A model generated the notes under the pieces. That model saw only the letters and a list, made by a program, of their open reading frames with translations, was not told the DNA's origin and did no database searches. A stretch of 64,000 nucleotides of DNA, taken from NCBI RefSeq assembly GCF_030384885.1, contig NZ_CP128613.1, one strand, 5' to 3'. This document shows, one piece after another, positions 1 through 64,000 of the stretch (positions are counted from its first letter, which is position 1; the number at the start of each line of letters is the position of its first letter). The translations under genes and the position numbers were made by a program. The stretch comes from Escherichia coli (GTDB lineage Bacteria; Pseudomonadota; Gammaproteobacteria; Enterobacterales; Enterobacteriaceae).

Positions 1-522
1 TCAAAAGCCACGCCGCTTGGCGCGGTGACTAAGTTTGGCGAGCACGGCAAACGTAAAGCGCGTAAAGATCTTGGCGTCAGTATGATGATGTACGGTCATG
101 TTTATGTGGCGCAGATTTCTCTCGGCGCGCAGCTCAACCAGACGGTGAAAGCGATTCAGGAAGCGGAAGCGTATCCGGGGCCATCGCTGATCATCGCTTA
201 TAGCCCGTGTGAAGAGCATGGTTACGATCTGGCACTCAGTCACGACCAGATGCGCCAACTCACTGCTACCGGCTTCTGGCCGCTATATCGCTTTGATCCG
301 CGTCGTGCCGATGAAGGCAAACTGCCGCTGGCGCTGGATTCACGCCCGCCGTCAGAAGCACTGGAAGAAACGTTACTTCACGAGCAGCGTTTCCGTCGTC
401 TGAATTCGCAGCAGCCAGAAGTGGCAGAACAGTTATGGAAAGATGCCGCAGCTGATTTGCAAAAACGCTATGACTTCCTGGCACAAATGGCCGGAAAAGC
501 GGAAAAAAGCAACACCGATTAA
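1..522 (+). CDS. pfo: pyruvate:flavodoxin oxidoreductase, C-terminal fragment (5' end lies outside the window)
   Basis: Open frame 1 runs from position 1 to the TAA at 520-522. Its position upstream of micC and ompN matches the K-12 neighbourhood. Only the C-terminal ~173 codons are present. Confidence 0.8.
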   Translation, partial: SKATPLGAVTKFGEHGKRKARKDLGVSMMMYGHVYVAQISLGAQLNQTVKAIQEAEAYPGPSLIIAYSPCEEHGYDLALSHDQMRQLTATGFWPLYRFDPRRADEGKLPLALDSRPPSEALEETLLHEQRFRRLNSQQPEVAEQLWKDAAADLQKRYDFLAQMAGKAEKSNTD

Positions 523-550
523 ATGCTCTGGATAAGGATTATCCAATTCT

Positions 551-660
551 AAAAAAAAGCCCGGACGACTGTTCGGGCTTGTCTTTTTATATGTTGGAAA
601 ATCAGTGGCAATGCAATGGCCCAACAGAAAATAAAATCTGTGACAATAAAGGCATATAAC
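551..660 (-). ncRNA. micC: MicC small RNA, which represses porin mRNAs with Hfq
   Basis: The reverse complement of 551-660 reads GTTATATGCCTTTATTGTCACAGATTTTATTTTCTGTTGGGCCATTGCATTGCCACTGATTTTCCAACATATAAAAAGACAAGCCCGAACAGTCGTCCGGGCTTTTTTTT. This matches my memory of MicC, including its terminator hairpin. It sits between pfo and ompN, divergent from ompN, as in K-12. Confidence 0.85.
557..590. terminator. bidirectional rho-independent terminator serving pfo (+) and micC (-)
   Basis: Hairpin AAGCCCGGACGACTGTTCGGGCTT. It is followed by a T-run on the + strand (584-589) and preceded by an A-run, which gives a T-run on the - strand (551-558). Confidence 0.8.
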
Positions 661-887
661 CCGCGCAGAATAACGTATAGCAAATTAAAAGTATAATTTT
701 TATTTTGTATGTATTACCTTCAATACATTCACCATACTTATTATCATTTCATAAGAATTATTTGATTAAGATTTAACTTAAGGCGTAACAAATGATATTT
801 ATCGGCTAACGGAACTTCTCCTTTAGGATGTTTTTACTCCCCGAAGCCGGGGTAAAAGGCAAATAAAATAACTAAAGGATTTATTCA

Positions 888-2021
888 ATGAAAAGCAAAG
901 CACTGGCACTCTTAATTCCGTCCCTGCTTGCAGCAGGTGCTGCACATGCAGCCGAAGTTTATAATAAAGACGGCAACAAATTAGATCTGTATGGCAAAGT
1001 TGATGGCCTGCATTATTTTTCTGATAATTCAGCGAAAGATGGCGACCAGAGCTATGCGCGTCTGGGTTTTAAAGGCGAAACCCAAATTAACGATCAACTT
1101 ACTGGCTACGGTCAATGGGAATACAATATTCAGGCAAACAACACTGAATCTTCAAAAAACCAGTCATGGACCCGTCTGGCATTTGCCGGACTGAAATTTG
1201 CAGATTACGGTTCTTTCGATTACGGACGTAATTATGGCGTAATGTACGACATCGAAGGCTGGACCGATATGCTGCCTGAATTTGGCGGTGACTCTTATAC
1301 CAATGCAGACAACTTTATGACTGGTCGTGCCAATGGCGTCGCGACTTATCGTAACACTGATTTCTTCGGTCTGGTAAATGGTCTGAACTTCGCGGTGCAG
1401 TATCAAGGTAACAACGAAGGAGCCAGTAATGGTCAGGAAGGCACCAACAACGGACGTGATGTTCGCCATGAAAACGGTGACGGCTGGGGTCTTTCCACAA
1501 CATATGATTTAGGCATGGGCTTTAGCGCTGGTGCGGCATACACCTCTTCTGACCGCACCAATGACCAGGTTAACCATACTGCGGCGGGTGGTGATAAAGC
1601 AGACGCGTGGACTGCTGGGCTAAAATACGATGCTAACAATATTTACCTGGCAACCATGTATTCAGAAACGCGTAATATGACCCCGTTTGGCGACAGCGAT
1701 TATGCTGTTGCAAACAAAACCCAGAACTTTGAAGTCACTGCACAGTACCAGTTTGATTTTGGTCTGCGTCCGGCAGTCTCTTTCCTGATGTCTAAAGGCC
1801 GTGACCTGCACGCTGCCGGTGGTGCAGACAACCCGGCAGGTGTTGATGATAAAGATCTGGTAAAATACGCCGATGTTGGCGCGACTTACTATTTCAATAA
1901 AAATATGTCCACTTACGTTGACTATAAAATCAACCTGTTGGATGAAGATGACAGCTTCTACGCTGCCAACGGCATCTCTACCGATGATATTGTCGCTTTA
2001 GGTCTGGTTTATCAGTTCTAA
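888..2021 (+). CDS. ompN: outer membrane porin OmpN
   Basis: 377-aa ORF. It has a signal peptide ([21 protein letters not shown]) and a porin C-terminus ending in F (LVYQF). It lies between pfo and uspF. Confidence 0.93.
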
Positions 2022-2029
2022 ATCCTCCT

Positions 2030-2055
2030 GCCCGCTGTTATGGCGGGCTTTTTCT
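2030..2055 (+). terminator. ompN rho-independent terminator
   Basis: GCCCGCTGTTATGGCGGGC followed by TTTTT. Confidence 0.75.
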
Positions 2056-2080
2056 GCTTATTCTTCCTCCTTTGATCTAA

Positions 2081-2596
<516 letters not shown>

Positions 2597-2602
2597 CACT
2601 AA

Positions 2603-2629
2603 CGCCCGCACATTGCTGCGGGCTTTTTG
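2603..2629 (+). terminator. uspF terminator
   Basis: GCCCGCACATTGCTGCGGGC followed by TTTTT. Confidence 0.7.
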
Positions 2630-2771
2630 ATTCATTTCGCAAATGTGCTGACATTTTCCCCTCTAATCCGTACCATACACGCCACAGTTTTTATATCAGA
2701 TTTCTTATGCTGGGCGTTCCGGCATGACGCATACTCTTCTGATGCCATATAACGAATTGAGTCGCTTTTAA

Positions 2772-3707
2772 ATGTCGCAAAATCAAGAAATTAGTAAGAA
2801 AGAACAATACAATCTGAACAAATTACAAAAACGTCTGCGTCGTAACGTGGGCGAAGCCATTGCTGACTTCAATATGATTGAAGAAGGCGATCGCATCATG
2901 GTTTGCCTCTCCGGGGGTAAAGACAGCTATACCATGCTGGAGATTCTGCGCAATTTGCAGCAAAGCGCGCCAATCAATTTTTCGCTGGTGGCTGTTAACC
3001 TCGATCAAAAGCAACCGGGCTTCCCGGAACACGTTCTGCCCGAGTATCTTGAAAAGCTGGGCATTGAGTACAAGATTGTGGAAGAGAACACTTACGGTAT
3101 CGTGAAAGAGAAGATTCCGGAGGGCAAAACCACTTGCTCACTGTGTTCTCGTCTTCGTCGCGGAATTCTTTACCGTACCGCAACGGAACTGGGAGCGACG
3201 AAGATCGCGCTGGGTCACCATCGTGACGATATCCTGCAAACGTTGTTCTTAAATATGTTCTACGGCGGCAAGATGAAAGGTATGCCTCCGAAACTGATGA
3301 GCGATGATGGCAAACATATTGTGATTCGTCCGCTGGCCTACTGCCGCGAGAAAGATATTCAGCGCTTTGCCGATGCAAAAGCGTTCCCGATTATTCCGTG
3401 CAACCTGTGCGGTTCACAACCTAACCTGCAACGTCAGGTGATTGCTGACATGTTGCGTGACTGGGATAAACGTTATCCGGGGCGTATCGAGACGATGTTC
3501 AGCGCGATGCAGAATGTGGTGCCGTCGCATCTGTGCGATACCAACCTGTTCGATTTCAAAGGCATTACCCACGGTTCTGAAGTGGTTAACGGGGGTGATC
3601 TGGCGTTTGATCGCGAAGAGATCCCTCTACAACCGGCGGGTTGGCAGCCTGAAGAAGATGAAAATCAGTTGGATGAGTTACGACTGAATGTGGTTGAAGT
3701 GAAATAA
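2772..3707 (+). CDS. ttcA: tRNA 2-thiocytidine(32) synthetase TtcA, intact
   Basis: 311-aa ORF with the PP-loop SGGKDS and CxxC pairs. It is full length. In K-12 the Rac prophage attB lies at the end of this gene. Confidence 0.93.
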
Positions 3708-3708
3708 C

Positions 3709-3787
3709 CCGGATAGCGCCCGATGCGCAAGCTTATCGGGCTACTCTTATGGAGGCCGGATAAGACGCGGCCAGCGTCGCATCCGGC
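3709..3787. repeat. REP/BIME palindromic units between ttcA and dbpA
   Basis: GGCCGGATAAGACGCGGCCAGCGTCGCATCCGGC (3754-3787), plus an upstream REP-like hairpin GCCCGATGCGCAAGCTTATCGGGC. Confidence 0.7.
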
Positions 3788-3835
3788 AATCCCGAAGAAG
3801 ATGTTTACTCTTGCACCCTGCGATTCAACATTTCA

Positions 3836-5209
3836 TTATTTTAATAACCGCACCCGGCACGTTTTTCCTTTAATCTTCCCGCCCTGTAACTGTTTCCATG
3901 CTTTATGAGCAACAGCCTGACGCACCGCAACATAGACATGCGCCGGATGCACGGCGATTTTGCCAATATCTGCGCCATCAAGCCCGATATCTCCTGTCAG
4001 CGCACCTAATACATCACCCGGGCGCATTTTGGCTTTTTTCCCGCCATCGATACATAACGTTGCCATTTCTGCTTCCAGCGGCACAATGGAACTATTAACT
4101 GGCGGCGTTTGCCAGTTAAGTTTTATCTGCAACATGTCAGAAATGATATTGGCCCGCTGTGCTTCTTCCGGGGCACAGAAACTGATCGCCAGACCGCTAT
4201 TTCCTGCACGCGCTGTACGCCCGATGCGATGTACATGAACTTCAGGGTCCCACGCCAGTTCAAAGTTCACTACCAGCTCAAGCGATTTAATATCAAGACC
4301 ACGCGCAGCAACATCCGTCGCAACCAGCACACGAGCGCTACCGTTAGCAAAACGTACCAGGGTCTGATCGCGGTCACGTTGCTCCAGATCGCCATGTAAC
4401 GACAATGCACTTTGCCCTATGTCATTCAGCGCGTCGCAGACAGCCTGACAATCTTTTTTGGTATTGCAAAACACCACGCAAGAGGATGGCTGATGCAAAC
4501 TTAATAACCGTTGCAACAGCGGAATTTTGCCTTTGCTGGATGTCTCATAAAATTGTTGTTCAATGGGAGGCAGAGCATCTGTTGAGTCAATTTCAATCGC
4601 CAATGGATCGCGTTGCACTCGTCCGCTGATTGCGGTGATGGCTTCCGGCCAGGTTGCCGAAAACAGAAGCGTCTGTCGAGATGCTGGCGCAAAACGGATA
4701 ACATCATCAATGGCATCGCTAAATCCCATATCCAGCATGCGATCGGCTTCATCCATCACCAGCATATTCAACGCATCCAGTGATACCGTGCCTTTTTGCA
4801 GATGGTCCAGCAAACGACCCGGGGTTGCCACGATAATATGCGGCGCATGTTGCAACGAATCACGCTGCATACCGAACGGTTGACCACCGCACAAAGTCAA
4901 AATTTTGGTATTTGGCAGAAAACGCGCCAGCCGACGCAATTCACCTGCCACCTGATCCGCCAGTTCACGCGTAGGGCACAGCACTAAAGCCTGGGTCTGA
5001 AATAGCGACGCATCAATTTTCTGTAGCAGCCCGAGGCCAAAAGCCGCCGTTTTGCCGCTGCCGGTTTTCGCCTGCACGCGAACATCTTTTCCGGCAAGGA
5101 TCGCCGGAAGCGCGGCGGCCTGCACCGGCGTCATAGTTAAATAACCCAACTCATTAAGGTTCGTGAGTTGGGCGGGAGGCAAAACATTCAGGGTAGAAAA
5201 AGCGGTCAC
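3836..5209 (-). CDS. dbpA: ATP-dependent RNA helicase DbpA (DEAD-box)
   Basis: 457-aa ORF. Q-motif, Walker A (GSGKT), DEAD (VMDEAD), SAT and HRIGRT motifs are present. Confidence 0.95.
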   Translation of the reverse strand: MTAFSTLNVLPPAQLTNLNELGYLTMTPVQAAALPAILAGKDVRVQAKTGSGKTAAFGLGLLQKIDASLFQTQALVLCPTRELADQVAGELRRLARFLPNTKILTLCGGQPFGMQRDSLQHAPHIIVATPGRLLDHLQKGTVSLDALNMLVMDEADRMLDMGFSDAIDDVIRFAPASRQTLLFSATWPEAITAISGRVQRDPLAIEIDSTDALPPIEQQFYETSSKGKIPLLQRLLSLHQPSSCVVFCNTKKDCQAVCDALNDIGQSALSLHGDLEQRDRDQTLVRFANGSARVLVATDVAARGLDIKSLELVVNFELAWDPEVHVHRIGRTARAGNSGLAISFCAPEEAQRANIISDMLQIKLNWQTPPVNSSIVPLEAEMATLCIDGGKKAKMRPGDVLGALTGDIGLDGADIGKIAVHPAHVYVAVRQAVAHKAWKQLQGGKIKGKTCRVRLLK

Positions 5210-5239
5210 AATCTGTTCTCGTGGTCATCGACGCAAAAA

Positions 5240-5413
5240 TTAGCAAGCGCGTATCCTCGCAGATCTACGCTCACGATGCGACAATTTAATCGGTTCTTCA
5301 TCGGGTGGTGGGTCAGGCATGGGTTGCGGGCGAGGGATTGGATCGGGCACTGGAACAGGATCGCCAGGAATCGGTTCAGGGACAGGAATTTGCAAATAAA
5401 TGAGTGTCGTCAT
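5240..5413 (-). CDS. candidate 57-aa proline-rich small ORF in the dbpA leader (MTTLIYLQIPVPEPIPGDPVPVPDPIPRPQPMPDPPPDEEPIKLSHRERRSARIRAC)
   Basis: ATG with a GGAGGG SD 4 nt upstream, read on the - strand. The uninterrupted frame ends 30 nt upstream of the dbpA start. It is below the ORF-track length cutoff. There is no homology support. Confidence 0.3.
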   Translation of the reverse strand: MTTLIYLQIPVPEPIPGDPVPVPDPIPRPQPMPDPPPDEEPIKLSHRERRSARIRAC

Positions 5414-5470
5414 ATTTCCCTCCGGTCATTGGGTGGACTCTTAAAGGGTAGACGCTGATATATAACAGGC

Positions 5471-5592
5471 AAAAAAAAGCCGACTCATCAAAGTCGGCGT
5501 CGTACGAATCAATTGTGCTATGCAGTAATTCAAAAAAGGAAGTAAGACAATATGGAGCGCAACGCCCATCGCTTGACGTTGCATTCACCTGC
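5471..5592 (-). ncRNA. fnrS: FnrS small RNA, FNR-activated and Hfq-dependent
   Basis: The reverse complement reads GCAGGTGAATGCAACGTCAAGCGATGGGCGTTGCGCTCCATATTGTCTTACTTCC...GCCGACTTTGATGAGTCGGCTTTTTTTT. This matches my memory of FnrS in the zntB-dbpA intergenic region, with a terminator hairpin and U-run. Confidence 0.85.
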
Positions 5593-5627
5593 AAGAGAGA
5601 TATTGCCCTGAATGGGTAGAGAGTTTA

Positions 5628-5641
5628 TTGACTTCGCTCAA
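5628..5641. promoter_or_regulatory. FNR box TTGAC-N4-CTCAA, centred ~42 bp upstream of the FnrS 5' end (class II position)
   Basis: TTGACTTCGCTCAA, compared with the consensus TTGAT-N4-ATCAA. The spacing to the inferred fnrS start at 5592 fits an FNR-dependent class II promoter. Confidence 0.6.
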
Positions 5642-5687
5642 ACTTTGCGGCGTTTTTGTATACAGATAGTAGGGAAAATTGCTGTTG

Positions 5688-6692
<1,005 letters not shown>

Positions 6693-6925
6693 TTATTTTG
6701 TAGTCTAGCCTTCTGGCCCTGTTACGCAACATCTCATCACCCCATTACCCTGAAATGATTAATAAAATTCTGTCTAAATTGAATACAAAAAGCAAAATGC
6801 TTTTCCATATACAAACCGTGTGAAGTGTTAAATAGCGTCTATCATTATCAGAATTATCTGATCATATGACGTGGCTTTATTGCGATCGGATAGCAACAAA
6901 AATTGATAAAAATAACGGGATCTCA

Positions 6926-8158
6926 ATGATTACGCACAACTTCAATACCCTGGACTTACTCACCAGTCCTGTCTGGATCGTTTCGCCCTTTGAGGAACAG
7001 TTAATTTATGCCAACAGCGCGGCGCGACTGTTGATGCAAGACCTCACGTTTAGTCAGCTACGAACCGGTCCCTATTCCGTCTCCTCACAAAAAGAACTGC
7101 CGAAATACCTCTCCGATCTGCAAAACCAACACGATATTATCGAAATCCTCACCGTTCAACGTAAAGAAGAGGAAACAGCATTAAGCTGTCGGCTTGTTTT
7201 GCGAGAGCTGACAGAAGCAGAACCGGTGATTATTTTCGAAGGTATCGAAGCACCGGCAACGCTGGGTTTAAAAGCCAGTCGCTCGGCAAATTATCAGCGC
7301 AAAAAACAAGGTTTTTATGCGCGCTTTTTTCTGACTAACTCTGCACCAATGTTGTTGATTGACCCCTCACGAGATGGCCAAATCGTCGATGCTAACCTCG
7401 CCGCGCTCAATTTCTATGGTTATAACCATGAAACGATGTGCCAGAAACATACCTGGGAAATTAATATGCTCGGGCGTCGCGTCATGCCTATCATGCATGA
7501 AATCTCGCATTTACCCGGTGGTCATAAGCCTTTGAATTTTGTTCATAAACTGGCGGATGGTTCGACTCGTCATGTGCAGACCTATGCTGGGCCGATTGAA
7601 ATTTATGGCGACAAGCTCATGTTATGTATTGTGCATGATATTACGGAGCAAAAACGGCTGGAGGAGCAGCTGGAACATGCTGCCCACCATGACGCGATGA
7701 CCGGATTACTGAATCGGCGCCAGTTTTATCACATTACCGAGCCAGGCCAAATGCAGCACCTCGCCATCACTCAGGATTACAGCTTATTGCTCATCGACAC
7801 CGATCGTTTTAAACACATTAACGATCTCTATGGGCATTCTAAAGGTGATGAGGTGTTATGCGCCCTCGCCCGCACTCTCGAAAGTTGCGCTCGCAAAGGC
7901 GATTTGGTGTTTCGTTGGGGAGGCGAAGAGTTTGTCTTATTGCTACCAAGAACCCCACTGGATACCGCGCTTTCGCTGGCTGAAACTATCCGCGTAAGCG
8001 TGACAAAAGTGAGTATTTCGGGCTTACCACGCTTTACCGTCAGCATTGGTGTGGCGCATCACGAAGGAAATGAAAGCATCGATGAACTGTTTAAACGCGT
8101 TGATGATGCTTTGTATCGGGCGAAAAATGATGGACGCAACCGCGTGCTGGCGGCATAA
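6926..8158 (+). CDS. dgcM: diguanylate cyclase DgcM (YdaM), PAS-PAS-GGDEF
   Basis: GGEEF motif (RWGGEEFVLL). The N-terminus MITHNFNTLDLL matches K-12 DgcM. The track ORF begins 20 codons upstream, at 6866. Confidence 0.88.
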   Translation: MITHNFNTLDLLTSPVWIVSPFEEQLIYANSAARLLMQDLTFSQLRTGPYSVSSQKELPKYLSDLQNQHDIIEILTVQRKEEETALSCRLVLRELTEAEPVIIFEGIEAPATLGLKASRSANYQRKKQGFYARFFLTNSAPMLLIDPSRDGQIVDANLAALNFYGYNHETMCQKHTWEINMLGRRVMPIMHEISHLPGGHKPLNFVHKLADGSTRHVQTYAGPIEIYGDKLMLCIVHDITEQKRLEEQLEHAAHHDAMTGLLNRRQFYHITEPGQMQHLAITQDYSLLLIDTDRFKHINDLYGHSKGDEVLCALARTLESCARKGDLVFRWGGEEFVLLLPRTPLDTALSLAETIRVSVTKVSISGLPRFTVSIGVAHHEGNESIDELFKRVDDALYRAKNDGRNRVLAA

Positions 8159-8178
8159 GCCGCGGATGCGTCTCGAGA

Positions 8179-8742
8179 TCAACGACTGCGCTTAGCGTGG
8201 CGCTCCCAGTTTTCTTGCTTTGCCTGCGCCGTTTTACGTAGTGCGACGTAACACGCCCCGCTGCCGCCATGATGCGGTAGCGCGGTACAATATGCCTGGA
8301 CATCATCAAATTCGGTCAACCAGCGCGCCACATAGCTGCGGACAATATTGGCATGCGATTTATCTTCCCGCCCTTTACCATGAATAATCAGCACATTACG
8401 CAAACCATCCGCCAGGGCTTGTTGAATGAAACTGAACACCATTTTGCGGCACTCTTCCACCGGCTGGCGCAAAAGATTCAGGCTCGCCTGTTGCGGATAT
8501 TTACCACTGCGCAGCTTATCCAGCACCCCATGTTGCAACCCTTCCCGCCGAAACTCCAGCGGCTGGCTTAGCGGGATGATGTCGAGAAATCCGGTGGTGA
8601 GGAAATTATCAAGTTGCAGCGTGTCGATACGCTGCGGCGCACGTTGGTTACGCGTTGGATGCCAGTGGACATCTGTAGCACGTTTCAGCGGCTGGACATC
8701 TTCCATGGCGTCAAGAAACAGCGATTTGTCGTCAAGGTTCAT
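8179..8742 (-). CDS. smrA: Smr-domain DNA endonuclease SmrA (YdaL)
   Basis: 187-aa ORF. It has an Smr domain with IIHGKG and lies between dgcM and mcaS/abgR. Confidence 0.88.
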   Translation of the reverse strand: MNLDDKSLFLDAMEDVQPLKRATDVHWHPTRNQRAPQRIDTLQLDNFLTTGFLDIIPLSQPLEFRREGLQHGVLDKLRSGKYPQQASLNLLRQPVEECRKMVFSFIQQALADGLRNVLIIHGKGREDKSHANIVRSYVARWLTEFDDVQAYCTALPHHGGSGACYVALRKTAQAKQENWERHAKRSR

Positions 8743-8969
8743 GTTACATCCTCCCGCAATTAAGAGCGCGATATGATAACCAGACCGGGTCGGTCCAACA
8801 ACGTATTACCCAAAATTCCAGTAATAAGTTCCAAATGTTGCCGATATTTTAAGCAAAATGCTTATGCATGATTATTCATTCACGATATTAATAATGTAAC
8901 TTATATTTTCGTGAAATCTGTCACTGAAGAAAATTGGCAACTAAAGGTTAAAACCGTTATAACACAGTC

Positions 8970-9063
8970 ACCGGCGCAGAGGAGACCATGCCGGATTTAA
9001 GACGCGGATGCACTGCTGTGTGTACTGTAGAGTCTGGCGGATGTCGACAGACTCTATTTTTTT
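8970..9063 (+). ncRNA. mcaS: McaS small RNA (IS061)
   Basis: ACCGGCGCAGAGGAGACCATGCCGGATTTAAGACGCGGATGCACTGCTGTGTGTACTGTAGAGTCTGGCGGATGTCGACAGACTCTATTTTTTT matches my memory of McaS. There is a terminal hairpin and T-run. It is convergent with abgR. Confidence 0.85.
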
Positions 9064-9071
9064 ATGCAGTT

Positions 9072-9980
9072 TTAACTTTGCAGATAGCCGCATTCTCGCC
9101 GAAATTGCGTGATTAATGACGCGGTCAGTGGTGTCTGGCGACTATCACGCCGCTGAATCAAATAATAGGCCGCTTTCGGTAAAATTTCGCTAACCGGCAA
9201 CATCACCAGCCCCTGTCCGTGCAAGGGATCGCAGCCCATTTCTTCAGGTAGTATGCTGAGAAAATCGCTTTTTGCCACCAGACTGATACAGGCTGAAAAC
9301 GTCTCGCAGACTACGCCGACCTGTGGCGTTTGCGCCTGATCGTCAAGCAATTCACTCAACTGTTTGTAGTAGCTGCCGTGTGGCGTCGGCATTGTCCAGC
9401 TGTAGTCCAGTAACTGTTTGATCGAACGGGCACCAATGGCGGGATGTCCCGGGCGGCAAAAGATCGCGAATTGCTTTTCCAGTAATTTCTCAAAAGTAAA
9501 TTCGTGGTCGTAGGGTCCCTGATAATAGGTATTGATGGTGAAATCCAGTTCTCCCTGGCGCAATTCATTAATCATCGACACCAGTTGCCCTTCCATAATG
9601 CGTACTTTTACCTGCGGATGCTGCTGATGAAAACGAGATATGACAGCTGGCATCAGACTGCGGGAAATACTGGCCCCCATGCCGATATTAATTTGCCCTG
9701 CCAGTTGCCCTTGTCGTTGGCGAATATCCTCTTGCGCTGCGCGCAGCTCTTCAAGAATAAGACTGGCGTGCTGATAAAAACTTTCGCCGGCATCAGTTAA
9801 CGTCACGCCTTTACTACGGCGAAAAAAGAGTTGCGCCGCTAACCCTTCTTCCAGCTCCTGAATAGATTTACTCAGTGCCGGTTGCGACATATTCAACATG
9901 CGGCTCGCTCCGCGAATGCTGCCCTGACGAGCCACTTCAACAAAAGCCCGAATTTGATGAATTTTTACCTGAAAAGCCAT
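9072..9980 (-). CDS. abgR: LysR-family regulator AbgR
   Basis: 302-aa ORF with an N-terminal HTH. It is divergent from abgA. Confidence 0.93.
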   Translation of the reverse strand: MAFQVKIHQIRAFVEVARQGSIRGASRMLNMSQPALSKSIQELEEGLAAQLFFRRSKGVTLTDAGESFYQHASLILEELRAAQEDIRQRQGQLAGQINIGMGASISRSLMPAVISRFHQQHPQVKVRIMEGQLVSMINELRQGELDFTINTYYQGPYDHEFTFEKLLEKQFAIFCRPGHPAIGARSIKQLLDYSWTMPTPHGSYYKQLSELLDDQAQTPQVGVVCETFSACISLVAKSDFLSILPEEMGCDPLHGQGLVMLPVSEILPKAAYYLIQRRDSRQTPLTASLITQFRRECGYLQS

Positions 9981-10155
9981 GACGCCACCGATAACCGTTA
10001 TTTATCAGACCAAAGAAACTGGCATCTACTTTAATGCAGATGATTATGTCAGGGTAATTTATGAACGGTTAAAACTGTGAAAAATCAGTTAGTGATAAGT
10101 AAAAACTATCGCTACGTGAACCGGGTCACACTTTTTACTGATGACGGGAAAGGTT

Positions 10156-11466
10156 ATGGAGTCTTTGAATCAATTTATTAATTCGCTTGCCCCAAAATTA
10201 TCGCACTGGCGACGTGATTTTCACCACTATGCAGAGTCTGGCTGGGTGGAATTCCGCACTGCCACCCTTGTTGCGGAAGAATTGCACCAGCTCGGTTATT
10301 CACTGGCGCTGGGCCGCGAAGTCGTTAATGAAAGTAGCCGGATGGGATTACCTGATGAATTCACTCTACAACGCGAATTCGAGCGCGCTCGTCAACAGGG
10401 GGCGCTAGAACAATGGATTGCGGCTTTTGAAGGCGGTTTCACTGGCATCGTCGCCACCCTGGATACCGGTCGCCCCGGTCCGGTGATGGCTTTCCGTGTC
10501 GATATGGACGCGCTGGATCTCAGTGAAGAACGGGATGTCAGCCATCGCCCCTACCGCGACGGTTTTGCGTCATGTAACGCCGGAATGATGCATGCCTGTG
10601 GTCATGATGGACATACCGCTATTGGGCTTGGGCTGGCGCACACCCTTAAACAGTTCGAGTCCGGACTTCACGGCGTCATCAAACTGATTTTTCAGCCTGC
10701 AGAGGAAGGTACGCGTGGCGCGCGGGCGATGGTCGATGCAGGTGTAGTGGATGATGTTGATTATTTTACTGCTGTGCACATTGGCACTGGTGTACCTGCG
10801 GGCACAGTAGTGTGCGGCAGTGATAATTTTATGGCAACAACCAAATTTGACGCGTACTTCACCGGGACCGCCGCTCACGCAGGCGCAAAACCAGAAGATG
10901 GTCACAATGCCTTACTGGCGGCAGCACAAGCAACTCTTGCACTGCATGCAATCGCCCCGCACAGCGAAGGCGCTTCCAGAGTAAACGTGGGCGTTATGCA
11001 GGCAGGAAGCGGTCGTAATGTGGTTCCTGCCTCGGCGTTGCTGAAAGTTGAAACTCGAGGGGTCAGCGACGTCATCAATCAATATGTTTTTGACCGTGCA
11101 CAACAAGCGATTCAGGGCGCAGCAGCCATGTATGGTGTCGGCGTTGAAACTCGGCTGATGGGTGCAGCTACCGCCAGTTCTCCTTCGCCGCAATGGGTCG
11201 CATGGTTACAAAGCCAGGCGGCTCAGGTCGCGGGGGTCAATCAGGCCATTGAACGTGTTGAAGCGCCTGCGGGTTCCGAAGATGCCACATTAATGATGGC
11301 CCGCGTGCAGCGACATCAAGGGCAAGCCTCCTACATGGTATTTGGCACACAGCTGGCGGCAGGTCATCACAACGAAAAATTCGATTTTGACGAGCAGGTT
11401 CTCGCTATTGCCGTCGAAACGCTGGCGCGCACCGCGCTTAATTTTCCCTGGACGCGAGGTATCTGA
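10156..11466 (+). CDS. abgA: p-aminobenzoyl-glutamate hydrolase subunit A (M20 peptidase)
   Basis: Product starts MESLNQFINSLAP, 436 aa. M20 metal-ligand motifs are present. The track ORF begins 5 codons upstream. Confidence 0.9.
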   Translation: MESLNQFINSLAPKLSHWRRDFHHYAESGWVEFRTATLVAEELHQLGYSLALGREVVNESSRMGLPDEFTLQREFERARQQGALEQWIAAFEGGFTGIVATLDTGRPGPVMAFRVDMDALDLSEERDVSHRPYRDGFASCNAGMMHACGHDGHTAIGLGLAHTLKQFESGLHGVIKLIFQPAEEGTRGARAMVDAGVVDDVDYFTAVHIGTGVPAGTVVCGSDNFMATTKFDAYFTGTAAHAGAKPEDGHNALLAAAQATLALHAIAPHSEGASRVNVGVMQAGSGRNVVPASALLKVETRGVSDVINQYVFDRAQQAIQGAAAMYGVGVETRLMGAATASSPSPQWVAWLQSQAAQVAGVNQAIERVEAPAGSEDATLMMARVQRHQGQASYMVFGTQLAAGHHNEKFDFDEQVLAIAVETLARTALNFPWTRGI

Positions 11467-12911
11467 TGCAGGAAATCTATCGTTTTATCGACGATGCGAT
11501 TGAAGCCGATCGCCAACGTTATACCGATATTGCTGATCAAATCTGGGATCATCCAGAAACACGTTTTGAAGAGTTCTGGTCAGCGGAACATCTGGCTTCG
11601 GCGCTGGAATCTGCAGGCTTCACCGTGACTCGCAACGTAGGCAATATCCCAAATGCCTTTATTGCTTCGTTTGGTCAAGACAAACCGGTTATCGCCTTGC
11701 TGGGGGAATATGACGCCCTGGCAGGTTTAAGTCAGCAAGCAGGTTGCGCGCAGCCTACATCCACGACGCCCGGTGAAAATGGTCACGGTTGCGGACACAA
11801 TTTGCTGGGAACCGCCGCTTTTGCCGCAGCAATAGCCGTCAAGAAATGGCTGGAACAATATGGGCAAGGCGGCACGGTGCGCTTTTATGGTTGTCCTGGC
11901 GAAGAAGGCGGCTCGGGAAAAACGTTCATGGTCCGCGAGGGGTTATTTGATGATGTGGATGCGGCACTCACCTGGCACCCGGAAGCCTTTGCCGGTATGT
12001 TCAATACCCGCACGCTGGCAAATATTCAAGCATCATGGCGCTTTAAAGGGATCGCAGCACATGCTGCAAATTCCCCTCATTTGGGACGCAGCGCCCTTGA
12101 TGCCGTAACGTTGATGACCACTGGCACCAACTTCCTCAACGAACATATTATTGAAAAAGCGCGCGTACACTATGCCATCACAGATAGCGGCGGGATCTCG
12201 CCCAACGTGGTCCAGGCGCAGGCAGAAGTGCTTTATCTTATCCGCGCCCCCGAAATGACCGATGTGCAGCATATTTATGATCGGGTCGCCAAAATCGCCG
12301 AAGGTGCGGCATTGATGACCGAAACCACGGTTGAATGCCGCTTTGACAAAGCCTGTTCCAGTTATCTCCCGAATCGCACCTTAGAAAATGCCATGTACCA
12401 GGCCCTATCCCATTTTGGTACTCCGGAATGGAACTGCGAAGAACTGGCTTTTGCGAAACAAATTCAGGCTACGCTCACCCCCAACGATCGGCAAAACAGT
12501 CTGAATAATATCGCCGCAACCGGTGGCGAAAACGGCAAGGCTTTTGCACTACGTCATCGTGAAACGGTACTGGCGAATGAAGTCGCTCCATATGCCGCCA
12601 CCGATAACGTGCTTGCGGCATCAACTGATGTCGGCGACGTCAGTTGGAAACTGCCTGTTGCCCAGTGTTTCAGCCCCTGTTTCGCCGTCGGTACACCGCT
12701 ACATACGTGGCAACTGGTTAGCCAGGGGCGAACGTCTATTGCTCATAAAGGAATGCTGCTGGCGGCGAAAACTATAGCAGCAACCACACTTAATCTCTTC
12801 ATTGATTCAGGGCTATTGCAAGAATGCCAACAAGAGCATCAGCAAGTTACGGACACGCAACCGTATCACTGCCCTATTCCGAAAAACGTGACACCGTCAC
12901 CTTTAAAATAA
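11466..12911 (+). CDS. abgB: p-aminobenzoyl-glutamate hydrolase subunit B (M20 peptidase)
   Basis: 481-aa ORF. Its start overlaps the abgA stop (ATGA). Confidence 0.93.
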   Translation: MQEIYRFIDDAIEADRQRYTDIADQIWDHPETRFEEFWSAEHLASALESAGFTVTRNVGNIPNAFIASFGQDKPVIALLGEYDALAGLSQQAGCAQPTSTTPGENGHGCGHNLLGTAAFAAAIAVKKWLEQYGQGGTVRFYGCPGEEGGSGKTFMVREGLFDDVDAALTWHPEAFAGMFNTRTLANIQASWRFKGIAAHAANSPHLGRSALDAVTLMTTGTNFLNEHIIEKARVHYAITDSGGISPNVVQAQAEVLYLIRAPEMTDVQHIYDRVAKIAEGAALMTETTVECRFDKACSSYLPNRTLENAMYQALSHFGTPEWNCEELAFAKQIQATLTPNDRQNSLNNIAATGGENGKAFALRHRETVLANEVAPYAATDNVLAASTDVGDVSWKLPVAQCFSPCFAVGTPLHTWQLVSQGRTSIAHKGMLLAAKTIAATTLNLFIDSGLLQECQQEHQQVTDTQPYHCPIPKNVTPSPLK

Positions 12912-12947
12912 CAACAACAACGCAAACACAACAATCGAGGAATGCCC

Positions 12948-14474
12948 ATGAGTATGTCATCCATACCGTCGTCCTCCCAATCCGGGAAGCTCTATGGCTG
13001 GGTCGAAAGAATTGGTAACAAGGTTCCCCATCCTTTTTTGCTCTTTATCTATTTGATTATCGTACTCATGGTGACGACGGCAATTTTGTCGGCCTTTGGC
13101 GTCAGTGCGAAAAACCCGACCGATGGTACACCAGTGGTCGTGAAAAACCTGCTCAGTGTGGAAGGATTACACTGGTTTTTACCCAATGTGATTAAAAACT
13201 TTAGCGGTTTTGCCCCACTAGGCGCGATCCTGGCGCTGGTTTTAGGTGCTGGTCTGGCGGAACGCGTCGGCTTACTGCCAGCGCTAATGGTTAAAATGGC
13301 ATCGCATGTTAATGCCCGCTATGCCAGTTATATGGTGTTGTTTATTGCTTTTTTTAGCCATATATCATCCGATGCGGCGTTAGTTATCATGCCACCGATG
13401 GGCGCATTGATTTTTCTGGCGGTGGGCAGGCATCCAGTGGCAGGTTTACTGGCCGCCATTGCAGGCGTCGGTTGCGGCTTTACGGCTAATTTACTGATTG
13501 TCACAACCGACGTGTTGCTGTCGGGGATCAGCACGGAGGCTGCGGCTGCGTTCAATCCGCAAATGCACGTCAGTGTAATTGATAACTGGTATTTTATGGC
13601 CAGCTCCGTAGTCGTACTGACGTTTGTTGGCGGCCTGATAACCGACAAAATCATTGAGCCACGGTTAGGTCAATGGCAGGGAAACAGCGATGAGAAACTG
13701 CAGACATTGACCGAAAGTCAGCGTTTTGGTTTACGCATATCAGGTGTCGTATCGCTACTTTTTATTGCCGCAATTGCGCTGATGGTGATCCCGGAAAATG
13801 GGATATTGCGCGATCCGATTAATCACACCGTGATGCCATCCCCCTTTATTAAAGGTATCGTGCCACTGATCATTCTCTTTTTCTTTGTGGTTTCGCTGGC
13901 TTATGGCATCGCTACCCGCACAATTCGACGTCAGGCGGATTTACCGCATTTAATGATTGAACCGATGAAAGAGATGGCGGGATTTATCGTGATGGTTTTT
14001 CCCCTGGCCCAGTTTGTCGCCATGTTTAACTGGAGCAACATGGGGAAATTCATCGCTGTGGGGCTGACCGATATACTCGAAAGTTCAGGGCTTAGCGGCA
14101 TCCCGGCGTTTGTCGGTCTGGCGTTGCTTTCCTCTTTCTTATGCATGTTTATCGCCAGCGGTTCCGCAATCTGGTCGATTCTGGCCCCCATTTTTGTACC
14201 AATGTTTATGCTACTTGGCTTTCACCCGGCATTTGCGCAAATCCTCTTTCGTATTGCCGACTCATCCGTATTGCCTTTAGCACCGGTATCTCCTTTTGTT
14301 CCACTGTTTCTTGGATTCCTGCAACGCTACAAACCAGACGCGAAACTGGGTACTTACTATTCGTTAGTTTTGCCCTATCCACTTATCTTTTTGGTGGTAT
14401 GGCTGCTGATGTTGCTGGCGTGGTATCTTGTCGGTCTGCCGATAGGTCCGGGGATTTACCCTCGTTTGTCTTAA
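12948..14474 (+). CDS. abgT: p-aminobenzoyl-glutamate transporter AbgT
   Basis: About 508-aa polytopic membrane protein starting [11 protein letters not shown]. It is the third gene of the abg operon. Confidence 0.9.
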
Positions 14475-14484
14475 GAGAGAACGG

Positions 14485-15000
14485 ATGCTGAGATTACTTG
14501 AAGAAAAAATTGCCACGCCACTAGGTCCACTGTGGGTGATTTGCGATGAGCAATTTCACTTGCGGGCGGTTGAATGGGAAGAGTACAGCGAACGCATGGT
14601 GCAGCTGCTGGACATCCATTACCGCAAAGAAGGCTATGAACGCATTTCTGCCACAAACCCAGGTGGTTTAAGCGACAAGCTTCGTGAATATTTTGCCGGT
14701 AATCTTAGCATTATTGATACGCTTCCCACTGCCACGGGGGGGACGCCATTTCAGCGCGAAGTCTGGAAAACATTACGCACAATCCCCTGCGGGCAGGTAA
14801 TGCATTACGGCCAACTGGCTAAACAATTGGGCCGCCCCGGCGCGGCGCGTGCCGTAGGTGCGGCAAATGGATCGAATCCCATCAGCATTGTTGTGCCTTG
14901 TCATCGGGTCATTGGCAGAAACGGTACCATGACCGGATATGCAGGCGGAGTTCAGCGAAAAGAGTGGTTATTACGCCACGAAGGTTATCTTTTGCTGTAA
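14485..15000 (+). CDS. ogt: O6-alkylguanine-DNA methyltransferase Ogt
   Basis: 171-aa ORF with the PCHRV active-site motif. Confidence 0.95.
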
Positions 15001-15161
15001 ACCTTATACAATTTGTGCCAGCTTGTTCACACTTTTATGTAAAGTTACCCTTAACAACTTAAGGGTTTTCAAATAGATAGACATATATTTACATCTAATA
15101 TCGGAATTCTCTGCTGTTAAGGTTTGCTTAGACTTACTTGCTCCCTAAAAAGATGTTAAAA

Positions 15162-15175
15162 TTGACAAATATCAA
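15162..15175. promoter_or_regulatory. FNR box TTGAC-AAAT-ATCAA in the fnr promoter (autoregulation site)
   Basis: A near-perfect TTGAT-N4-ATCAA palindrome about 20 bp upstream of the fnr start codon. Confidence 0.65.
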
Positions 15176-15194
15176 TTACGGCTTGAGCAGACCT

Positions 15195-15947
15195 ATGATC
15201 CCGGAAAAGCGAATTATACGGCGCATTCAGTCTGGCGGTTGTGCTATCCATTGCCAGGATTGCAGCATCAGCCAGCTTTGCATCCCGTTCACACTCAACG
15301 AACATGAGCTTGATCAGCTTGATAATATCATTGAGCGAAAGAAGCCTATTCAGAAAGGCCAGACGCTGTTTAAGGCTGGTGATGAACTTAAATCGCTTTA
15401 TGCCATCCGCTCCGGTACGATTAAAAGTTATACCATCACTGAGCAAGGCGACGAGCAAATCACTGGTTTCCATTTAGCAGGCGACCTGGTGGGATTTGAT
15501 GCCATCGGCAGTGGTCATCACCCAAGCTTCGCGCAGGCGCTGGAAACCTCGATGGTATGTGAAATCCCGTTCGAAACGCTGGACGATTTGTCCGGTAAAA
15601 TGCCGAATCTGCGTCAGCAGATGATGCGTCTGATGAGCGGTGAAATCAAAGGCGATCAGGACATGATCCTGCTGTTGTCGAAGAAAAATGCCGAGGAGCG
15701 TCTGGCTGCATTCATCTACAACCTGTCCCGTCGTTTTGCCCAACGCGGCTTCTCCCCTCGTGAATTCCGCCTGACGATGACTCGTGGCGATATCGGTAAC
15801 TATCTGGGCCTGACGGTAGAAACCATCAGCCGTCTGCTGGGTCGCTTCCAGAAAAGCGGTATGCTGGCAGTCAAAGGTAAATACATCACCATCGAAAATA
15901 ACGATGCGCTGGCCCAGCTTGCTGGTCACACGCGTAACGTTGCCTGA
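15195..15947 (+). CDS. fnr: anaerobic global regulator FNR
   Basis: 250-aa product starting [29 protein letters not shown]. It has an N-terminal Cys cluster and a C-terminal CRP-type HTH. The track ORF starts 19 codons upstream. Confidence 0.95.
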
Positions 15948-16098
15948 TTTTTCCGCATCACTCACTATCCTTCTGTCATATCATTAAATTTTTCTGATTT
16001 ATTGATCTGGCAGAAGGTTCATCACTGTTTCATTCACCAGATATGGGTTAATCTTTTAATTACAAACTGCGTTGACAGTTGTTGTAAGGAGACCCTGT

Positions 16099-17049
16099 AT
16101 GGCTATGTATCAGAACATGCTCGTTGTTATCGATCCTAACCAGGACGACCAACCAGCATTGCGGCGAGCTGTTTATTTACATCAACGGATTGGTGGCAAA
16201 ATTAAAGCCTTTTTGCCGATCTATGACTTCTCATACGAAATGACCACCCTGCTCTCCCCGGACGAACGTACCGCTATGCGTCAGGGCGTCATCAGCCAGC
16301 GAACAGCCTGGATCCACGAGCAGGCAAAATATTATCTCAATGCTGGCGTTCCCATTGAAATTAAAGTGGTCTGGCATAACCGTCCATTCGAAGCCATCAT
16401 TCAGGAAGTGATCAGCGGCGGACACGATTTGGTGCTAAAAATGGCGCACCAACATGACCGTCTGGAAGCGGTGATTTTTACGCCAACGGACTGGCATCTG
16501 TTACGCAAATGCCCAAGCCCGGTGTGGATGGTGAAAGACCAGCCGTGGCCGGAAGGGGGTAAGGCGCTGGTGGCGGTGAATCTCGCCAGTGAAGAGCCGT
16601 ACCATAATGCGCTCAATGAAAAACTGGTTAAAGAGACGATCGAACTGGCGGAACAAGTTAATCATACCGAAGTTCATCTGGTTGGCGCTTATCCGGTAAC
16701 GCCAATTAATATCGCGATTGAACTGCCGGAATTTGATCCGAGCGTTTATAACGATGCCATTCGTGGGCAACATTTGCTGGCTATGAAAGCCCTGCGGCAG
16801 AAATTCGGTATTAATGAAAACATGACACACGTTGAAAAAGGTCTACCAGAAGAGGTGATTCCTGATTTGGCGGAGCACTTACAGGCGGGGATTGTGGTTC
16901 TGGGAACGGTCGGACGCACCGGTATTTCAGCAGCATTCCTCGGCAACACGGCGGAACAGGTGATTGATCATCTTCGCTGCGACCTGCTGGTCATTAAACC
17001 TGACCAGTATCAGACCCCCGTTGAACTGGATGACGAAGAAGACGATTAA
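16099..17049 (+). CDS. uspE: tandem-domain universal stress protein E
   Basis: 316-aa product starting [17 protein letters not shown]. Confidence 0.9.
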
Positions 17050-17070
17050 CGACTCTTCAATAACTGACAA

Positions 17071-17096
17071 GGCCCGAGTTAACGGGCCTATTTTTT
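17071..17096. terminator. bidirectional terminator between uspE and ynaJ
   Basis: AGGCCCGAGTTAACGGGCCT followed by ATTTTTTACT. Confidence 0.7.
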
Positions 17097-17098
17097 AC

Positions 17099-17356
17099 TT
17101 ACTGCTCTTCGCCGCCAAGGAAATAAATTCCCAACGGGATTGCCAGCAACACAGTAAAGACCAGGCTATAAACAAAAATCATTGATGACTGAATCACATA
17201 CATTGATGTCGTCCACTCAGACAGCGGAATATTGTACTGTTCTATCACGCCGCCGATGGTCGCGCGAGTCACAACCGACGCCGCAATAATGAAAACCGCC
17301 AACAAACCAAAGAGAAATTTCTTCCCTTTCGCTGACTTCAGTTTCGCCATAATCAT
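17099..17356 (-). CDS. ynaJ: small inner membrane protein YnaJ (DUF2534)
   Basis: 85-aa ORF with two TM segments. It lies between uspE and ynaI. Confidence 0.85.
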   Translation of the reverse strand: MIMAKLKSAKGKKFLFGLLAVFIIAASVVTRATIGGVIEQYNIPLSEWTTSMYVIQSSMIFVYSLVFTVLLAIPLGIYFLGGEEQ

Positions 17357-17599
17357 GATGTAATCCTTGTGCAGACAAATTTCTTGTTACCTAACAGTAA
17401 CAATACCATGACATTTCACCGTTGTCTGCTCTGAAAACCTCACCTCTTAGCTGGATTTACAATCAACGCATTGATTAGTTAGCTAATGTTGCTACTTCCT
17501 TCCCTGACTATTGATGATCTGAATGAATTGTCGCGGTAAAATAGCCCCGCCAGGGGTTTCCGGCATGACGACAATTATCTGGAGGAGCCTGATAAAACA

Positions 17600-18631
17600 A
17601 TGATCGCTGAACTGTTTACAAATAATGCGCTTAATCTGGTCATTATTTTCGGTAGCTGCGCAGCATTGATTCTGATGAGCTTTTGGTTTCGCCGCGGAAA
17701 TCGTAAAAGAAAAGGATTTTTATTCCATGCGGTGCAATTTTTAATCTACACCATAATTATCAGTGCTGTTGGTAGCATCATTAATTATGTTATAGAAAAC
17801 TACAAACTCCAATTTATCACTCCAGGCGTTATCGATTTTATCTGTACGTCCCTGATTGCGGTTATTCTGACGATTAAGTTATTTCTGCTGATTAATCAGT
17901 TTGAAAAACAGCAGATTAAAAAAGGTCGCGATATCACCAGTGCGCGGATTATGTCGCGTATCATCAAAATCACCATTATTGTGGTACTTGTTTTGCTTTA
18001 TGGCGAACATTTCGGTATGAGCCTTTCTGGCTTGTTGACCTTTGGTGGTATTGGTGGTCTGGCTGTCGGTATGGCCGGTAAAGATATTTTGAGTAACTTC
18101 TTTTCCGGGATTATGCTCTATTTCGACCGTCCTTTTAGTATTGGCGACTGGATCCGTTCACCGGACAGAAATATCGAAGGTACAGTAGCGGAAATTGGCT
18201 GGCGAATTACCAAAATTACGACCTTTGATAATCGTCCGTTATACGTCCCGAACTCGCTGTTTTCGTCTATCAGCGTAGAAAACCCGGGGCGAATGACCAA
18301 CCGACGTATTACCACGACAATCGGTTTACGTTATGAGGATGCGGCAAAAGTGGGAGCCATTGTCGAAGCCGTACGTGAGATGCTTAAAAATCACCCAGCC
18401 ATCGACCAGCGACAAACCTTACTGGTTTATTTCAACCAGTTTGCTGACTCGTCATTGAATATTATGGTTTATTGCTTTACCAAAACCACAGTATGGGCTG
18501 AATGGCTTGCCGCCCAGCAGGATGTTTATTTGAAGATTATCGATATTGTACAGTCACACGGCGCGGATTTCGCGTTCCCAAGCCAGACGCTGTATATGGA
18601 TAACATTACACCACCAGACCAGGGTCGTTAA
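17600..18631 (+). CDS. ynaI: MscS-family mechanosensitive channel YnaI
   Basis: 343-aa ORF with N-terminal TM helices and an MscS core. Confidence 0.9.
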
Positions 18632-18642
18632 TTCAGACATCA

Positions 18643-18670
18643 CTGGCGTTACCCACAAGGGTAACGCCAG
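18643..18670. terminator. bidirectional terminator between ynaI and mppA
   Basis: CTGGCGTTACCCACAAGGGTAACGCCAG, a perfect 12-bp stem. Confidence 0.7.
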
Positions 18671-18676
18671 TTCACA

Positions 18677-20290
18677 TCAATGTTTCACAATATACATAGT
18701 CCGGCTATACGCCACATCTTCCGGGTTATTAATGGGATAACCTTTCAGCCACGGCTTGATTAATCGTCCATTGGTATATTGATAAATTGGTGCAATCGGT
18801 GCTTGCTCCATGAGGATTTTTTCTGCCGCGTTGTAATCGGCATTACGCGCTTTAACGGTATTTTCCGTCGATGCCTGGGCCAAAACTTTGTCGTAGGCCG
18901 GGTTGTTAAAACGTGAAATGTTCCCTGAATGCGTTGACGTTAATAATGTCAGGAAGGTGGAGGGTTCATTATAATCCCCCACCCACGAGGCGCGGATAAC
19001 ATCAAAATTACCTGTATTACGACTATCGATATAGGTTTTCCATTCCTGATTTTGCAGTTTGACATCTACACCAAGGTTCTTTTTCCACATCGATGCCACA
19101 GCAATCGCAATTTTTTGATGGTTTTCTGAAGTATTATACAAAAGCGTCAGCTTCAGCGGTTTTTGCGGACCATAACCGGCTGCGCTCAACAAAGTTTTTG
19201 CCTGCGCATTCAGTTCTTCCTGACTCATTTGTTCAAACGGCGAAGGCTCCGGCGTGAATCCGGCAGTAACATCTGGCGTAAAATGCCACGCTGGTTTTTC
19301 GCCCGTCCCCAACACTTTTTCGGTCATCAGGCGGCGATCTATCGTCATACTTAATGCCAGACGAACGCGCTGATCTGCCGCCGGCCCTTTTTGCGTGTTA
19401 AACGCATAATAATAGGTCCCGAGCTGCGGCGGTGTATAAACCTGCCCCGGAATATCCTTCAACAGCTTCTGATACATATTTTTGGGGAAGGATTCGGTGA
19501 TATCAATATCCCCCGCGAGATAACGCTTAGTGGCTGCGGATTCCTGATTAATTGGCAGGAAGGTCACTTTTTGCAACACCGTTTTGGCGTTATCCCAATA
19601 ATGAGTATTTGGCACCACGACCAGTTTTTCATTGACTACACGCTCTTTAAGAACATAAGCGCCATTGCCGACCAGATTTCCGGGTTTCGTCCACTCTTTC
19701 CCGCTTTCTACGTTAGCTTTTTGCACCGGGAAGAAGGCAAAATTGGCTGTTAAATTCACAAACCACGGCAACGGTTTATCAAGCTGGATTTTCAAAGTAC
19801 GGGCATCAACCGCGGTGACGCCTAGCTGATCAGGCGTAGCTTTACCATCAATAATCGCCTGTGCGTTGTTGATTCCCGCCAGCGCGGCAAACCAGGCAAA
19901 CGGCGACAACGTTTTTGGGTCAACCAGACGTTGCCAGCTGTAGACAAAATCCTGTGCCGTTACCGGTGTGCCATCCGCCCATTTTGCGTTATCGCGCAGG
20001 GTGAAAGTCCAGATACGGTTGTCATTACTTTTCCACTGAGTCGCAACGCCGGGGACAATCTCCCCTTTCTCGTTCTGATTCACCAGTCCTTCAAAAAGAT
20101 CGCGAATGACCTGAATCTCTGGCAGACCCACGGCTTTAGCGGGATCCAGCGACGCAGGCTCATCTTTAATATGGCGCACCAGCTCCTGCTTCTCTGCCAG
20201 TACTGTGCCGCTCGGAACTTCTGCAGCATACGAAAGAGAAATGCTGCTGACCAACAGCGCACAACACGTGACTGAAACAGAGTGCTTCAT
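18677..20290 (-). CDS. mppA: periplasmic murein tripeptide-binding protein MppA
   Basis: 537-aa ORF with a signal peptide. It is an OppA-family SBP. Confidence 0.93.
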   Translation of the reverse strand: MKHSVSVTCCALLVSSISLSYAAEVPSGTVLAEKQELVRHIKDEPASLDPAKAVGLPEIQVIRDLFEGLVNQNEKGEIVPGVATQWKSNDNRIWTFTLRDNAKWADGTPVTAQDFVYSWQRLVDPKTLSPFAWFAALAGINNAQAIIDGKATPDQLGVTAVDARTLKIQLDKPLPWFVNLTANFAFFPVQKANVESGKEWTKPGNLVGNGAYVLKERVVNEKLVVVPNTHYWDNAKTVLQKVTFLPINQESAATKRYLAGDIDITESFPKNMYQKLLKDIPGQVYTPPQLGTYYYAFNTQKGPAADQRVRLALSMTIDRRLMTEKVLGTGEKPAWHFTPDVTAGFTPEPSPFEQMSQEELNAQAKTLLSAAGYGPQKPLKLTLLYNTSENHQKIAIAVASMWKKNLGVDVKLQNQEWKTYIDSRNTGNFDVIRASWVGDYNEPSTFLTLLTSTHSGNISRFNNPAYDKVLAQASTENTVKARNADYNAAEKILMEQAPIAPIYQYTNGRLIKPWLKGYPINNPEDVAYSRTMYIVKH

Positions 20291-20472
20291 AAGTTACCCT
20301 CAAACCTGCGTTAATAATCATGCGTAATTATTTGTTTCGCCTTAAAGAAATGCAAACAACTTCCGGCAAAAAAGTGATACAAGATCGATAACATAGCGTT
20401 GAAGAAAAGGATTTGATAATCCGCAAAATTTGCACAACACTGCCTGTAATACTTCCTGAACCAGAGACGATC

Positions 20473-21201
20473 ATGACCGTAACTCGCCCACGCGCCGAAC
20501 GCGGCGCATTTCCGCCCGGTACAGAACATTACGGACGTTCATTATTGGGCGCGCCTTTGATCTGGTTTCCGGCCCCAGCCGCCAGTCACGAAAGTGGTTT
20601 GATTCTGGCTGGCACCCACGGTGATGAAAACTCTTCGGTCGTGACCCTCTCCTGTGCTCTGCGGACATTGACACCGTCTTTGCGCCGCCATCATGTGGTG
20701 CTGTGTGTGAATCCTGACGGCTGCCAGTTAGGGTTACGGGCCAATGCTAATGGCGTGGATTTAAATAGAAACTTTCCGGCAGCAAACTGGAAGGAAGGTG
20801 AAACGGTTTATCGCTGGAACAGCGCCGCTGAAGAACGTGATGTCGTTTTACTGACAGGTGACAAACCTGGCTCCGAACCTGAAACTCAGGCGCTGTGCCA
20901 GCTTATACATCGCATTCAACCTGCCTGGGTGGTCTCATTCCACGATCCACTGGCCTGTATTGAAGACCCCAGACACAGCGAATTAGGTGAATGGCTGGCC
21001 CAGGCGTTTGAATTGCCACTGGTCACCAGCGTCGGTTATGAAACGCCTGGCTCTTTCGGCAGTTGGTGTGCGGATCTCAACCTGCATTGCATCACCGCAG
21101 AGTTTCCGCCCATCTCCTCCGACGAAGCCAGCGAAAAATACCTCTTTGCGATGGCTAACTTGCTGCGCTGGCATCCTAAAGATGCAATGCGCCCGTCGTG
21201 A
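20473..21201 (+). CDS. mpaA: murein peptide amidase A (gamma-D-Glu-Dap amidase)
   Basis: 242-aa product starting MTVTRPRAERG. It has the M14-family HGDE zinc motif (AGTHGDENSS). Confidence 0.88.
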   Translation: MTVTRPRAERGAFPPGTEHYGRSLLGAPLIWFPAPAASHESGLILAGTHGDENSSVVTLSCALRTLTPSLRRHHVVLCVNPDGCQLGLRANANGVDLNRNFPAANWKEGETVYRWNSAAEERDVVLLTGDKPGSEPETQALCQLIHRIQPAWVVSFHDPLACIEDPRHSELGEWLAQAFELPLVTSVGYETPGSFGSWCADLNLHCITAEFPPISSDEASEKYLFAMANLLRWHPKDAMRPS

Positions 21202-22141
21202 ATTGAAGCGCCGGTTCCACATCTACCGCCAGCCAGGTCGGTCCGTCAAGATCAGCAAAACTGACCTGCGGCACCAGCGGTAAAGCGGCGTTAATGGCAC
21301 GAGAGGTACACAACATGCAGCCCAGCATCAGACTGAAACCTTGTGCACGTGCTTCAGTCGCCAGCGCCAGCGCTTCCGTCAGGCCACCCGTTTTATCGAG
21401 CTTAATGTTAACCATCTCATAGCGCCCTTTCAGCGCCTTCAGATTGCTACGAGTATGACAACTTTCATCTGCACAAATCGGTAACGGATGAATAAAATTC
21501 TCCAACGCCGCATCGTCCTGCGCAGGAAGCGGTTGTTCAAGCATCGCAACGCCTAAATCCGCCAATAGCTGGCAACGCGCCGCCAACCCTTCTGCACGCC
21601 AGGATTCATTTGCATCAACGATTAGCGTCGCATCGGGTACAGCCGTGCGAATTGCTACCATCCGCTCACTGATAAGATGGTTATCCAGCTTCACTTTCAG
21701 TAATTTCGCGCCTGCCTGCCAGAGTGTTGATGCACTATTGGCCATCTGATCAGGCGTACCGATGACTACCGTCTGGGCAGTGGTGACTGTCTCGGGAAGC
21801 GTTATGCCGATCAAATCAGCCAGCGATTGCTGCTGTTTTCGCGCCGCCAGATCCCACAATGCACAATCCAGCGCATTACGTGCTGCGCCGGCAGGGAGAA
21901 TTTTTTGCAACTCCTCCCGTGTAAGCCCTTTCTCTAATTGCGGCACGACGCTCATAATTTGCGCCATTACCGAGGCATCACTTTCTCCATAACGCGGATA
22001 CGGCGTGCATTCACCGGTGCCTTTAATACCTTCTTCTTCCAGTTCAACCACCACCACGCGCGCTTCACTACGACTTCCCCGAGCAATCACAAACGGGGTA
22101 TGTAAGGGCCAGGCTTCCTCAAATACCTTAACGGTTCTCAT
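21176..22141 (-). CDS. ycjG: L-Ala-D/L-Glu epimerase YcjG (enolase superfamily)
   Basis: 321-aa product starting MRTVKVFEEAWPLH. Its 3' end overlaps the mpaA 3' end by 26 bp. The track ORF begins 14 codons upstream. Confidence 0.9.
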   Translation of the reverse strand: MRTVKVFEEAWPLHTPFVIARGSRSEARVVVVELEEEGIKGTGECTPYPRYGESDASVMAQIMSVVPQLEKGLTREELQKILPAGAARNALDCALWDLAARKQQQSLADLIGITLPETVTTAQTVVIGTPDQMANSASTLWQAGAKLLKVKLDNHLISERMVAIRTAVPDATLIVDANESWRAEGLAARCQLLADLGVAMLEQPLPAQDDAALENFIHPLPICADESCHTRSNLKALKGRYEMVNIKLDKTGGLTEALALATEARAQGFSLMLGCMLCTSRAINAALPLVPQVSFADLDGPTWLAVDVEPALQFTTGALHL

Positions 22142-22259
22142 CTTTACTCCTTGTTGTCGCGGTGGTCTGCGGATTAAGCGCAAATAGCGTTTGCTGTGTT
22201 ATTGACAGTTAGCATAAACTAGGTGTGACGTTAACTATATGTAAACAGGAAAGATAATC

Positions 22260-22763
22260 ATGTCACAAACCGTTCATTTCCAGGGCAACCCGGTTACAGT
22301 CGCCAATTCCATCCCGCAGGCGGGTAGCAAAGCGCAGACTTTTACTCTCGTGGCAAAAGATCTGTCTGACGTCACCCTCGGTCAGTTTGCGGGTAAACGC
22401 AAAGTGCTGAACATTTTCCCGAGTATTGATACCGGTGTTTGCGCCGCATCAGTACGTAAGTTTAACCAACTGGCAACCGAGATCGACAACACCGTTGTGC
22501 TGTGTATCTCTGCCGATCTGCCGTTCGCCCAGTCTCGTTTCTGCGGCGCAGAAGGTCTGAACAACGTTATCACCCTCTCCACTTTCCGTAACGCTGAATT
22601 CCTGCAAGCCTACGGTGTGGCAATTGCTGATGGCCCACTGAAAGGTCTGGCAGCGCGTGCCGTTGTGGTTATCGATGAAAATGACAATGTGATTTTCAGC
22701 CAGCTGGTTGATGAAATCACCACCGAGCCGGATTACGAAGCAGCTCTGGCTGTACTGCGCTAA
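22260..22763 (+). CDS. tpx: thiol peroxidase Tpx
   Basis: 167-aa ORF with the peroxidatic Cys motif (IDTGVCA). Confidence 0.95.
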
Positions 22764-22770
22764 ACAACTG

Positions 22771-22810
22771 TGCCGTTCACTGAATCACCACCGGTGAACG
22801 GCAGTTTTTG
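22771..22810 (+). terminator. tpx rho-independent terminator
   Basis: TGCCGTTCAC, a 13-nt loop, then GTGAACGGCA and GTTTTTG. Confidence 0.8.
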
Positions 22811-22907
22811 ATCTACCAGTCCCATTATTTTCCAGAGTTCCTGCCACTATTCCCCCTAACCGTTGTGCATTAAGATTGCTCTTTGCCATTATTGGCCCAG
22901 CGGAGTG

Positions 22908-24959
22908 ATGACTATTATGGATGATAAACAAATTACGGTCTGGCTTAAACACAATTGCTGTTCAACGGACATTCCTGCCATTGCCGAGGCACTAACGAAC
23001 CATGCAGAATGGCTTTTAGAGCTAGCGCCAGATCCTATTGAACAAGGTTGTTCATGTTTACCGCCGACAGCTGCAGCCGGTATTTTTCTTGGCGCAGCGG
23101 CGATGGTTCACTGCGGCGAGGCTAGTGGTGCAGAAACCTGGCTCGAAGCAGCCATTACTGATTACCATTTCTTTAATCCAAATGGATATAGTTCATGGAG
23201 AGGCAGTACGCCTGTTTTTACAGCATTATCGCGTTACCCGGCATTAAGAATGGTGTTATTTAACGCCGCTTGCGCAATGGAAGACTGGAATAAAGCATCC
23301 GCTGTTCTTGAATCGCTTTTCCATGCCAGCGATGTAACGGAAGATAACCCTGTCGCCCCCAATTTTACCCCTTATGCGCTGAAAGCGTTTATCGCGGATT
23401 ACCACCCGTTAGGGCCTGCTTATTATGATGAAACCTGGTTGCTGGCAAAACAAGCGTGGTTAATTAATGCGGGCGTTCTGGATGAGCGAACCTGTAATAC
23501 CTGGAAGCAATATACCCGCCATTTGCGCCATTTGATCCATAATGCACAGTTTTCCGATGCGATCTCTTTTGTACGCAGTAAAAAAGAACCATTAAATCAT
23601 ATCCATACCTACTCAGACTTTTATCTCTATGCGATTGGTTTATTTTCTTCTACTGATCAGCTAAGTGAAGCGCTAACCTGGGTAAAACAATTAATCCGCA
23701 ACAATGATGGTCATTTCCATGATCTTTTCGTTTCAACTGGCGCAAAGCGCCGAATAAAGCCTGAACTTAGTACCTTGCTGAATAATCTCTTGTACAGCGC
23801 AGAGTTTCAGGCGTTGCAGGATAAATATCTCACCGTCGGACATGATGTTGTGCATTCTGGTCCCTTCATGTCACTTTATGAAAAGGTTCTTGGCGGTAAG
23901 TCCCGAAAGCGCTGCGCGATTAGTCGAAAATTAATCTCACCCGGCGAAGCGGTTTATGAATATCGTCAGCTGGATAGTGTGGAATATATTGCAGCGAAAG
24001 CGGCCTTTCAGACATCTGAGCTAAATAATATCGCCCACCGGCATCATAATGATAGTTATCAGTGGCATGAATTTGCCGTCCAATGGCCTCGTCGGGGTTC
24101 ACTTTCTCACCCAGATATTGCCCGTTATTTGTTTGAGCGCCAGGAAGGAAAATGCTTTGATGCCGCAGAGTTTATACAACTGATTGCGGAACCGTTTGTC
24201 TTTCCGATGCGTTTCATATGGGTTGCCGGGTTGTCCTTTGAATTACATCAGTATCCGGATGCCTATTTCGTAAATGACAATATGGCGGGTGAATTTGTTA
24301 ATCTCTGCTGGATGGCTATGAAATGCGGACATGCTGGCGACATTTTCAAACAACTGGCCCACGAGCCGCATGACGTTGCTGACCCTATTTACGCCATGCT
24401 CGCCACGTTTGACCGCGCTGATTGCCGTAGCGCCGCCGCCGCGCACTTTGGACAACCGGAACTACCGGAAATAATGGCACTGGCTTTCAGTTCGAGGTTA
24501 TCGCTCGACAGCGTCCTTACCATCGCTGAGTTTGGTAAAAATCAGCCGCGATTTTCACATGCGCTAGCAACGGCCCTCCTGCGTTACAACCTGCACATCT
24601 ACTCAAACTATATGCCGCAGGTTAACTGGTACCTTCAGGGGCTGGAACACTATGCTTTGGCAAAAGGCGGTCAACTTTTAAATTTCTTTGTGCATATTCC
24701 AGAACAAATTCCCGTTCTGGCGACCATGCTGGAACATGGCGTATTAGTGCGTGGGATCGGTGAAGGTGCCTATGATGGTTATGATAATTCAGCAAATTCA
24801 TTTCATCATGCCGCCGTGATGCACTGCCTCACGCACGCGCCGGAAAAAGTCCGCTACTGGATGGAAACACCCTGGATTCAGAACTATTTAGTGAATGCGC
24901 CGCTGCGTCAAACGGCGCGCCATGTGGAAGCCTGGCATAAAAAGTTTGGCATCAAATGA
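22908..24959 (+). CDS. hypothetical 683-aa protein of unknown function; absent from the tpx-tyrR interval of K-12 as I recall it
   Basis: Long uninterrupted ORF (track 22863-24959). The likely start is ATG 22908 (MTIMDDKQ) or 22917, with GGAG upstream. There are no Walker, HExxH, integrase or transposase motifs. It is predicted cytoplasmic and rich in W/Y/H/F, with N-terminal Cys pairs. It contains rare AGA, ATA and CTA codons. Confidence 0.7.
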   Translation: MTIMDDKQITVWLKHNCCSTDIPAIAEALTNHAEWLLELAPDPIEQGCSCLPPTAAAGIFLGAAAMVHCGEASGAETWLEAAITDYHFFNPNGYSSWRGSTPVFTALSRYPALRMVLFNAACAMEDWNKASAVLESLFHASDVTEDNPVAPNFTPYALKAFIADYHPLGPAYYDETWLLAKQAWLINAGVLDERTCNTWKQYTRHLRHLIHNAQFSDAISFVRSKKEPLNHIHTYSDFYLYAIGLFSSTDQLSEALTWVKQLIRNNDGHFHDLFVSTGAKRRIKPELSTLLNNLLYSAEFQALQDKYLTVGHDVVHSGPFMSLYEKVLGGKSRKRCAISRKLISPGEAVYEYRQLDSVEYIAAKAAFQTSELNNIAHRHHNDSYQWHEFAVQWPRRGSLSHPDIARYLFERQEGKCFDAAEFIQLIAEPFVFPMRFIWVAGLSFELHQYPDAYFVNDNMAGEFVNLCWMAMKCGHAGDIFKQLAHEPHDVADPIYAMLATFDRADCRSAAAAHFGQPELPEIMALAFSSRLSLDSVLTIAEFGKNQPRFSHALATALLRYNLHIYSNYMPQVNWYLQGLEHYALAKGGQLLNFFVHIPEQIPVLATMLEHGVLVRGIGEGAYDGYDNSANSFHHAAVMHCLTHAPEKVRYWMETPWIQNYLVNAPLRQTARHVEAWHKKFGIK

Positions 24960-24967
24960 ACGTTGCC

Positions 24968-24988
24968 GCTGCGCCTGAACGGCGCAGC
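24968..24988. terminator. stem-loop between the inserted ORF and the tyrR 3' end (probably the tyrR-side terminator hairpin)
   Basis: GCTGCGCC, loop TGAAC, then GGCGCAGC. There is no strong T-run on either side. Confidence 0.4.
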
Positions 24989-24996
24989 CAGCACAA

Positions 24997-26538
24997 TCAC
25001 TCTTCGCTTTTCTTCTGGTTTAAGCCATATTCCCGCAACTTATTGGCAATCGCGGTATGCGAAACGCCGAGACGTTTTGCCAGTTTGCGCGTGCTGGGAT
25101 AATTGCGATAAAGCTGAGTTAATACCGAGCGTTCAAAACGGCTGGTGATTTCGTCCAGCGAACCTTCCATCGCATCTTCGCCCACGGCTACCGTTGCGGC
25201 GTCATAATCCGGTAACAAAATATCCTGTGGACGTAGCTCATAACCGTCCAGTTGTGTCAGTGCGCGATAAATAGCGTTCTTTAACTGCCGCACATTTCCC
25301 GGCCACGCATAACGCGTAAGTACAGTATTCAGGTCAGCGGCCAGTTTCGGACGCGGCACGCCCTGCTCGTCGGCAAAGCGGGCGACGAACAGCTCGGTTA
25401 ACGGCATGATGTCCTGCGGACAGTCACGTAGCGGCGGCAGATTGAGCGTCAACACGTTCAGACGATAATAGAGATCTTCACGGAAAACGCCTTTTTGCAC
25501 CAGTTCGACTAAATTCTTCTGCGTAGCGCAAATAACCCTTACATCGACATGCACTTCATGATCTTCACCAACTCGACGGAAAGTACCATCATTAAGGAAA
25601 CGCAGTAATTTCGCCTGCATCCTTGGCGACATCTCGCCTATCTCATCTAACAGCACCGAACCACCGTTCGCCTGCTCAAAGAACCCTTTTTTACCTTCCG
25701 GAGCATGACCAAACAGTTCACTCTCGACCGCATCTTCCGGTATAGACGCGCAGTTCAGCGCCAGGTAAGGTTTGCCCGCTCGTGGGCTTGCCTGATGGCA
25801 GGCGTAGGCAAAGAGATCTTTACCTGTACCGGTGTCACCCGTAATCAGCAACGGCGCGCTTAGCATCGCCAGTTTCTGCGCCTGTTCGACAACATGCTTC
25901 ATTTTCGGGCTGACGGCGACAATTTGACTGAAGGCACTGACGTCCTGTGCAGCGACATTCTGCAACTGACGGCCCATACGAATCGTCGAGCGCAACATCA
26001 CCACCGCACCGGTCAGAACGTGTTGATCATTTTCATCCTGAAGATAAACAGGCGTAATCTCCATCAGGAAATTCTGCCCATTAATAACGACATGCTCGTT
26101 ATGCGAGTCTTGCGGTTCGCTTTCCAGCCAGCGTAAAAAATTAAAGCCGTTAATTAATTGCGCGGCGGTATGGTTGCGCAGGCGATCCAATTTTTGCCCA
26201 AAAAGCTGACAGCTCGCCGGGTTCGCCATATCCACTTTGCTTTTCATATCAACAGAAAGCACAGGCTCAGGCAACGCCTCCAGTAACGCGCTCAACGCCA
26301 GATGCTCACGTTCGGAAGGCATCCACGGAACAGTGCGCACATCGGTAACACCTGCAATACGGCGTATTTCGGCCATCAGACTGCTGAAACTTTCAAATTC
26401 CAGTTCGGCAAAATTGAGGTAGATTCGCCCAATGGGGTCAATCTCAATACCGCGTAAATCAATGCCTCTTAGCACGAGTAGATCGAGTAATTCGCGGGTC
26501 AGACCGAGTCGGTCTTCACAAAAGACTTCCAGACGCAT
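24997..26538 (-). CDS. tyrR: transcriptional regulator TyrR (sigma54-interaction-type AAA+ domain)
   Basis: 513-aa product starting MRLEVFCEDRLGLTRELLDLL. It has Walker A GDTGTGKD and a C-terminal HTH. The track ORF starts 9 codons upstream. Confidence 0.95.
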   Translation of the reverse strand: MRLEVFCEDRLGLTRELLDLLVLRGIDLRGIEIDPIGRIYLNFAELEFESFSSLMAEIRRIAGVTDVRTVPWMPSEREHLALSALLEALPEPVLSVDMKSKVDMANPASCQLFGQKLDRLRNHTAAQLINGFNFLRWLESEPQDSHNEHVVINGQNFLMEITPVYLQDENDQHVLTGAVVMLRSTIRMGRQLQNVAAQDVSAFSQIVAVSPKMKHVVEQAQKLAMLSAPLLITGDTGTGKDLFAYACHQASPRAGKPYLALNCASIPEDAVESELFGHAPEGKKGFFEQANGGSVLLDEIGEMSPRMQAKLLRFLNDGTFRRVGEDHEVHVDVRVICATQKNLVELVQKGVFREDLYYRLNVLTLNLPPLRDCPQDIMPLTELFVARFADEQGVPRPKLAADLNTVLTRYAWPGNVRQLKNAIYRALTQLDGYELRPQDILLPDYDAATVAVGEDAMEGSLDEITSRFERSVLTQLYRNYPSTRKLAKRLGVSHTAIANKLREYGLNQKKSEE

Positions 26539-26608
26539 GGGAACCTTCACCTGAAAAAAGAACAATTAATATGATGATATGACACTATTTGGATAGCAGG
26601 AAGGTTTC

Positions 26609-26626
26609 TGTCAACAATCATTGACA
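26609..26626. promoter_or_regulatory. TyrR-box-like palindrome TGTCAA-N6-TTGACA upstream of tyrR
   Basis: It resembles the TGTAAA-N6-TTTACA TyrR box and lies about 70 bp upstream of the tyrR start codon. Confidence 0.35.
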
Positions 26627-26685
26627 CAAAGACGGAAAAACGGGCACTTCGGCGTAAAGATATCCGGTCAGCACCCGATATTGCA

Positions 26686-27747
26686 TTATTTTTCGCTGGG
26701 CGTTTTGCCTTTTTGCAGCGTCTCTTTCACCTGACCGATAAGCTGACGACGGAAATCCCCGAGGCGAGGTTTGTCATCGTCAATCCACGGCAGCGGGCGG
26801 CAAAGCTCCATAGCTTTAATCCCCAGTCGTGCCGTCAGAAGTCCAGCACCAATCCCCTGAGCTGCCCGGGTAGACAAACGCGCAGCGAGATCTTGCGACA
26901 TCCAGTCCATCCCCACTTCGCGCACCAGTTCGCTGGCTCCGGCGAAAGCGATATTCAGCAATACCAGCTTAAACAGGCGCAAACGGCTGTAATATCCCAG
27001 TTCAATGCCATACAGCGTGGCGATGCGATTGATCAAACGCAGATTGCGCCAGGCGATAAATGCCATATCCACCAGCGCCAGCGGGCTAACGGCGATCATT
27101 AACGTTGATTCCGCCGCTGAGCGACTGATTTCGCGCCGCGCCTGGGCATCTAAAACCGGCTGGACCAGATGAGCATACAGGCTGACCACTTCACGATCGT
27201 TCTGCGTTTCATGGATTGAGGCATACCAGCGTTGCAGTGCCGGATGCGACTGGTCGATGCCCGCCTGCTGCGCCAGTTTTTCGCAGAATGCACGGCCTTT
27301 ACCCGTGCCGTGACTGTGCAACAAATCGCGCGCTTCGTCGCGTTCATGGGCGCGCTGTCGCAAGCGCCATAAACGCCGCCACTCTGTTACCACAGAACCT
27401 ACGCCAGCGCCGATAATCAATGCCCCAGCGGCACATCCACCCAGCGCTACCCAATCCTGAGTTTGCCAGGCATTCATCGTCCACTGCACGCCCTGCCCGA
27501 CAACGCTTGCACCAAACAGAGCCAACCCGCCCATCACCATTTTGCGCCACAGGCTGCGTTTCGGACGTAACGCTGCGTCCATCACCGCTTCAACTTGCCC
27601 CTCTTCTTCCTGCGCTTCGTCGAGCGTGGCCGGGGCAAAATTTTGCGCCTGATTTTCGTCAAAGGTCTGCTGCGCCCTGAATTTTGGATTCTGATCGACC
27701 TCCAGTGGACCGTCGAAATCAATACGTGGTTTTAACGGTTCGGTCAT
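26686..27747 (-). CDS. ycjF: DUF697/YcjF-family inner membrane protein
   Basis: 353-aa ORF. It overlaps the ycjX stop (ATGA), forming the ycjXF operon. Confidence 0.88.
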
Positions 27748-29141
27748 CGCAATTTATCTCCTATTAAAAATTCCAGCGCAGCATCAAGACGAATATGCGG
27801 CAGCGGTTTGTCGACATCCATCACCTGCGGACGAAACGCCTCAAACTGGAAGCCTTGCTTATCCCAGAACGCCTGACCAGGCAAACGTGCGGGAACTTCG
27901 CCAGGATAAACAGTGAGCGGTGCGCCATCGCTGAGTCGATTACCGCGCAGCGCCGGGATTTTCTCACCGTTAACATCAATAATGCCGCTGGTGGTCGCCT
28001 GAACTGACGCCAGCCCCAGGCAGTCCATGCTGATCCCTTCGAACGCCGCATTTTGCCAAGCATCCTGAATCAGTTGTTGCAGTAATGAAACCATATTGGC
28101 GTGCTGATCGATGGTCACATGGTCTGCTTTAGTGGCAGCAAACAATAGCTTATCGATAACCGGCGAAAACAAACGCCGGAACAGGGTTCGCTGCCCGTAG
28201 TGGAAACTTTGCATCAGCTGCGTCAGCGCCAGACGCATATCATTAAATGCCTGTGGCCCACTGTTGAGCGGTTGCAGGCAATCCACCAGCACAATCTGCC
28301 GATCAAAGCGCAGAAAATGATTTTTATAGAACCCCTTCACCACTTTCTCGCAGTAATAATTAAATCGTTCGCGCAGCATTCCGGCATTGGTGTGCTTGTC
28401 GGCCTGTGCAAGTTTTGATTCGCCCCAGGCATCGACATCTGGCCACGGGAAGAATTGCAGCGCGGGCGCACCTGCCATATCGCCCGGCAAGACAAAACGT
28501 CCAGGCTGAATAAAGTGCAGCCCCTGCTGTTTGCAGTGGTGGAGATAATCGGTCCATGCGGCCGCAATGTCTGCAAGACGGTTTTCGTCGGCAGGTGCTA
28601 GTGGGTCCAGCCCTTCGCACATCATTCGCCATTTTGCCGACCATTCGCCGCGCTGACCATTGAGTAAGCCCGTCATCTGGCGCGACCAGCTTAAATAGTC
28701 CTGCGCCAACATCGGCAAGTCGAGTAACCATTCGCCGGGATAATCCACTATCTCCAGATACAACGTGGAAGTGTCTTTGAAGTGACGCAACAGCGAATCG
28801 TTCGATTTATAGCGTAGCGCCAGGCGAATCTCACTGACGCCGCGTGTTGGGGTCGGCCAGGCGGGAGGATCGCCATATAACTGCGCCAGCCCTTCATCGT
28901 AGGTGAAGCGCGGAATGCCAAAGTCACGCTGGGGAATGCGTTTTACGCCCAGCAGGCGCTCTTCACGCACCGCACTTAATAGCGGCAAGCGTGCTCCGGC
29001 ATGAATATTGAGCAACTGATTGACCATCGCAGTGATAAACGCGGTTTTGCCGCTGCGGCTAAGTCCGGTTACAGCGAGGCGCAGATGTCTGTCGACACCC
29101 CGATTCACCAGCGCATTAAGTTCATTTTTAAGTCGCTTCAT
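27744..29141 (-). CDS. ycjX: YcjX P-loop NTPase (DUF463)
   Basis: 465-aa ORF with Walker A GLSRSGKT near the N-terminus. Confidence 0.88.
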
Positions 29142-29284
29142 TGCTGTCCTGTGGACCAGAAAAAATCATTCGTAAGGATATGAATGTGGGGGCCATGCCC
29201 TTGATTATCAACTGCCCGTGTTGTCATCTTGAGGGGAACTCCATAAGATGTGCAGCATTCACGTTCGGACGGAGTTCCTGACCT

Positions 29285-30283
29285 ATGTCCCCTACTATTT
29301 ATGATATTGCCAGGGTTGCCGGCGTATCAAAGTCCACCGTATCACGCGTGCTGAATAAGCAAACCAATATCTCCCCGGAAGCGCGCGAAAAAGTGTTACG
29401 GGCCATTGAAGAATTACAGTATCAGCCAAATAAACTGGCCCGCGCGCTGACCTCTTCGGGCTTTGATGCCATTATGGTGATTTCTACCCGTTCGACCAAA
29501 ACTACGGCGGGTAACCCGTTTTTCTCCGAAGTTTTGCATGCCATTACCGCCAAAGCGGAAGATGAGGGTTTCGACGTGATATTGCAGACGTCGCACAACC
29601 CGGCTGAAGACTTACAAAAATGTGAAAGCAAAATTAAGCAGAAAATGATTAAAGGCATTATTATGCTAAGTTCGCCAGCAGATGAGTCTTTTTTCGCCCA
29701 ACTCGATAAATACGATATTCCGGTGGTAGTAATTGGCAAAGTTGAAGGTGAATATGCCCATGTTTATTCTGTCGATACCGATAATTTTGGCGACAGTATT
29801 GCGCTGACCGATGCATTAATTGAAAGTGGACATAAAAATATTGCCTGCCTACATGCTCCGCTTGATGTCCATGTTTCGGTTGACCGCGTTAATGGTTATA
29901 AGCAAAGTCTGGAAGATCATAATATTGCAGTGCGCAATCAGTGGATCGTTGACGGCGGTTATACCCATGAGACAGCACTGCAAGCCGCGCGGGAATTATT
30001 AAGCCAGTCACCGTTGCCTGAGGCAGTGTTTGCTACTGACAGCCTGAAATTAATGAGCATTTATCGTGCGGCGGCAGAGAAAAACATTGCTATTCCGCAG
30101 CAGTTAGCGGTGGTGGGTTATAGTAATGAAACGCTGTCGTTTATATTAACGCCTGCACCGGGCGGCATCGATGTTCCGACGCAGGAGTTAGGTCAACAAA
30201 GCTGCGAGTTATTATTCCGCTTAATTGCCGGAAAACCGTCACCACAAAATATTACCGTTGCCACGCATATGTCGTTGAAATAA
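29285..30283 (+). CDS. ycjW: LacI-family transcriptional repressor YcjW
   Basis: 332-aa ORF with an N-terminal HTH ([20 protein letters not shown]) and a periplasmic-binding-protein-like sugar-binding domain. Confidence 0.9.
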
Positions 30284-30305
30284 ATGCCAGCTACGTTGCC
30301 TGAAT

Positions 30306-30380
30306 GCCGGATGCGATGCTGGCGCATCTTATCCGGCCTACATTTATAAACCGGATAAAGTACTCGCGCCGCATCCGGCA
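30306..30380. repeat. BIME: two inverted REP units between ycjW and ompG
   Basis: GCCGGATGCGATGCTGGCGCATCTTATCCGGCCTAC and CCGGATAAAGTACTCGCGCCGCATCCGGCA. Confidence 0.75.
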
Positions 30381-30393
30381 ATTTAGCACATTA

Positions 30394-31299
30394 TCAGAAC
30401 GCGTAATTCACACCGACACCTGCATAATGGAATTTATCGCTATCGCCTTCGTCGTGATCCTGCCACTCAAACGCATATTCCAGCGAAACGGAAAGACCAT
30501 TCTGGAAATCATAACCGTAAAACAAACCAAGACGGTTAAAATCATGGCCTTCACGTTCGATATCATCCTGCCAGTCCCAGTTACTCCAGCGATCCAACCC
30601 AATGCGCGTATACGGCGTCACCGAGTGATTGCCGAGCGTCAACGGTAAATAGGCGCGAATTTCTTGCGTGGAGAATTCACCGTTATTGCGGCTGTCGTCC
30701 ATATTGAAGCCGCGCTCGAGATAATAGTTCACCCGCAAGGCAACCGTTTCGTTGAAAGTATATTGCAGACCCGTTTCCGTTTCGACACGGGTATCAGCAT
30801 AACCGGTCGTGTTCAGATCGTTGGCAAATTTATACATCGACAGCCAACCGTTGAAACGTAAATCGTCAGTCAGTTTCACGTCCCAGTCTGGCGCGATTTT
30901 CCAGCGCTGCATATTTGCCGTGTCTTTACCCGGTTCATCAACATAGTGATAACCATAGTTACGGAAACCACCGGTCAGGCCGAAACTGAAATCATCGCTT
31001 TCGAGAAACTGATAATGCACTTCCAGTTCCGGGCGATCAAACCAGGTTCCACGTTTACCCGCGCTATAATCTACTGGCCCTTCCTGGTAATAAGCCAGCG
31101 ATATTCTCCACGGCCCGTTGGCAGCATTAAAATAGACGGAAGGCTCCGCCAGCCCGTCCATATCTTCGCCATAACCCTCGACGTTTTCTATTTCGTACAT
31201 CGCGCCGATATTAAAGTGCCAGTCTTTTTTTTCCTCAGCCTGTGCGCAGGCCATTCCCGCACACATCACCAGTGCGGTACAGGGTAATAACTTTTTCAT
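30394..31299 (-). CDS. ompG: outer membrane porin OmpG
   Basis: 301-aa ORF with a signal peptide, a beta-barrel pattern and C-terminal F. Confidence 0.9.
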   Translation of the reverse strand: MKKLLPCTALVMCAGMACAQAEEKKDWHFNIGAMYEIENVEGYGEDMDGLAEPSVYFNAANGPWRISLAYYQEGPVDYSAGKRGTWFDRPELEVHYQFLESDDFSFGLTGGFRNYGYHYVDEPGKDTANMQRWKIAPDWDVKLTDDLRFNGWLSMYKFANDLNTTGYADTRVETETGLQYTFNETVALRVNYYLERGFNMDDSRNNGEFSTQEIRAYLPLTLGNHSVTPYTRIGLDRWSNWDWQDDIEREGHDFNRLGLFYGYDFQNGLSVSLEYAFEWQDHDEGDSDKFHYAGVGVNYAF

Positions 31300-31343
31300 T
31301 ATTGTTCCTTGTATTATCCTGGGGGAATGCCTTCCCCCTGTAT

Positions 31344-32426
31344 TTAGCGAATTGCTATTTCCGTTTCTGCATCAAAGAAATGACATTTGGTCATATCGAA
31401 ATGAATAGTGACGTTTTCTCCTGCATGATAATCATTTAACGCACCGGCACGGACCACCAGCTCGTGCCCCCCAACCGTGGTGTAGAGCATAAATTCCGCA
31501 CCGGTTAATTCCGCCACGCTAATTTTGGCGGAAATGTTATTTTCCTCTTGCGCATCCGGATGAATATCTTCCGGGCGTATTCCCATCACAATGGGTTTAT
31601 GCAAACTTTCCTGCGTTTTCAGAACCGCTAATTTATCTTCGGGAATGGTTAATTTAAGCGTTTCCGTAACGAATTTATCGCCATCGATCGTGCCGCGAAT
31701 AAAATTCATTGCTGGTGACCCAATAAATCCGGCAACAAACATATTCGCCGGTTGGTTATAGACCGTTTTCGGCGCACCGACCTGCTGAACAATCCCATCC
31801 TTCATAATGACAATCCGCGTCGCCATGGTCATCGCTTCGGTCTGATCGTGGGTCACGTAGATCATGGTGGTGTTCAGTTTCTGATGCAGCTTGCTGATTT
31901 CCGCTCGCATTTGTACGCGCAGCTTGGCATCCAGGTTAGAGAGCGGTTCATCCATTAAAAACACGCCCGCTTCGCGCACAATCGCCCGTCCGAGCGCCAC
32001 ACGCTGGCGTTGCCCGCCGGAAAGCGCGCCCGGCTTGCGTTTCAGGTACTCACGCAGGCCGAGGATTTGCGCCGCCCAGTTAACCCGCTCATCAATCACC
32101 TCTTTGGCGATTTTTTGCATCTTCAGGCCAAACGCCATGTTGTCGTAGACCGTCATATGCGGATACAGCGCGTAGTTCTGGAAAACCATCGCGATATTGC
32201 GCGCTTTGGCCGGAACGTCGTTCATTCGTTTGCCGTCGATCAACAGATCGCCGCCGCTGATCTCCTCAAGCCCGGCAATCATACGCAGCGTCGTCGATTT
32301 ACCGCAGCCCGACGGACCGACAAACACGATGAACTCTTTATCGGCAATCTCCAGGTTGAAGTCCTTCACCACATGCACCTGGTTATCGTAGATCTTTTGA
32401 ATATGTTGTAACGAAAGCTGTGCCAT
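31344..32426 (-). CDS. ycjV: ABC transporter ATP-binding protein YcjV (MalK-like), full length
   Basis: 360-aa ORF with Walker A GPSGCGKST, signature LSGGQRQR and Walker B. It includes a MalK-type C-terminal domain. From memory, this gene is a truncated pseudogene in K-12. Confidence 0.88.
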   Translation of the reverse strand: MAQLSLQHIQKIYDNQVHVVKDFNLEIADKEFIVFVGPSGCGKSTTLRMIAGLEEISGGDLLIDGKRMNDVPAKARNIAMVFQNYALYPHMTVYDNMAFGLKMQKIAKEVIDERVNWAAQILGLREYLKRKPGALSGGQRQRVALGRAIVREAGVFLMDEPLSNLDAKLRVQMRAEISKLHQKLNTTMIYVTHDQTEAMTMATRIVIMKDGIVQQVGAPKTVYNQPANMFVAGFIGSPAMNFIRGTIDGDKFVTETLKLTIPEDKLAVLKTQESLHKPIVMGIRPEDIHPDAQEENNISAKISVAELTGAEFMLYTTVGGHELVVRAGALNDYHAGENVTIHFDMTKCHFFDAETEIAIR

Positions 32427-32439
32427 GTTGATTCCTTTG

Positions 32440-33099
32440 CTATACGTTTTGCCAGAAGGCCGATAACCGCGGCCAGGTCAGGGACTCCGTTGAGGGCAAC
32501 AGTAATTGCGCCCCAGTTAAGCCCGCGCCGATCCCCACCGAACGCATACCGCTGGCGTTAATGGCGTCAATGCCCGCCTGCGCATCTTCAATGCCGATAC
32601 ATGCCTGCGGCGGCACGCCCAGCCCGGCACAGGCGGCGAGAAAGATTTCCGGGTCCGGTTTCGAGTGTTTAAGTTGGGAAGCGTCCGCGCAGAAGGTGAA
32701 AAACTCGCGCAGCTCCAGCGCCGCTAAAATTGTTGGGGCATTCAGAGAGACGGAGGCCAGCCCTACCGGGATGCCTTGCGCCCGAAGATCTGCCAGCAAA
32801 GGCCGAATTCCCGGCAGAACAGCGTTAACCGTCAGTTCGCGCAGTGAGTGGACGTAGAGCAGATTTTTGCGATACGCCAGTTGCGCCCGCTCTTGCACGT
32901 TAAAGTCGCCCTCTTTGCCCCCGTGTTGCAGAATGCGCCGCAGGGACTCATCGCGGCTGATCCCTTTTAACGTCTCGTTAAATTGCGCATCGATGCTGAT
33001 GCCGATTTCGGCGGCAATCTGCTGCCATGCCTGGAAGTGCAGATGTGCGGTGTCGGTGATCACGCCATCCAGATCGAAAATTACCCCTTGTAGTTTCAT
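32440..33099 (-). CDS. ycjU: beta-phosphoglucomutase YcjU (HAD superfamily)
   Basis: 219-aa ORF with the N-terminal DxDG motif ([10 protein letters not shown]). Confidence 0.9.
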
Positions 33100-35363
33100 T
33101 CATCCTCCTGATGTTTGGTAGCGGTCCCATTGAAGGGCAAAATAAAATCACCCAAACAGAAAACAGATTCTTCAGTCACGGAAATAAGCTGACCGTTCAA
33201 CCGCATTGAAACGGGCGCAGAAGTTCGAATCGCAATACGCTGCGCGTCGAGAGTGACCTGTAATTCGCAGCCCTGCCAGAACAAAGGGAAAGATAACTGT
33301 TGCCACTGCTCAGGTAACGCTGGGTTCAGATGTAATTCGCCGTCGCGCACGCTGACTCCGGCAAAACCCTGAATCGCCCCCAGCCAGATAGCGCCAGTTG
33401 CGGCGGCATGGATACCGTCATCGCAGCTATGCGGATCAGCACCAAGATCGATTTCACTCCCCTCGCGCCAGAACGGGTAACTCTGCGCAAGCAAGCCACA
33501 ACGCGCGGCAACAATGCCGTGGATCGCTTTACTCAATGACGAGTCGTGAATGGTGCGCGGTTCATAAAATTGCAGATTGGCGAGACACGAGGCCGCTGAA
33601 AATTGTTCCGGTAGCATGTAATTGAGCATCACCACATCGGCCTGCTTGAGGATCTGCATCTCGTTCACTTCTGCGCGTGAATAATCCAGCAGAATGGTTT
33701 GTTTACCTGCCGCCGCTTTGTATTTCGCCAGATCTATCGCCGGTTTCGCCATAAACGAATCATCCTGCGGCAAAACGCCGTCGGGCTGAATTTCTGGCAT
33801 CCACAGCTCTTTGAGGAACATGTCGGCACGATGAATAAACGCATCGTCGCTACAGCCAAACTGGCGAGCAATATTCAGTGCCTGTTGGACGTTGTAGCAG
33901 GCCATATAACTTGTGTATGCGTTATTGTTAACGTGTTCGGTATATTCGTCTGGCCCAATAACATCATGAATTTCCAGACGATCGTTAACCCTTACCGCGC
34001 GGCTAATCCAGAACTTTGCGGTCTCCAGCAGTAGCGCCATGCCTTCGTGAGCAATGAAGCTTTCATCCCCCGTTACCTGCCAGTATTGAATAACCGCCCA
34101 GGCGATATCGGCAACCAGATGATGTTCTGCCTGCGCTGAGGCCACTTTTTGCCGCAGCCCAGTACGAATGTTAATGGCGGCAAATTCCGGCGTTTCTTCT
34201 TCGCCGCTACGTGCGCTCTCCCACGGAAACAGCGCGCCCTGCCAGCCATTGCGTCGCGCTTTCTCCTGCGCGCCAGGCAAGTTGTGCCAGCGATAGCGCA
34301 GTAAACTTCGGGCAATCGTCGGTTCGCTAAACAGATGGAACGGCAGCAGAAACACTTCCGTATCCCAGAAAACGTGGCCTTTGTAGCCTTCGCCGGTTAA
34401 GCCTTTCGCCGCAATGCTGCTACGCTCGTCATGGGCGGGCGTCATAATACGCAAATGATAAAGCGCATAGTCTAACGCCCGCTGAGCGTGCGCATCGCAA
34501 CTGTTTACCGTGATACGACGTTTCTGCCACCATTGCAGCCAGTTTTCTGTGGATGCTGCAAGAAGTTGGTCATAACTCTGCTGCGCGCACATTTCGAGCT
34601 GGCGAAGCGACGCACTGCCCCACTCGTCTAAAGCAGCTTGTCGGTCGTCCCGCCAGTCAATCCACACCCGCTTTTGCAAGGTCAGTGTTTCACCTGTGCG
34701 AAGTTGCGCGCTGGTATGTTGCAGCAAACGGCGCTCTTTTGCGGTATAGCACTGCTGAACGTCACCATCCGCCTGACAGTGACAACTGATTGCCACATCA
34801 CTGCGCCCATCCTGGGTGGTATAGATCCCCTGCATCAAATGCTGACCAAACACCCGCACCTGGGTTTCGTCGAGATGCTGGCGACCGTGGTTGGTTTGCG
34901 TGGCATCAATGCCTGTTGAGATCAGCACTGATGCCTCGGCATCCAGCGGGGTAATACTGATTTCCAGCGCGATCAGCGGCAGTTGATCTGTCGAAACAAA
35001 ACGACGGCTTTCAATGGTGAACCCTGCGCCGTCGCTGGTGCGCCAGATAACACTGCGGCGTAATTCTCCACTGGCAAAGTCAAGCTCACGCTGCCACGCT
35101 TCGCGCGATAACGAAAAAATCTCGCCGTTTAGGGTAATTTCCATTCCCACCACGTCTGGCAGATTCACCAGTTCGTTGATTTCTCCTTTACCCGCTCGAT
35201 GATACAGCCCTGCCAGATACATGCCGCGCGTCTGCCGCGTGTAATCTTCTTCATGGCTGGCACGAAGCCCAAGATAGCCGTTCCCCTGCGCCATTAATGA
35301 GGCATATTTATTCAGGGTATGCTGGCTGAAATGGGGTTCCGTTAATGTTACTGGCCTGGTCAT
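33096..35363 (-). CDS. ycjT: kojibiose phosphorylase YcjT (GH65)
   Basis: 755-aa ORF. Its size and position match the ycj sugar-catabolism cluster. Confidence 0.88.
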
Positions 35364-36415
35364 AATTCCACACGCGTCCCTGTTTCTGCGGATTGATACA
35401 GCGCCGCCACCAGTTGCTGGATGATGTACCCTTGCTCGGCGTCGGCAATCATCACTGGCTTGCCCTGTACGTGATTGATAAAGGCTTCCATGCTGCGCAA
35501 ATGACGGTTGTCGTCGGCCAGTTCCCGTTGCATCAGCGTCATTAATTCACCGTTGTTATCGGTATAGATATGCGCCGGAAACAGCGTGGCTCCCGCTTTA
35601 TCACCGCAAAAGCTGACGTTCATAATCGACTGTTCGCGGATGTTGAGTGCAAATGATGTCTCGAGCCAAAGAATGCCGCCGTTATGAAATTCAATGGTGC
35701 CAAACAGCGAATCTTCGACGCTGTAGGCTGCCGGGTCCCACTCGCCAAATTGACCACAGCTCTTTTGCGGGCCGATCTTTTGAAAGCTGTGCGCATTCAC
35801 GCTTTTCACCGCCGGAAAGCCCAGCACATACATCGCGGCATCCAGCATATGAATGCCAATATCGATCAGCGGGCCGCCGCCCTGCAGTTCTTTATTGGTA
35901 AAGACACCCCAACCGGGAACACCGCAGCGACGCAGGGCGCGGGCGGTCGTGACGTAAATCTCACCCAAAACGCCGTTGGTCACCTGTTCACGCAGTTGTT
36001 GCGTATCAAGGGCAAAACGATGGTGAAAGTCGTAGGCCAGCACCTTGCCCTGTTTACGCGCGGTATCACACATCTCCCGCGCCTGTTCCGGCGTCATGGC
36101 GGGCGGTTTCTCGCACATCACATGGCAGCCTGCCTCCAGCGCCATCAGGGTATGCTCGTAATGAAAACGGTTAGGTGAACAGACGCTTACCACGTCAGGT
36201 TTTACCGCCAGCAGCATGGCCTGCGGATCGTCCCACACGGATGCATTCCCGTATTTCTCTGCCAACGCCTGCGCCTGGGAAAGGCGGCTGTCACAGACAG
36301 CCACCAGTTCCAGATCGTTGCGGGTGCAGTAGTACGAAGCATGAACCTTATCCGCCACCTGGCCCGCGCCTATTATCGCGACCCGCAGCGGAGAGCTTGT
36401 CATTGCACTTTTCAC
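35360..36415 (-). CDS. ycjS: Gfo/Idh/MocA-family NAD-dependent oxidoreductase YcjS
   Basis: 351-aa ORF with an N-terminal Rossmann fold (VAIIGAGQVA). Confidence 0.88.
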   Translation of the reverse strand: MKSAMTSSPLRVAIIGAGQVADKVHASYYCTRNDLELVAVCDSRLSQAQALAEKYGNASVWDDPQAMLLAVKPDVVSVCSPNRFHYEHTLMALEAGCHVMCEKPPAMTPEQAREMCDTARKQGKVLAYDFHHRFALDTQQLREQVTNGVLGEIYVTTARALRRCGVPGWGVFTNKELQGGGPLIDIGIHMLDAAMYVLGFPAVKSVNAHSFQKIGPQKSCGQFGEWDPAAYSVEDSLFGTIEFHNGGILWLETSFALNIREQSIMNVSFCGDKAGATLFPAHIYTDNNGELMTLMQRELADDNRHLRSMEAFINHVQGKPVMIADAEQGYIIQQLVAALYQSAETGTRVEL

Positions 36416-36424
36416 AAAGACCTC

Positions 36425-37213
36425 TTAGCAGGTGCGCAACCAGGCCAAAGAATCACGGTACGCCTGAGCAGGATCTTCTGCCCGAATGCGCCCTTCATAC
36501 ACCACATAGCCCTGATAGTTATCGGCGCGCAGCTGTTCAAACAGCGCGTGGAAATCGAGGGTGCCGCTGCCCGGCTGGTAGCGATGGTTATCCGCAATAT
36601 GCACATGACCGAGCAGGTCGCGGTTGTCATGCAGCGCCTGCGCCAGGTTATCTTCTTCGATATTCATGTGATAGAAATCGCCGATAATCTGCACATGTTT
36701 AAGATCGTTTTCGACGATGTAACGGCGGGCATCGGCGAGGGTGTTGATCATGTGATCCTGATAACGGTTTAACGGTTCGAGATACACCACCGTTCCGGTA
36801 CGTGCGGCCACCTTTTCCAGGAAACGAAGGGAATCGCTCACCATTTGACGATCGCCGTCCAGGCTGCGCGGCGAGGTCATCGGCGGTAAGCGAAAGGTAA
36901 ACATGCCCCACGCTGCCGGAACGACAATACCTTTGCCGCCCACTTCCGCCAGCGCCTCAAGAATGCGCTCGATCTGCTTTAAACCATTAAGACGACGCTC
37001 TTCGATAAAGTCGCCAATCCAGCCGTCATAGCCGCCGCAGGCGGTGGTCACCGGTAAACCGGTTTCTTTGATCGCTGCTTTGACTTCTTCGATATTGTTG
37101 ACCAGCAGTTTGCCGTCAATTTCAAAACCATCAAATCCCATCTCTTTGATATAACGAAATTTCTCCAGAATATTTTCCGGAAAGAACGCCTGATTCTGTG
37201 TGCCGATTTTCAT
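36425..37213 (-). CDS. ycjR: sugar phosphate isomerase/epimerase (TIM barrel) YcjR
   Basis: 262-aa ORF of the xylose-isomerase-like family. Confidence 0.85.
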   Translation of the reverse strand: MKIGTQNQAFFPENILEKFRYIKEMGFDGFEIDGKLLVNNIEEVKAAIKETGLPVTTACGGYDGWIGDFIEERRLNGLKQIERILEALAEVGGKGIVVPAAWGMFTFRLPPMTSPRSLDGDRQMVSDSLRFLEKVAARTGTVVYLEPLNRYQDHMINTLADARRYIVENDLKHVQIIGDFYHMNIEEDNLAQALHDNRDLLGHVHIADNHRYQPGSGTLDFHALFEQLRADNYQGYVVYEGRIRAEDPAQAYRDSLAWLRTC

Positions 37214-37229
37214 TTTTCCGTCCTTAGAA

Positions 37230-38282
37230 TTAAAAAGTTACGCCCATTTTGATGCTCTGTTCCGGATGCTGGTCGACATACTGCATGTAGCTTTCCGGGC
37301 TGTTAGCAAAGGTCACCACCGGGTCGATTAAATCTTCACAATTGAGATAACCGTTCATCAGCAGTTCCCAGCAGGTTTCTTCAATACGCTTGCGACTCCA
37401 GCGCGGATAATCCGGGTTCGGTTCACTGCACGCACGAGAGAAGACAATTTTGGCGTTGTTGAAATGCGCTTCACGTCCGAGGTTGAAACCTTCGGCAAAT
37501 GGTTTGGCAAATGCGACATACGAGATGGTGCCGCCATAAGCCAGGCCGCGCAGTGCCGATTGCAGCGCGTCGGCGTAGCCGCTGGTTTCGATAATCACAT
37601 CGGCACCCTGCTTGCCGGTCAGCGTTTTAATCTCTTTGCCTACATCTGTGCCAATGGGGTTAAGGCAGAAATCCGCCCCGTGGCGACGGGCAATATCACA
37701 GCGATGAGCGATAGGATCGACACCAATCACCACCGACGCGCCAGCGCGTTTTGCCAGTTGAATGGCAATTTGACCAATCGCGCCAAGCCCTACCACCACC
37801 ACAAAATCGCCCACGCGCACGTTGGCATCGCGCACGCCGCTCATGGCAAACTGCGCCGGGTCGTAACAGACGGCGTTTTTCCACGAGCTACCTTGCGGCA
37901 TCTTGCGCAGTTTGTAGTTATTCACCGCGTTAATGATGACCGTTTCGGAAAGCGGGCCGTAGCCGCATACGCTGTCACCCACCGCGTAGTCGGTAACGTC
38001 GCTGCCGCACTCGATAATGTCGCCAACCACCATGTTGCCAAGCTGGAACTTGCCAAACTCAATGCCGCGCGGCGCATCTGCCGGACGGGGGGTGAACATC
38101 TGCCATTCGCCATTAAAGTCTTCATCGATAAACGGGCTGGCGGCGCGGAAATCGACCACTTCCGTCCCGTGCTTCGGCGCGCCGAACCGCACGCGGATCT
38201 TCACTTCATTGGCTGAAATCGCCCTGTCTTCATACTCCACCAACGCGGCAACGCGCGGTGCTGTGGCTACTAACTTTTTCAT
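37230..38282 (-). CDS. ycjQ: zinc-type alcohol/sugar dehydrogenase YcjQ
   Basis: 350-aa ORF of the MDR family, with a GLGAIG Rossmann motif. Confidence 0.88.
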   Translation of the reverse strand: MKKLVATAPRVAALVEYEDRAISANEVKIRVRFGAPKHGTEVVDFRAASPFIDEDFNGEWQMFTPRPADAPRGIEFGKFQLGNMVVGDIIECGSDVTDYAVGDSVCGYGPLSETVIINAVNNYKLRKMPQGSSWKNAVCYDPAQFAMSGVRDANVRVGDFVVVVGLGAIGQIAIQLAKRAGASVVIGVDPIAHRCDIARRHGADFCLNPIGTDVGKEIKTLTGKQGADVIIETSGYADALQSALRGLAYGGTISYVAFAKPFAEGFNLGREAHFNNAKIVFSRACSEPNPDYPRWSRKRIEETCWELLMNGYLNCEDLIDPVVTFANSPESYMQYVDQHPEQSIKMGVTF

Positions 38283-38312
38283 GTAAAACTCCTTGTCAAG
38301 AAACTGGCCGCT

Positions 38313-39155
38313 TTAGCCCTTCACGCCACCGGCGGTCAAACCACTCTTAATAAAACGTTCCGAAAGTGCATACATAATCACCACCGGCAATGCGGTCACC
38401 AGCGAGGCCGCCATCATTCGGCCCCAGATGTAATCAGGGGTACTGAACAGCGCGTTCAGGCCTACCGGTAAAGTGAAATTGCTGGCGCTGGAGAGGAAAA
38501 TCGAGGCAAACAGATAGTCGTTCCACGCCACCATAAAGCAGTAGACGAACACGGATATCAGCCCGGACATCGCCAGCGGTACCGTGATGCGGAAGATGAT
38601 TTGCAGCCGGTTGAGGCCATCCATCATCGCCGCTTCTTCGATTTCATCGGGGATGGTGTCGAAGTAGCTTTTCAGCATAAACACGGCGGTAGGCAGGGTT
38701 TGCGTCACCATGGTGATGATCAGCGCCATCTCGGTGTCGTAAACGCCAAGCGCGGTGATGATTTTGAACAGCGGCACCACCAGCAAAATGCCGGAGAACA
38801 TGTACACCGTGTAGAAGCTGGCGTTGATGGTCATTCGCCCTTTAAAGCGCAGGCGGGAAAGCGCGTAAGCCCCGAGAATGCCGAGAAATACTGCTATCAC
38901 GGATGAAACTACCGACACCACCATGCTGTTACGGAAATAATCGACAAACGGGAAAATCACCGGGTTAAAAATGTCGACGTAATACTCCAGCGTCCACTGC
39001 TGTGGCAGCAGCGTAGGATGCAGCGAGATCGCCTCTTTCGCGCTTTTGAACGAGGTCATCAGCATCACAAAAAACGGAAACAACGTGATGATGAGAAACA
39101 GCGCCAGCCCGCAGTAAAAACCGATGCGACTGAGTGTGCGTTTATTTGTTGCCAT
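38313..39155 (-). CDS. ycjP: ABC sugar transporter permease YcjP
   Basis: 280-aa ORF with an EAA-like loop (EAAMMDGLNRLQIFFRITVP). Confidence 0.88.
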   Translation of the reverse strand: MATNKRTLSRIGFYCGLALFLIITLFPFFVMLMTSFKSAKEAISLHPTLLPQQWTLEYYVDIFNPVIFPFVDYFRNSMVVSVVSSVIAVFLGILGAYALSRLRFKGRMTINASFYTVYMFSGILLVVPLFKIITALGVYDTEMALIITMVTQTLPTAVFMLKSYFDTIPDEIEEAAMMDGLNRLQIIFRITVPLAMSGLISVFVYCFMVAWNDYLFASIFLSSASNFTLPVGLNALFSTPDYIWGRMMAASLVTALPVVIMYALSERFIKSGLTAGGVKG

Positions 39156-40022
39156 TGAGGTTCACCCGTTTTCTGGTCAGCAGAATGACAGCGAAAATAA
39201 TGATGAAGAGCACCACCGAGATCGCCGCCGCTTTCCCTAAGTCATTAAAGGCAAAGGCGGTTTTGTAGAGATAGACGCCGAGAATATCGACCTTGGTCGT
39301 CAGCAAATAAACGTCAGCGAACATGTAGAACATCCAGATGGTACGCAGAGTCACCACCGTCGCCAGGACCGGCATAATCGCGGGCAGCGTGACGATGCGA
39401 AACCGTTGCCAGGCATTCGCGCCGTCCATCTCTGCCGCTTCGTACAACGATTTATCAATGGTCTGCAAAATCGCCAGAAACGAGATAAAGGCATACGGGA
39501 GTAGCGCCAGATGGCGAACAGCACCACCAGCACAAAACTACTGCCCGGGTTATCGAACCACAGCGGCGCCTGCTCATAGAGATGCAGAAGATCGACGCCG
39601 AGGTAGTTCACAATGCCGTAGCCGTTGTTGAACATGTATTTCCAGGCGAACACCAGCGAAATGGATGGCGTTACGTAGGAGAGGATCACCAACGAACGCG
39701 CGGTTTTGCGCAGGCGAAACTCGCGGTTGAAAAACATCGCCACCGCCAGCCCGAGCACGGTGCTACCTGCCACCACCAGCGCGGTATACCAGACCGTCAT
39801 CCACAGCGAGTGCCAGAAGCCGGGATCGGAGAGAATACGCACATAGTTGCTCACCCCAACAAACGTTGACTCGATGTTGGGATTGAGCGGCAGACGTAAA
39901 AAACTGATTTCGATATTCGACACCATTGGCCACGCCACCAGACCGCCCAGCAGTAATAAGCTGGGCGCGAGAAGCAGCAGCGCAAAGGGCATATCGGAAC
40001 GACCTGAAAAAAGCCTGTTCAT
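39142..40022 (-). pseudogene. ycjO: ABC transporter permease ycjO, disrupted by a -1 frameshift
   Basis: Two overlapping ORFs in different frames (39351-40022, 223 aa; 39142-39468, 108 aa) together cover a MalF/UgpA-like permease. The reading ...VLFAIWRY then switches frame. The expected continuation FPYAFISFLAILQTIDKS is restored by inserting one base near 39500. Confidence 0.75.
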
Positions 40023-40042
40023 TGCGGATTCCTGTCCTGGGA

Positions 40043-41335
40043 TTAGTGCTGTTCGATCAGTTCATCCAGCTTTTTCTGGCTCGCTTGCAGCGTGGTTGAG
40101 AGATCGGCTTTCCCCACGGTGACGTTATGCACCATTGAACTCACCACACCAGACCCCGTGACATCGCCCATGCGGGTAAAGTTTTTGTCCCCTACCGCAC
40201 CAAAGACCTGAATGTTTGGCAGTTCGCTAATCAACTGATTCGGCAAGTCTCCCAGCGCCTTAATCACGTCGTTATCTTTCCAGGTGGCAGTCGTCACAAC
40301 CGCTTTGTTAACCGGCAGCGCCGCGCCTGGCGACATCATCACCCAGTCGGCAATGTTGTCCGCCTGCTCCATAAAGGTGACAAATTTTTCTGCCGCTTCC
40401 GTCTCTTCGCTCTTTTGCCCGGCGGTAATGGTCAGCGAGGTCAACATGCCGTAGACCGCCGAGTTTTTCTCGGTTGGCACCACGAAACCGACATTTTTCG
40501 GGTCACCTTCTTTAATCACAGCCGGAAGGATATAGGTGGAGTAAATCGCCATCGGCGCGGTGCCGTTCATAAAGGCGTCTTTCACTTCCATAATGTCGTT
40601 AGAACCCGGCATGGTGTTGGCAGCAAGGTCGCGGTAATAGGTCAGCGCCTGCATCATCTCCGGCGTATCAAGGGTGATTTTGCCTTCGGCGTTAAAAACG
40701 TTGGCCTGATTGGATAACGCAAACTGGGAGAACGATTGTTCCGTCAGTACGCTTTCTGCCGTCGGAAGAGCAATACCGTATTTTTTATTCGCCGGATCGT
40801 TCAGTTTCTGTGCGACATCCAGCAACTGTTGCCAGTTTTTCGGCTCATCCAGCCCGGCTTTTGCCAGCACATCTTTGCGATACCAGATACCGCCAATCCA
40901 TGCGCTGACAGGAACACCAGTCCAGGCGCTACCATCTTCGGTGCGCACAATCCGTAGAACGCCGTCATAAAACGCGCCTTCACCGACATTACTGATGACC
41001 GTAGCAACCGCTTTGCGATCGATAAGCTGTTCTTTGTCCATCACTTTCGCGTAGTCATGGCTGGTTTCGATCACTTCCGGCAGCGAGCCGCTACGGGAAA
41101 GGGTGATGACTTTGGTGTTATAGGCATCTTCTTCCACCGGCACCTGTTTAACAGTGATGCCTGGGTTTTCTTTTTCAAAACGCGCAATTAACTGACTAAT
41201 TACCGCCTGGCGTTCCTGTTCCACCGAAGAATGCATAAACTCGATGGAGACATTCGTTTTATTTTCTTCTTTACAGCCTGAAATCAGGGCGCAGGAAACC
41301 AGTGCTGATAACAGCACGATTTTTGATTTAATCAT
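40043..41335 (-). CDS. ycjN: periplasmic sugar-binding protein YcjN (ABC SBP with lipoprotein-type signal)
   Basis: 430-aa ORF with signal plus lipobox (LISGC). Confidence 0.88.
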   Translation of the reverse strand: MIKSKIVLLSALVSCALISGCKEENKTNVSIEFMHSSVEQERQAVISQLIARFEKENPGITVKQVPVEEDAYNTKVITLSRSGSLPEVIETSHDYAKVMDKEQLIDRKAVATVISNVGEGAFYDGVLRIVRTEDGSAWTGVPVSAWIGGIWYRKDVLAKAGLDEPKNWQQLLDVAQKLNDPANKKYGIALPTAESVLTEQSFSQFALSNQANVFNAEGKITLDTPEMMQALTYYRDLAANTMPGSNDIMEVKDAFMNGTAPMAIYSTYILPAVIKEGDPKNVGFVVPTEKNSAVYGMLTSLTITAGQKSEETEAAEKFVTFMEQADNIADWVMMSPGAALPVNKAVVTTATWKDNDVIKALGDLPNQLISELPNIQVFGAVGDKNFTRMGDVTGSGVVSSMVHNVTVGKADLSTTLQASQKKLDELIEQH

Positions 41336-41348
41336 GAGATGTTCCTTT

Positions 41349-43028
41349 TTATTTAATCCACATAACCTGCCAGGGGCGCAGCGTTATTTCATTACCCACT
41401 ATATCAACTTCACTAATCAGATCCCGACCGTGCAGGTCAGTAATATTTATATGCTGAATATTTTCACCGACATTAAACAATCCTGTCAGACAATTACCAT
41501 CCGCGTTGCTTCTTTGAATACGCATTACGGATGAATTAACCGTATCGATGGTAAAATCATTATCTGGATGAAACTCGTTATGACTGCGACGAATTTTAAT
41601 TAGTCGCGACAATTCATGATATACCGCGTGCCTTAACGTCGCTTTATTGTTCAGTTCGGTCGTGATCTCTTCGCTGGTGTATTTTTTACGGTTAATCGCA
41701 CGGTTATATCCCAGTTTTTCGACACCTGCGTAATCATTACGCGAGCCCAGAATACTTTGAATATATATCGCTGGCACACCGGGGAAAATTAACAAAATCG
41801 CATGGGCAAGGATAAACCGGGCACAGCGTTCTTCGTCACTGCAATCGCGATGGCTCAATGCGTCCATGTAGGTCACATTCATTTCATACGGACTGCGCGT
41901 ACCATCGGGATTATTTTTCCAGTTTACTAATGCCCCTTCCTGCTGTAACGCCTCGACTAGCGCTAATATCTCGCTTTCAGGCAACAAGCCTCGCAGTGGG
42001 TTAAGTCCAATACCATCATGAGACGCGAGGAAGTTAAACCAGGTGGTTTTGCTGGAAGGCAACGTCAGACTTTGCGCCCACTGGCACAGCGCCTCGACGT
42101 TCTGTTTTTGCACCGCATGTAACACCAGCGGCGGCAGTGAGAACTGGTACACCATATGCGCTTCGTCATCGCCGTTGCCAAAGTAAGCAATGTTGTCTTT
42201 ATGCGGGACATTGGTCTCAGTAATGATGACTGTCCCCGGCGCGACGCTATCAGTAATGGCGCGTAACAGTTTGATAATTTGATGTGTTTTATCCAGGTGG
42301 ATGCAACTCGTTCCCGGCTCTTTCCACATAAAGCCAACGGCATCCAGACGGACATACTCTGCGCCTTTTTCCAGGTAACACAACAGCACATCTACCATCG
42401 CCAGTAATACATCTGGGCTGCGATAATTGAGGTCAATTTGATCGTCGCTAAAGGTGGTCCATAAATGGCGCGTTGAATGATCGCGCATCTGGAATGGCGT
42501 TAATAACGGTAACGCACGCGGGCGAGTGACGGCGCTGAGATCGGTTTGCGGGTCAACGGCAATAAAAAAATCTTCAAAACCTGGCTGCTGTTGTAAATAG
42601 TTTTTAAACCATTCACTTTTTGCCGACATATGGTTGCAGACAAAATCAAACATTAAATGACTGCATTCACCGAGTTGCTGAATATCCTGCCACTCCCCCG
42701 CTTCACTGGCGACCTGATGATAATCAATTACCGAAAAGCCATCATCAGATGACCATGGATAAAACGGCAACAAATGAACATGTGAAAAAATGCTTTGCAG
42801 CCAGTGATGGTAAAACTGATTAAATGTGGGTAGTGGTTTTAAATCATTACTGTGAAATTGATCGGCATAGGTAATTAACACGACATCACTTTCATCCCAG
42901 TGTTTTTTACGTCGCTGTGTAATTAATCTTTTCGCACTCTCAAGACGCGTTACAAGTTTCTGTAAATGAGTCGCGGTAAATGTTCCACCGTAGATTTCGT
43001 CCAGGTAATCCGTAATTTTCTGTTTCAT
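41349..43028 (-). CDS. ycjM: glucosylglycerate phosphorylase YcjM (GH13 sucrose-phosphorylase-like)
   Basis: 559-aa product starting MKQKITDYLDEIYGG. The track ORF begins 9 codons upstream. Confidence 0.88.
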   Translation of the reverse strand: MKQKITDYLDEIYGGTFTATHLQKLVTRLESAKRLITQRRKKHWDESDVVLITYADQFHSNDLKPLPTFNQFYHHWLQSIFSHVHLLPFYPWSSDDGFSVIDYHQVASEAGEWQDIQQLGECSHLMFDFVCNHMSAKSEWFKNYLQQQPGFEDFFIAVDPQTDLSAVTRPRALPLLTPFQMRDHSTRHLWTTFSDDQIDLNYRSPDVLLAMVDVLLCYLEKGAEYVRLDAVGFMWKEPGTSCIHLDKTHQIIKLLRAITDSVAPGTVIITETNVPHKDNIAYFGNGDDEAHMVYQFSLPPLVLHAVQKQNVEALCQWAQSLTLPSSKTTWFNFLASHDGIGLNPLRGLLPESEILALVEALQQEGALVNWKNNPDGTRSPYEMNVTYMDALSHRDCSDEERCARFILAHAILLIFPGVPAIYIQSILGSRNDYAGVEKLGYNRAINRKKYTSEEITTELNNKATLRHAVYHELSRLIKIRRSHNEFHPDNDFTIDTVNSSVMRIQRSNADGNCLTGLFNVGENIQHINITDLHGRDLISEVDIVGNEITLRPWQVMWIK

Positions 43029-43241
43029 GTTGCCTTTCCGTGGTAGCGGTCCCATGAAACGAGAGACTACTCCGCAGAAAATAAACTGTCAATTGAGCAC
43101 AAGGGTTTTAGTCACGCAGGAAATCATTTTTTACCAGGGAAAAAGCGTATTTGTGAGCTGACGCAAATAATCTATGGGGATGTAAATAAGGTGTGACAGA
43201 AAAAGTAAACGGCGCATAAGCGCCGCTTAGGGGGGATTCTT

Positions 43242-43556
43242 TTAACCTTTGACCTTCGGCATTGCGATGTCTTTCAGGCCGCCAGCGTTCTCAACGTGGG
43301 TATATCCCATCTCGCTAAGGATCTCTTTTGCCTGCCCTGACTGGCGTCCGGCATTGCAATACACTTTCACGGTGTCGTTTTTATCCGGAACGGCGGTGGC
43401 AATGCGCTCTTTCACTTCCTTCAGGGGAATATTGATGGCTCCCTGAACGTGCTCTTGCTGATACTGCTCTGGAACACGAACATCGATCCAGTGTTCAGCG
43501 GCGAAAACGGGCAGTGAAAACACCACTGTCAGAGCAAGTAAGCCTTTTTTAAACAT
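43242..43556 (-). CDS. pspE: thiosulfate sulfurtransferase PspE (periplasmic rhodanese)
   Basis: 104-aa ORF with a signal peptide and the CNAGRQS active-site loop. Confidence 0.93.
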   Translation of the reverse strand: MFKKGLLALTVVFSLPVFAAEHWIDVRVPEQYQQEHVQGAINIPLKEVKERIATAVPDKNDTVKVYCNAGRQSGQAKEILSEMGYTHVENAGGLKDIAMPKVKG

Positions 43557-43630
43557 GTAAGCGTCCTTCTATGGATGAAAATTGCCATCCATAATACGCC
43601 TTAGCTTTAACAATTTTTGCGAAACTCCCC

Positions 43631-43852
43631 TCACCTTTTATAACGCTGCGCCAGTTTATTGGCAGCCCGACTTAACAGCGGTTCCAGCGCCACGGCCAGC
43701 AACATTTTCAGCGGTCGGCGAGCAACTGATTTTATCGCCCAACCAGCTACACCCGCCGGGCCATAGCGCAGTGCGGTAAGAAGTACCAGCTTGCCTGCTA
43801 ATTTGAAACCAGGCTTCACCTTTTGCCCGGCCTGTTGCCAGCGAGTATTCAT
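43631..43852 (-). CDS. pspD: phage shock protein D
   Basis: 73-aa product starting [12 protein letters not shown]. Confidence 0.85.
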
Positions 43853-43860
43853 AACTTTCC

Positions 43861-44220
43861 TCACAGTTGACGGAAACGGCTACGTAACGTGAAAGTATCG
43901 GAAGTGACATAACGTTCCATCTCGCGTAAACGCGTTTCACTGGCCGCCAGTTCACGGTCGACATCATCCAGCAATTCGCTGCTGGAAGGTAGCTGCTCAC
44001 CAAAGGCCATGTTGTCCGGCATTGGATCAAGCGCAAATGACAAAATGATGTAAGCAACCAGGGTAAACAGCGCCAGACCGAAGAAAATCGACAGCACCAC
44101 CAGGATACGCACCAGTTTTACCGGTACATCAAAATAGTTGGCAATCCCGGCGCAGACGCCACGTACCATGCCCTGCTGTGGAATACGCCATAATTTTTTA
44201 TTGAGATTAATACCCGCCAT
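43861..44220 (-). CDS. pspC: phage shock protein C
   Basis: 119-aa ORF with a single TM segment. Its start overlaps the pspB stop. Confidence 0.9.
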
Positions 44221-44444
44221 TAGCGATCCCTCCAGTTCGGATGTTCTGCATCAAGAATGGATTCCAGTGCCTGAATACGTTCGCGCATCCGTTTTGCTTC
44301 ATCAGCCAGTTGCGCTAATCGTTGCTGCTCACTTTGCGACAATTCACCGCGACCGGAACGATTGCTGTAATGCAGCCATAACCAGATCGGTAAAACAAAC
44401 AGCACAAAAATGGTTAACGGAATAGCCAGAAATAGCGCGCTCAT
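44220..44444 (-). CDS. pspB: phage shock protein B
   Basis: 74-aa ORF with an N-terminal TM segment. Confidence 0.9.
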   Translation of the reverse strand: MSALFLAIPLTIFVLFVLPIWLWLHYSNRSGRGELSQSEQQRLAQLADEAKRMRERIQALESILDAEHPNWRDR

Positions 44445-44497
44445 AAGTACTCCTTAGACGATGAGCGGCGGCGCGTTCGGACGCCGCCTGGATGTTA

Positions 44498-45238
<741 letters not shown>

Positions 45239-45332
45239 TTATCTTTTTGATTTATAAAGATCTGATTGAAGAATCAACAGCAACATGCCAGGATGAGTTA
45301 GCGAATTACACTAACAAGTGGCGAATTTCATC

Positions 45333-46310
45333 ATGGCAGAATACAAAGATAATTTACTCGGTGAGGCGAACAGCTTTCTCGAAGTGCTGGAACAGGTTTC
45401 GCATCTCGCACCGCTGGACAAACCGGTGCTCATCATCGGCGAGCGCGGCACAGGTAAAGAGCTGATTGCCAGCCGTCTGCATTATCTCTCCTCCCGTTGG
45501 CAGGGGCCGTTTATTTCCCTTAACTGCGCGGCGTTAAATGAAAATCTGCTGGATTCCGAACTGTTTGGTCACGAAGCGGGCGCGTTTACCGGTGCGCAAA
45601 AACGTCATCCAGGGAGATTTGAACGTGCCGACGGCGGTACGCTATTTCTTGATGAACTCGCTACGGCACCGATGATGGTACAGGAGAAATTATTGCGCGT
45701 GATTGAGTACGGTGAACTGGAGCGCGTTGGCGGCAGCCAGCCATTGCAGGTGAATGTGCGGTTAGTATGCGCGACGAATGCCGATCTCCCCGCGATGGTC
45801 AATGAAGGTACTTTTCGCGCTGACCTGCTCGACCGGCTGGCTTTCGATGTAGTGCAACTGCCGCCCCTGCGCGAGCGCGAAAGCGACATTATGCTGATGG
45901 CAGAACACTTTGCCATTCAGATGTGTCGGGAAATCAAGCTGCCTCTGTTCCCGGGTTTTACGGAGCGCGCCAGAGAAACATTGCTGAATTATCGCTGGCC
46001 GGGAAATATTCGTGAATTGAAAAACGTGGTGGAACGTTCAGTGTATCGCCACGGCACCAGCGAGTATCCGCTGGATGAAATTATTATTGATCCCTTTAAA
46101 CGGCGTCCACCTGAAGAACCCATCGCCGTTCCAGAAAACACTTCACTTCCGACGCTGCCACTGGATTTACGTGAGTTTCAGATGCAGCAGGAAAAAGAGT
46201 TGCTGCAACTCAGTTTGCAACAAGGGAAATATAACCAGAAGCGCGCGGCTGAATTACTGGGGTTAACCTATCATCAGTTCCGCGCGTTGTTGAAAAAGCA
46301 CCAGATTTAG
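45333..46310 (+). CDS. pspF: sigma54-dependent activator PspF (AAA+ plus HTH, no receiver domain)
   Basis: 325-aa product starting MAEYKDNLLGEANSF. It has Walker A GERGTGKE, GAFTGA and a C-terminal HTH. Confidence 0.93.
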   Translation: MAEYKDNLLGEANSFLEVLEQVSHLAPLDKPVLIIGERGTGKELIASRLHYLSSRWQGPFISLNCAALNENLLDSELFGHEAGAFTGAQKRHPGRFERADGGTLFLDELATAPMMVQEKLLRVIEYGELERVGGSQPLQVNVRLVCATNADLPAMVNEGTFRADLLDRLAFDVVQLPPLRERESDIMLMAEHFAIQMCREIKLPLFPGFTERARETLLNYRWPGNIRELKNVVERSVYRHGTSEYPLDEIIIDPFKRRPPEEPIAVPENTSLPTLPLDLREFQMQQEKELLQLSLQQGKYNQKRAAELLGLTYHQFRALLKKHQI

Positions 46311-46330
46311 CGAAGTTGGGCAATACAACT

Positions 46331-46412
46331 TGCCGGATGCGGCGTGAACGCCTTATCCGGCATACATAATCAATACGTCGTTTGCAGGCCTGATAAGCGC
46401 AGCGCATCAGAC
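46331..46412. repeat. BIME (two REP units) between pspF and puuE
   Basis: TGCCGGATGCGGCGTGAACGCCTTATCCGGCATAC and GCAGGCCTGATAAGCGCAGCGCATCAG. Confidence 0.8.
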
Positions 46413-46429
46413 ATTATTGCGTTGGGCTA

Positions 46430-47695
46430 TTAATCGCTCAGCGCATCCTGCAATATTTTCATTGCCGCATCGAATTGCGCATCCGGGATGGTCAGCGGAT
46501 ACAGGAAGCGAATCACGTTGCCGTATGCGCCACAGGTCAGCAGGAGCAGCCCCTGCGCCAGCGCGCGTTGCTGGATTTTCTGTGCAATCGCCGCTGACGG
46601 CTCGCCCGTTTGCGGATCGTTAAACTCTGCCGCAATCATCGACCCCAGACCGCGTACCGCCGCGATGGCCGGAACGCTTTCTTTGGCATCAATCAACGTA
46701 TTTGTCAGACGCTGGCCCAGTTGATTAGCGCGTTCGCAAAGGGATTCTTTGTCGATAATGTTGAGCACCGCGTGCGCGGCAGCCACCGCCAGCGGGTTCC
46801 CGGCGTAGGTACCACCAAGCCCGCCCGGCGCGGGCGCGTCCATGATATTCGCGTTACCGACCACGCCCGAAAGCGGCATCCCGCCCGCGAGGCTTTTCGC
46901 CATCGTCATTAAGTCCGGCTTATCGGCGTAGTGATCCATGGCAAACAGTTTACCGGTACGCGCAAAGCCGCTTTGCACTTCATCGGCAATCATCACAATA
47001 CCGTGCTCGTCGCACAGGCGGCGAATGGCGGCAACCAGCTCTTTTGGCGCAACGTTGAAACCGCCTTCGCCCTGCACCGGTTCGAAAATAATCGCCGCCA
47101 CCTGCTTCGCTTCAATGTCCGATTTAAACAAGCGTTCGATGGCATCGAGGGAGTCCTGCGTTGAAACGCCATGTAAATCTGACGGATAAGGTACGTGATA
47201 CACCGAACCGGGGAACGGGCCGAAGCCGATTTTGTACGGCGCGACCTTTCCGGTCAGCGCCATGGTCATATATGTACGACCGTGGAAGCCGCCGCTAAAC
47301 GCAATCACGCCAGGGCGTCCGGTATGGGCGCGGGCGATTTTCACCGCGTTCTCCACCGCTTCCGCACCGGTGGTGAAGAACGCAGTTTTAGCCTGCCCGC
47401 TCACCGGGGCAAGGGCGTTGATTTTCTCCGCCAGGGTGACGTAGCTTTCGTACGGCACAATCTGATACGCCGTGTGGGTAAACTGTTGCAATTGCTGCTC
47501 CACCGCCGCGACCAGATCAGGGTGGCGATGCCCGGTATTCAGCACCGCAATGCCTGCGGCGAAATCGATATATTCGTTGCCCTCTACATCCTTCAGCGTG
47601 GCGTTTTCTGCCGACTGGGCGAAGAAGTTACACATCACGCCAACCCCGCGTGGGGTAGCAGAAAGACGACGCTGATGGAATTCATTGTTGCTCAT
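46430..47695 (-). CDS. puuE: 4-aminobutyrate aminotransferase PuuE
   Basis: 421-aa class III PLP aminotransferase. Confidence 0.93.
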   Translation of the reverse strand: MSNNEFHQRRLSATPRGVGVMCNFFAQSAENATLKDVEGNEYIDFAAGIAVLNTGHRHPDLVAAVEQQLQQFTHTAYQIVPYESYVTLAEKINALAPVSGQAKTAFFTTGAEAVENAVKIARAHTGRPGVIAFSGGFHGRTYMTMALTGKVAPYKIGFGPFPGSVYHVPYPSDLHGVSTQDSLDAIERLFKSDIEAKQVAAIIFEPVQGEGGFNVAPKELVAAIRRLCDEHGIVMIADEVQSGFARTGKLFAMDHYADKPDLMTMAKSLAGGMPLSGVVGNANIMDAPAPGGLGGTYAGNPLAVAAAHAVLNIIDKESLCERANQLGQRLTNTLIDAKESVPAIAAVRGLGSMIAAEFNDPQTGEPSAAIAQKIQQRALAQGLLLLTCGAYGNVIRFLYPLTIPDAQFDAAMKILQDALSD

Positions 47696-47732
47696 GTTTC
47701 ACACCTTTTGACTCTTCACTGTTAATCGGAAA

Positions 47733-49013
47733 TTAAACGCCCAGACGATCGCGCAAGCTGTAATAAGCCGCGCCCATCGCGGTAAATGGCACGCGCAGCG
47801 TGCGCCCGCCGGGGAACGGGTAATGCGGCAGATTGGCGAAGGCGTCGAAGCGTTCGGCGTCACCGCGCAGCAGTTCAGCAATCAAACGCCCGGCAAGATG
47901 GGTACAGGTGACGCCGTGGCCGCTGTAACCCTGCATGTAATAGATGTTGGTATCAAGGCGACCGAACTGCGGCATGCGCGACAAGGTCAGCAGGAAGTTG
48001 CCCGTCCAGCGGTAATCAATTTTCACGCCCTTCAGCTGCGGGAAGGTCTTCAGCAGTTTCGGCACAACAAGACGCTCAACGTCATCCGGGTCGCGCGCGC
48101 CGTAGACCACGCCGCCACCGTACAGCAGGCGGTTATCGGCAGTCAGGCGGTAGTAATCAAGAAGATAGTTACAGTCTTCCACACAGTAGTTTTTCGGGAT
48201 CAGCGAACGGGCTAAATCTTCCGACAGCCGCTCGGTGGTGATCACCTGCGTGCCGCACGGCATGCTGCGTTTCGCCAGTTCCGGCTCTACTTTATCGCCC
48301 AGATACGCATTCCCGGCGACAATCACATACTTCGCCGTCACCTGACCATTGGCAGTCCGCACCACGGCTGGCGTGGTGTGCTGGATCTGCGTCACGGCGG
48401 AAAGCTCATACACGCGCCCGCCGTTCAGGCGAATGGCATCGGCTTCACCAATGGCGAGGTTTAGCGGATGAATATGCCCACCGCTGTGATCCAGCAGCGC
48501 ACCAGTGTAGCGATCGCTGGCGACCTCGCGGCGAATAGCGTTGGCGTCCAGCAGCTCCAGCTGTTTATTGCCGTAGCGTTCCCAGTTCTCTTTCTGCTCT
48601 TCGAGTGTGGCGAGTTGTTTATCATTCATCGCCACAAACAGGCCGCCGGGGCGATAGTCGCAGTCAATCTGATAACGTTTGATACGTTCGCGGATGATCT
48701 CGCCACCCTCGAACATCATGCTGCCGAGCATACGGGCGGTATCCATGCCGTAGCTTTTTTCGATAACGTCGATGTCGCGGCTGTAGGAGTTCACAAGCTG
48801 CCCGCCGTTGCGTCCGCTTGCGCCGAAGCCGATGCGTGAGGCTTCAAGAACCACCACATCAAAGCCCGCTTCCGCCAGATGCAGCGCGGAGGAAAGCCCG
48901 GTATAGCCGCCGCCGACCACGCAAACGTCGCAGGAAATCGACTCATTCAGCGTGTCGAATGGCGCGTATTTATTCGCACTGGCGGCGTAATAACTGCTGG
49001 TATGTTCGGTCAT
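47733..49013 (-). CDS. puuB: gamma-glutamylputrescine oxidase PuuB (FAD)
   Basis: 426-aa ORF with the GGGYTG FAD-binding motif. Confidence 0.93.
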   Translation of the reverse strand: MTEHTSSYYAASANKYAPFDTLNESISCDVCVVGGGYTGLSSALHLAEAGFDVVVLEASRIGFGASGRNGGQLVNSYSRDIDVIEKSYGMDTARMLGSMMFEGGEIIRERIKRYQIDCDYRPGGLFVAMNDKQLATLEEQKENWERYGNKQLELLDANAIRREVASDRYTGALLDHSGGHIHPLNLAIGEADAIRLNGGRVYELSAVTQIQHTTPAVVRTANGQVTAKYVIVAGNAYLGDKVEPELAKRSMPCGTQVITTERLSEDLARSLIPKNYCVEDCNYLLDYYRLTADNRLLYGGGVVYGARDPDDVERLVVPKLLKTFPQLKGVKIDYRWTGNFLLTLSRMPQFGRLDTNIYYMQGYSGHGVTCTHLAGRLIAELLRGDAERFDAFANLPHYPFPGGRTLRVPFTAMGAAYYSLRDRLGV

Positions 49014-49014
49014 T

Positions 49015-50502
49015 TCAGGCCTCCAGGCTTATCCAGATGGTTTTCAGTTCGGTGAATTTTTCAAGGGCGTGCAGGGATTTGTCGCGACCGTTGCCGCTCT
49101 GCTTATAGCCGCCAAACGGCACGGTCATATCACCGTCGTTGTAGTTATTGACGAAGACGGAACCGGCTTTCAGGCGGCGACTCATGCGGTGCGCGCGGGA
49201 GAGGTCGCGTGTCCATACCGCCGCGCCAAGTCCGTACTGGCTGTCGTTGGCAAGCTGTAGCGCCTGCTCTTCTGCTGTGAAACGCGTGACCACCAGCACC
49301 GGGCCGAAAATCTCTTCGCGACTTAAGGACGCATTCGGGTCCACATCCACAAAGATGGTCGGGCCGATGGCCGCAGCCAGCTCGGCGTTACGGCCATCCA
49401 GCAGCAGTTGCCCTTTGCTTTCGCCTTCCCGAATAAAGCTATGCACCGAGTCAGCGTGGGCGCAGTCGATTAAGGTGCCCATGGTGGTCGCGGGATCAAG
49501 CGGATGCCCCGGCTGCCAGTTTTGCGCCTGCTGTTTTAACAGGTCTAAGAATTCATCGGCGATGCTATCTTCCAGCAACAAACGCGTTCCGGCGATGCAC
49601 ACCTGGCCCTGGTTATAAAAGATGCCCGCGGCGGTGGCACTCGCTGCCTGTTGCAGATCCGGGCAGTCGGCGAAAACGATGTTGGCGCTTTTGCCGCCCG
49701 CTTCCAGCCAGACGCGTTTCATGTTGCTGTCGCCTGCATCTTTCAGCAGTTGTTTCCCGGTGCGGGTCGAGCCGGTAAAGGCGATAACGTCGATATCGTT
49801 ATGACGCGACAGCGCCTGGCCCGCTTCATGACCAAAACCCGTCACCACGTTCAGCACACCATCCGGCAGACCTGCTTCTTTCGCCAGCCCGGCGAGACGA
49901 ATCGCGCTAAGCGGTGATTTTTCAGACGGTTTTAGAATCACGCTGTTTCCCGCCGCCAGCGCCGGGCCGAGTTTCCAGCAAGTCAGCAGCAGCGGGAAGT
50001 TCCACGGCACGATGGCGGCAATCACGCCGACCGGTTCACGCACGATCATCGCCAGCTCATGGCTACTGGTGGTCGCCACTTCGCCATACACTTTGTCGAT
50101 GGCTTCGGCGTACCAGCGAATGGCGCGCGCCGCGCCGGGAATATCATCACGCAGGCTGTGACAAATTGGTTTGCCGGTGTCGAGCGTTTCCAGCAGCGCC
50201 AGCTCTTCGGCGTGGGCTTCCATTAAATCGGCGAGTTTATTCAGTACCGCTTTACGTTTTGCCGGAGAAGAGTGTGACCAGTCGCCGCGTTCAAATACGC
50301 CGCGTGCTGCGCTCACCGCACGGTCGATATCGACGCTCTTGCCGCGGGCAATTTTCGCCAGCGGTGCCTGGGTGACCGGATCAACGGTTTCAAAAGTTTC
50401 ATTTTCCGCCGCAGCAGTATATTCACCGTTAATAAATAAGCGGGTTTCAATGGCGAGACTTAACGCTTTATCCTGCCAGTAAGCCAGATGATGAAAATTC
50501 AT
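49015..50502 (-). CDS. puuC: gamma-glutamyl-gamma-aminobutyraldehyde dehydrogenase PuuC
   Basis: 495-aa aldehyde dehydrogenase starting MNFHHLAYWQDKA. It has the catalytic Cys (GQVCIAG). The track ORF starts 32 codons upstream. Confidence 0.9.
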   Translation of the reverse strand: MNFHHLAYWQDKALSLAIETRLFINGEYTAAAENETFETVDPVTQAPLAKIARGKSVDIDRAVSAARGVFERGDWSHSSPAKRKAVLNKLADLMEAHAEELALLETLDTGKPICHSLRDDIPGAARAIRWYAEAIDKVYGEVATTSSHELAMIVREPVGVIAAIVPWNFPLLLTCWKLGPALAAGNSVILKPSEKSPLSAIRLAGLAKEAGLPDGVLNVVTGFGHEAGQALSRHNDIDVIAFTGSTRTGKQLLKDAGDSNMKRVWLEAGGKSANIVFADCPDLQQAASATAAGIFYNQGQVCIAGTRLLLEDSIADEFLDLLKQQAQNWQPGHPLDPATTMGTLIDCAHADSVHSFIREGESKGQLLLDGRNAELAAAIGPTIFVDVDPNASLSREEIFGPVLVVTRFTAEEQALQLANDSQYGLGAAVWTRDLSRAHRMSRRLKAGSVFVNNYNDGDMTVPFGGYKQSGNGRDKSLHALEKFTELKTIWISLEA

Positions 50503-50651
50503 TATGACTCCTGTTTCACGTGTATCAGATATATGCAGTTTGTGAACGTCAGGGCGCAGAGATCCCCGGGCCGCATGCCCGTTTATTTCTGGCGACATTC
50601 TTTATGGATTGCCGGGCGCATTGCGCTTACCCGGCTTACAGAACAAAAAGA

Positions 50652-51209
50652 TTAAAACGTGGTGGGCGTATGGGCGCTGATAATTCGGCAAATACCTGCC
50701 GACGTATTACTGAAACTGTGCGGGATGCCGGTATTAATGGCATAACTTTGCCCCGCGACGAGGTGGTAATCCTGACCATTAATCGTCAGAACAATTTCAC
50801 CTTCCAGTACAGTGCCTATTTCCTCACCCTGATGCTTAATTCTTTCCCCAGTGGTTGTACCCGGCTGGTAAGTTTCAAAGATCATCGCCAGCGTGCGATT
50901 CGGGTTACCGTTATGAACCAGCTTCATTGACACACCCTGACTGCCCATCTCAATTAAGTCGTCCTGATTAATGACGACCTGTGGCTCATCAGGTTTTTCC
51001 GGCTCGGAAAAGAATTCCGAGAGTGACAGACCATACACCTTCAGCAGCTTTTGCAGCGTACTGATGGCAGGGCTGACTTTATCTTGTTCTATCGTACTGA
51101 TAGCACTGTGAGTCAGCCCGGAGAGTTCGGCGGCACGACGTTGTGAAAGCCCCTGCTGCTGGCGGATTTCCGACAAGCGTTTTCCTGGCGCCAGTCCCTC
51201 ATCACTCAT
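50652..51209 (-). CDS. puuR: HTH-XRE/cupin repressor PuuR
   Basis: 185-aa ORF with an N-terminal XRE HTH and a C-terminal cupin. Confidence 0.93.
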   Translation of the reverse strand: MSDEGLAPGKRLSEIRQQQGLSQRRAAELSGLTHSAISTIEQDKVSPAISTLQKLLKVYGLSLSEFFSEPEKPDEPQVVINQDDLIEMGSQGVSMKLVHNGNPNRTLAMIFETYQPGTTTGERIKHQGEEIGTVLEGEIVLTINGQDYHLVAGQSYAINTGIPHSFSNTSAGICRIISAHTPTTF

Positions 51210-51235
51210 ATTTGCATTTCCTTAAACTGTAGTGG

Positions 51236-52000
51236 TCAGAGTCGCTGTTTTTCAGCGATATGGTGCTGACAAGCGGTGATAAAGCCCTCGAACAATATAC
51301 GCGAAAGCGCGTACTCGCTACTGTTCCATTCCGGGTGCCACTGTACGCCCAGCGCAAAAGGATGATTGATGACGCTAACCGCCTCAACTAAGCCATCCGG
51401 TGAGCGAGCTTCAACACGCAACCGTGGGCTAACGACCTTCGCCCCTTGTCCATGCAGAGAGTTTACCCAAAAGTTGCTACATTCAGGTAACAACGCAGAC
51501 AGCAATCCCCCCTCTTCAACCTGAACTTCATGCGACGGTGCATATTGCTGTTCCACCGGCAGTTCGGGATCTTCCCGATGTTCCAGCAATTCAGGCTGTT
51601 CGCACAGCTTGCGATGCAACGAACCACCGGTTGCCACCACCAGTTCCTGTAAACCCCGGCAGATGGCGAAAATGGGGATGCGCCTTTCGAGTGCGGCATT
51701 AATTAACGCCATGCTCAGAAGATCACGCCCGGGATCGGCGTCAGGCTCATCGCCGTTTTCACCATATAGGTGCGGCTGCACATTGCTGGGACTACCAGGA
51801 AGATAAATACCATCGAGTTTCGGCAAAAGTTGTTCAAGTAATGACGGTTCCGCCAGCGCATGTGGCAGCGCAATTGGCAAGCCGCCTGCGTGGATGATGG
51901 CATTCAGGTACTTTTCTTGCAGAGTCTGGGTCGCATGACCCTTAAGCCTGTTCCTGCACATTACGACACCGATAACCGGATTGTTCATTATATTTTCCAT
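51236..52000 (-). CDS. puuD: gamma-glutamyl-GABA hydrolase PuuD (class I glutamine amidotransferase-like)
   Basis: 254-aa product starting MENIMNNPVIGVVMC. It has the catalytic Cys (ICRGLQ). Confidence 0.9.
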   Translation of the reverse strand: MENIMNNPVIGVVMCRNRLKGHATQTLQEKYLNAIIHAGGLPIALPHALAEPSLLEQLLPKLDGIYLPGSPSNVQPHLYGENGDEPDADPGRDLLSMALINAALERRIPIFAICRGLQELVVATGGSLHRKLCEQPELLEHREDPELPVEQQYAPSHEVQVEEGGLLSALLPECSNFWVNSLHGQGAKVVSPRLRVEARSPDGLVEAVSVINHPFALGVQWHPEWNSSEYALSRILFEGFITACQHHIAEKQRL

Positions 52001-52211
52001 GCTCAATCTCACAAAGTGGACTAAATTATCGCCATTACTGCGCTTTAAATGACCTTTATGTTCAATATTTTTTCAATCTAGCAGCGAGTTTTCATTTTTG
52101 CAAACTCAATTTAACATTTGACAAACATTTAGTTTGCATACAGATTCGAATGGTGGTCATTATATTTTACGCTTTGATAACGAGCGGAAAACAAACCAAA
52201 GGCGAAGAATT

Positions 52212-53630
52212 ATGGAAACCAATATCGTTGAAGTAGAGAACTTTGTTCAGCAGTCAGAAGAGAGGCGGGGTAGCGCCTTTACGCAGGAAGTGAAACGCTA
52301 CCTGGAGCGCTACCCGAATACGCAATATGTTGATGTTTTACTTACCGATTTGAATGGTTGTTTTCGTGGAAAACGTATTCCTGTTTCAAGCCTGAAGAAG
52401 CTCGAGAAAGGGTGTTATTTCCCGGCCTCGGTGTTTGCAATGGATATTCTGGGCAACGTAGTAGAAGAAGCGGGTCTGGGTCAGGAAATGGGCGAGCCGG
52501 ATCGTACCTGTGTTCCTATTCTCGGTTCCTTAACCCCATCTGCCGCCGATCCAGAGTTTATCGGTCAGATGCTCCTGACCATGGTCGATGAAGATGGCGC
52601 TCCCTTTGACGTTGAGCCGCGGAACGTTCTTAACCGCCTGTGGCAGCAGCTGCGCCAGCGCGGATTGTTCCCGGTTGTAGCGGTAGAGCTGGAGTTCTAT
52701 TTACTGGATCGCCAGCGCGACGCTGAAGGGTATCTGCAACCGCCCTGCGCGCCCGGCACCGATGACCGCAATACACAAAGTCAGGTTTACTCAGTTGATA
52801 ACCTCAACCACTTCGCCGACGTGCTCAATGATATTGATGAGCTGGCGCAGTTACAGCTGATTCCGGCAGATGGCGCGGTCGCCGAGGCCTCGCCAGGTCA
52901 GTTTGAAATCAATCTTTACCATACCGATAACGTGCTGGAAGCTTGCGATGATGCGCTGGCACTAAAACGCCTGGTGCGTCTGATGGCAGAAAAGCATAAG
53001 ATGCACGCCACTTTTATGGCGAAGCCGTATGAAGAGCACGCGGGCAGCGGGATGCATATCCATATCAGTATGCAAAATAATCGTGGCGAGAACGTGCTTT
53101 CTGACGCGGAAGGCGAAGATTCGCCGCTGCTGAAAAAGATGCTCGCCGGGATGATTGACCTGATGCCGTCATCAATGGCGTTGCTGGCACCAAACGTGAA
53201 CTCGTATCGCCGCTTCCAGCCGGGGATGTATGTACCGACGCAGGCGTCGTGGGGCCATAACAACCGCACCGTCGCCCTGCGCATTCCCTGCGGCGATCGC
53301 CATAATCACCGCGTGGAATATCGCGTGGCGGGTGCCGATGCCAACCCGTATTTGGTGATGGCAGCGATTTTTGCCGGTATTTTGCATGGCCTTGATAACG
53401 AACTGCCATTACAGGAAGAAGTCGAAGGCAACGGGCTGGAACAGGAAGGCTTACCCTTCCCGATTCGCCAGAGCGATGCCCTGGGTGAGTTTATCGAGAA
53501 TGATCACCTGCGCCGCTATTTAGGCGAACGCTTCTGCCATGTCTATCACGCCTGTAAAAATGATGAGCTGTTGCAGTTTGAGCGCCTCATCACAGAAACA
53601 GAAATTGAGTGGATGTTGAAAAACGCGTAA
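52212..53630 (+). CDS. puuA: glutamate-putrescine ligase PuuA (glutamine-synthetase-like)
   Basis: 472-aa product starting METNIVEVENF. The track ORF starts 26 codons upstream. Confidence 0.9.
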   Translation: METNIVEVENFVQQSEERRGSAFTQEVKRYLERYPNTQYVDVLLTDLNGCFRGKRIPVSSLKKLEKGCYFPASVFAMDILGNVVEEAGLGQEMGEPDRTCVPILGSLTPSAADPEFIGQMLLTMVDEDGAPFDVEPRNVLNRLWQQLRQRGLFPVVAVELEFYLLDRQRDAEGYLQPPCAPGTDDRNTQSQVYSVDNLNHFADVLNDIDELAQLQLIPADGAVAEASPGQFEINLYHTDNVLEACDDALALKRLVRLMAEKHKMHATFMAKPYEEHAGSGMHIHISMQNNRGENVLSDAEGEDSPLLKKMLAGMIDLMPSSMALLAPNVNSYRRFQPGMYVPTQASWGHNNRTVALRIPCGDRHNHRVEYRVAGADANPYLVMAAIFAGILHGLDNELPLQEEVEGNGLEQEGLPFPIRQSDALGEFIENDHLRRYLGERFCHVYHACKNDELLQFERLITETEIEWMLKNA

Positions 53631-53932
53631 TACCCCTTGCGGGGTTGTTTCAGCGGCCTGAGCGGAGCCAGGCCTGACATTTGCTGGTAATCCAGACATT
53701 TCCCGGATGTCGCGTTATGGAGCGCAGGCGGCAACGGGCTTCCGTTAACGATTAAGACTGTGACGAGGAAATGAGATGATGCCGATGATTAAATCCCCGC
53801 ATGGCGAGGGAGGCTGCGTATGCGCCCCTCCTGCGACTGACTGGACTCCGCCCCCTTTGCTTCCCTTGCTAAACAGGTTTGATTTCAGGTCGATACGACC
53901 GCAAACCTTATTACGCAGGGGAGGCAGCAATT

Positions 53933-55318
53933 ATGGCTATTAATTCACCACTGAATATTGCTGCGCAACCCGGCAAAACCCGTCTGCGAAAATCACTGAA
54001 ATTGTGGCAGGTGGTGATGATGGGTCTGGCCTATCTCACGCCGATGACTGTGTTCGATACCTTTGGCATTGTTTCCGGCATTAGCGACGGTCACGTTCCG
54101 GCGTCCTATTTGCTGGCGCTGGCGGGTGTGCTGTTTACCGCGATCAGCTACGGCAAACTGGTTCGCCAGTTTCCGGAGGCCGGTTCGGCCTATACCTACG
54201 CGCAAAAGTCGATTAACCCGCACGTCGGATTTATGGTCGGCTGGTCATCGCTGCTGGATTATCTCTTTTTGCCGATGATCAACGTTTTGTTGGCGAAAAT
54301 CTATCTCTCCGCCCTCTTCCCGGAAGTGCCGCCGTGGGTGTGGGTGGTAACCTTCGTCGCCATTTTAACCGCCGCGAATCTGAAGAGCGTCAACCTGGTG
54401 GCTAACTTCAATACCCTGTTTGTGCTGGTGCAGATTTCCATCATGTTGGTGTTTATCTTCCTGGTGGTTCAGGGGCTGCATAAAGGAGAAGGCGTTGGCA
54501 CCGTCTGGTCGCTTCAGCCGTTTATCAGCGAGAACGCACACCTGATCCCGATTATTACCGGGGCGACGATTGTCTGTTTCTCGTTCCTCGGTTTCGATGC
54601 GGTGACCACGCTTTCGGAAGAGACGCCGGACGCCGCACGCGTGATCCCGAAAGCCATCTTCCTGACGGCGGTATACGGCGGCGTTATCTTTATCGCGGCG
54701 TCGTTCTTTATGCAGCTGTTCTTCCCGGATATCAGCCGCTTTAAAGATCCGGACGCCGCACTGCCGGAAATCGCACTGTACGTTGGCGGCAAGTTGTTCC
54801 AGTCGATTTTCCTCTGCACGACGTTTGTGAACACGTTAGCGTCTGGCCTGGCGTCACATGCCAGCGTGTCGCGTCTGCTGTATGTGATGGGGCGCGACAA
54901 TGTGTTTCCGGAACGCGTGTTTGGCTATGTGCACCCGAAATGGCGGACTCCGGCACTGAATGTCATTATGGTCGGGATTGTCGCGTTGTCAGCGCTGTTC
55001 TTTGATTTAGTCACCGCGACAGCATTGATTAACTTCGGTGCTCTGGTGGCGTTTACCTTCGTTAACCTGTCGGTGTTTAATCATTTCTGGCGGCGTAAAG
55101 GAATGAATAAAAGCTGGAAGGATCACTTCCACTATTTGCTGATGCCGCTGGTTGGCGCGCTGACGGTGGGTGTGCTGTGGGTTAACCTCGAGTCAACGTC
55201 ACTGACACTCGGTCTGGTATGGGCTTCATTAGGCGGCGCATATTTGTGGTATCTGATCCGCCGCTATCGCAAAGTGCCGTTGTATGATGGTGACAGAACG
55301 CCGGTGAGCGAAACGTAA
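53933..55318 (+). CDS. puuP: putrescine importer PuuP (APC family)
   Basis: 461-aa 12-TM product starting [14 protein letters not shown]. Confidence 0.9.
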
Positions 55319-55327
55319 TAGTCGGAT

Positions 55328-55366
55328 GCGCGGCGCATTATCCTGCCTGAGGGTAATGCGCCGCGC
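55328..55366. repeat. long palindromic stem-loop after puuP (REP-like variant or terminator)
   Basis: GCGCGGCGCATTA, a 13-nt loop, then TAATGCGCCGCGC. There is no adjacent T-run. Confidence 0.4.
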
Positions 55367-55451
55367 CATTAACTATAAAAAGATGTATGACCCGGATCAC
55401 GAGTGCTATCATCCGCCCTTATGCTTAGCGCATTAACCCCAGGGGCAAATA

Positions 55452-55697
55452 ATGAACCACGATATCCCGCTAAAATATTTTGATATTGCCGATGAGTACG
55501 CGACCGAATGCGCAGAGCCTGTCGCAGACGCAGAACGCACACCGCTGGCCCACTACTTCCAGTTACTGCTCACCCGTTTGATGAACAATGAAGAGATCAG
55601 CGAAGAAGCCCAACATGAAATGGCTGCTGAAGCGGGGATTAATCCCGTACGCATTGATGAGATCGCAGAGTTTTTGAATCAATGGGGTAATGAGTAA
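55452..55697 (+). CDS. ymjA: small protein YmjA (DUF2543)
   Basis: 81-aa acidic ORF between puuP and sapA. Confidence 0.8.
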
Positions 55698-55730
55698 TTA
55701 TTTCATTGCAGACGCTCGGTCAGTATCGTT

Positions 55731-55762
55731 GCCCGGATAAAGCGTTCACGCCGCATCCGGCT
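55731..55762. repeat. REP unit between ymjA and sapA
   Basis: TGCCCGGATAAAGCGTTCACGCCGCATCCGGC. Confidence 0.75.
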
Positions 55763-56009
55763 AAAAATGACACGCACTGCAGCGTGCTTTAATGGGTTTC
55801 TCACGATCGTACCGCTCTGCTCCTCGCTAAGTTGTTCTGTGAGTTATAGTTATAGAGAAATCACGGGTACGAATGTTGAACAGATGGCGACGTCACCTGT
55901 TCAACGACCAACCACACGGCCCTCATTACGACCCCTGAACACAAACGGTAATGGCAAATGTCATTAAATATTAGTAAGATAGCCTCTTTACATAAAATCC
56001 CTTAATATT

Positions 56010-57653
56010 ATGCGCCAGGTATTATCGTCTCTTTTGGTGATTGCTGGACTTGTGAGTGGTCAGGCAATCGCCGCGCCTGAATCCCCCCCGCATGCTGATA
56101 TCCGCGACAGCGGTTTTGTCTATTGCGTCAGCGGGCAAGTCAACACCTTTAACCCATCCAAAGCGAGCAGTGGGTTAATTGTCGATACCCTTGCCGCCCA
56201 GTTTTATGATCGACTGCTGGATGTCGATCCCTATACCTATCGCCTGATGCCGGAACTTGCCGAAAGCTGGGAAGTGCTCGACAACGGCGCGACCTATCGC
56301 TTCCACCTGCGTCGCGATGTTCCGTTTCAAAAAACCGACTGGTTTACTCCCACTCGTAAAATGAATGCCGACGATGTGGTGTTTACCTTCCAGCGAATTT
56401 TTGACCGTAACAACCCGTGGCATAACGTCAACGGCAGCAACTTTCCCTACTTCGACAGCCTGCAATTTGCCGATAACGTTAAAAGCGTTCGCAAACTGGA
56501 TAATCATACCGTTGAGTTCCGACTCGCCCAGCCGGATGCTTCTTTTTTGTGGCACCTGGCGACCCATTATGCATCGGTCATGTCGGCAGAATATGCCGGG
56601 AAGTTAGAGAAAGAAGATCGCCAGGAGCAACTCGACCGTCAACCGGTTGGCACTGGACCGTATCAGTTATCGGAATACCGCGCCGGGCAATTTATTCGCC
56701 TACAACGTCATGATGACTTCTGGCGCGGCAAACCGTTAATGCCGCAGGTGGTGGTGGATTTAGGCTCCGGCGGTACCGGACGTCTGTCGAAACTCCTGAC
56801 CGGGGAGTGCGACGTTCTGGCCTGGCCTGCTGCCAGTCAGCTATCCATTTTGCGTGACGACCCACGCTTGCGTTTAACGCTGCGCCCGGGGATGAATGTC
56901 GCCTATCTGGCATTTAACACTGCTAAACCGCCGCTAAATAATCCCGCTGTCCGCCATGCGCTGGCACTGGCGATCAATAACCAGCGTCTGATGCAATCCA
57001 TCTATTATGGTACGGCTGAAACGGCAGCCTCTATTTTACCGCGTGCCTCGTGGGCCTATGACAACGAGGCTAAAATTACTGAATACAACCCGGCGAAATC
57101 GCGCGAACAGTTGAAGGCGTTAGGGCTGGAAAACTTAACGCTGAAACTGTGGGTGCCCACACGTTCGCAGGCGTGGAACCCCAGTCCACTGAAAACCGCC
57201 GAACTGATTCAGGCGGATATGGCGCAGGTTGGCGTAAAAGTGGTGATTGTGCCGGTAGAAGGTCGTTTTCAGGAGGCGCGGTTGATGGATATGAGCCATG
57301 ATCTGACATTATCCGGTTGGGCGACAGACAGTAACGATCCGGACAGTTTCTTTCGTCCGCTACTGAGCTGCGCAGCAATACATTCCCAGACCAACCTCGC
57401 CCACTGGTGCGATCCGAAATTCGACAGCGTGTTGCGTAAGGCGCTCTCCTCGCAACAGCTGGCGGCGCGTATTGAAGCCTATGACGAAGCGCAAAGTATT
57501 CTGGCGCAGGAATTGCCCATTTTGCCGCTGGCGTCGTCATTGCGCTTGCAAGCCTACCGTTACGATATCAAAGGGCTGGTTCTTAGCCCGTTTGGTAACG
57601 CCTCCTTTGCTGGTGTGTATCGCGAGAAACAGGATGAGGTGAAAAAACCATGA
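56010..57653 (+). CDS. sapA: periplasmic SBP SapA (putrescine/peptide ABC transporter)
   Basis: 547-aa ORF with a signal peptide. It is a family 5 SBP. Confidence 0.93.
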
Positions 57654-58615
57654 TTATCTTCACCTTACGCCGCATTTTGTTATTGATTGTCACCTTGTTC
57701 CTGCTGACGTTCGTTGGCTTTAGCTTGAGCTATTTCACCCCACATGCGCCGTTACAAGGCGCGTCACTGTGGAATGCCTGGGTGTTCTGGTTTAATGGTC
57801 TGATCCACTGGGATTTTGGTGTTTCCAGCATTAACGGTCAACCGATTGCCGAACAGTTAAAAGAGGTCTTCCCGGCGACGATGGAACTGTGCATCCTCGC
57901 CTTCGGTTTTGCGCTGATTGTTGGCATCCCCGTAGGGATGATTGCCGGGATTACGCGCCATAAGTGGCAGGATAACTTGATCAACGCCATCGCCTTACTG
58001 GGCTTTTCCATCCCGGTGTTCTGGCTGGCGCTTCTGTTGACGCTATTTTGTTCACTCACGCTAGGTTGGTTGCCCGTTTCAGGGCGTTTCGATCTGCTCT
58101 ACGAAGTGAAACCGATTACCGGTTTTGCGTTGATTGATGCCTGGCTTTCGGACTCACCATGGCGGGATGAAATGGTCATGAGCGCAATCCGCCATATGAT
58201 ATTGCCCGTGATCACCCTGTCGGTTGCGCCAACAACTGAAGTGATCCGACTGATGCGTATCAGCACAATCGAAGTGTATGACCAGAACTATGTTAAAGCG
58301 GCGGCGACCCGCGGTTTGTCGCGCTTTACTATTTTGCGTCGCCATGTTCTGCATAACGCGTTACCTCCGGTTATTCCTCGCCTGGGCTTACAGTTTTCTA
58401 CCATGCTGACGCTGGCGATGATCACCGAAATGGTTTTTAGCTGGCCGGGTTTAGGGCGCTGGTTAATTAACGCCATCCGCCAGCAAGATTACGCGGCCAT
58501 TTCCGCCGGAGTGATGGTGTGTGGCTCACTGGTCATTATTGTTAACGTGATTTCTGATATTTTGGGTGCCATGGCTAACCCTCTGAAACATAAGGAATGG
58601 TATGCCTTACGATAG
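57650..58615 (+). CDS. sapB: ABC permease SapB
   Basis: 321-aa ORF overlapping the sapA stop. Confidence 0.93.
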
Positions 58616-59492
58616 CGTATACAGCGAAAAGCGCCCGCCGGGCACGCTGCGTACCGCCTGGCGCAAATTTTATAGTGATGCCTCTGCGATGGTCGGTCTG
58701 TACGGCTGCGCGGGACTGGCTGTACTGTGTATTTTTGGTGGCTGGTTTGCGCCTTACGGAATCGATCAGCAATTTCTCGGCTATCAATTATTGCCGCCGT
58801 CATGGTCACGCTATGGCGAAGTTTCTTTCTTCCTGGGGACTGACGACCTCGGACGCGATGTTTTAAGTCGTTTACTGAGTGGAGCTGCACCAACCGTGGG
58901 GGGGGCATTTGTGGTGACGCTTGCAGCGACAATCTGTGGCCTGGTACTTGGCACCTTTGCCGGGTCGACGCACGGTCTACGCTCAGCAGTACTAAACCAT
59001 ATTCTGGATACCTTACTAGCGATCCCTTCTCTGCTGCTGGCAATTATCGTTGTAGCGTTTGCCGGACCGAGTTTGTCGCACGCCATGTTTGCTGTCTGGC
59101 TGGCGCTGCTGCCGCGTATGGTACGTTCAATTTACAGCATGGTGCATGATGAACTGGAAAAAGAGTATGTTATCGCCGCCCGTCTGGATGGCGCATCAAC
59201 GCTGAATATTCTCTGGTTTGCGGTGATGCCTAACATCACCGCCGGGCTGGTCACCGAAATCACCCGCGCACTGTCGATGGCAATTCTTGACATCGCCGCG
59301 CTGGGCTTTCTCGATCTCGGCGCACAACTCCCCTCGCCTGAATGGGGAGCGATGCTCGGTGATGCGCTGGAACTGATTTATGTCGCCCCGTGGACTGTCA
59401 TGCTGCCAGGTGCGGCAATTATGATTAGCGTGCTGTTGGTTAACCTCCTTGGCGACGGTGTTCGTCGTGCAATTATTGCGGGGGTGGAATAA
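58602..59492 (+). CDS. sapC: ABC permease SapC
   Basis: 296-aa ORF. Confidence 0.93.
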
Positions 59493-60484
59493 TGCCATTA
59501 CTCGATATTCGTAACCTGACCATTGAATTTAAAACCGGTGATGAGTGGGTTAAAGCCGTCGACCGCGTAAGTATGACCTTAACCGAAGGTGAAATCCGCG
59601 GTCTTGTTGGCGAATCCGGTTCCGGCAAAAGTTTGATTGCAAAAGCAATTTGTGGGGTGAATAAAGATAACTGGCGTGTTACTGCTGACCGTATGCGTTT
59701 TGATGATATCGATTTGCTGCGTCTCTCCGCACGCGAACGGCGCAAGCTGGTTGGTCACAACGTGTCGATGATTTTCCAAGAACCGCAGTCTTGTCTTGAC
59801 CCTTCAGAACGTGTGGGTCGCCAGTTGATGCAAAACATCCCAGCCTGGACCTATAAAGGCCGTTGGTGGCAGCGTTTTGGCTGGCGCAAACGCCGTGCCA
59901 TTGAACTTCTGCACCGTGTGGGGATTAAAGATCACAAAGATGCAATGCGCAGTTTTCCCTATGAGTTGACCGAAGGTGAATGTCAGAAAGTGATGATAGC
60001 CATTGCACTGGCGAATCAACCGCGTCTGCTGATTGCTGACGAACCGACAAACTCAATGGAGCCAACAACCCAGGCGCAAATCTTTCGCCTGCTGACGCGT
60101 CTCAACCAAAACAGCAATACCACTATTTTGCTTATCAGCCATGACTTACAAATGCTTAGCCAATGGGCGGATAAAATTAACGTGCTTTACTGCGGTCAAA
60201 CGGTGGAAACCGCGCCGAGTAAGGAGTTGGTGACAATGCCACATCATCCCTATACCCAGGCGCTGATCCGCGCGATACCAGACTTCGGCAGCGCGATGCC
60301 GCATAAAAGTCGCCTCAATACGCTGCCCGGCGCTATCCCACTGCTGGAACAGTTACCGATTGGGTGTCGTCTGGGGCCGCGTTGCCCGTATGCACAACGA
60401 GAATGCATTGTGACGCCACGTTTGACGGGGGCGAAAAATCATCTCTATGCCTGTCATTTCCCGCTGAACATGGAGAAAGAGTGA
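59492..60484 (+). CDS. sapD: ABC ATPase SapD
   Basis: 330-aa ORF with Walker A GESGSGKS. Confidence 0.93.
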
Positions 60485-60485
60485 G

Positions 60486-61292
60486 ATGATCGAAACGCTG
60501 CTTGAAGTGCGTAATTTAAGTAAAACGTTCCGCTACCGGACCGGCTGGTTTCGTCGTCAGACCGTAGAAGCGGTAAAACCCTTGAGCTTTACGCTACGTG
60601 AAGGCCAGACACTGGCGATCATTGGCGAGAATGGTTCTGGTAAATCCACGCTGGCGAAAATGCTGGCGGGAATGATAGAACCGACCAGCGGCGAGTTATT
60701 GATTGACGATCATCCGCTGCATTTTGGCGATTATTCCTTCCGTAGTCAGCGTATTCGCATGATTTTTCAGGATCCTTCGACCTCGTTGAATCCCCGTCAA
60801 CGTATCTCGCAGATTCTTGATTTTCCACTGCGCTTGAACACCGATCTGGAACCTGAACAGCGTCGGAAACAGATTATTGAAACAATGCGGATGGTTGGGC
60901 TGCTACCGGATCACGTCAGTTACTATCCGCATATGTTGGCACCCGGGCAAAAACAGCGTCTGGGGCTGGCGCGCGCGCTGATATTGCGTCCAAAAGTGAT
61001 TATTGCCGATGAAGCCCTCGCCTCACTGGATATGTCGATGCGTTCGCAGTTGATTAATCTGATGCTGGAGTTACAGGAAAAACAGGGCATTTCGTATATT
61101 TATGTCACCCAGCATATTGGGATGATGAAGCACATTAGCGACCAGGTACTGGTGATGCATCAGGGCGAGGTTGTCGAGCGAGGTAGTACTGCGGATGTGC
61201 TCGCCTCTCCGCTGCACGACCTCACTAAACGACTGATTGCCGGTCATTTTGGCGAGGCATTGACGGCGGATGCGTGGCGTAAGGACCGTTAA
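60486..61292 (+). CDS. sapF: ABC ATPase SapF
   Basis: 268-aa ORF with Walker A GENGSGKST. Confidence 0.93.
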   Translation: MIETLLEVRNLSKTFRYRTGWFRRQTVEAVKPLSFTLREGQTLAIIGENGSGKSTLAKMLAGMIEPTSGELLIDDHPLHFGDYSFRSQRIRMIFQDPSTSLNPRQRISQILDFPLRLNTDLEPEQRRKQIIETMRMVGLLPDHVSYYPHMLAPGQKQRLGLARALILRPKVIIADEALASLDMSMRSQLINLMLELQEKQGISYIYVTQHIGMMKHISDQVLVMHQGEVVERGSTADVLASPLHDLTKRLIAGHFGEALTADAWRKDR

Positions 61293-61362
61293 TTTTCTGA
61301 ATCAAGCTTGCAGAATATTCACCTCATTCTGACAGGGAAATTCATCCTGTCAGAATGAAGGG

Positions 61363-61809
61363 ATGGATAAAATAAAAGCAAATGCCCGCGATTTAAGACG
61401 CAACCTCACCCCGCAGGAGCGAAAGTTCTGGCGATATCTTCGCAGCCGACGTTTTGCTGATTTCAAATTTCGCCGTCAACATCCGGTGGGGAATTACATT
61501 CTCGATTTTGCCTGTTGCTCTGCACGTTTAGCGGTAGAGCTTGATGGTGGGCAACATGATTCAGCTATCGCGTATGATACCAGGCGCACGCGCTGGCTTG
61601 AGTCCCAGGGCTGGACCGTGCTGCGTTTCTGGAATAACGAGATCGATCATAATGAAGAGGCGGTTCTGGGGGAGATTCTGCAGGAACTGAACCGCCGGTC
61701 ACCCTCACCCCAACCCTCTCCCCAGAGGGGCGAGGGGGCTGTATGTGCCTGTTTGTTGCTGCGCAGGCAAATGAACAAGCGGTGCCGGGGATCATTCTGC
61801 AGGAACTGA
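61363..61809 (+). CDS. ycjD: DUF559 (very-short-patch-repair-like endonuclease fold) protein YcjD. The 3' end runs into a repeat element, so the true stop is uncertain.
   Basis: N-terminus MDKIKANARDLRRNLTPQERKFWRYL followed by a conserved DUF559 core. The ORF is 148 codons here, against 117 aa in K-12 from memory. The last ~35 codons (SPSPQPSPQRGEGAVCAC...) are encoded by the repeat described in the findings. Confidence 0.75.
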   Translation: MDKIKANARDLRRNLTPQERKFWRYLRSRRFADFKFRRQHPVGNYILDFACCSARLAVELDGGQHDSAIAYDTRRTRWLESQGWTVLRFWNNEIDHNEEAVLGEILQELNRRSPSPQPSPQRGEGAVCACLLLRRQMNKRCRGSFCRN

Positions 61810-61929
61810 GCCGCCTGTTACCCTCTCCCTGAAAGGGCATGGGGGCTGTATGTGCCTGTTTGTTGCTGGGGTGACAACGCGCACAATCGGTCCCCTCGCC
61901 CCTCTGGGGAGAGGGTTAGGGTGAGGGGA
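61676..61929. repeat. composite repeat: tandem ~90-bp duplication plus a 38-bp inverted repeat pair
   Basis: IR-L TCACCCTCACCCCAACCCTCTCCCCAGAGGGGCGAGGGG (61700-61738). IR-R CCCCTCGCCCCTCTGGGGAGAGGGTTAGGGTGAGGGGA (61892-61929). Direct repeats GGGGCTGTATGTGCCTGTTTGTTGCTG at 61736 and 61841, and TTCTGCAGGAACTGA(A/G)CCGCC at 61676 and 61795. Confidence 0.8.
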
Positions 61930-62080
61930 AAAGCGCACACCCGTGCCCACATTCCTGCCAACTATAGCCACCCACAGCCAGGTTGATTATAATAACCGTT
62001 TATCTGTTCGTACTGTTTACTAAAACGACGAATCGCCTGATTTTCAGGCACAACAAGCATCAACAATAAGGATTAAAGCT

Positions 62081-62869
62081 ATGGGTTTTCTTTCCGGTAA
62101 GCGCATTCTGGTAACCGGTGTTGCCAGCAAACTGTCCATCGCCTACGGTATCGCTCAGGCGATGCACCGCGAAGGAGCTGAACTGGCATTCACCTACCAG
62201 AACGACAAACTGAAAGGCCGCGTAGAAGAATTTGCCGCTCAATTGGGTTCTGACATCGTTCTGCAGTGCGATGTTGCCGAAGATGCCAGCATCGACACCA
62301 TGTTCGCTGAACTGGGGAAAGTTTGGCCGAAATTTGACGGTTTCGTACACTCTATTGGTTTTGCACCTGGCGATCAGCTGGATGGTGACTATGTTAACGC
62401 CGTTACTCGTGAAGGCTTCAAAATTGCCCACGACATCAGCTCCTACAGCTTCGTTGCAATGGCAAAAGCTTGCCGCTCCATGCTGAATCCGGGCTCTGCC
62501 CTGCTGACCCTTTCCTACCTTGGCGCTGAGCGCGCTATCCCGAACTACAACGTTATGGGTCTGGCAAAAGCGTCTCTGGAAGCGAACGTGCGCTATATGG
62601 CGAACGCGATGGGTCCGGAAGGTGTGCGTGTTAACGCCATCTCTGCTGGTCCGATCCGTACTCTGGCGGCTTCCGGTATCAAAGACTTCCGCAAAATGCT
62701 GGCTCATTGCGAAGCCGTTACCCCGATTCGTCGCACCGTTACCATCGAAGACGTCGGTAACTCCGCAGCGTTCCTGTGCTCCGATCTCTCTGCCGGTATC
62801 TCCGGTGAAGTGGTCCACGTTGACGGCGGTTTCAGCATCGCTGCAATGAACGAACTCGAACTGAAATAA
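62081..62869 (+). CDS. fabI: enoyl-ACP reductase FabI
   Basis: 262-aa SDR starting [28 protein letters not shown]. Confidence 0.97.
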
Positions 62870-63012
62870 TCGTTCTGTTGGTCAAGATGGGCGGCGTTCT
62901 GCCGCCCGTTATCTCTGTTATACCTTTCTGATATTTGTTATCGCCGATCCGTCTTTCTCCCCTTCCCGCCTTGCGTCAGGATAACGATTTCCTTTACGAC
63001 CAAGGAGCGCCC

Positions 63013-64000
63013 ATGGAACAACGCCACATCACCGGCAAAAGCCACTGGTATCATGAAACGCAATCCAGTACTGCGGAGAATGACGTTCTGCCTCTGGTCC
63101 CGGAAGCCGCAAAGGTTCGCGATCCCTTTCTGCTCGACGTGATCCTTGATGAAGAAACGCTGGCCCCCTTCCTTTCATGGATGGTCCCGGCGCGCATTCT
63201 TGCAGCGGAGTTGTTCCCTGACCAGCTTACTGTGACCCGTTCACAGACCTTCACCGCTTATGAACGTTTGTCGACGGCCCTGACGGTTGCTCAGGTTTGC
63301 GGCGTCCAGCGGTTGTGCAACTACTATTCGGCGCGACTTACACCGCTCCCCGGACCTGATTCCTCCAGGGAAAGCAATCATCGACTGGCACAAATCACGC
63401 AATATGCCCGTCAACTGGCCAGCTCGCCTTCAATAATCGACAACCGATCGCGCCAGCATCTGAATGACGTCGGTCTTACTGCCTGGGACTGTGTGATTAT
63501 CAACCAAATCGTTGGTTTTATTGGCTTTCAGGCGCGGGCAATGGCGACATTTCAGGCTTATCTCGGGCATCCGGTACGCTGGTTACCCGGTCTGGAGATA
63601 CAAAAGTACGCCGACACGTCACTGTTTACGGTTGAATCAATACGCTGGCGAAGCTGCTATGAGGTGGAAAAACTCCCTGAAGAACAGACAAAAAGTTCAA
63701 CTGCAGAACTGTGCCAACTGGCTGAAACGCTCTCTCTCCACCCTAATTCACTTTCCCTTCTCGAAAAGTTGTTAAACAGCACACGGGTCAATACACAGCC
63801 GGATAATAAGCTTGCGGCGTTGTTATGCGCGCGTATTAATGGCAGTCCTGCTTGTTTTGCCGCCTGTATAAATTCATCAAATGAATATAAAAAAATCAGC
63901 CCCCTTCTCCGTAAGGGCGAAAATGAAATTAACCAATGGGCTGACCGTGATTCTGTTGAGCGCGCTACCGTTCAGGCGATACAATGGCTGACCCGAGCAC
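63013..64000 (+). CDS. yciW: YciW, a CMD/AhpD-like putative oxidoreductase (3' end lies outside the window)
   Basis: SD AAGGAG 6 nt upstream. The product starts [15 protein letters not shown]. Its position after fabI matches K-12. Confidence 0.8.

Follow-up and report, generated by a model that had tools for sequence, protein, structure and literature searches.

The proline-rich small-protein gene ynaL and a nucleotide-invariant element in the leader of dbpA in Escherichia coli

The window analyzed here is a stretch of 64,000 nucleotides from Escherichia coli, in which the small RNA FnrS, the short gene ynaL and dbpA, encoding the ATP-dependent RNA helicase DbpA, follow one another on the minus strand. 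FnrS (5475..5592; Rfam RF01796, 134.8 bits) is the upstream neighbor and bounds the ynaL-dbpA unit; a terminator scan places its intrinsic terminator at a stem at 5479-5498 followed by a T-run. The ynaL coding sequence (5240..5413) consists of 57 codons and a TAA stop codon, starts with ATG, and is preceded by the Shine-Dalgarno sequence GGAGGG (5418..5423), which is separated from the start codon by the four nucleotides AAAT. Its translation is exactly MTTLIYLQIPVPEPIPGDPVPVPDPIPRPQPMPDPPPDEEPIKLSHRERRSARIRAC, with 16 proline, 8 aspartate or glutamate and 7 lysine or arginine residues. Between the TAA and the GTG start codon of the downstream cistron, dbpA (3836..5209), lie exactly 30 nt (5210-5239), compared to 29 nt in K-12. 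Strand, start codon, ribosome binding site and its 4-nt spacing, stop codon and distance to dbpA were re-read from the sequence, and agree with their description in the first-pass annotation.

The same annotation had considered the open reading frame (ORF) to be unannotated, which is incorrect. The ORF is ynaL, a translated small-protein gene that has already been catalogued. Among the 5426 complete genomes of E. coli in RefSeq, 5392 have it annotated, under the product name 'proline-rich small protein YnaL' (WP_001296046.1), and this accession is annotated both in K-12 and in a strain identical to the window. In MG1655, ynaL occupies 1409308-1409481. Residues 1-57 match positions 1-57 of the Pfam profile PF23677 ('Protein YnaL-like') with a score of 136.9 bits (cut-off 27), and the 57 amino acids are identical to the YnaL sequence printed in a publication of 2018 in Proteomics (VanOrsdel et al., 2018; PMC6001520). 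In that study, YnaL was detected in MG1655 by means of a chromosomal SPA tag and immunoblotting, the tagged protein was found to accumulate in exponential or stationary phase cells, and ynaL was also positive in tetracycline-arrested ribosome profiling (PMC6001520). The proposal that the ORF could encode a small protein is borne out by this detection of an identical product and by the amino-acid selection on its core described below, and the suggested search of ribosome profiling data and small-protein catalogues leads to a gene that is already listed there. With respect to K-12, the gene and the order fnrS / ynaL / dbpA are the same; the window carries one added T in the ynaL-dbpA spacer and a synonymous GCC to GCT change in codon 56, and the YnaL protein is unchanged. 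The ORF is a rediscovery of a catalogued gene, by which the gene list gains nothing, and its remaining value lies in YnaL being a protein without a published function. In the literature on function, transcription start sites, Rho or EF-P for ynaL and dbpA, VanOrsdel et al. (2018) was the sole paper found to name YnaL, and no function, partner, phenotype or localization of the protein was found.

Conservation was assessed in the 80 closest Enterobacteriaceae loci from a genome scan, and in alignments of 77 species. All 80 species loci have an ynaL with an ATG start and a GGAG or GGGAG motif ahead of it upstream of dbpA. The gene is on the same strand as dbpA and directly upstream of it in 80/80 genomes and in 115/120 metagenome loci; three of the five exceptions among the latter end at a contig edge. 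Homolog searches returned 164 proteins with the single sequence and 220 with a profile. Among the best 120 of each search, all contain PF23677 and all organisms named are Enterobacteriaceae, with the exception of one endosymbiont. A chance open frame in the non-coding leader of dbpA has the small size of the ORF in its favor and nothing else, and is ruled out by the detected protein, the Pfam family, the presence in 80 of 80 species loci and a dN/dS of 0.08 in the core; we regard it as practically inconceivable.

Constraint is distributed unevenly along the gene. The N-terminus (codons 1-15, 5369..5413) is variable and mostly hydrophobic, with indels and a dN/dS of 0.39. The proline-rich acidic core PGDPVPVPDPIPRPQPMPDPPPDEE (codons 16-40, 5294..5368) is selected as a peptide, with a pS of 0.616, a pN of 0.096 and a dN/dS of 0.08; its synonymous sites are saturated, as is evident from the comparison with dbpA (pS 0.617), and the two observations together indicate that the amino-acid sequence itself is under selection. 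Conservation with synonymous drift, which had been put forward as a check on the ORF, is therefore observed. In the invariant proline columns of the core all four proline codons are in use, and selection reaches non-proline positions as well, namely D18, D24, R28, D34, D38 and the hydrophobic x positions. YnaL has twelve overlapping PxP positions, and D, E and P account for 20 residues of the 28-residue segment P14-P41. AlphaFold predicts the core as an extended chain devoid of secondary structure, with residues 21-40 as a confident extended segment.

Within the core, DPPPD (codons 34-38, 5300..5314) is the strongest predicted EF-P-dependent site of ynaL. Across the family, substitutions at D34, P35, P36, P37 and D38 are rare or absent, and PDPPPD is an invariant motif. 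Most indels in Salmonella and in variants of E. coli preserve the reading frame, and the PxP tract immediately preceding PDPPPDEEPIK shows in-frame insertions or deletions of 5-11 residues, established Salmonella lineages included. The distance between PDPPPDEEPIK and the leader element described below is fixed, with indels on either side. The C-terminal tail is truncated in 13/80 species, through several stop codons at several positions. From the alignments, selection on the peptide appears to be limited to approximately 30 residues, 16-40 and perhaps up to 45, and the C-terminal tail is, on the same grounds, conserved as nucleic acid and not as protein.

Starting at codon 41, synonymous change all but ceases (pS 0.01-0.05) over an element of approximately 50 nt. 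Its 5' half, CCGATTAAATTGTCGCAT (5276..5293; codons 41-46, PIKLSH), is near-invariant in the species alignments (pS 0.047, against 0.62 for neutral sites) and is partly kept in Kluyvera. Nine variable nucleotides (5267..5275) separate it from the 3' half; they form the 5' strand of the outer stem of a candidate hairpin, and independent premature stop codons arose here. The 3' half, AGATCTGCGAGGATACGCGC(C/T)TGC (5243..5266; codons 50-57, RSARIRAC), consists of invariant nucleotides (pS 0.010) and includes the rare codons AGA, AGG and ATA. It is kept in the 13 species where ynaL stops upstream of the element, and also in Klebsiella/Raoultella, where ynaL extends beyond the element. Kluyvera has neither an ynaL start nor the core, and retains the leader element, dbpA and the dbpA GTG. 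The persistence of the element with an ynaL that is short, long or absent shows it to be a feature of the dbpA leader that is independent of the ynaL frame. Judged from these alignments, the last third of ynaL is a nucleotide-invariant part of the dbpA 5' leader, conserved with or without translation across it, and is an undescribed element upstream of a gene whose helicase product functions in ribosome assembly.

The element is present in a single copy per E. coli genome, which rules out a repeat or a regulon site, and the region 5150-5480 gave no match in Rfam 15 on either strand, even at E-values up to 10. A candidate mRNA hairpin (5243..5274) comprises an outer stem of 8 bp, the internal loop AG/AC, an inner stem AUCU:GGAU and the GNRA loop GCGA (5257-5260). 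It recurs in single-sequence folds, with 75.5% of cells paired compared to at most 49% in slid controls, and in Kosakonia and Pseudescherichia the loop has the sequence GAGA; many species do not pair perfectly in the outer stem, and RNAalifold support for the hairpin is weak. A long-range helix suggested by RNAalifold (GUCGC:GUGAC) was rejected at an ensemble probability of ~0.01. Mimicry of the DbpA target, the helix 92 region of 23S rRNA, was likewise dismissed: neither in similarity nor in complementarity to 23S rRNA does the leader surpass shuffles, its best local alignment scoring 20 where shuffles average 19.6 (sd 2.3), and its best match in 23S rRNA is at 1732-1769, away from position 2550. 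Pairing of FnrS with the leader is no better than in shuffles (p ~0.09 for the element, and worse for the full leader).

A candidate promoter of the ynaL-dbpA unit (5445..5472) consists of TTGCCT (5467-5472), located in the T-tract of the FnrS terminator, a 16-nt spacer and TACCCT (5445-5450). Across the 77 species CTAC(C/G)CT and TTGC are conserved and the promoter spacer varies. A sigma-70 consensus scan of 5100-5750 scored nothing, and the candidate promoter would thus be weak or non-consensus. Between ynaL and dbpA, the sequence scan and the species alignments yielded no consensus promoter and no conserved terminator, and from this arrangement we infer that ynaL and dbpA may be co-transcribed. 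Several other signals were considered and set aside. A hairpin with a T-run resembling an intrinsic terminator after ynaL is tied to the TTTTT spacer of this strain and is not conserved; neither a sigma-70 promoter for dbpA inside ynaL nor an antisense promoter appeared at the scan threshold; and look-alikes of sigma-54, sigma-E, Cra and CsrA sites were weak or wrongly spaced as judged by eye. A sigma-S reading of the CTACCCT -10 motif was dropped; DbpA is reported to be higher in exponential phase.

The spacer and dbpA initiation region (5207..5239) contains a weak Shine-Dalgarno sequence within CGAGA (5217-5221), and the GTG at 5207-5209. CGAGA and GTGACCGCTTTT are conserved and the spacer is variable, with lengths of 14-63 nt; ynaL extends into dbpA in the K. 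oxytoca group. Both the range of spacer lengths and this overlap argue against precise termination-reinitiation coupling. The dbpA GUG is predicted to be mostly paired (mean P(unpaired) 0.24). Ribosomes were modeled at PPP, at the ynaL stop codon or at codons 41-47 in two sets of 77 and 27 species, and this thermodynamic prediction gave a mean change in accessibility of the dbpA start of +0.001 for PPP and +0.024 for the stop codon. A switch that sequesters the dbpA start was rejected, as its accessibility is unaltered by the modeled ribosomes and no alternative-structure switch was found. The situation in Kluyvera, with dbpA, its GTG and the element but no ynaL, indicates that expression of dbpA does not require ynaL.

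We propose, with a probability of roughly 0.35, that ynaL is a hard-to-translate leader ORF that tunes dbpA in a manner reminiscent of MgtL, by virtue of its DPPPD and its richness in D, E and P. The YnaL peptide would then act mainly while being synthesized. In this proposal PDPPPDEEP combines a polyproline stall site that would require EF-P with a D/E/P-rich, 'ribosome-destabilizing' composition comparable to that of EPDP in MgtL. The proportion of ribosomes passing ynaL would be set by peptidyl transfer and by ribosome performance (EF-P, Mg2+, subunit integrity), and those that pass would move into the invariant element or halt next to it, at 14-63 nt upstream of the dbpA GUG, which is weak and partly paired. 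In doing so they might tune the synthesis of DbpA, a helicase with a part in assembling the peptidyl-transferase region of the 50S subunit. The translational input would have been lost in Kluyvera, where the leader element alone would remain. A more far-reaching form of this proposal, which we consider doubtful, is that ynaL and the invariant element together form a translation-quality sensor: passage through the acidic PxP/DPPPDEEP sequence, among the hardest peptides known, would set the output of DbpA, which matures the peptidyl-transferase center, giving a feedback from ribosome catalysis to ribosome assembly in which the ~50-nt element would act as a novel regulatory RNA in cis or as a binding site for a protein or sRNA.

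Several observations are consistent with a leader ORF, and the first-pass annotation had likewise raised the possibility of a regulatory upstream ORF for DbpA. The gene is always immediately 5' of dbpA and its 3' end overlaps the invariant element; the conserved -10-like CTACCCT lies upstream of ynaL, and neither a consensus promoter nor a conserved terminator separates ynaL from dbpA. Peptide selection spans only some 30 residues, leaving the N-terminus and the often truncated tail outside, the distance from PPP to the element is constant, and the weak initiation signals of dbpA (the GUG, the Shine-Dalgarno sequence within CGAGA and a mostly paired start) are themselves conserved. As PPP stalls ribosomes unless EF-P acts (PMC4176338), and PDPPPD is invariant, the EF-P dependence that had been suggested for ynaL may reasonably be expected; ynaL is not listed in the searched portion of an efp/efpL pause table. 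D/E/P-rich sequences abort translation, and MgtL regulates mgtA in this way (bioRxiv 10.1101/2021.02.02.429294). On the other hand, the sole paper found to name YnaL notes just its adjacency to dbpA, the predicted accessibility of the dbpA start is not moved by the modeled ribosomes, and length changes in the PxP tract are tolerated in Salmonella, unlike in a strictly registered arrest peptide. Moreover, the D/E/P motif lies 33-41 residues into the protein, where occupancy of the tunnel reportedly suppresses destabilization (bioRxiv 10.1101/2021.02.02.429294), and the accumulation of tagged YnaL is equally compatible with a protein acting in trans.

In MgtL, proline codons and the EPDP 'intrinsic ribosome destabilization' motif sense Mg2+, proline and EF-P status and control transcription into mgtA. 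Like ynaL, it is a short D/E/P-rich ORF in a 5' leader (MEPDPTPLP... in MgtL, ...PDPIPRPQPMPDPPPDEEP in YnaL; bioRxiv 10.1101/2021.02.02.429294; Gall, 2016). In contrast to YnaL, in which the motif is found 15-41 residues in, MgtL has 17 amino acids and its motif at the extreme N-terminus, where the empty tunnel makes destabilization effective; it also relies on Rho and on a defined set of alternative stem-loops, of which no counterpart could be identified for ynaL, whereas the sequence-specific conservation of the peptide is far stronger in YnaL. Of the features that characterize leader ORFs of the MgtL and TnaC type, ynaL has a hard-to-translate sensor sequence (PPP together with D/E/P), but prediction gave no ribosome-dependent alternative structure, terminator or masked start. 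A run of at least three consecutive prolines or a strong XPPX, as in EF-P-dependent polyproline proteins, is present in DPPPD at codons 34-38. The PPP run is shared with the EF-P-dependent CadC, and in YnaL it has a D on either side and does not vary between genera; in CadC it sets the copy number of the PPP-bearing protein itself, whereas for YnaL the proposed target is the downstream cistron. As in the arrest and sensor peptides TnaC, SecM, SpeFL and ToiL, conservation in YnaL covers about one exit-tunnel length near the 3' end of a short upstream ORF, and ToiL offers a precedent for an upstream ORF that senses translation stress (PMC12121999). These peptides differ from YnaL in their strict register to the arrest site, as YnaL tolerates in-frame PxP indels.

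About equally likely as the leader ORF is a small protein that acts in trans, a possibility that we hold just as tentatively. YnaL would then take the shape of an extended polyproline-II rod bearing acidic side chains and bind a partner (e.g. DbpA, pre-50S particles or a chaperone), it would be merely co-transcribed with dbpA, and the overlap with the element would be a by-product of a compact locus. This explanation accommodates the accumulation of the tagged protein, the strong amino-acid selection including the charged residues and the hydrophobic x positions, the tolerated in-frame variation in PxP length, as for a rod or repeat, and the AlphaFold prediction of an extended segment. It also fits the loss of ynaL from Kluyvera with dbpA intact, and the suggestion that a shared function is common among operon partners (PMC6001520). 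Against it stand the lack of any partner, phenotype or localization in the literature, the poor constraint on both termini as peptide, and the invariant DPPPD, which is costly in translation and usually avoided unless needed. YnaL has furthermore no fold and no functional-domain match. Its weak matches to TonB are below the cut-off for both NCBIfam NF008084 (20.8 bits, E 2.9e-4, against 315) and the Pfam family TonB_N PF16031 (11 bits, E 0.68, against 33), and represent a low-complexity resemblance only. With the proline-rich spacer of TonB and with oncocin and apidaecin, YnaL shares the alternating PxP that is expected to form a rigid polyproline-II rod, and a PRP motif. Proline-rich antimicrobial peptides are strongly cationic, whereas the core of YnaL is acidic. 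YnaL has neither a membrane anchor nor an export signal.

Two further explanations were considered. It is quite improbable that the act of translating ynaL matters and not the peptide, with ribosomes shielding a C-rich leader from Rho or opening a leader hairpin. The mRNA of the core is C-rich and G-poor (C:G ~2.3) and in this respect rut-like, no promoter is apparent for dbpA alone, and the leader of deaD, which also encodes a DEAD-box helicase, provides a precedent for control through Rho (PMC7430678). However, 25 codons that combine a dN/dS of 0.08 with saturation at synonymous sites are those of a selected peptide, the third positions of the proline codons are mostly G in other genera, which argues against selection for a G-poor RNA, and the published data searched contained no 3' ends or Rho data at the ynaL-dbpA locus. 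Even less credible, and largely refuted, is that the frozen 3' synonymous sites reflect a second frame, which ribosomes would enter by a programmed +1 frameshift at the proline run and leave at a TGA sharing nucleotides with the dbpA GTG. In the window, no stop codon interrupts the +1 frame between PPP and this TGA (ORF 5206-5301), 24/77 species show the same arrangement, and the rare E. coli variants P0106 and P0110 carry a frameshift at the PPP run. Yet across species this frame has 16 different end positions, in three of them within the element; the spacer indels are not multiples of three, no conserved slippery sequence is present and the proline codons vary freely, and the element is retained in Kluyvera without any ORF across it.

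If the proposed leader ORF does act as a sensor, EF-P and ribosome integrity would be linked to 50S assembly; if it does not, YnaL would be a candidate polyproline-rod partner protein. Kluyvera represents a natural deletion of ynaL in which the leader element is retained.

The 57-codon proline-rich ORF runs from ATG to TAA at positions 5240-5413 (minus strand), as read from the window sequence. It is preceded by the Shine-Dalgarno (SD) sequence GGAGGG at 5418-5423 (minus strand), followed by AAAT and the ATG, and a gap of 30 nt separates its TAA from the GTG start of dbpA (3836-5209, minus strand). The neighbors, ttcA (2772-3707, plus strand), dbpA, the ORF, FnrS (5475-5592, minus strand; Rfam RF01796, 134.8 bits), zntB (5688-6671) and, beyond zntB, dgcM, identify this as the E. 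coli locus. The first-pass annotation had described the ORF accurately, with coordinates, SD and all 57 residues matching the window sequence exactly, and had called it unannotated; the latter does not hold, as the ORF is annotated in RefSeq as ynaL ("proline-rich small protein YnaL"), with a Pfam family and a 2018 paper. Since the gene was already known, the ORF itself is not novel. A 551-nt query around it found matches in 5392 of 5426 complete E. coli genomes, one per genome, with the underlying feature annotated ynaL; only 15 of the 5392 share at least 99% identity with the region in the window. WP_001296046.1 is present at the ynaL position in K-12 and in a strain identical to the window, and the ORF matches PF23677 (YnaL) end to end with 136.9 bits (cut-off 27 bits). 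VanOrsdel et al. (2018; PMC6001520) detected YnaL as an immunoblot band after tagging the 3' end of the fnrS-dbpA sORF with SPA on the chromosome; it was also one of 13 proteins whose positive signals in a ribosome-profiling screen with tetracycline arrest had previously gone unidentified, and its adjacency to dbpA was remarked upon, with an operon proposed as possible. The YnaL sequence printed in that study is identical to the product of the window ORF, and a literature search for YnaL function found nothing besides it.

Loci were fetched via DbpA (80 closest, one per species) and cover Escherichia, Salmonella, Citrobacter, Enterobacter, Leclercia, Lelliottia, Klebsiella, Raoultella, Kosakonia, Pseudescherichia and others. 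All 80 carry ynaL, with an ATG and a GGAG-type SD, directly upstream of dbpA. Protein searches gave 164 proteins with the single sequence and 220 with a profile; PF23677 was present in all matches listed (the best 120 per search), and the organism-named matches among those listed are all Enterobacteriaceae except one endosymbiont. Nei-Gojobori counts for 77 distinct sequences place the core (codons 16-40) at pS 0.616, pN 0.096 and dN/dS 0.08; the corresponding values are 0.705, 0.496 and 0.39 for the N-terminus (alignment columns 3-19; E. coli codons 2-15) and 0.617, 0.044 and 0.035 for dbpA codons 11-160, used as a reference. The conserved frame with synonymous drift that the first-pass annotation had proposed to look for is thus found in the core. 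At the invariant proline columns all four Pro codons are in use, indicating that the core is under selection as a peptide. The selected peptide comprises ~30 residues ending in PDPPPDEEPIK, both termini vary freely as peptide, and in-frame indels are located in the PxP tract and the spacer. The distance from PDPPPDEEPIK to the leader element discussed below is fixed. Among variants of YnaL in Salmonella and E. coli (P0053, P0135, P0103, P0001, P0112, P0106, P0110, P0058, and P0065), the PxP tract has gained or lost 5-15 residues by natural in-frame duplication or deletion, in some cases in widespread Salmonella lineages; rarer variants carry frameshifts at the CCN run or diverge completely past codon 40-42.

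From codon 41 on, the codons themselves are fixed across species: pS and pN are 0.047 and 0.051 for codons 41-46 (PIKLSH) and 0.010 and 0.058 for codons 50-57 (RSARIRAC), with pS so near zero that dN/dS is not meaningful for either. This part belongs to an element of ~50 nt (5243-5293, minus strand), consisting of a 5' half (CCG ATT AAA (T/A)TG TCG CAT), nine variable nucleotides and a 3' half (AGA TCT GCG AGG ATA CGC GCC), in which AGA, AGG, and ATA are rare codons. In 13 of 80 species the variable nonamer contains TAG or TAA stops, at several different positions, and the 3' half is therefore untranslated in those species; in Klebsiella and Raoultella the ynaL frame extends 5 codons beyond the element, and in the K. 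oxytoca group ynaL overlaps dbpA. These comparisons indicate that the invariance is independent of the ynaL frame. A second reading frame does not account for it, as the +1 frame ends at 16 different positions among 77 species. In the window, the +1-frame ORF (5206-5301, minus strand; 31 aa) starts at an ATG inside GAT GAA in the DPPPD region and reaches a TGA overlapping the dbpA GTG; it is not conserved, since only 24 of the 77 species share the same end point.

A metagenome scan for the element yielded 120 loci, 115 with the YnaL core upstream; three of the remaining five are truncated at a contig end, and another exception (L201) has a shortened, in-frame core. The decisive exception is locus L173, where DbpA shares 96% identity with the Kluyvera ascorbata protein and the ynaL SD, ATG and proline core are absent: its order is zntB, FnrS, terminator, CGCTACCCT, 14 nt, then directly CCGATTAATTTGTCGCAT...AGATCTGCGAGGATACGCGCC and dbpA. 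The same ynaL-less leader is present in a K. ascorbata genome (L204; GCA_043674505.1, 1380-1500) and a related contig (L205), both of which retain an intact 3' half of the element. FnrS and a GTG-initiated dbpA are retained in these Kluyvera-type loci, whose leader represents, by its sequence, a natural ynaL deletion. In L205 the FnrS-dbpA linkage is retained though zntB is not adjacent. The element therefore belongs to the dbpA 5' leader, and the C-terminus of YnaL is conserved as nucleic acid and not as protein.

The element occurs once per genome. An Rfam search gave zero matches even at E = 10, and a scan of both strands found no sigma-70 consensus promoter in it. The target of DbpA is the peptidyl-transferase region of 23S rRNA; similarity or complementarity of the element to 23S rRNA was no better than in shuffles, as was pairing with FnrS. 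A hairpin at 5243-5274 recurs in single-sequence folds, in which the variable nonamer is predicted to pair with the invariant ACGCGCC as an outer stem, followed by an AG/AC internal loop and an inner stem (AUCU:GGAU) capped by a GNRA loop (GCGA, or GAGA in Kosakonia and Pseudescherichia). Pair counting gave 75.5% of cells paired, vs. at most 49% in slid controls; the outer stem shows some two-sided change with many cells unpaired, and the inner stem is invariant. The hairpin is plausible on this modeling. Structure alone is insufficient for 40 invariant nucleotides, and our best guess is therefore a partner, either protein or RNA, that recognizes the sequence specifically.

Between the FnrS terminator and the ynaL SD, TTGC(C) and CTAC(C/G)CT are conserved around a variable 16-nt spacer and overlap the T-tract of the terminator. 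The region 5445-5472 (minus strand) could be a weak promoter for ynaL-dbpA; a consensus promoter scan gave no score for it. No conserved promoter or terminator was found between ynaL and dbpA. The spacer after ynaL (5210-5242, minus strand) reads TAATTTTTGCG (30 nt) in this strain vs. TAACTTTGCG (29 nt) in K-12; with the leader hairpin, the former gives a terminator-like hairpin followed by a U-run (T5), which is peculiar to this strain's spacer and not conserved elsewhere. In all species examined dbpA has kept its GTG start as well as a minimal SD, which lies within CGAGA; the start codon is predicted to sit in a small local hairpin and to be paired for the most part (mean P(unpaired) 0.24).

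Ribosomes stall at PPP without EF-P, and context modulates this stalling (PMC4176338). Nascent chains rich in D, E, and P destabilize translating ribosomes, through which MgtL (MEPDPTPLP...) regulates mgtA (bioRxiv 10.1101/2021.02.02.429294). Together with the selected peptide of ~30 residues and an AlphaFold model showing only an extended segment and no fold, this weakly favors ynaL as a cis-acting, hard-to-translate leader ORF that would modulate DbpA synthesis; higher DbpA and higher EF-P have both been reported for exponential phase. However, modeling shows no ribosome-dependent structural switch, the distance between the ynaL stop and the dbpA start ranges from 14 to 63 nt, Kluyvera does without ynaL, and tagged YnaL accumulates (PMC6001520). 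An alternative of about equal likelihood is that YnaL is a polyproline-rod protein acting in trans. A role for ynaL translation irrespective of the peptide is disfavored because of the low dN/dS of the core. The proposals of EF-P dependence and of a uORF for dbpA are now better framed as questions, and modest follow-up is merited by three secondary results that may be previously undescribed: that ynaL is under two layers of constraint, that the dbpA leader contains an invariant element, and that Kluyvera naturally has a leader without ynaL.

Elsewhere in the window, the dbpA-ttcA intergenic region (~3740-3810) contains a GC-rich palindrome (GCCGGATGCGACGCTGGCCGCGTCTTATCCGGCC), which we take to resemble a REP element. 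A further small gene in a leader position, the 15-codon YnaN ORF ("protein YnaN" in RefSeq; 6685-6732, minus strand), ends 13 nt upstream of the zntB GTG.

What the first reader, a model, noticed from the sequence alone, without database searches (positions are those of the whole stretch)
22764..24996. A 2.2-kb single-gene insertion between the convergent tpx and tyrR genes encodes a 683-698-aa protein with no recognisable family
In K-12, tyrR and tpx are consecutive genes (b1323, b1324) with only a short convergent terminator region between them. Here 2233 bp separate the two stop codons. That interval holds one long intact ORF (22908/22917-24959) and carries no integrase, transposase or tRNA. 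The product is cytoplasmic, with no signal peptide or TM helices. It has N-terminal Cys pairs (NCC, GCSC, HCGE) and many W/Y/F/H residues, suggesting a helical repeat or toroid fold. An R-x6-H stretch (RHLRHLIH) and a CGHAGD segment are present. No Walker, HExxH, HNH or PD-(D/E)xK motif is visible. It uses rare AGA, ATA and CTA codons, consistent with horizontal acquisition. The space between convergent genes is a typical landing spot for single-gene accessory or defence cargo.
Basis: partly seen in the sequence, partly recalled or inferred. Interest (0 to 1): 0.8.

Follow-up and report, generated by a model that had tools for sequence, protein, structure and literature searches.

The report
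Orphan helical-repeat gene between tpx and tyrR
A rare, horizontally acquired 680-residue E. coli gene between tpx and tyrR belongs to an undescribed family of non-enzymatic helical-repeat proteins whose relatives often sit among genes that protect bacteria from rival bacteria's toxins, so it is most likely a stand-alone toxin-immunity protein, although this is untested.

Summary
A single intact ORF fills the 2,233 bp between tpx and tyrR; the conserved start at 22917 gives 22917-24959 and 680 aa. Only 32 of 5,426 complete E. coli genomes carry it, always at the same junctions and always annotated as hypothetical. It replaces K-12's 52-bp terminator region rather than inserting cleanly, and it has no mobile-element signature.

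It is under purifying selection (dN/dS about 0.3 within E. coli, 0.12-0.17 between genera). About a third of carriers have frameshifted or IS600-disrupted copies.

No Pfam, NCBIfam, PADLOC, PHROG or PDB family matches. An exhaustive profile search found only 119 scattered relatives. A confident AlphaFold model (pLDDT 89.7) shows TPR-like helical repeats plus a C-terminal half with no solved counterpart. Conserved residues are mostly structural, with no catalytic motif.

In 5 of 13 independent lineages, relatives sit beside established immunity-type families (TsiV/DUF3396, SUKH/SMI1-KNR4, Tli4_C with ankyrin) or in arrays of Sel1, TPR and DUF1963 genes.

Best reading, with about 40% confidence: a new family of large orphan immunity-type toxin binders. 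No family member was found next to a toxin, so this remains inference. It is not a known defence system.

The parts
22260..22763 (+). tpx (thiol peroxidase). The replacement changes its C-terminus to ...AVLR* (167 aa); K-12 has ...AVLKA* (168 aa).
   Evidence: All E. coli carriers have the same 504-nt tpx.
22759..24996 (.). Replacement segment of ~2.24 kb that stands in for K-12's ~52 bp (the last two tpx codons plus the bidirectional terminator hairpin). GC is 47%.
   Evidence: Homology to K-12 stops at 22757/8 and resumes at 24997/9. There are no flanking repeats. The junctions are identical in all alleles examined.
22771..22809 (+). New intrinsic terminator for tpx carried by the insert: a 12-bp stem (22771-22782 / 22792-22803) followed by a UUUUU run.
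   Evidence: (-20.6 kcal/mol, z = -4.3) and the sequence. The simple terminator scan missed it because the loop is 9 nt.
22902..22905 (+). GGAG Shine-Dalgarno-like element 11 nt upstream of ATG 22917. No consensus promoter was found in 22764-22916.
   Evidence: Sequence. Promoter scan was negative for this stretch.
22917..24959 (+). CDS of the 680-aa orphan-family protein, annotated 'hypothetical protein' (WP_106907512-like).
22917..23486 (+). Residues 1-190: N-terminal helical (TPR-like) extension. It is absent from the short family members and is replaced by ankyrin repeats in two others.
23487..23831 (+). Residues 191-305: TPR/PPR-like helical hairpins at the start of the conserved core. 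This is the fastest-evolving segment (36-43% identity between genera).
23832..24296 (+). Residues 306-460: mixed beta/alpha module containing the highly conserved basic motif LGGKxRKRCAISRKLISPGE (C333, G343, R350).
24297..24956 (+). Residues 461-680: the most conserved, all-helical C-terminal domain (KCG471, DPIYAMLATFDR, RYNLH560LYSNY, W571, W648). No solved structural counterpart was found.
24968..24988 (.). GC-rich hairpin between the ORF stop and the tyrR stop, with an 8-bp stem and no U-run on either strand. It is a possible shared transcript-end structure.
   Evidence: z = -3.3 on the plus strand, -4.4 on the minus strand.
24997..26538 (-). tyrR, which is unusually divergent from K-12 (about 95.6% identity over its 3' 1.1 kb).

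Best explanation
The gene encodes a cytoplasmic, non-enzymatic helical-repeat protein of a previously undescribed, sparsely distributed family. Its most likely role is that of an 'orphan' immunity-type protein.

**Proposed mechanism (inferred, not shown).** The protein would bind and neutralise a cytoplasm-acting toxin domain injected by competing bacteria through T6SS, Rhs or CDI-type polymorphic toxin systems, without the carrier needing the toxin itself. The variable N-terminal and central TPR-like repeats (ankyrin repeats in some relatives) would provide target recognition. The conserved beta module and C-terminal helical domain would form the family-specific core.

**Shown.**
- The gene is real, rare and foreign in composition.
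- It was acquired once, by replacement of the tpx-tyrR terminator region.
- It is under purifying but relaxed selection.
- It is TPR-like in fold and lacks any recognisable catalytic motif.
- Its relatives recur beside known immunity families.

**Inferred.** Toxin binding, and the immunity function itself.
For: 1. **A real gene.** dN/dS is 0.32 between E. coli allele classes (dS 0.13) and 0.12-0.17 between genera.
2. **An accessory, strain-variable, decaying gene, as is typical of conflict genes.** It occurs in 32 of 5,426 genomes. By annotation, 22 copies are intact, 6 are split and 4 are IS600-disrupted. L013 carries tandem diverged paralogs.
3. **A binder rather than an enzyme.**
   - The AF2 model is confident (pLDDT 89.7, pTM 0.90).
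   - Family-wide conserved positions are mostly G, P, W, Y, L and F.
   - No Walker A, HExxH or CxxC motif is present.
4. **Modularity.** The N-terminal repeats are dispensable or swapped for ankyrin repeats. The central repeat segment evolves fastest.
5. **Genomic context in 13 independent lineages.**
   - The Salmonella homolog lies in the yegQ-STM2135 islet next to a TsiV/PF11876 gene. That locus has been published as a putative orphan T6SS/CDI immunity islet (PMC7400221).
   - The Klebsiella-type hrpA islet holds Tli4_C, ankyrin and RHS-repeat paralogs.
   - L025 holds two Sel1 genes, a TPR gene and a DUF1963 gene.
   - L026 holds SUKH_6 and DKNYY genes.
   - The Sinorhizobium conjugative plasmid array holds two SMI1/KNR4, two DUF1963 and one DUF3396 gene.
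   - DUF3396/TsiV proteins are experimentally shown T6SS immunity proteins (PMC9635880).
   - SUKH, Ank, HEAT and LRR arrays are the defined 'heterogeneous polyimmunity loci' (PMC3482391).
6. **No link to phage or to known defence systems**.
Against: - No family member was found immediately downstream of a recognisable toxin, which is the standard in-silico criterion for an immunity gene (0 of 13 contexts).
- The gene upstream of the Salmonella homolog is not an Rhs, PAAR or toxin gene.
- At 680 aa it is several times larger than typical immunity proteins.
- Four lineages, including this E. coli locus, have the gene alone among housekeeping genes.
- Two lineages pair it with an RCC1-repeat protein, which is unexplained.
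- There is no sequence match to any Pfam Imm or SUKH family.
- The association rests on about 13 sampled contexts, and only precomputed Pfam labels were available for most neighbours.
- A few polar residues (D189, C333, R350, R504, H560) are conserved in 75-90% of members. Their spatial arrangement could not be checked, so a cryptic active site is not excluded.
Confidence: 0.4

Rival explanations
1. It is a single-gene anti-phage (or anti-plasmid) defence protein. The TPR-like repeats would sense a phage component, and the novel C-terminal domain would execute or block a step of infection.
For: - It is a rare single-gene accessory insertion with foreign composition, fast evolution and frequent decay.
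- TPR sensors are common in defence proteins (general knowledge).
- One distant member lies a few genes from a type I R-M HsdR gene.
Against: - No PADLOC model matches the family core. The only hits fall on fused ankyrin repeats.
- No nuclease, NADase, protease, ATPase or TM effector module is seen by sequence or fold.
- Neighbours are interbacterial-immunity families, not defence systems.
- It is absent from phage, prophage and viral collections.
Confidence: 0.15
2. It is an accessory scaffold, adaptor or chaperone-like protein with a physiological rather than conflict role. It would organise or regulate a host protein complex and would sit near immunity genes only because both accumulate in variable islets.
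For: - It is a purely helical-repeat scaffold with structural conservation only.
- It stands alone among housekeeping genes in four lineages, including E. coli.
- The neighbouring DUF1963/TYPP proteins have themselves been proposed to be protein-interaction or chaperone-like (PMC4275035).
Against: - The distribution is extremely patchy: 119 representatives at 50% identity among 1.84 billion proteins.
- It shows horizontal acquisition, tandem diversified paralogs and repeated pseudogenisation.
- The same immunity families recur beside it in unrelated phyla, which is hard to explain by chance co-location.
Confidence: 0.25
3. It is itself a toxin or effector with a novel catalytic C-terminal domain, delivered to or acting on other cells.
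For: - The C-terminal ~370 residues have no solved structural counterpart.
- A few conserved polar residues exist (C333, H560, D189).
- Some relatives lie in islets with RHS-repeat fragments.
Against: - There is no PAAR, Rhs-core, VgrG, MIX, CdiA or signal-peptide trafficking module.
- No small downstream immunity gene exists at the E. coli, malM-ubiC or other solo loci.
- Polyimmunity loci characteristically lack toxin genes (PMC3482391).
- Conservation is mostly structural.
Confidence: 0.05
4. In E. coli it is a functionless remnant on its way to loss. It hitch-hiked on a divergent recombined tpx-tyrR haplotype.
For: - About one third of carriers have disrupted copies.
- dN/dS is higher within E. 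coli (0.32) than between genera.
- No consensus promoter was found upstream.
- The flanking region is a divergent haplotype.
Against: - dN/dS of 0.32 with dS of 0.13 still indicates sustained purifying selection over long divergence.
- 22 of 32 copies are annotated as intact.
- The C-terminal domain is strongly constrained (ω = 0.19).
Confidence: 0.1

Closest known systems
Repeat-type immunity proteins of heterogeneous polyimmunity loci (Imm-ank, HEAT, LRR and SUKH arrays; Zhang et al. 2012, PMC3482391)
   Same: - It is a cytoplasmic, non-catalytic repeat scaffold.
- Its presence varies between strains.
- Paralogs occur in tandem and have diverged.
- It co-locates with SUKH, ankyrin and TsiV-family genes in several phyla.
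- Some family members are fused to ankyrin repeats.
   Different: - It matches no defined Imm, SUKH or Pfam family.
- At 680 aa it carries a large conserved core that has no solved structural counterpart in its C-terminal half.
- It was never seen next to a toxin in the contexts sampled.
- In E. coli it is a lone gene, not part of an array.
TsiV / DUF3396 (PF11876), immunity proteins for T6SS VRR-Nuc effectors (PMC9635880)
   Same: It is a neighbour of family members in Salmonella (L003) and on a Sinorhizobium plasmid (L029). It also occurs as orphan copies away from any effector.
   Different: There is no sequence or architectural similarity. TsiV is about 300 aa and has a demonstrated cognate toxin, whereas this family has none known.
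Salmonella yegQ-locus islets (SAIDI-1 / 'Paratyphi C islet'; Barretto & Fowler 2020, PMC7400221)
   Same: The Salmonella homolog P0004 (56% identical) lies between yegQ and the STM2135-like DUF4034 gene. This is the same hotspot described as a mosaic of orphan T6SS/CDI immunity genes.
   Different: - The E. coli gene sits at a different locus (tpx-tyrR) and is alone.
- I could not establish whether P0004 corresponds to one of the 24 genes analysed in that paper, for example the weak-TPR gene SPC1576.
- The paper assigns no function to such a gene.
[not shown]
   Different: - Sequence identity is only 13%.
- The match covers about a quarter of the protein.
- The Pfam TPR models are not reached (14.2 bits against a 25-bit cut-off).
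- BepA is a periplasmic protease, and this protein has no protease domain.

Membership tests
Polymorphic-toxin / T6SS immunity proteins | Encoded immediately downstream of (or paired with) a cognate toxin or effector gene in at least some genomes | tested here: not met
   None of the 13 independent contexts shows it. The upstream gene in Salmonella is not an Rhs, PAAR or toxin gene.
Polymorphic-toxin / T6SS immunity proteins | Occurs in heterogeneous polyimmunity or orphan-immunity arrays together with established immunity families | tested here: met
   Five lineages qualify: Salmonella (TsiV); the Klebsiella-type islet (Tli4_C, Ank); L025 (Sel1, TPR, DUF1963); L026 (SUKH_6); and the Sinorhizobium plasmid (two SMI1/KNR4, two DUF1963, one DUF3396). 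This is not met at the E. coli locus itself.
Polymorphic-toxin / T6SS immunity proteins | Sequence membership in a described immunity family (Pfam Imm1-Imm7x, SUKH, SuFu, TsiV, Tli and others) | tested here: not met
   Pfam scans of the protein and of 44 family members found only Ank and weak TPR/PPR hits. NCBIfam found none.
Polymorphic-toxin / T6SS immunity proteins | Binds and neutralises a specific toxin and protects prey in competition | not testable with these tools
   This requires competition and co-expression experiments.
TPR superfamily | Tandem helix-turn-helix hairpins forming a solenoid (structural criterion) | tested here: met
   [not shown]
TPR superfamily | Reaches a Pfam TPR model's gathering score | tested here: not met
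   TPR_19 scores E = 0.057 and 14.2 bits against a 25-bit cut-off.
Known anti-phage defence systems (PADLOC-DB v2) | HMM match of the protein or its family core to a defence or candidate-defence model | tested here: not met
   The query has no hits. Family-wide, the only hits (PDC-M72A, Ankyrin) fall on residues 3-178 of two ankyrin-fusion members.
Mobile-element cargo (IS, integron, integrative island) | Integrase or transposase, att or terminal repeats, or a tRNA target at the borders | tested here: not met
   There is no such ORF, no terminal repeats and no tRNA. The element is absent from plasmids of Enterobacteriaceae and from phages. IS600 in some alleles is a secondary insertion into the gene.

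The most novel reading that the evidence does not exclude
The family represents a new structural class of single-protein conflict module. A variable repeat sensor (TPR or ankyrin) would be fused to a conserved ~370-residue domain of novel fold. This module would neutralise an incoming toxin or invader by a mechanism unlike any described immunity or defence protein, for example by sequestering or re-folding a target rather than simply capping an active site. It could then act as a portable, toxin-independent shield that spreads by homologous recombination of core-gene flanks.
Probability: 0.2. Interest if true: 0.7.

Novelty: new variant of a known kind. Interest (0 to 1): 0.45.

Why it matters
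If the inference holds, this is an undescribed and unusually large family of orphan immunity proteins. It would widen the catalogue of genes that let gut Enterobacteriaceae survive contact-dependent attack, and it would point to an as-yet-unidentified toxin. It would also show that such a gene can be fixed as a lone insertion between core genes, without any mobile element, and then spread by flank recombination.

Even if the function is different, the C-terminal half has no counterpart in solved structures and the family has no annotation anywhere. It is therefore a clean target for structural and functional characterisation.

The practical importance is limited by its rarity (about 0.6% of complete E. 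coli genomes) and by the absence of any phenotype so far.

Tried and rejected
1. **Direct family assignment.** Pfam, NCBIfam, PADLOC, PHROGs and PDB sequence searches of the protein returned nothing.
2. **Word-indexed homolog search.** It returned only 8-11 close clusters, even when seeded with the deep alignment. One of the three capped searches was effectively wasted.
3. **First AF2 run.** With 9 sequences it gave a poor model (pLDDT 60).
4. **AFDB50 fold search.** The library is not installed.
5. **Immunity-position test in Salmonella.** I asked whether the upstream 223-aa gene is an Rhs-core or toxin fragment. It has no NCBIfam or Pfam hit and no Rhs motif, so this was rejected.
6. **Pattern scans of metagenome and viral collections.** The close alignment found only one E. 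coli-like locus and no viral locus.
7. **PADLOC PDC-M72A hit.** The match lies on fused ankyrin repeats, not on the family core, so this was rejected.
8. **Hidden paralogs next to distant members (L026, L027).** None were found.
9. **Literature.** No paper mentions the RefSeq protein accessions or this tpx-tyrR insertion. The text I read does not establish DUF1963 or DKNYY as immunity families, so I did not count them as strong evidence.
10. **Mobile-element origin.** This was rejected.
11. **Model coordinates.** They are not exposed, so the spatial clustering of D189, C333 and H560 could not be checked.
Full report
**1. Observation**

The sequence is as described. tpx (22260-22763, +) and tyrR (24997-26538, -) converge on a 2,233-bp interval that holds one long ORF ending at 24959.

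PGAP annotates the CDS from ATG 22917 in the near-identical strain 2013C-4282. All homologs start with M-[DN]-[DN]-[KE] aligned to that ATG. The product is therefore 680 aa, not 683-698.

In K-12 the two stop codons are 43 bp apart. Aligning the junctions shows a replacement, not a clean insertion:
- Homology ends after ...GCTGTACTG (22757/8), which lies inside the last codons of tpx.
- Homology resumes at about 24997-24999.
- About 52 bp of K-12 (two codons plus the shared terminator hairpin) are exchanged for about 2.24 kb.
- Tpx consequently ends ...AVLR* rather than ...AVLKA*.

The insert brings its own strong tpx terminator: a 12-bp stem plus a U-run at 22771-22809 (z = -4.3). A second hairpin lies between the ORF and tyrR stop codons.

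The interval has no tRNA, no integrase or transposase and no terminal direct or inverted repeats.

GC is 47.2% and GC3 is 44.9%, against 52-60% GC3 in neighbouring genes. The protein has no TM segment or signal peptide.

**2. Population genetics in E. coli**

Only 32 of 5,426 complete E. coli genomes carry the segment. It is always chromosomal, always at tpx-tyrR, and always annotated 'hypothetical protein'.

By annotation, the copies break down as follows:

| State | Copies |
|---|---|
| Single intact CDS | 22 |
| Split | 6 |
| Interrupted by IS600 | 4 |

The alleles form two classes, at >=96.6% and about 94% identity to the window, and they share the same junctions. This indicates one ancestral acquisition followed by long divergence or spread through flank recombination.

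dN/dS is 0.32 between the allele classes (dS 0.13) and 0.12-0.17 between genera. The gene therefore encodes a protein under purifying, somewhat relaxed selection.

The surrounding haplotype is itself unusually divergent from K-12, at 90-97% identity in 1-kb bins to the right of the insert.

**3. Family**

Pfam, NCBIfam, PADLOC, PHROGs and PDB sequence searches give nothing beyond a sub-threshold TPR_19 hit.

The word-indexed search of 5.8 billion proteins found only 8 clusters (49-90% identity, 676-695 aa) from E. coli, Salmonella enterica and unnamed assemblies.

An exhaustive HMM search of 1.84 billion representatives found 119 proteins at E <= 1e-3, of which 48 reach E <= 1e-30. They fall into three groups:
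- Full-length forms of about 680-720 aa.
- Short forms of about 480-540 aa that lack the first ~190 residues.
- Two forms in which ankyrin repeats replace that N-terminal part.

Named sources include Xanthobacteraceae, Rhizobium, Sinorhizobium, Rhodobacterales and a planctomycete, and every one is labelled 'hypothetical'.

The family is absent from phage and viral collections. Among the species-representative genomes, the close-family pattern scan found it only in Klebsiella sp. MISC125.

**4. Structure**

With the 44-sequence alignment, AlphaFold gives a confident model (pLDDT 89.7, pTM 0.90). It has four parts:
- Helical repeats over residues 1-305.
- A small beta-containing module (317-360 and 434-445) carrying the basic motif LGGKxRKRCAISRKLISPGE.
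- Intervening helices between those strands.
- An all-helical C-terminal domain over residues 459-677.

Residues conserved in >=75% of the deep family are mostly G, P, W, Y, L and F. The polar exceptions are D189, C333, R350, R504 and H560.

There is no Walker A, HExxH or CxxC motif. The central repeats (191-305) evolve fastest and the C-terminal domain slowest, and no region has ω > 1.

Together this looks like a binding scaffold with a variable recognition part, not an enzyme.

**5. Context**

I examined 13 independent lineages.

| Context type | Lineages | Calls |
|---|---|---|
| Alone among housekeeping genes | E. coli tpx-tyrR; an enterobacterial malM-ubiC site; L022; a planctomycete | 7, 24, 66, 107 |
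| Tandem paralogs (one split, one intact) | L013 | 25, 50, 51 |
| Beside an RCC1-repeat protein (unexplained) | L023/L024; L027 | 67, 88 |
| DKNYY gene directly upstream (function unknown) | L030 | 106 |
| Beside immunity-type families | five lineages, listed below | see below |

The five lineages with immunity-type neighbours are:
- **Salmonella.** The homolog lies in the yegQ-STM2135 islet with a TsiV/PF11876 gene, bracketed by ISAs1 and IS1 fragments. This hotspot was described by Barretto & Fowler as a mosaic of orphan T6SS/CDI immunity genes (PMC7400221).
- **Klebsiella-type islet after hrpA.** It holds Tli4_C, ankyrin and three RHS-repeat paralogs.
- **L025.** It holds two Sel1 genes, a TPR gene and a DUF1963 gene.
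- **L026.** It holds SUKH_6 and DKNYY genes.
- **Sinorhizobium conjugative plasmid.** Its array holds two SMI1/KNR4, two DUF1963 and one DUF3396 gene.

Two points from the literature bear on this. DUF3396/TsiV proteins are experimentally validated T6SS immunity proteins (PMC9635880). SUKH, Ank, HEAT and LRR arrays define 'heterogeneous polyimmunity loci' (PMC3482391).

These families make up a tiny fraction of any genome. As a rough inference that I did not compute, their recurrence beside this family in Gamma- and Alphaproteobacteria and in metagenomic lineages is unlikely to be chance.

No family member was seen immediately downstream of a recognisable toxin. My one specific test of that arrangement, the gene upstream of the Salmonella homolog, was negative.

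**6. Interpretation**

The best-supported reading, at about 0.4 confidence, is a new family of large, cytoplasmic, repeat-based orphan immunity-type proteins. They would bind a toxin delivered by competitors. In E. coli the gene was captured as a lone insertion between two core genes.

The rivals are:
- An anti-phage defence protein (0.15). There is no effector module, no PADLOC link to the core and no phage association.
- A non-conflict accessory scaffold (0.25).
- A toxin (0.05).
- A decaying remnant (0.1).

**7. Novelty and score**

The protein family is undescribed and its C-terminal half has no solved structural counterpart. The functional kind it most resembles, orphan immunity genes in polyimmunity loci, is well known.

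It departs from that kind in three ways: its size, its architecture, and the lack of any known toxin partner. I therefore rate it 'new variant of a known kind'.

Interest is 0.45. It is a clean, tractable unknown with a testable hypothesis, but it is rare, it has no phenotype, and its function rests on guilt by association.

Noticed in passing
window 25000-47242 (tyrR to the puuE side): In 1-kb bins this ~22-kb stretch is only 90-97% identical to K-12, with a low of 90.2% at 34-35 kb. The left side is 95-99% identical. This is a strongly divergent haplotype or recombination tract adjoining the insert, and tyrR itself is 95.6% identical.
   Followed up: partly
window ~20348-20377 (mpaA / mppA junction): The window lacks K-12's ymjC-ymjD-ycjY-pgrR block (~2.4 kb) between mpaA and mppA. 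The closest strain, 2013C-4282, also has mppA adjacent to mpaA.
   Followed up: partly
window ~17480 (ynaI / ynaJ): K-12's IS5F insertion between ynaI and ynaJ is absent here.
   Followed up: no
window 22755-22763: The Tpx C-terminus is altered by the replacement: ...AVLR*, 167 aa, against ...AVLKA*, 168 aa, in K-12. All carriers share this Tpx variant (WP_000084388.1).
   Followed up: yes
L007 15321-17971 and L016 15187-16912 (Klebsiella-type islet after hrpA): L007 holds three tandem paralogs of 279-289 aa with weak RHS_repeat matches, next to ankyrin and truncated Tli4_C genes. This looks like an uncharacterised interbacterial-conflict islet.
   Followed up: partly
L023 5845-7872 and L027 3368-5242: Two distant family members, one of them ankyrin-fused and the other a short form, each lie directly beside an RCC1/WD40_RLD-repeat protein of 624-675 aa, on opposite sides. 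This is a possible conserved partner in that sub-lineage and is unexplained.
   Followed up: no
L013 3305-7484: Two family paralogs sit in tandem. A split copy (358 + 344 aa, closest to Salmonella P0003) lies immediately upstream of the intact P0008.
   Followed up: yes
L003 6838-7104 and 10393-10605 (Salmonella yegQ islet): ISAs1/H-repeat-like transposase fragments bracket the pair formed by an AT-rich 223-aa gene and the 688-aa homolog. This suggests the pair was moved as a unit into the islet.
   Followed up: no
L030 7792-8928 and L026 3008-3808: DKNYY-family (PF13644) genes recur next to family members in two unrelated lineages. The papers searched gave no functional information on DKNYY.
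   Followed up: partly

What the first reader, a model, noticed from the sequence alone, without database searches (positions are those of the whole stretch)
61676..61929. A composite repeat downstream of ycjD includes a 3'-end tandem duplication and a 38-bp inverted repeat pair that reshapes the ycjD C-terminus
The last ~20 bp of the ycjD core (TTCTGCAGGAACTGA) and a 28-bp motif (GGGGCTGTATGTGCCTGTTTGTTGCTG) each occur twice, about 105 bp apart. Two 38-bp arms (core AACCCTCTCCCCAGAGGGGCGAGGGG, itself an internal palindrome) lie inverted 150 bp apart. The element supplies the extra C-terminal 30 residues (SPSPQPSPQRGEGA...) of YcjD. Its architecture resembles a MITE or REP-like mobile repeat.
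Basis: seen in the sequence. Interest (0 to 1): 0.5.

Follow-up and report, generated by a model that had tools for sequence, protein, structure and literature searches.

The report
BoxC repeats fused to ycjD's end
The repeat after ycjD is made of BoxC elements, a small GC-rich E. coli repeat first reported in 1992, here duplicated and locally rewritten so that the gene lost its stop codon. Following it up showed that this type of repeat brackets ycjD-type nuclease genes across bacteria, which suggests where BoxC comes from.

Summary
Two direct repeats (spacings 119 and 107 bp) and a 52-nt inverted pair with a perfect 26-nt core are present, with 0 chance matches expected.

The inverted arms are BoxC elements, also called PIT or TMECO. 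The downstream arm is identical to TMECO no. 9 of K-12 (Holder 2015). BoxC is multi-copy, with 23 copies in K-12.

The first BoxC overlaps the 3' end of ycjD, a DUF559 Vsr-like nuclease gene. A 107-119-bp tandem copy of the gene's 3' end plus BoxC follows it.

This allele is rare (5 of 5,426 complete E. coli genomes). The 30-residue tail is a lineage-specific accident. Four substitutions within 5 nt, matching the inverted arm exactly, changed the ancestral TGA to CAG. PGAP annotates the gene as a pseudogene in the identical strain.

So the element is already known and "REP-like" is fair. "MITE" is not supported.

New lead: DUF559 genes in many phyla carry BoxC-like three-block motifs.
- 72 of 80 loci have one at the 3' end and 65 of 80 have one upstream; 43 of 80 have both in inverted orientation.
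- Only 3 of 106 neighbouring ORFs have one at either end.
- E. coli lineages with ycjD carry 12-30 TMECOs; lineages without it carry 0-11.

This suggests a RAYT/REP-like partnership. I found no paper reporting it.

The parts
61363..61809 (+). ycjD ORF as it reads in this strain (148 aa). The DUF559 / Vsr-like PD-(D/E)XK nuclease domain covers residues 3-110. Codon 121 (61723-61725) is CAG here and TGA in the closest relatives.
   Evidence: ORF. (Pfam DUF559, E = 1.1e-46). (PDB 3HRL, E = 2e-28). (PGAP annotates a pseudogene, 'missing C-terminus', in the 100% identical strain 2013C-4282). (TGA in relatives).
61702..61736 (-). BoxC/TMECO copy 1. It matches the full three-block consensus on the minus strand. 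Its C-rich strand is the ycjD coding strand and reads PSPQPSP. Its loop normally holds the ycjD stop codon.
   Evidence: regex match CCCTCGCCCCTCTGGGGAGAGGGTTGGGGTGAGGG. (PSPxPSP tail at a fixed register in homologues).
61723..61727 (+). Conversion patch: CAGAG here against TGAAA in relatives that are 99.1% identical. That is 4 substitutions in 5 nt. It makes arm 1 exactly complementary to arm 3 and removes the stop codon.
   Evidence: alignments. (the 26-nt core is now perfect on both strands).
61651..61769 (+). Tandem unit 1 (119 nt): the last 17 or so codons of the DUF559 domain, BoxC copy 1 and the 27-nt motif.
   Evidence: D1, D2..
61770..61877 (+). Tandem unit 2 (about 108 nt). It holds a decayed copy of the ycjD 3' end (NEQAVPGIILQELSRLLPSP*), a degenerate BoxC with the hairpin only (61820-61846) and no third block, and the second 27-nt motif (61842-61868).
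   Evidence: Unit 2 is absent from strain 2017-02-2CC and from GCA_018092745.
61893..61928 (+). BoxC/TMECO copy 3, type A (TTA spacer), inverted relative to copy 1. It is identical to TMECO no. 9 of K-12 MG1655 (1,351,204-1,351,239).
   Evidence: regex match. (Holder 2015, Table 1, no. 9). (K-12 locus).
61702..61927 (.). The whole composite: inverted arms 61702-61753 and 61876-61927. As a single strand, 61690-61940 folds into one long hairpin.
   Evidence: I1, 52 nt, 87% complementary. (-151.6 kcal/mol, z = -9.5, 0 of 200 shuffles fold as well).
61295..61363 (+). 5' module of the ycjD cassette. It contains the imperfect palindrome TTCTGAATCAAGCTTGCAGAAT (61295-61316) and an 18-bp hairpin (61319-61363) that covers the ribosome-binding site and start codon.
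   Evidence: I3. (fold, -29 kcal/mol). (paired changes in the K-12-type allele). (module conserved in enteric cassettes that sit at other loci).

Best explanation
The composite is the 3' module of the ycjD cassette and is built from BoxC elements (also called PIT or TMECO), a known dispersed repeat of enterobacteria. A BoxC is a 9-bp C/G hairpin plus a third 9-mer block.

Layout:
- BoxC copy 1 lies with its C-rich strand in the ycjD reading frame. The gene ends ...PSPQPSP and its TGA stop normally sits in the hairpin loop.
- A 107-119-bp tandem duplicate of 'gene 3' end plus BoxC' follows.
- A canonical type-A BoxC in inverted orientation comes last.

How the present form arose (inferred from comparing alleles): recombination between the repeats.
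- Unequal exchange or slippage between the direct repeats adds or removes the 107-bp unit.
- A short templated conversion copied the loop of the inverted arm, or of another identical BoxC, into copy 1. This changed TGA to CAG and let translation run 28 codons into repeat DNA. The tail is most likely a neutral or mildly damaging by-product.

Why BoxC sits there (association shown, mechanism inferred): BoxC-type three-block motifs are a conserved flank of DUF559 nuclease genes across bacteria. YcjD is therefore probably the protein that recognises, nicks or maintains BoxC, much as RAYT transposases relate to REP sequences.
For: Identity as BoxC:
- Both arms match the TMECO consensus, and arm 3 equals K-12 TMECO no. 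9.
- The family is multi-copy.
- Holder et al. cite the 1992 envM sequence paper for the discovery of BoxC.

Recombination history:
- The closest alleles (99.1% identical) have CCCTGAAAGGG with TGA and a 120-aa product.
- The window differs from one of them at 5 positions in 583 bp, and 4 of the 5 fall within 5 nt and match the inverted arm.
- All four combinations of patch present/absent and one/two units exist among close relatives.
- K-12 and 042 alleles share the unit1-unit2-inverted-BoxC layout.

DUF559-BoxC link:
- 82 of the 120 closest homologues carry PSPxPSP. Of the 79 with the exact motif, 75 start it exactly 25 residues after the FWN motif, and 63 of those end there.
- In 80 loci retrieved with the domain core only, 72 have the C-rich hairpin -5 to +109 nt from the domain end (median about +17).
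- 65 of the 80 have a hairpin upstream.
- 43 have both, with the third blocks facing the gene.
- Control ORFs in the same loci: 3 of 106 at either end.
- In many loci the motif lies after the stop codon, so the constraint is on DNA, not protein.
- In a metagenome scan with the strict motif, 4 of 120 loci hold a DUF559 gene. All 4 genes lie within 50 nt of a motif in the predicted geometry.
- Solo hairpin arms equal the gene-linked arm of the same locus in 27 of 49 cases, against 18.6% for other loci.
- TMECO counts per strain: 13-30 in phylogroups A/B1/C, 12-15 in the ycjD-positive group D strains 042 and UMN026, and 0-11 in ycjD-negative B2/E/F.
Against: - In E. coli, ycjD is single-copy and at one locus in 3,377 genomes, so the gene is not currently moving.
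- None of K-12's other 22 TMECOs has a ycjD remnant beside it.
- Strains without ycjD still keep some BoxCs.
- The strain-count correlation is confounded by phylogeny.
- I did not verify ycjD presence directly for UMN026. It rests on the ST69 statement in PMC12817139 plus my recollection of the strain's sequence type.
- PD-(D/E)XK nucleases have no known strand-transfer chemistry. No activity of any DUF559 protein on such DNA has been shown.
- The one characterised DUF559 protein, Caulobacter VsrA, is interpreted as a T:G mismatch repair nuclease.
- The conversion donor cannot be identified uniquely. K-12 TMECOs 9, 16, 19 and 22 share the same loop.
- Enteric cassettes lack the upstream BoxC seen in other phyla.
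Confidence: 0.8

Rival explanations
1. BoxC is a passive structure-forming repeat (hairpin or intrastrand triplex) that stalls replication and causes local instability. Its position at the end of ycjD is incidental, or it serves only as an mRNA 3' hairpin. YcjD has nothing to do with it.
For: - Holder 2015 showed triplex formation in vitro and more sequence variation around TMECOs, and found no mobility gene nearby.
- The region folds very stably as a single strand.
- The unit gain/loss and the patch seen here need only ordinary recombination.
Against: - It does not explain why 72 of 80 DUF559 genes from many phyla have the motif at a fixed distance from the domain end.
- It does not explain why 65 of 80 have one upstream in mirror orientation, against 3 of 106 control ORFs.
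- All 4 DUF559 genes in a motif-selected metagenome sample abut a motif.
- PIT elements showed no terminator or promoter activity (Hoyne and Maher 2002, as summarised). No T-run follows the hairpin here.
Confidence: 0.3
2. The composite is a MITE: a non-autonomous transposon with terminal inverted repeats that inserted behind ycjD and is mobilised by a classical transposase.
For: - The inverted arms are 52 nt and 87% complementary, and the element is about 226 bp.
- K-12 has five ORF-less BoxC pairs about 100 bp long with homologous spacers.
Against: - There is no direct repeat at the outer ends. The left flank is ...CCGGTCA, and AAAAGCG... follows the right arm.
- There is no transposase in the locus.
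- The interior is a duplicate of the host gene's own 3' end, not foreign DNA.
- The left arm is the ancestral gene end in all homologues.
- Holder et al. found no transposase or integrase remnants at any TMECO.
Confidence: 0.05
3. The 28-30-residue extension is an adaptive new C-terminal module of YcjD.
For: - The ORF is open for 148 codons.
- A related stop-loss form of 134 aa is annotated as a protein and recorded 37 times.
Against: - PGAP flags the gene as a pseudogene in the identical genome.
- The tail differs with unit number (...AVCACLLLG* against ...LLLRRQMNKRCRGSFCRN*).
- It is translated repeat DNA with no counterpart in the family. Most homologues stop at PSPxPSP.
- Closest relatives keep the TGA.
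Confidence: 0.05

Closest known systems
BoxC / PIT element / TMECO. Sources: Bergler 1992; Bachellier 1999; Hoyne and Maher 2000 and 2002; Holder 2015 (PMC4666352).
   Same: - The consensus CCCTCNCCC-N3-6-GGGNGAGGG-N3-GGGNGAGGG is matched by both arms.
- Arm 3 is identical to K-12 TMECO no. 9.
- The element is multi-copy and GC-rich, sometimes occurs in inverted pairs, and is associated with local sequence instability.
   Different: - Copy 1 is inside a coding sequence, whereas Holder et al. describe TMECOs as always intergenic.
- Its spacer is TTG/CAA rather than type A (TTA) or type B (CCG).
- The pair here has the third blocks facing outward and is separated by a duplicated gene end.
- The literature I could search does not connect BoxC with ycjD/DUF559.
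REP/REPIN sequences and their RAYT (TnpA-REP) genes
   Same: - A usually single-copy nuclease-type gene is bracketed by inverted copies of a short palindromic repeat that is also scattered through the genome as singlets and inverted doublets.
- Repeat sequence varies by lineage together with the gene-linked copy.
   Different: - The protein is a Vsr-like PD-(D/E)XK nuclease, not an HUH Y1 transposase.
- The repeat has three blocks.
- The REP consensus is absent.
- No activity has been demonstrated.
MITEs
   Same: Small size, terminal inverted repeats, no coding capacity of their own. The K-12 BoxC pairs fit this description.
   Different: No target-site duplications, no cognate transposase, and the interior here is host-gene sequence.
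Vsr very-short-patch repair endonuclease and Caulobacter VsrA (DUF559; PMC12907096)
   Same: Same fold family. YcjD profiles detect Vsr (PMC1189080). All residues invariant in the A3 alignment of ten family members are present in the window protein.
   Different: ycjD is not linked to a cytosine methyltransferase gene here. The conserved flanking repeats are not a feature described for vsr.

Membership tests
BoxC / TMECO | Match to the consensus CCCTCNCCC N3-6 GGGNGAGGG N3 GGGNGAGGG | tested here: met
   61893-61927 (+) and 61702-61736 (-) match. These are the only two matches in the 64-kb window. The middle copy (61820-61846) has the hairpin only and does not match.
BoxC / TMECO | Multi-copy and dispersed in the genome | tested here: met
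   a median of 4 places per genome by megablast, which needs 28-nt exact words; all 23 K-12 copies were fetched and matched; 0-30 copies per strain.
BoxC / TMECO | Intergenic location | tested here: not met
   Copy 1 overlaps the ycjD coding sequence. Copy 3 is intergenic. In K-12 the gene-linked copy lacks the third block because of a 12-nt gap, so it was not counted by Holder et al.
BoxC / TMECO | Inverted pairs combine a type A (TTA) with a type B (CCG) spacer | tested here: inconclusive
   Copy 3 is type A. Copy 1 has TTG. Gene-linked copies in other enterics read CGG on the coding strand (PSP-R-PSP), which is type B.
MITE | Target-site duplication flanking the terminal inverted repeats | tested here: not met
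   the bases outside the arms (GCCGGTCA before the left arm, AAAAGCGC after the right arm) share no direct repeat.
MITE | A cognate transposase, or the same unit inserted elsewhere | tested here: not met
   the full unit occurs only at the sapF-fabI locus. Holder et al. found no transposase remnants at any TMECO.
REP / BIME | REP consensus and an associated RAYT gene | tested here: not met
   The sequence lacks the REP consensus, which I recalled from memory. No RAYT-like ORF is present. Rfam returned nothing relevant.
DUF559 (PF04480), for YcjD | Full-length profile match and conserved residues | tested here: met
   E = 1.1e-46, profile positions 2-109 of 109; invariant D48, E59, D61, H65 and RFWN(88-91) are present; 3HRL, E = 2e-28.
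Intrinsic terminator | GC-rich hairpin followed by a T-run | tested here: not met
   no terminator-like site on the + strand in 61200-62100.
RAYT/REP-like nuclease-repeat partnership (works-like claim) | The gene is bracketed by inverted copies of the genome's dispersed repeat | tested here: met
   43 of 80 loci have both flanks in mirror orientation; controls 3 of 106; locus L141 has strict TMECOs on both sides of the gene. Enteric cassettes, including this window, have only the 3' copy.
RAYT/REP-like nuclease-repeat partnership (works-like claim) | The protein binds or cleaves the repeat | not testable with these tools
   This needs biochemistry. No published assay was found.

The most novel reading that the evidence does not exclude
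DUF559 (YcjD-type, Vsr-like) nuclease genes and BoxC-type three-block 'triplex' repeats form a previously unrecognised gene-repeat partnership that spans many bacterial phyla. It would be analogous to RAYT-REP.

Under this reading:
- The full unit is [hairpin + G-block]-ORF-[C-block + hairpin].
- ORF-less BoxC pairs and single copies are its non-autonomous derivatives.
- ycjD is the E. coli master gene, and its loss (replacement by eefRABCD) leads to decay of BoxC copy number.

If true, this would explain the origin and spread of BoxC/PIT/TM elements. Holder et al. left that question open in 2015.
Probability: 0.45. Interest if true: 0.8.

Novelty: already known. Interest (0 to 1): 0.5.

Why it matters
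In itself the finding is an already described repeat (BoxC, at the locus whose 1992 sequence paper is cited for its discovery) in a rare, rearranged allele. It gives a clear small example of how such repeats reshape a gene end: stop-codon loss by a 4-nt templated patch, and gain or loss of a 107-bp unit.

It matters more for what it points to. BoxC/PIT/TM elements have been studied since the 1990s for triplex formation and genome instability without any known origin, partner protein or means of spread. The near-universal bracketing of DUF559 nuclease genes by these motifs gives a concrete candidate protein, YcjD, which is non-essential and sits in the best-studied bacterium. The 10-fold difference in BoxC number between E. 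coli lineages with and without ycjD points the same way. Together they make the question directly testable by biochemistry and by comparing sister lineages.

Tried and rejected
- **Rfam scan of 61000-62400.** It returned only a chance miRNA hit, so the region is not a curated RNA family.
- **Terminator and promoter scan.** No intrinsic terminator follows ycjD. The only good promoter-like site is the fabI promoter region at 61965-61993.
- **Are solo BoxCs decayed DUF559 genes?** I fetched all 23 K-12 TMECOs and compared the 120 nt upstream of each with the ycjD 3' end, and translated them. Local scores were 7-12, which is noise, and there were no remnants. Rejected.
- **Is ycjD mobile within E. 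coli?** It is single-copy at one locus in 3,377 genomes. The few 'plasmid' hits are chromosome-sized records. Rejected for E. coli.
- **Do enteric DUF559 genes sit at the loci of K-12's ORF-less BoxC pairs?** The loci found were sbp-yfeX, hemW/dctM-yggN and rsmJ-pitA. None coincides with a K-12 pair locus. No support from this test.
- **Is the palindrome at 61295-61316 a LexA box?** The spacing is CTG-N11-CAG rather than N10. I did not pursue it.
- **Literature searches.** Searches for DUF559, ycjD, BoxC, intrastrand triplex, PIT elements and Vsr with REP found no paper linking DUF559 with BoxC. The library lacks most subscription-journal papers, so prior notice cannot be excluded.
Full report
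**1. What is in the sequence**

The window between 60.5 and 62.9 kb is E. coli sapF - ycjD - fabI.

ycjD (61363-61809, + strand) encodes a DUF559 protein. The Pfam match has E = 1.1e-46 over the whole profile. The closest solved structure is 3HRL, an 'endonuclease-like protein'. DUF559 belongs to the Vsr-like PD-(D/E)XK nucleases (PMC1189080).

- Direct repeats at 61651-61710 / 61770-61829 (82% identical) and 61713-61770 / 61820-61877 (83%).
- Inverted arms at 61702-61753 / 61876-61927 (52 nt, 87% complementary).
- The 15-mer at 61676 and 61795.
- The 27-mer at 61735 and 61842.
- The 26-nt core at 61712 (+) and 61892 (-).

None of these is expected by chance; shuffles gave 0 matches. The quoted spacing of about 105 bp is in fact 119 and 107 bp, and the '28-bp' motif is 27 nt. 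As a single strand, 61690-61940 folds into one long hairpin (-151.6 kcal/mol, z = -9.5).

**2. What the arms are**

Both arms match the published consensus of the E. coli intrastrand-triplex motif TMECO, CCCTCNCCC-N3-6-GGGNGAGGG-N3-GGGNGAGGG (consensus from Holder et al. 2015, PMC4666352). They are the only two matches in the 64-kb window.

The downstream arm (61893-61928) is letter-for-letter TMECO no. 9 of K-12 MG1655 at 1,351,204-1,351,239, which lies between ycjD and fabI.

The same element is called BoxC in the older literature and PIT element in the work of Hoyne and Maher. Holder et al. cite Bergler et al. 1992, 'Sequences of the envM gene...', for its discovery. envM is the old name of fabI (my knowledge), so that paper covers this locus.

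BoxC is multi-copy. K-12 has 23 strict matches, five of them in inverted pairs, or 22-32 copies by other definitions.

**3. How this particular allele arose**

Only 5 of 5,426 complete E. coli genomes carry this ycjD allele:
- 2013C-4282, 100% identical.
- Three strains at 99.1%.
- 2017-02-2CC, at 98.3% identity, which lacks exactly one 107-bp unit.

All other ycjD-positive strains have alleles about 82-88% identical, but with the same layout: gene end + BoxC, a decayed duplicate of gene end + BoxC, and an inverted BoxC.

In the 99.1% relatives, and in the K-12, 042 and ET201 alleles, the gene ends CCC-TGA with the stop codon in the BoxC loop (CCCTGAAAGGG). That gives proteins of 120, 117 or 121 aa. 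The window has CCCCAGAGGGG instead. This is four substitutions within five bases (61723-61727), out of only five differences in 583 bp from the MFDS1022581 allele. The new sequence is the exact reverse complement of the loop of the inverted arm.

I infer a short templated conversion rather than independent mutations. The template could be the partner arm, or another BoxC with the same loop (K-12 nos. 9, 16, 19 and 22 share it). The conversion removes the stop, so translation runs on into repeat DNA for 28 more codons. NCBI's pipeline annotates the gene as a pseudogene in the identical genome.

A fourth form also exists, with the CAG patch but one unit (134 aa). All four combinations of patch state and unit number are therefore found among close relatives. 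That implies repeated recombination between the direct repeats.

The duplicated 27-nt motif is special to this allele; K-12-type alleles carry it once, in unit 2. Its first part is homologous to the 3' extension of ordinary BoxC copies (GACCGNTCGTGC).

**4.

'REP-like dispersed repeat' is fair.

'MITE' is not supported:
- No target-site duplication at the outer ends.
- No transposase.
- The interior is a duplicate of the host gene's own end.
- The complete unit occurs only at this locus.

The element did not insert into ycjD. It is the ancestral end of the gene, as section 5 shows.

**5. Where the evidence led: BoxC is a conserved flank of DUF559 genes**

*Protein tails.* Among the 120 best YcjD homologues, 82 carry a PSPxPSP-like tail. 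Of the 79 with the exact motif, 75 start it exactly 25 residues after the FWN motif, and 63 of those end precisely there. PSPxPSP is the C-rich strand of BoxC read in frame.

*Diverse loci, 3' end.* To avoid circularity I searched one genome per species with an alignment trimmed to the domain core. That gave 80 loci, covering:
- Enterobacteriaceae, Neisseria and Xanthomonadaceae.
- Alpha-, beta- and deltaproteobacteria.
- Dehalococcoidia, Terriglobia, Pirellulales, Dadabacteria, Dormiibacterota and Gastranaerophilales.

In 72 of the 80, a C-rich 8-9-bp hairpin (CCCTCYCCC-loop-GGGRGAGGG) lies on the coding strand -5 to +109 nt from the domain end (median about +17). In 57 of these it is preceded by a third C-rich block. 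In many loci the motif lies after the stop codon, so DNA rather than protein is conserved.

*Upstream copy.* 65 of the 80 loci also have such a hairpin within 250 nt upstream, 49 with the G-rich third block next to the gene. 43 have both, arranged as [hairpin + G-block]-ORF-[C-block + hairpin].

*Controls.* Of 106 other ORFs in the same loci, 3 have such a hairpin at the 3' end and 3 at the 5' end.

*K-12 pairs.* The bracketing geometry equals that of four of K-12's five ORF-less BoxC pairs, which have the third blocks facing inward and a 16-28-nt spacer. The fifth pair (nos. 17 + 18) has the blocks outward. The inward-facing pairs look like the same unit without the ORF.

*Reverse test.* I scanned metagenome contigs with the strict TMECO pattern, which gave 120 loci and 144 matches. 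Four loci contain a DUF559 gene. All four genes lie within 50 nt of a motif in the predicted orientation, one with strict motifs on both sides. The ratio of about one gene to 25-35 motifs resembles K-12 (1 gene, 23 motifs).

*Co-variation.* Solo hairpins more than 400 nt from the gene share the exact arm of the gene-linked copy in 27 of 49 cases, against 18.6% for gene-linked arms of other loci.

**6. E. coli lineages**

ycjD is present in 3,377 of 5,426 genomes, always single-copy. In phylogroups B2, D, E and F it is replaced by the eefRABCD efflux operon, except in ST69 and ST182 (PMC12817139; O157 checked; strain 042 has ycjD).

Holder's supplementary tables give TMECO counts per strain:

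| Group | ycjD | Strains (count) | Range |
|---|---|---|---|
| A/B1/C | present | K-12 23, IAI1 29, W 30, UMNK88 13 | 13-30 |
| D | present | 042 12-13, UMN026 15 | 12-15 |
| E | absent | O157 and O55 10-11 | 10-11 |
| F | absent | IAI39 6, CE10 6, SMS-3-5 7 | 6-7 |
| B2 | absent | CFT073 2, UTI89 1, strain 536 none listed | 0-2 |

So BoxC is abundant where ycjD is present and scarce where it is absent. Two caveats apply. The correlation is confounded by shared ancestry. For UMN026, ycjD presence rests on the ST69 statement plus my memory that UMN026 is ST69.

**7. Mobility of the gene**

Within Enterobacteriaceae, related DUF559 genes (60-70% identical) sit at four or more different places:
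- sapF-fabI in E. coli.
- sbp-yfeX in Klebsiella and Kluyvera.
- hemW or dctM to yggN in Enterobacter, Leclercia, Franconibacter, Phytobacter and Scandinavium.
- rsmJ-pitA in one Enterobacter.

In each of those examined at the DNA level, the gene-linked BoxC is at the stop codon and an inverted type-A BoxC lies just downstream. Several also share a 5' module (TTCTGAA-N7-TTCCAGAA...CATTCTGACA) and a hairpin over the start codon. So the gene and its repeats travel as a cassette, but rarely. Each site is shared by several genera, and the gene is fixed in place within E. coli.

**8. Interpretation and confidence**

*Shown:*
- The repeats exist.
- They are BoxC.
- The allele is rare and rearranged.
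- The stop codon was lost through a 4-nt patch.
- Unit number varies.
- DUF559 genes are flanked by BoxC-type motifs far more often than chance.
- BoxC number tracks ycjD presence in E. coli.

*Inferred:*
- The patch is a gene conversion.
- YcjD acts on BoxC.
- BoxC pairs and singles derive from, or depend on, the DUF559 unit.

The closest functional analogue is the RAYT-REP/REPIN system. It is not a member of that family: the protein fold differs and the REP consensus is absent.

*Points against a simple 'mobilising enzyme' model:*
- PD-(D/E)XK nucleases do not catalyse strand transfer, so spread would have to go through host repair or recombination.
- No solo BoxC in K-12 has a gene remnant beside it.
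- ycjD-less strains still keep some copies.
- The only studied DUF559 protein is interpreted as a mismatch-repair nuclease.

I found no paper linking DUF559 and BoxC in the searchable library. Holder et al. state that they found no mobility function near TMECOs and that the origin of the motifs is unanswered. The library is incomplete, so an earlier report cannot be excluded.

**9. Verdict**

The finding is real. Its main component is already known: BoxC/TMECO no. 9 plus a gene-linked BoxC. The C-terminal 'reshaping' is a lineage-specific stop-loss accident.

The wider DUF559-BoxC association it exposes is a strong, testable lead on a question that has been open for decades, which is why I score it at mid level.

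Noticed in passing
window 61319-61363: An 18-bp hairpin (CCTCATTCTGACAGG...CCTGTCAGAATGAAGG, about -29 kcal/mol with its flanks) covers the ribosome-binding site and start codon of ycjD. The K-12-type allele keeps it through paired changes (CAGG/CCTG becomes CAAGA/TCTTG). Leclercia cassettes have a hairpin of different sequence at the same position. It may be a translational brake on the nuclease.
   Followed up: partly
window 61295-61316: The imperfect palindrome TTCTGAATCAAGCTTGCAGAAT starts right after the sapF stop codon. It is conserved at the 5' edge of DUF559 cassettes in Klebsiella, Leclercia and other Enterobacteriaceae (and, in degenerate form, Buttiauxella), even though those cassettes lie at other loci. 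It could be an operator or the cassette boundary. The CTG-N11-CAG spacing does not fit a LexA box.
   Followed up: partly
window 60486-62869: Identity to K-12 varies by segment: sapF 95.3%, ycjD core 86.7%, repeat region about 80%, fabI promoter 98.3%, fabI 98.1%. The ycjD cassette is a divergent allele found in 5 of 5,426 genomes. This suggests replacement by recombination, with a tract that may reach into sapF.
   Followed up: partly
L003 (E. coli O157 Al Ain) and PMC12817139: In about 38% of complete E. coli genomes the whole ycjD-BoxC cassette is absent. In the O157 genome I checked, and per PMC12817139, a TetR regulator plus an RND efflux operon (eefRABCD) lies in its place in the opposite orientation. 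Homology to the window resumes only at CAACTATAGCC, about 120 bp before fabI.
   Followed up: partly
Holder 2015 supplementary Tables S1 and S7: TMECO counts differ more than 10-fold between E. coli lineages (B2 0-2, F 6-7, E 10-11, D 12-15, A/B1/C 13-30) and track ycjD presence. Other genera also vary widely (K. pneumoniae 8-12 against K. variicola 27-38; Pantoea At-9b 59; P. fluorescens Pf0-1 80). I did not check those against DUF559 content.
   Followed up: partly
L088, L092, L094, L095 (K-12 BoxC pairs): Three of K-12's inverted BoxC pairs share a homologous 27-28-nt spacer (AACAGSCMRGCAYYGGYGCGAAHAWTWA), so they are copies of one element of about 100 bp rather than chance neighbours. Ordinary BoxC copies also share flanks beyond the 36-nt motif (...CTGTTC/TTTTC before it, GACCGNTCGTGC after it).
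   Followed up: partly
L021, L023, L052, L073, L076: A minority of DUF559 loci have the flanking motifs in the opposite polarity, with the third blocks pointing away from the gene. This is the same polarity as the ycjD 3' pair in this window. I have no explanation for it.
   Followed up: no
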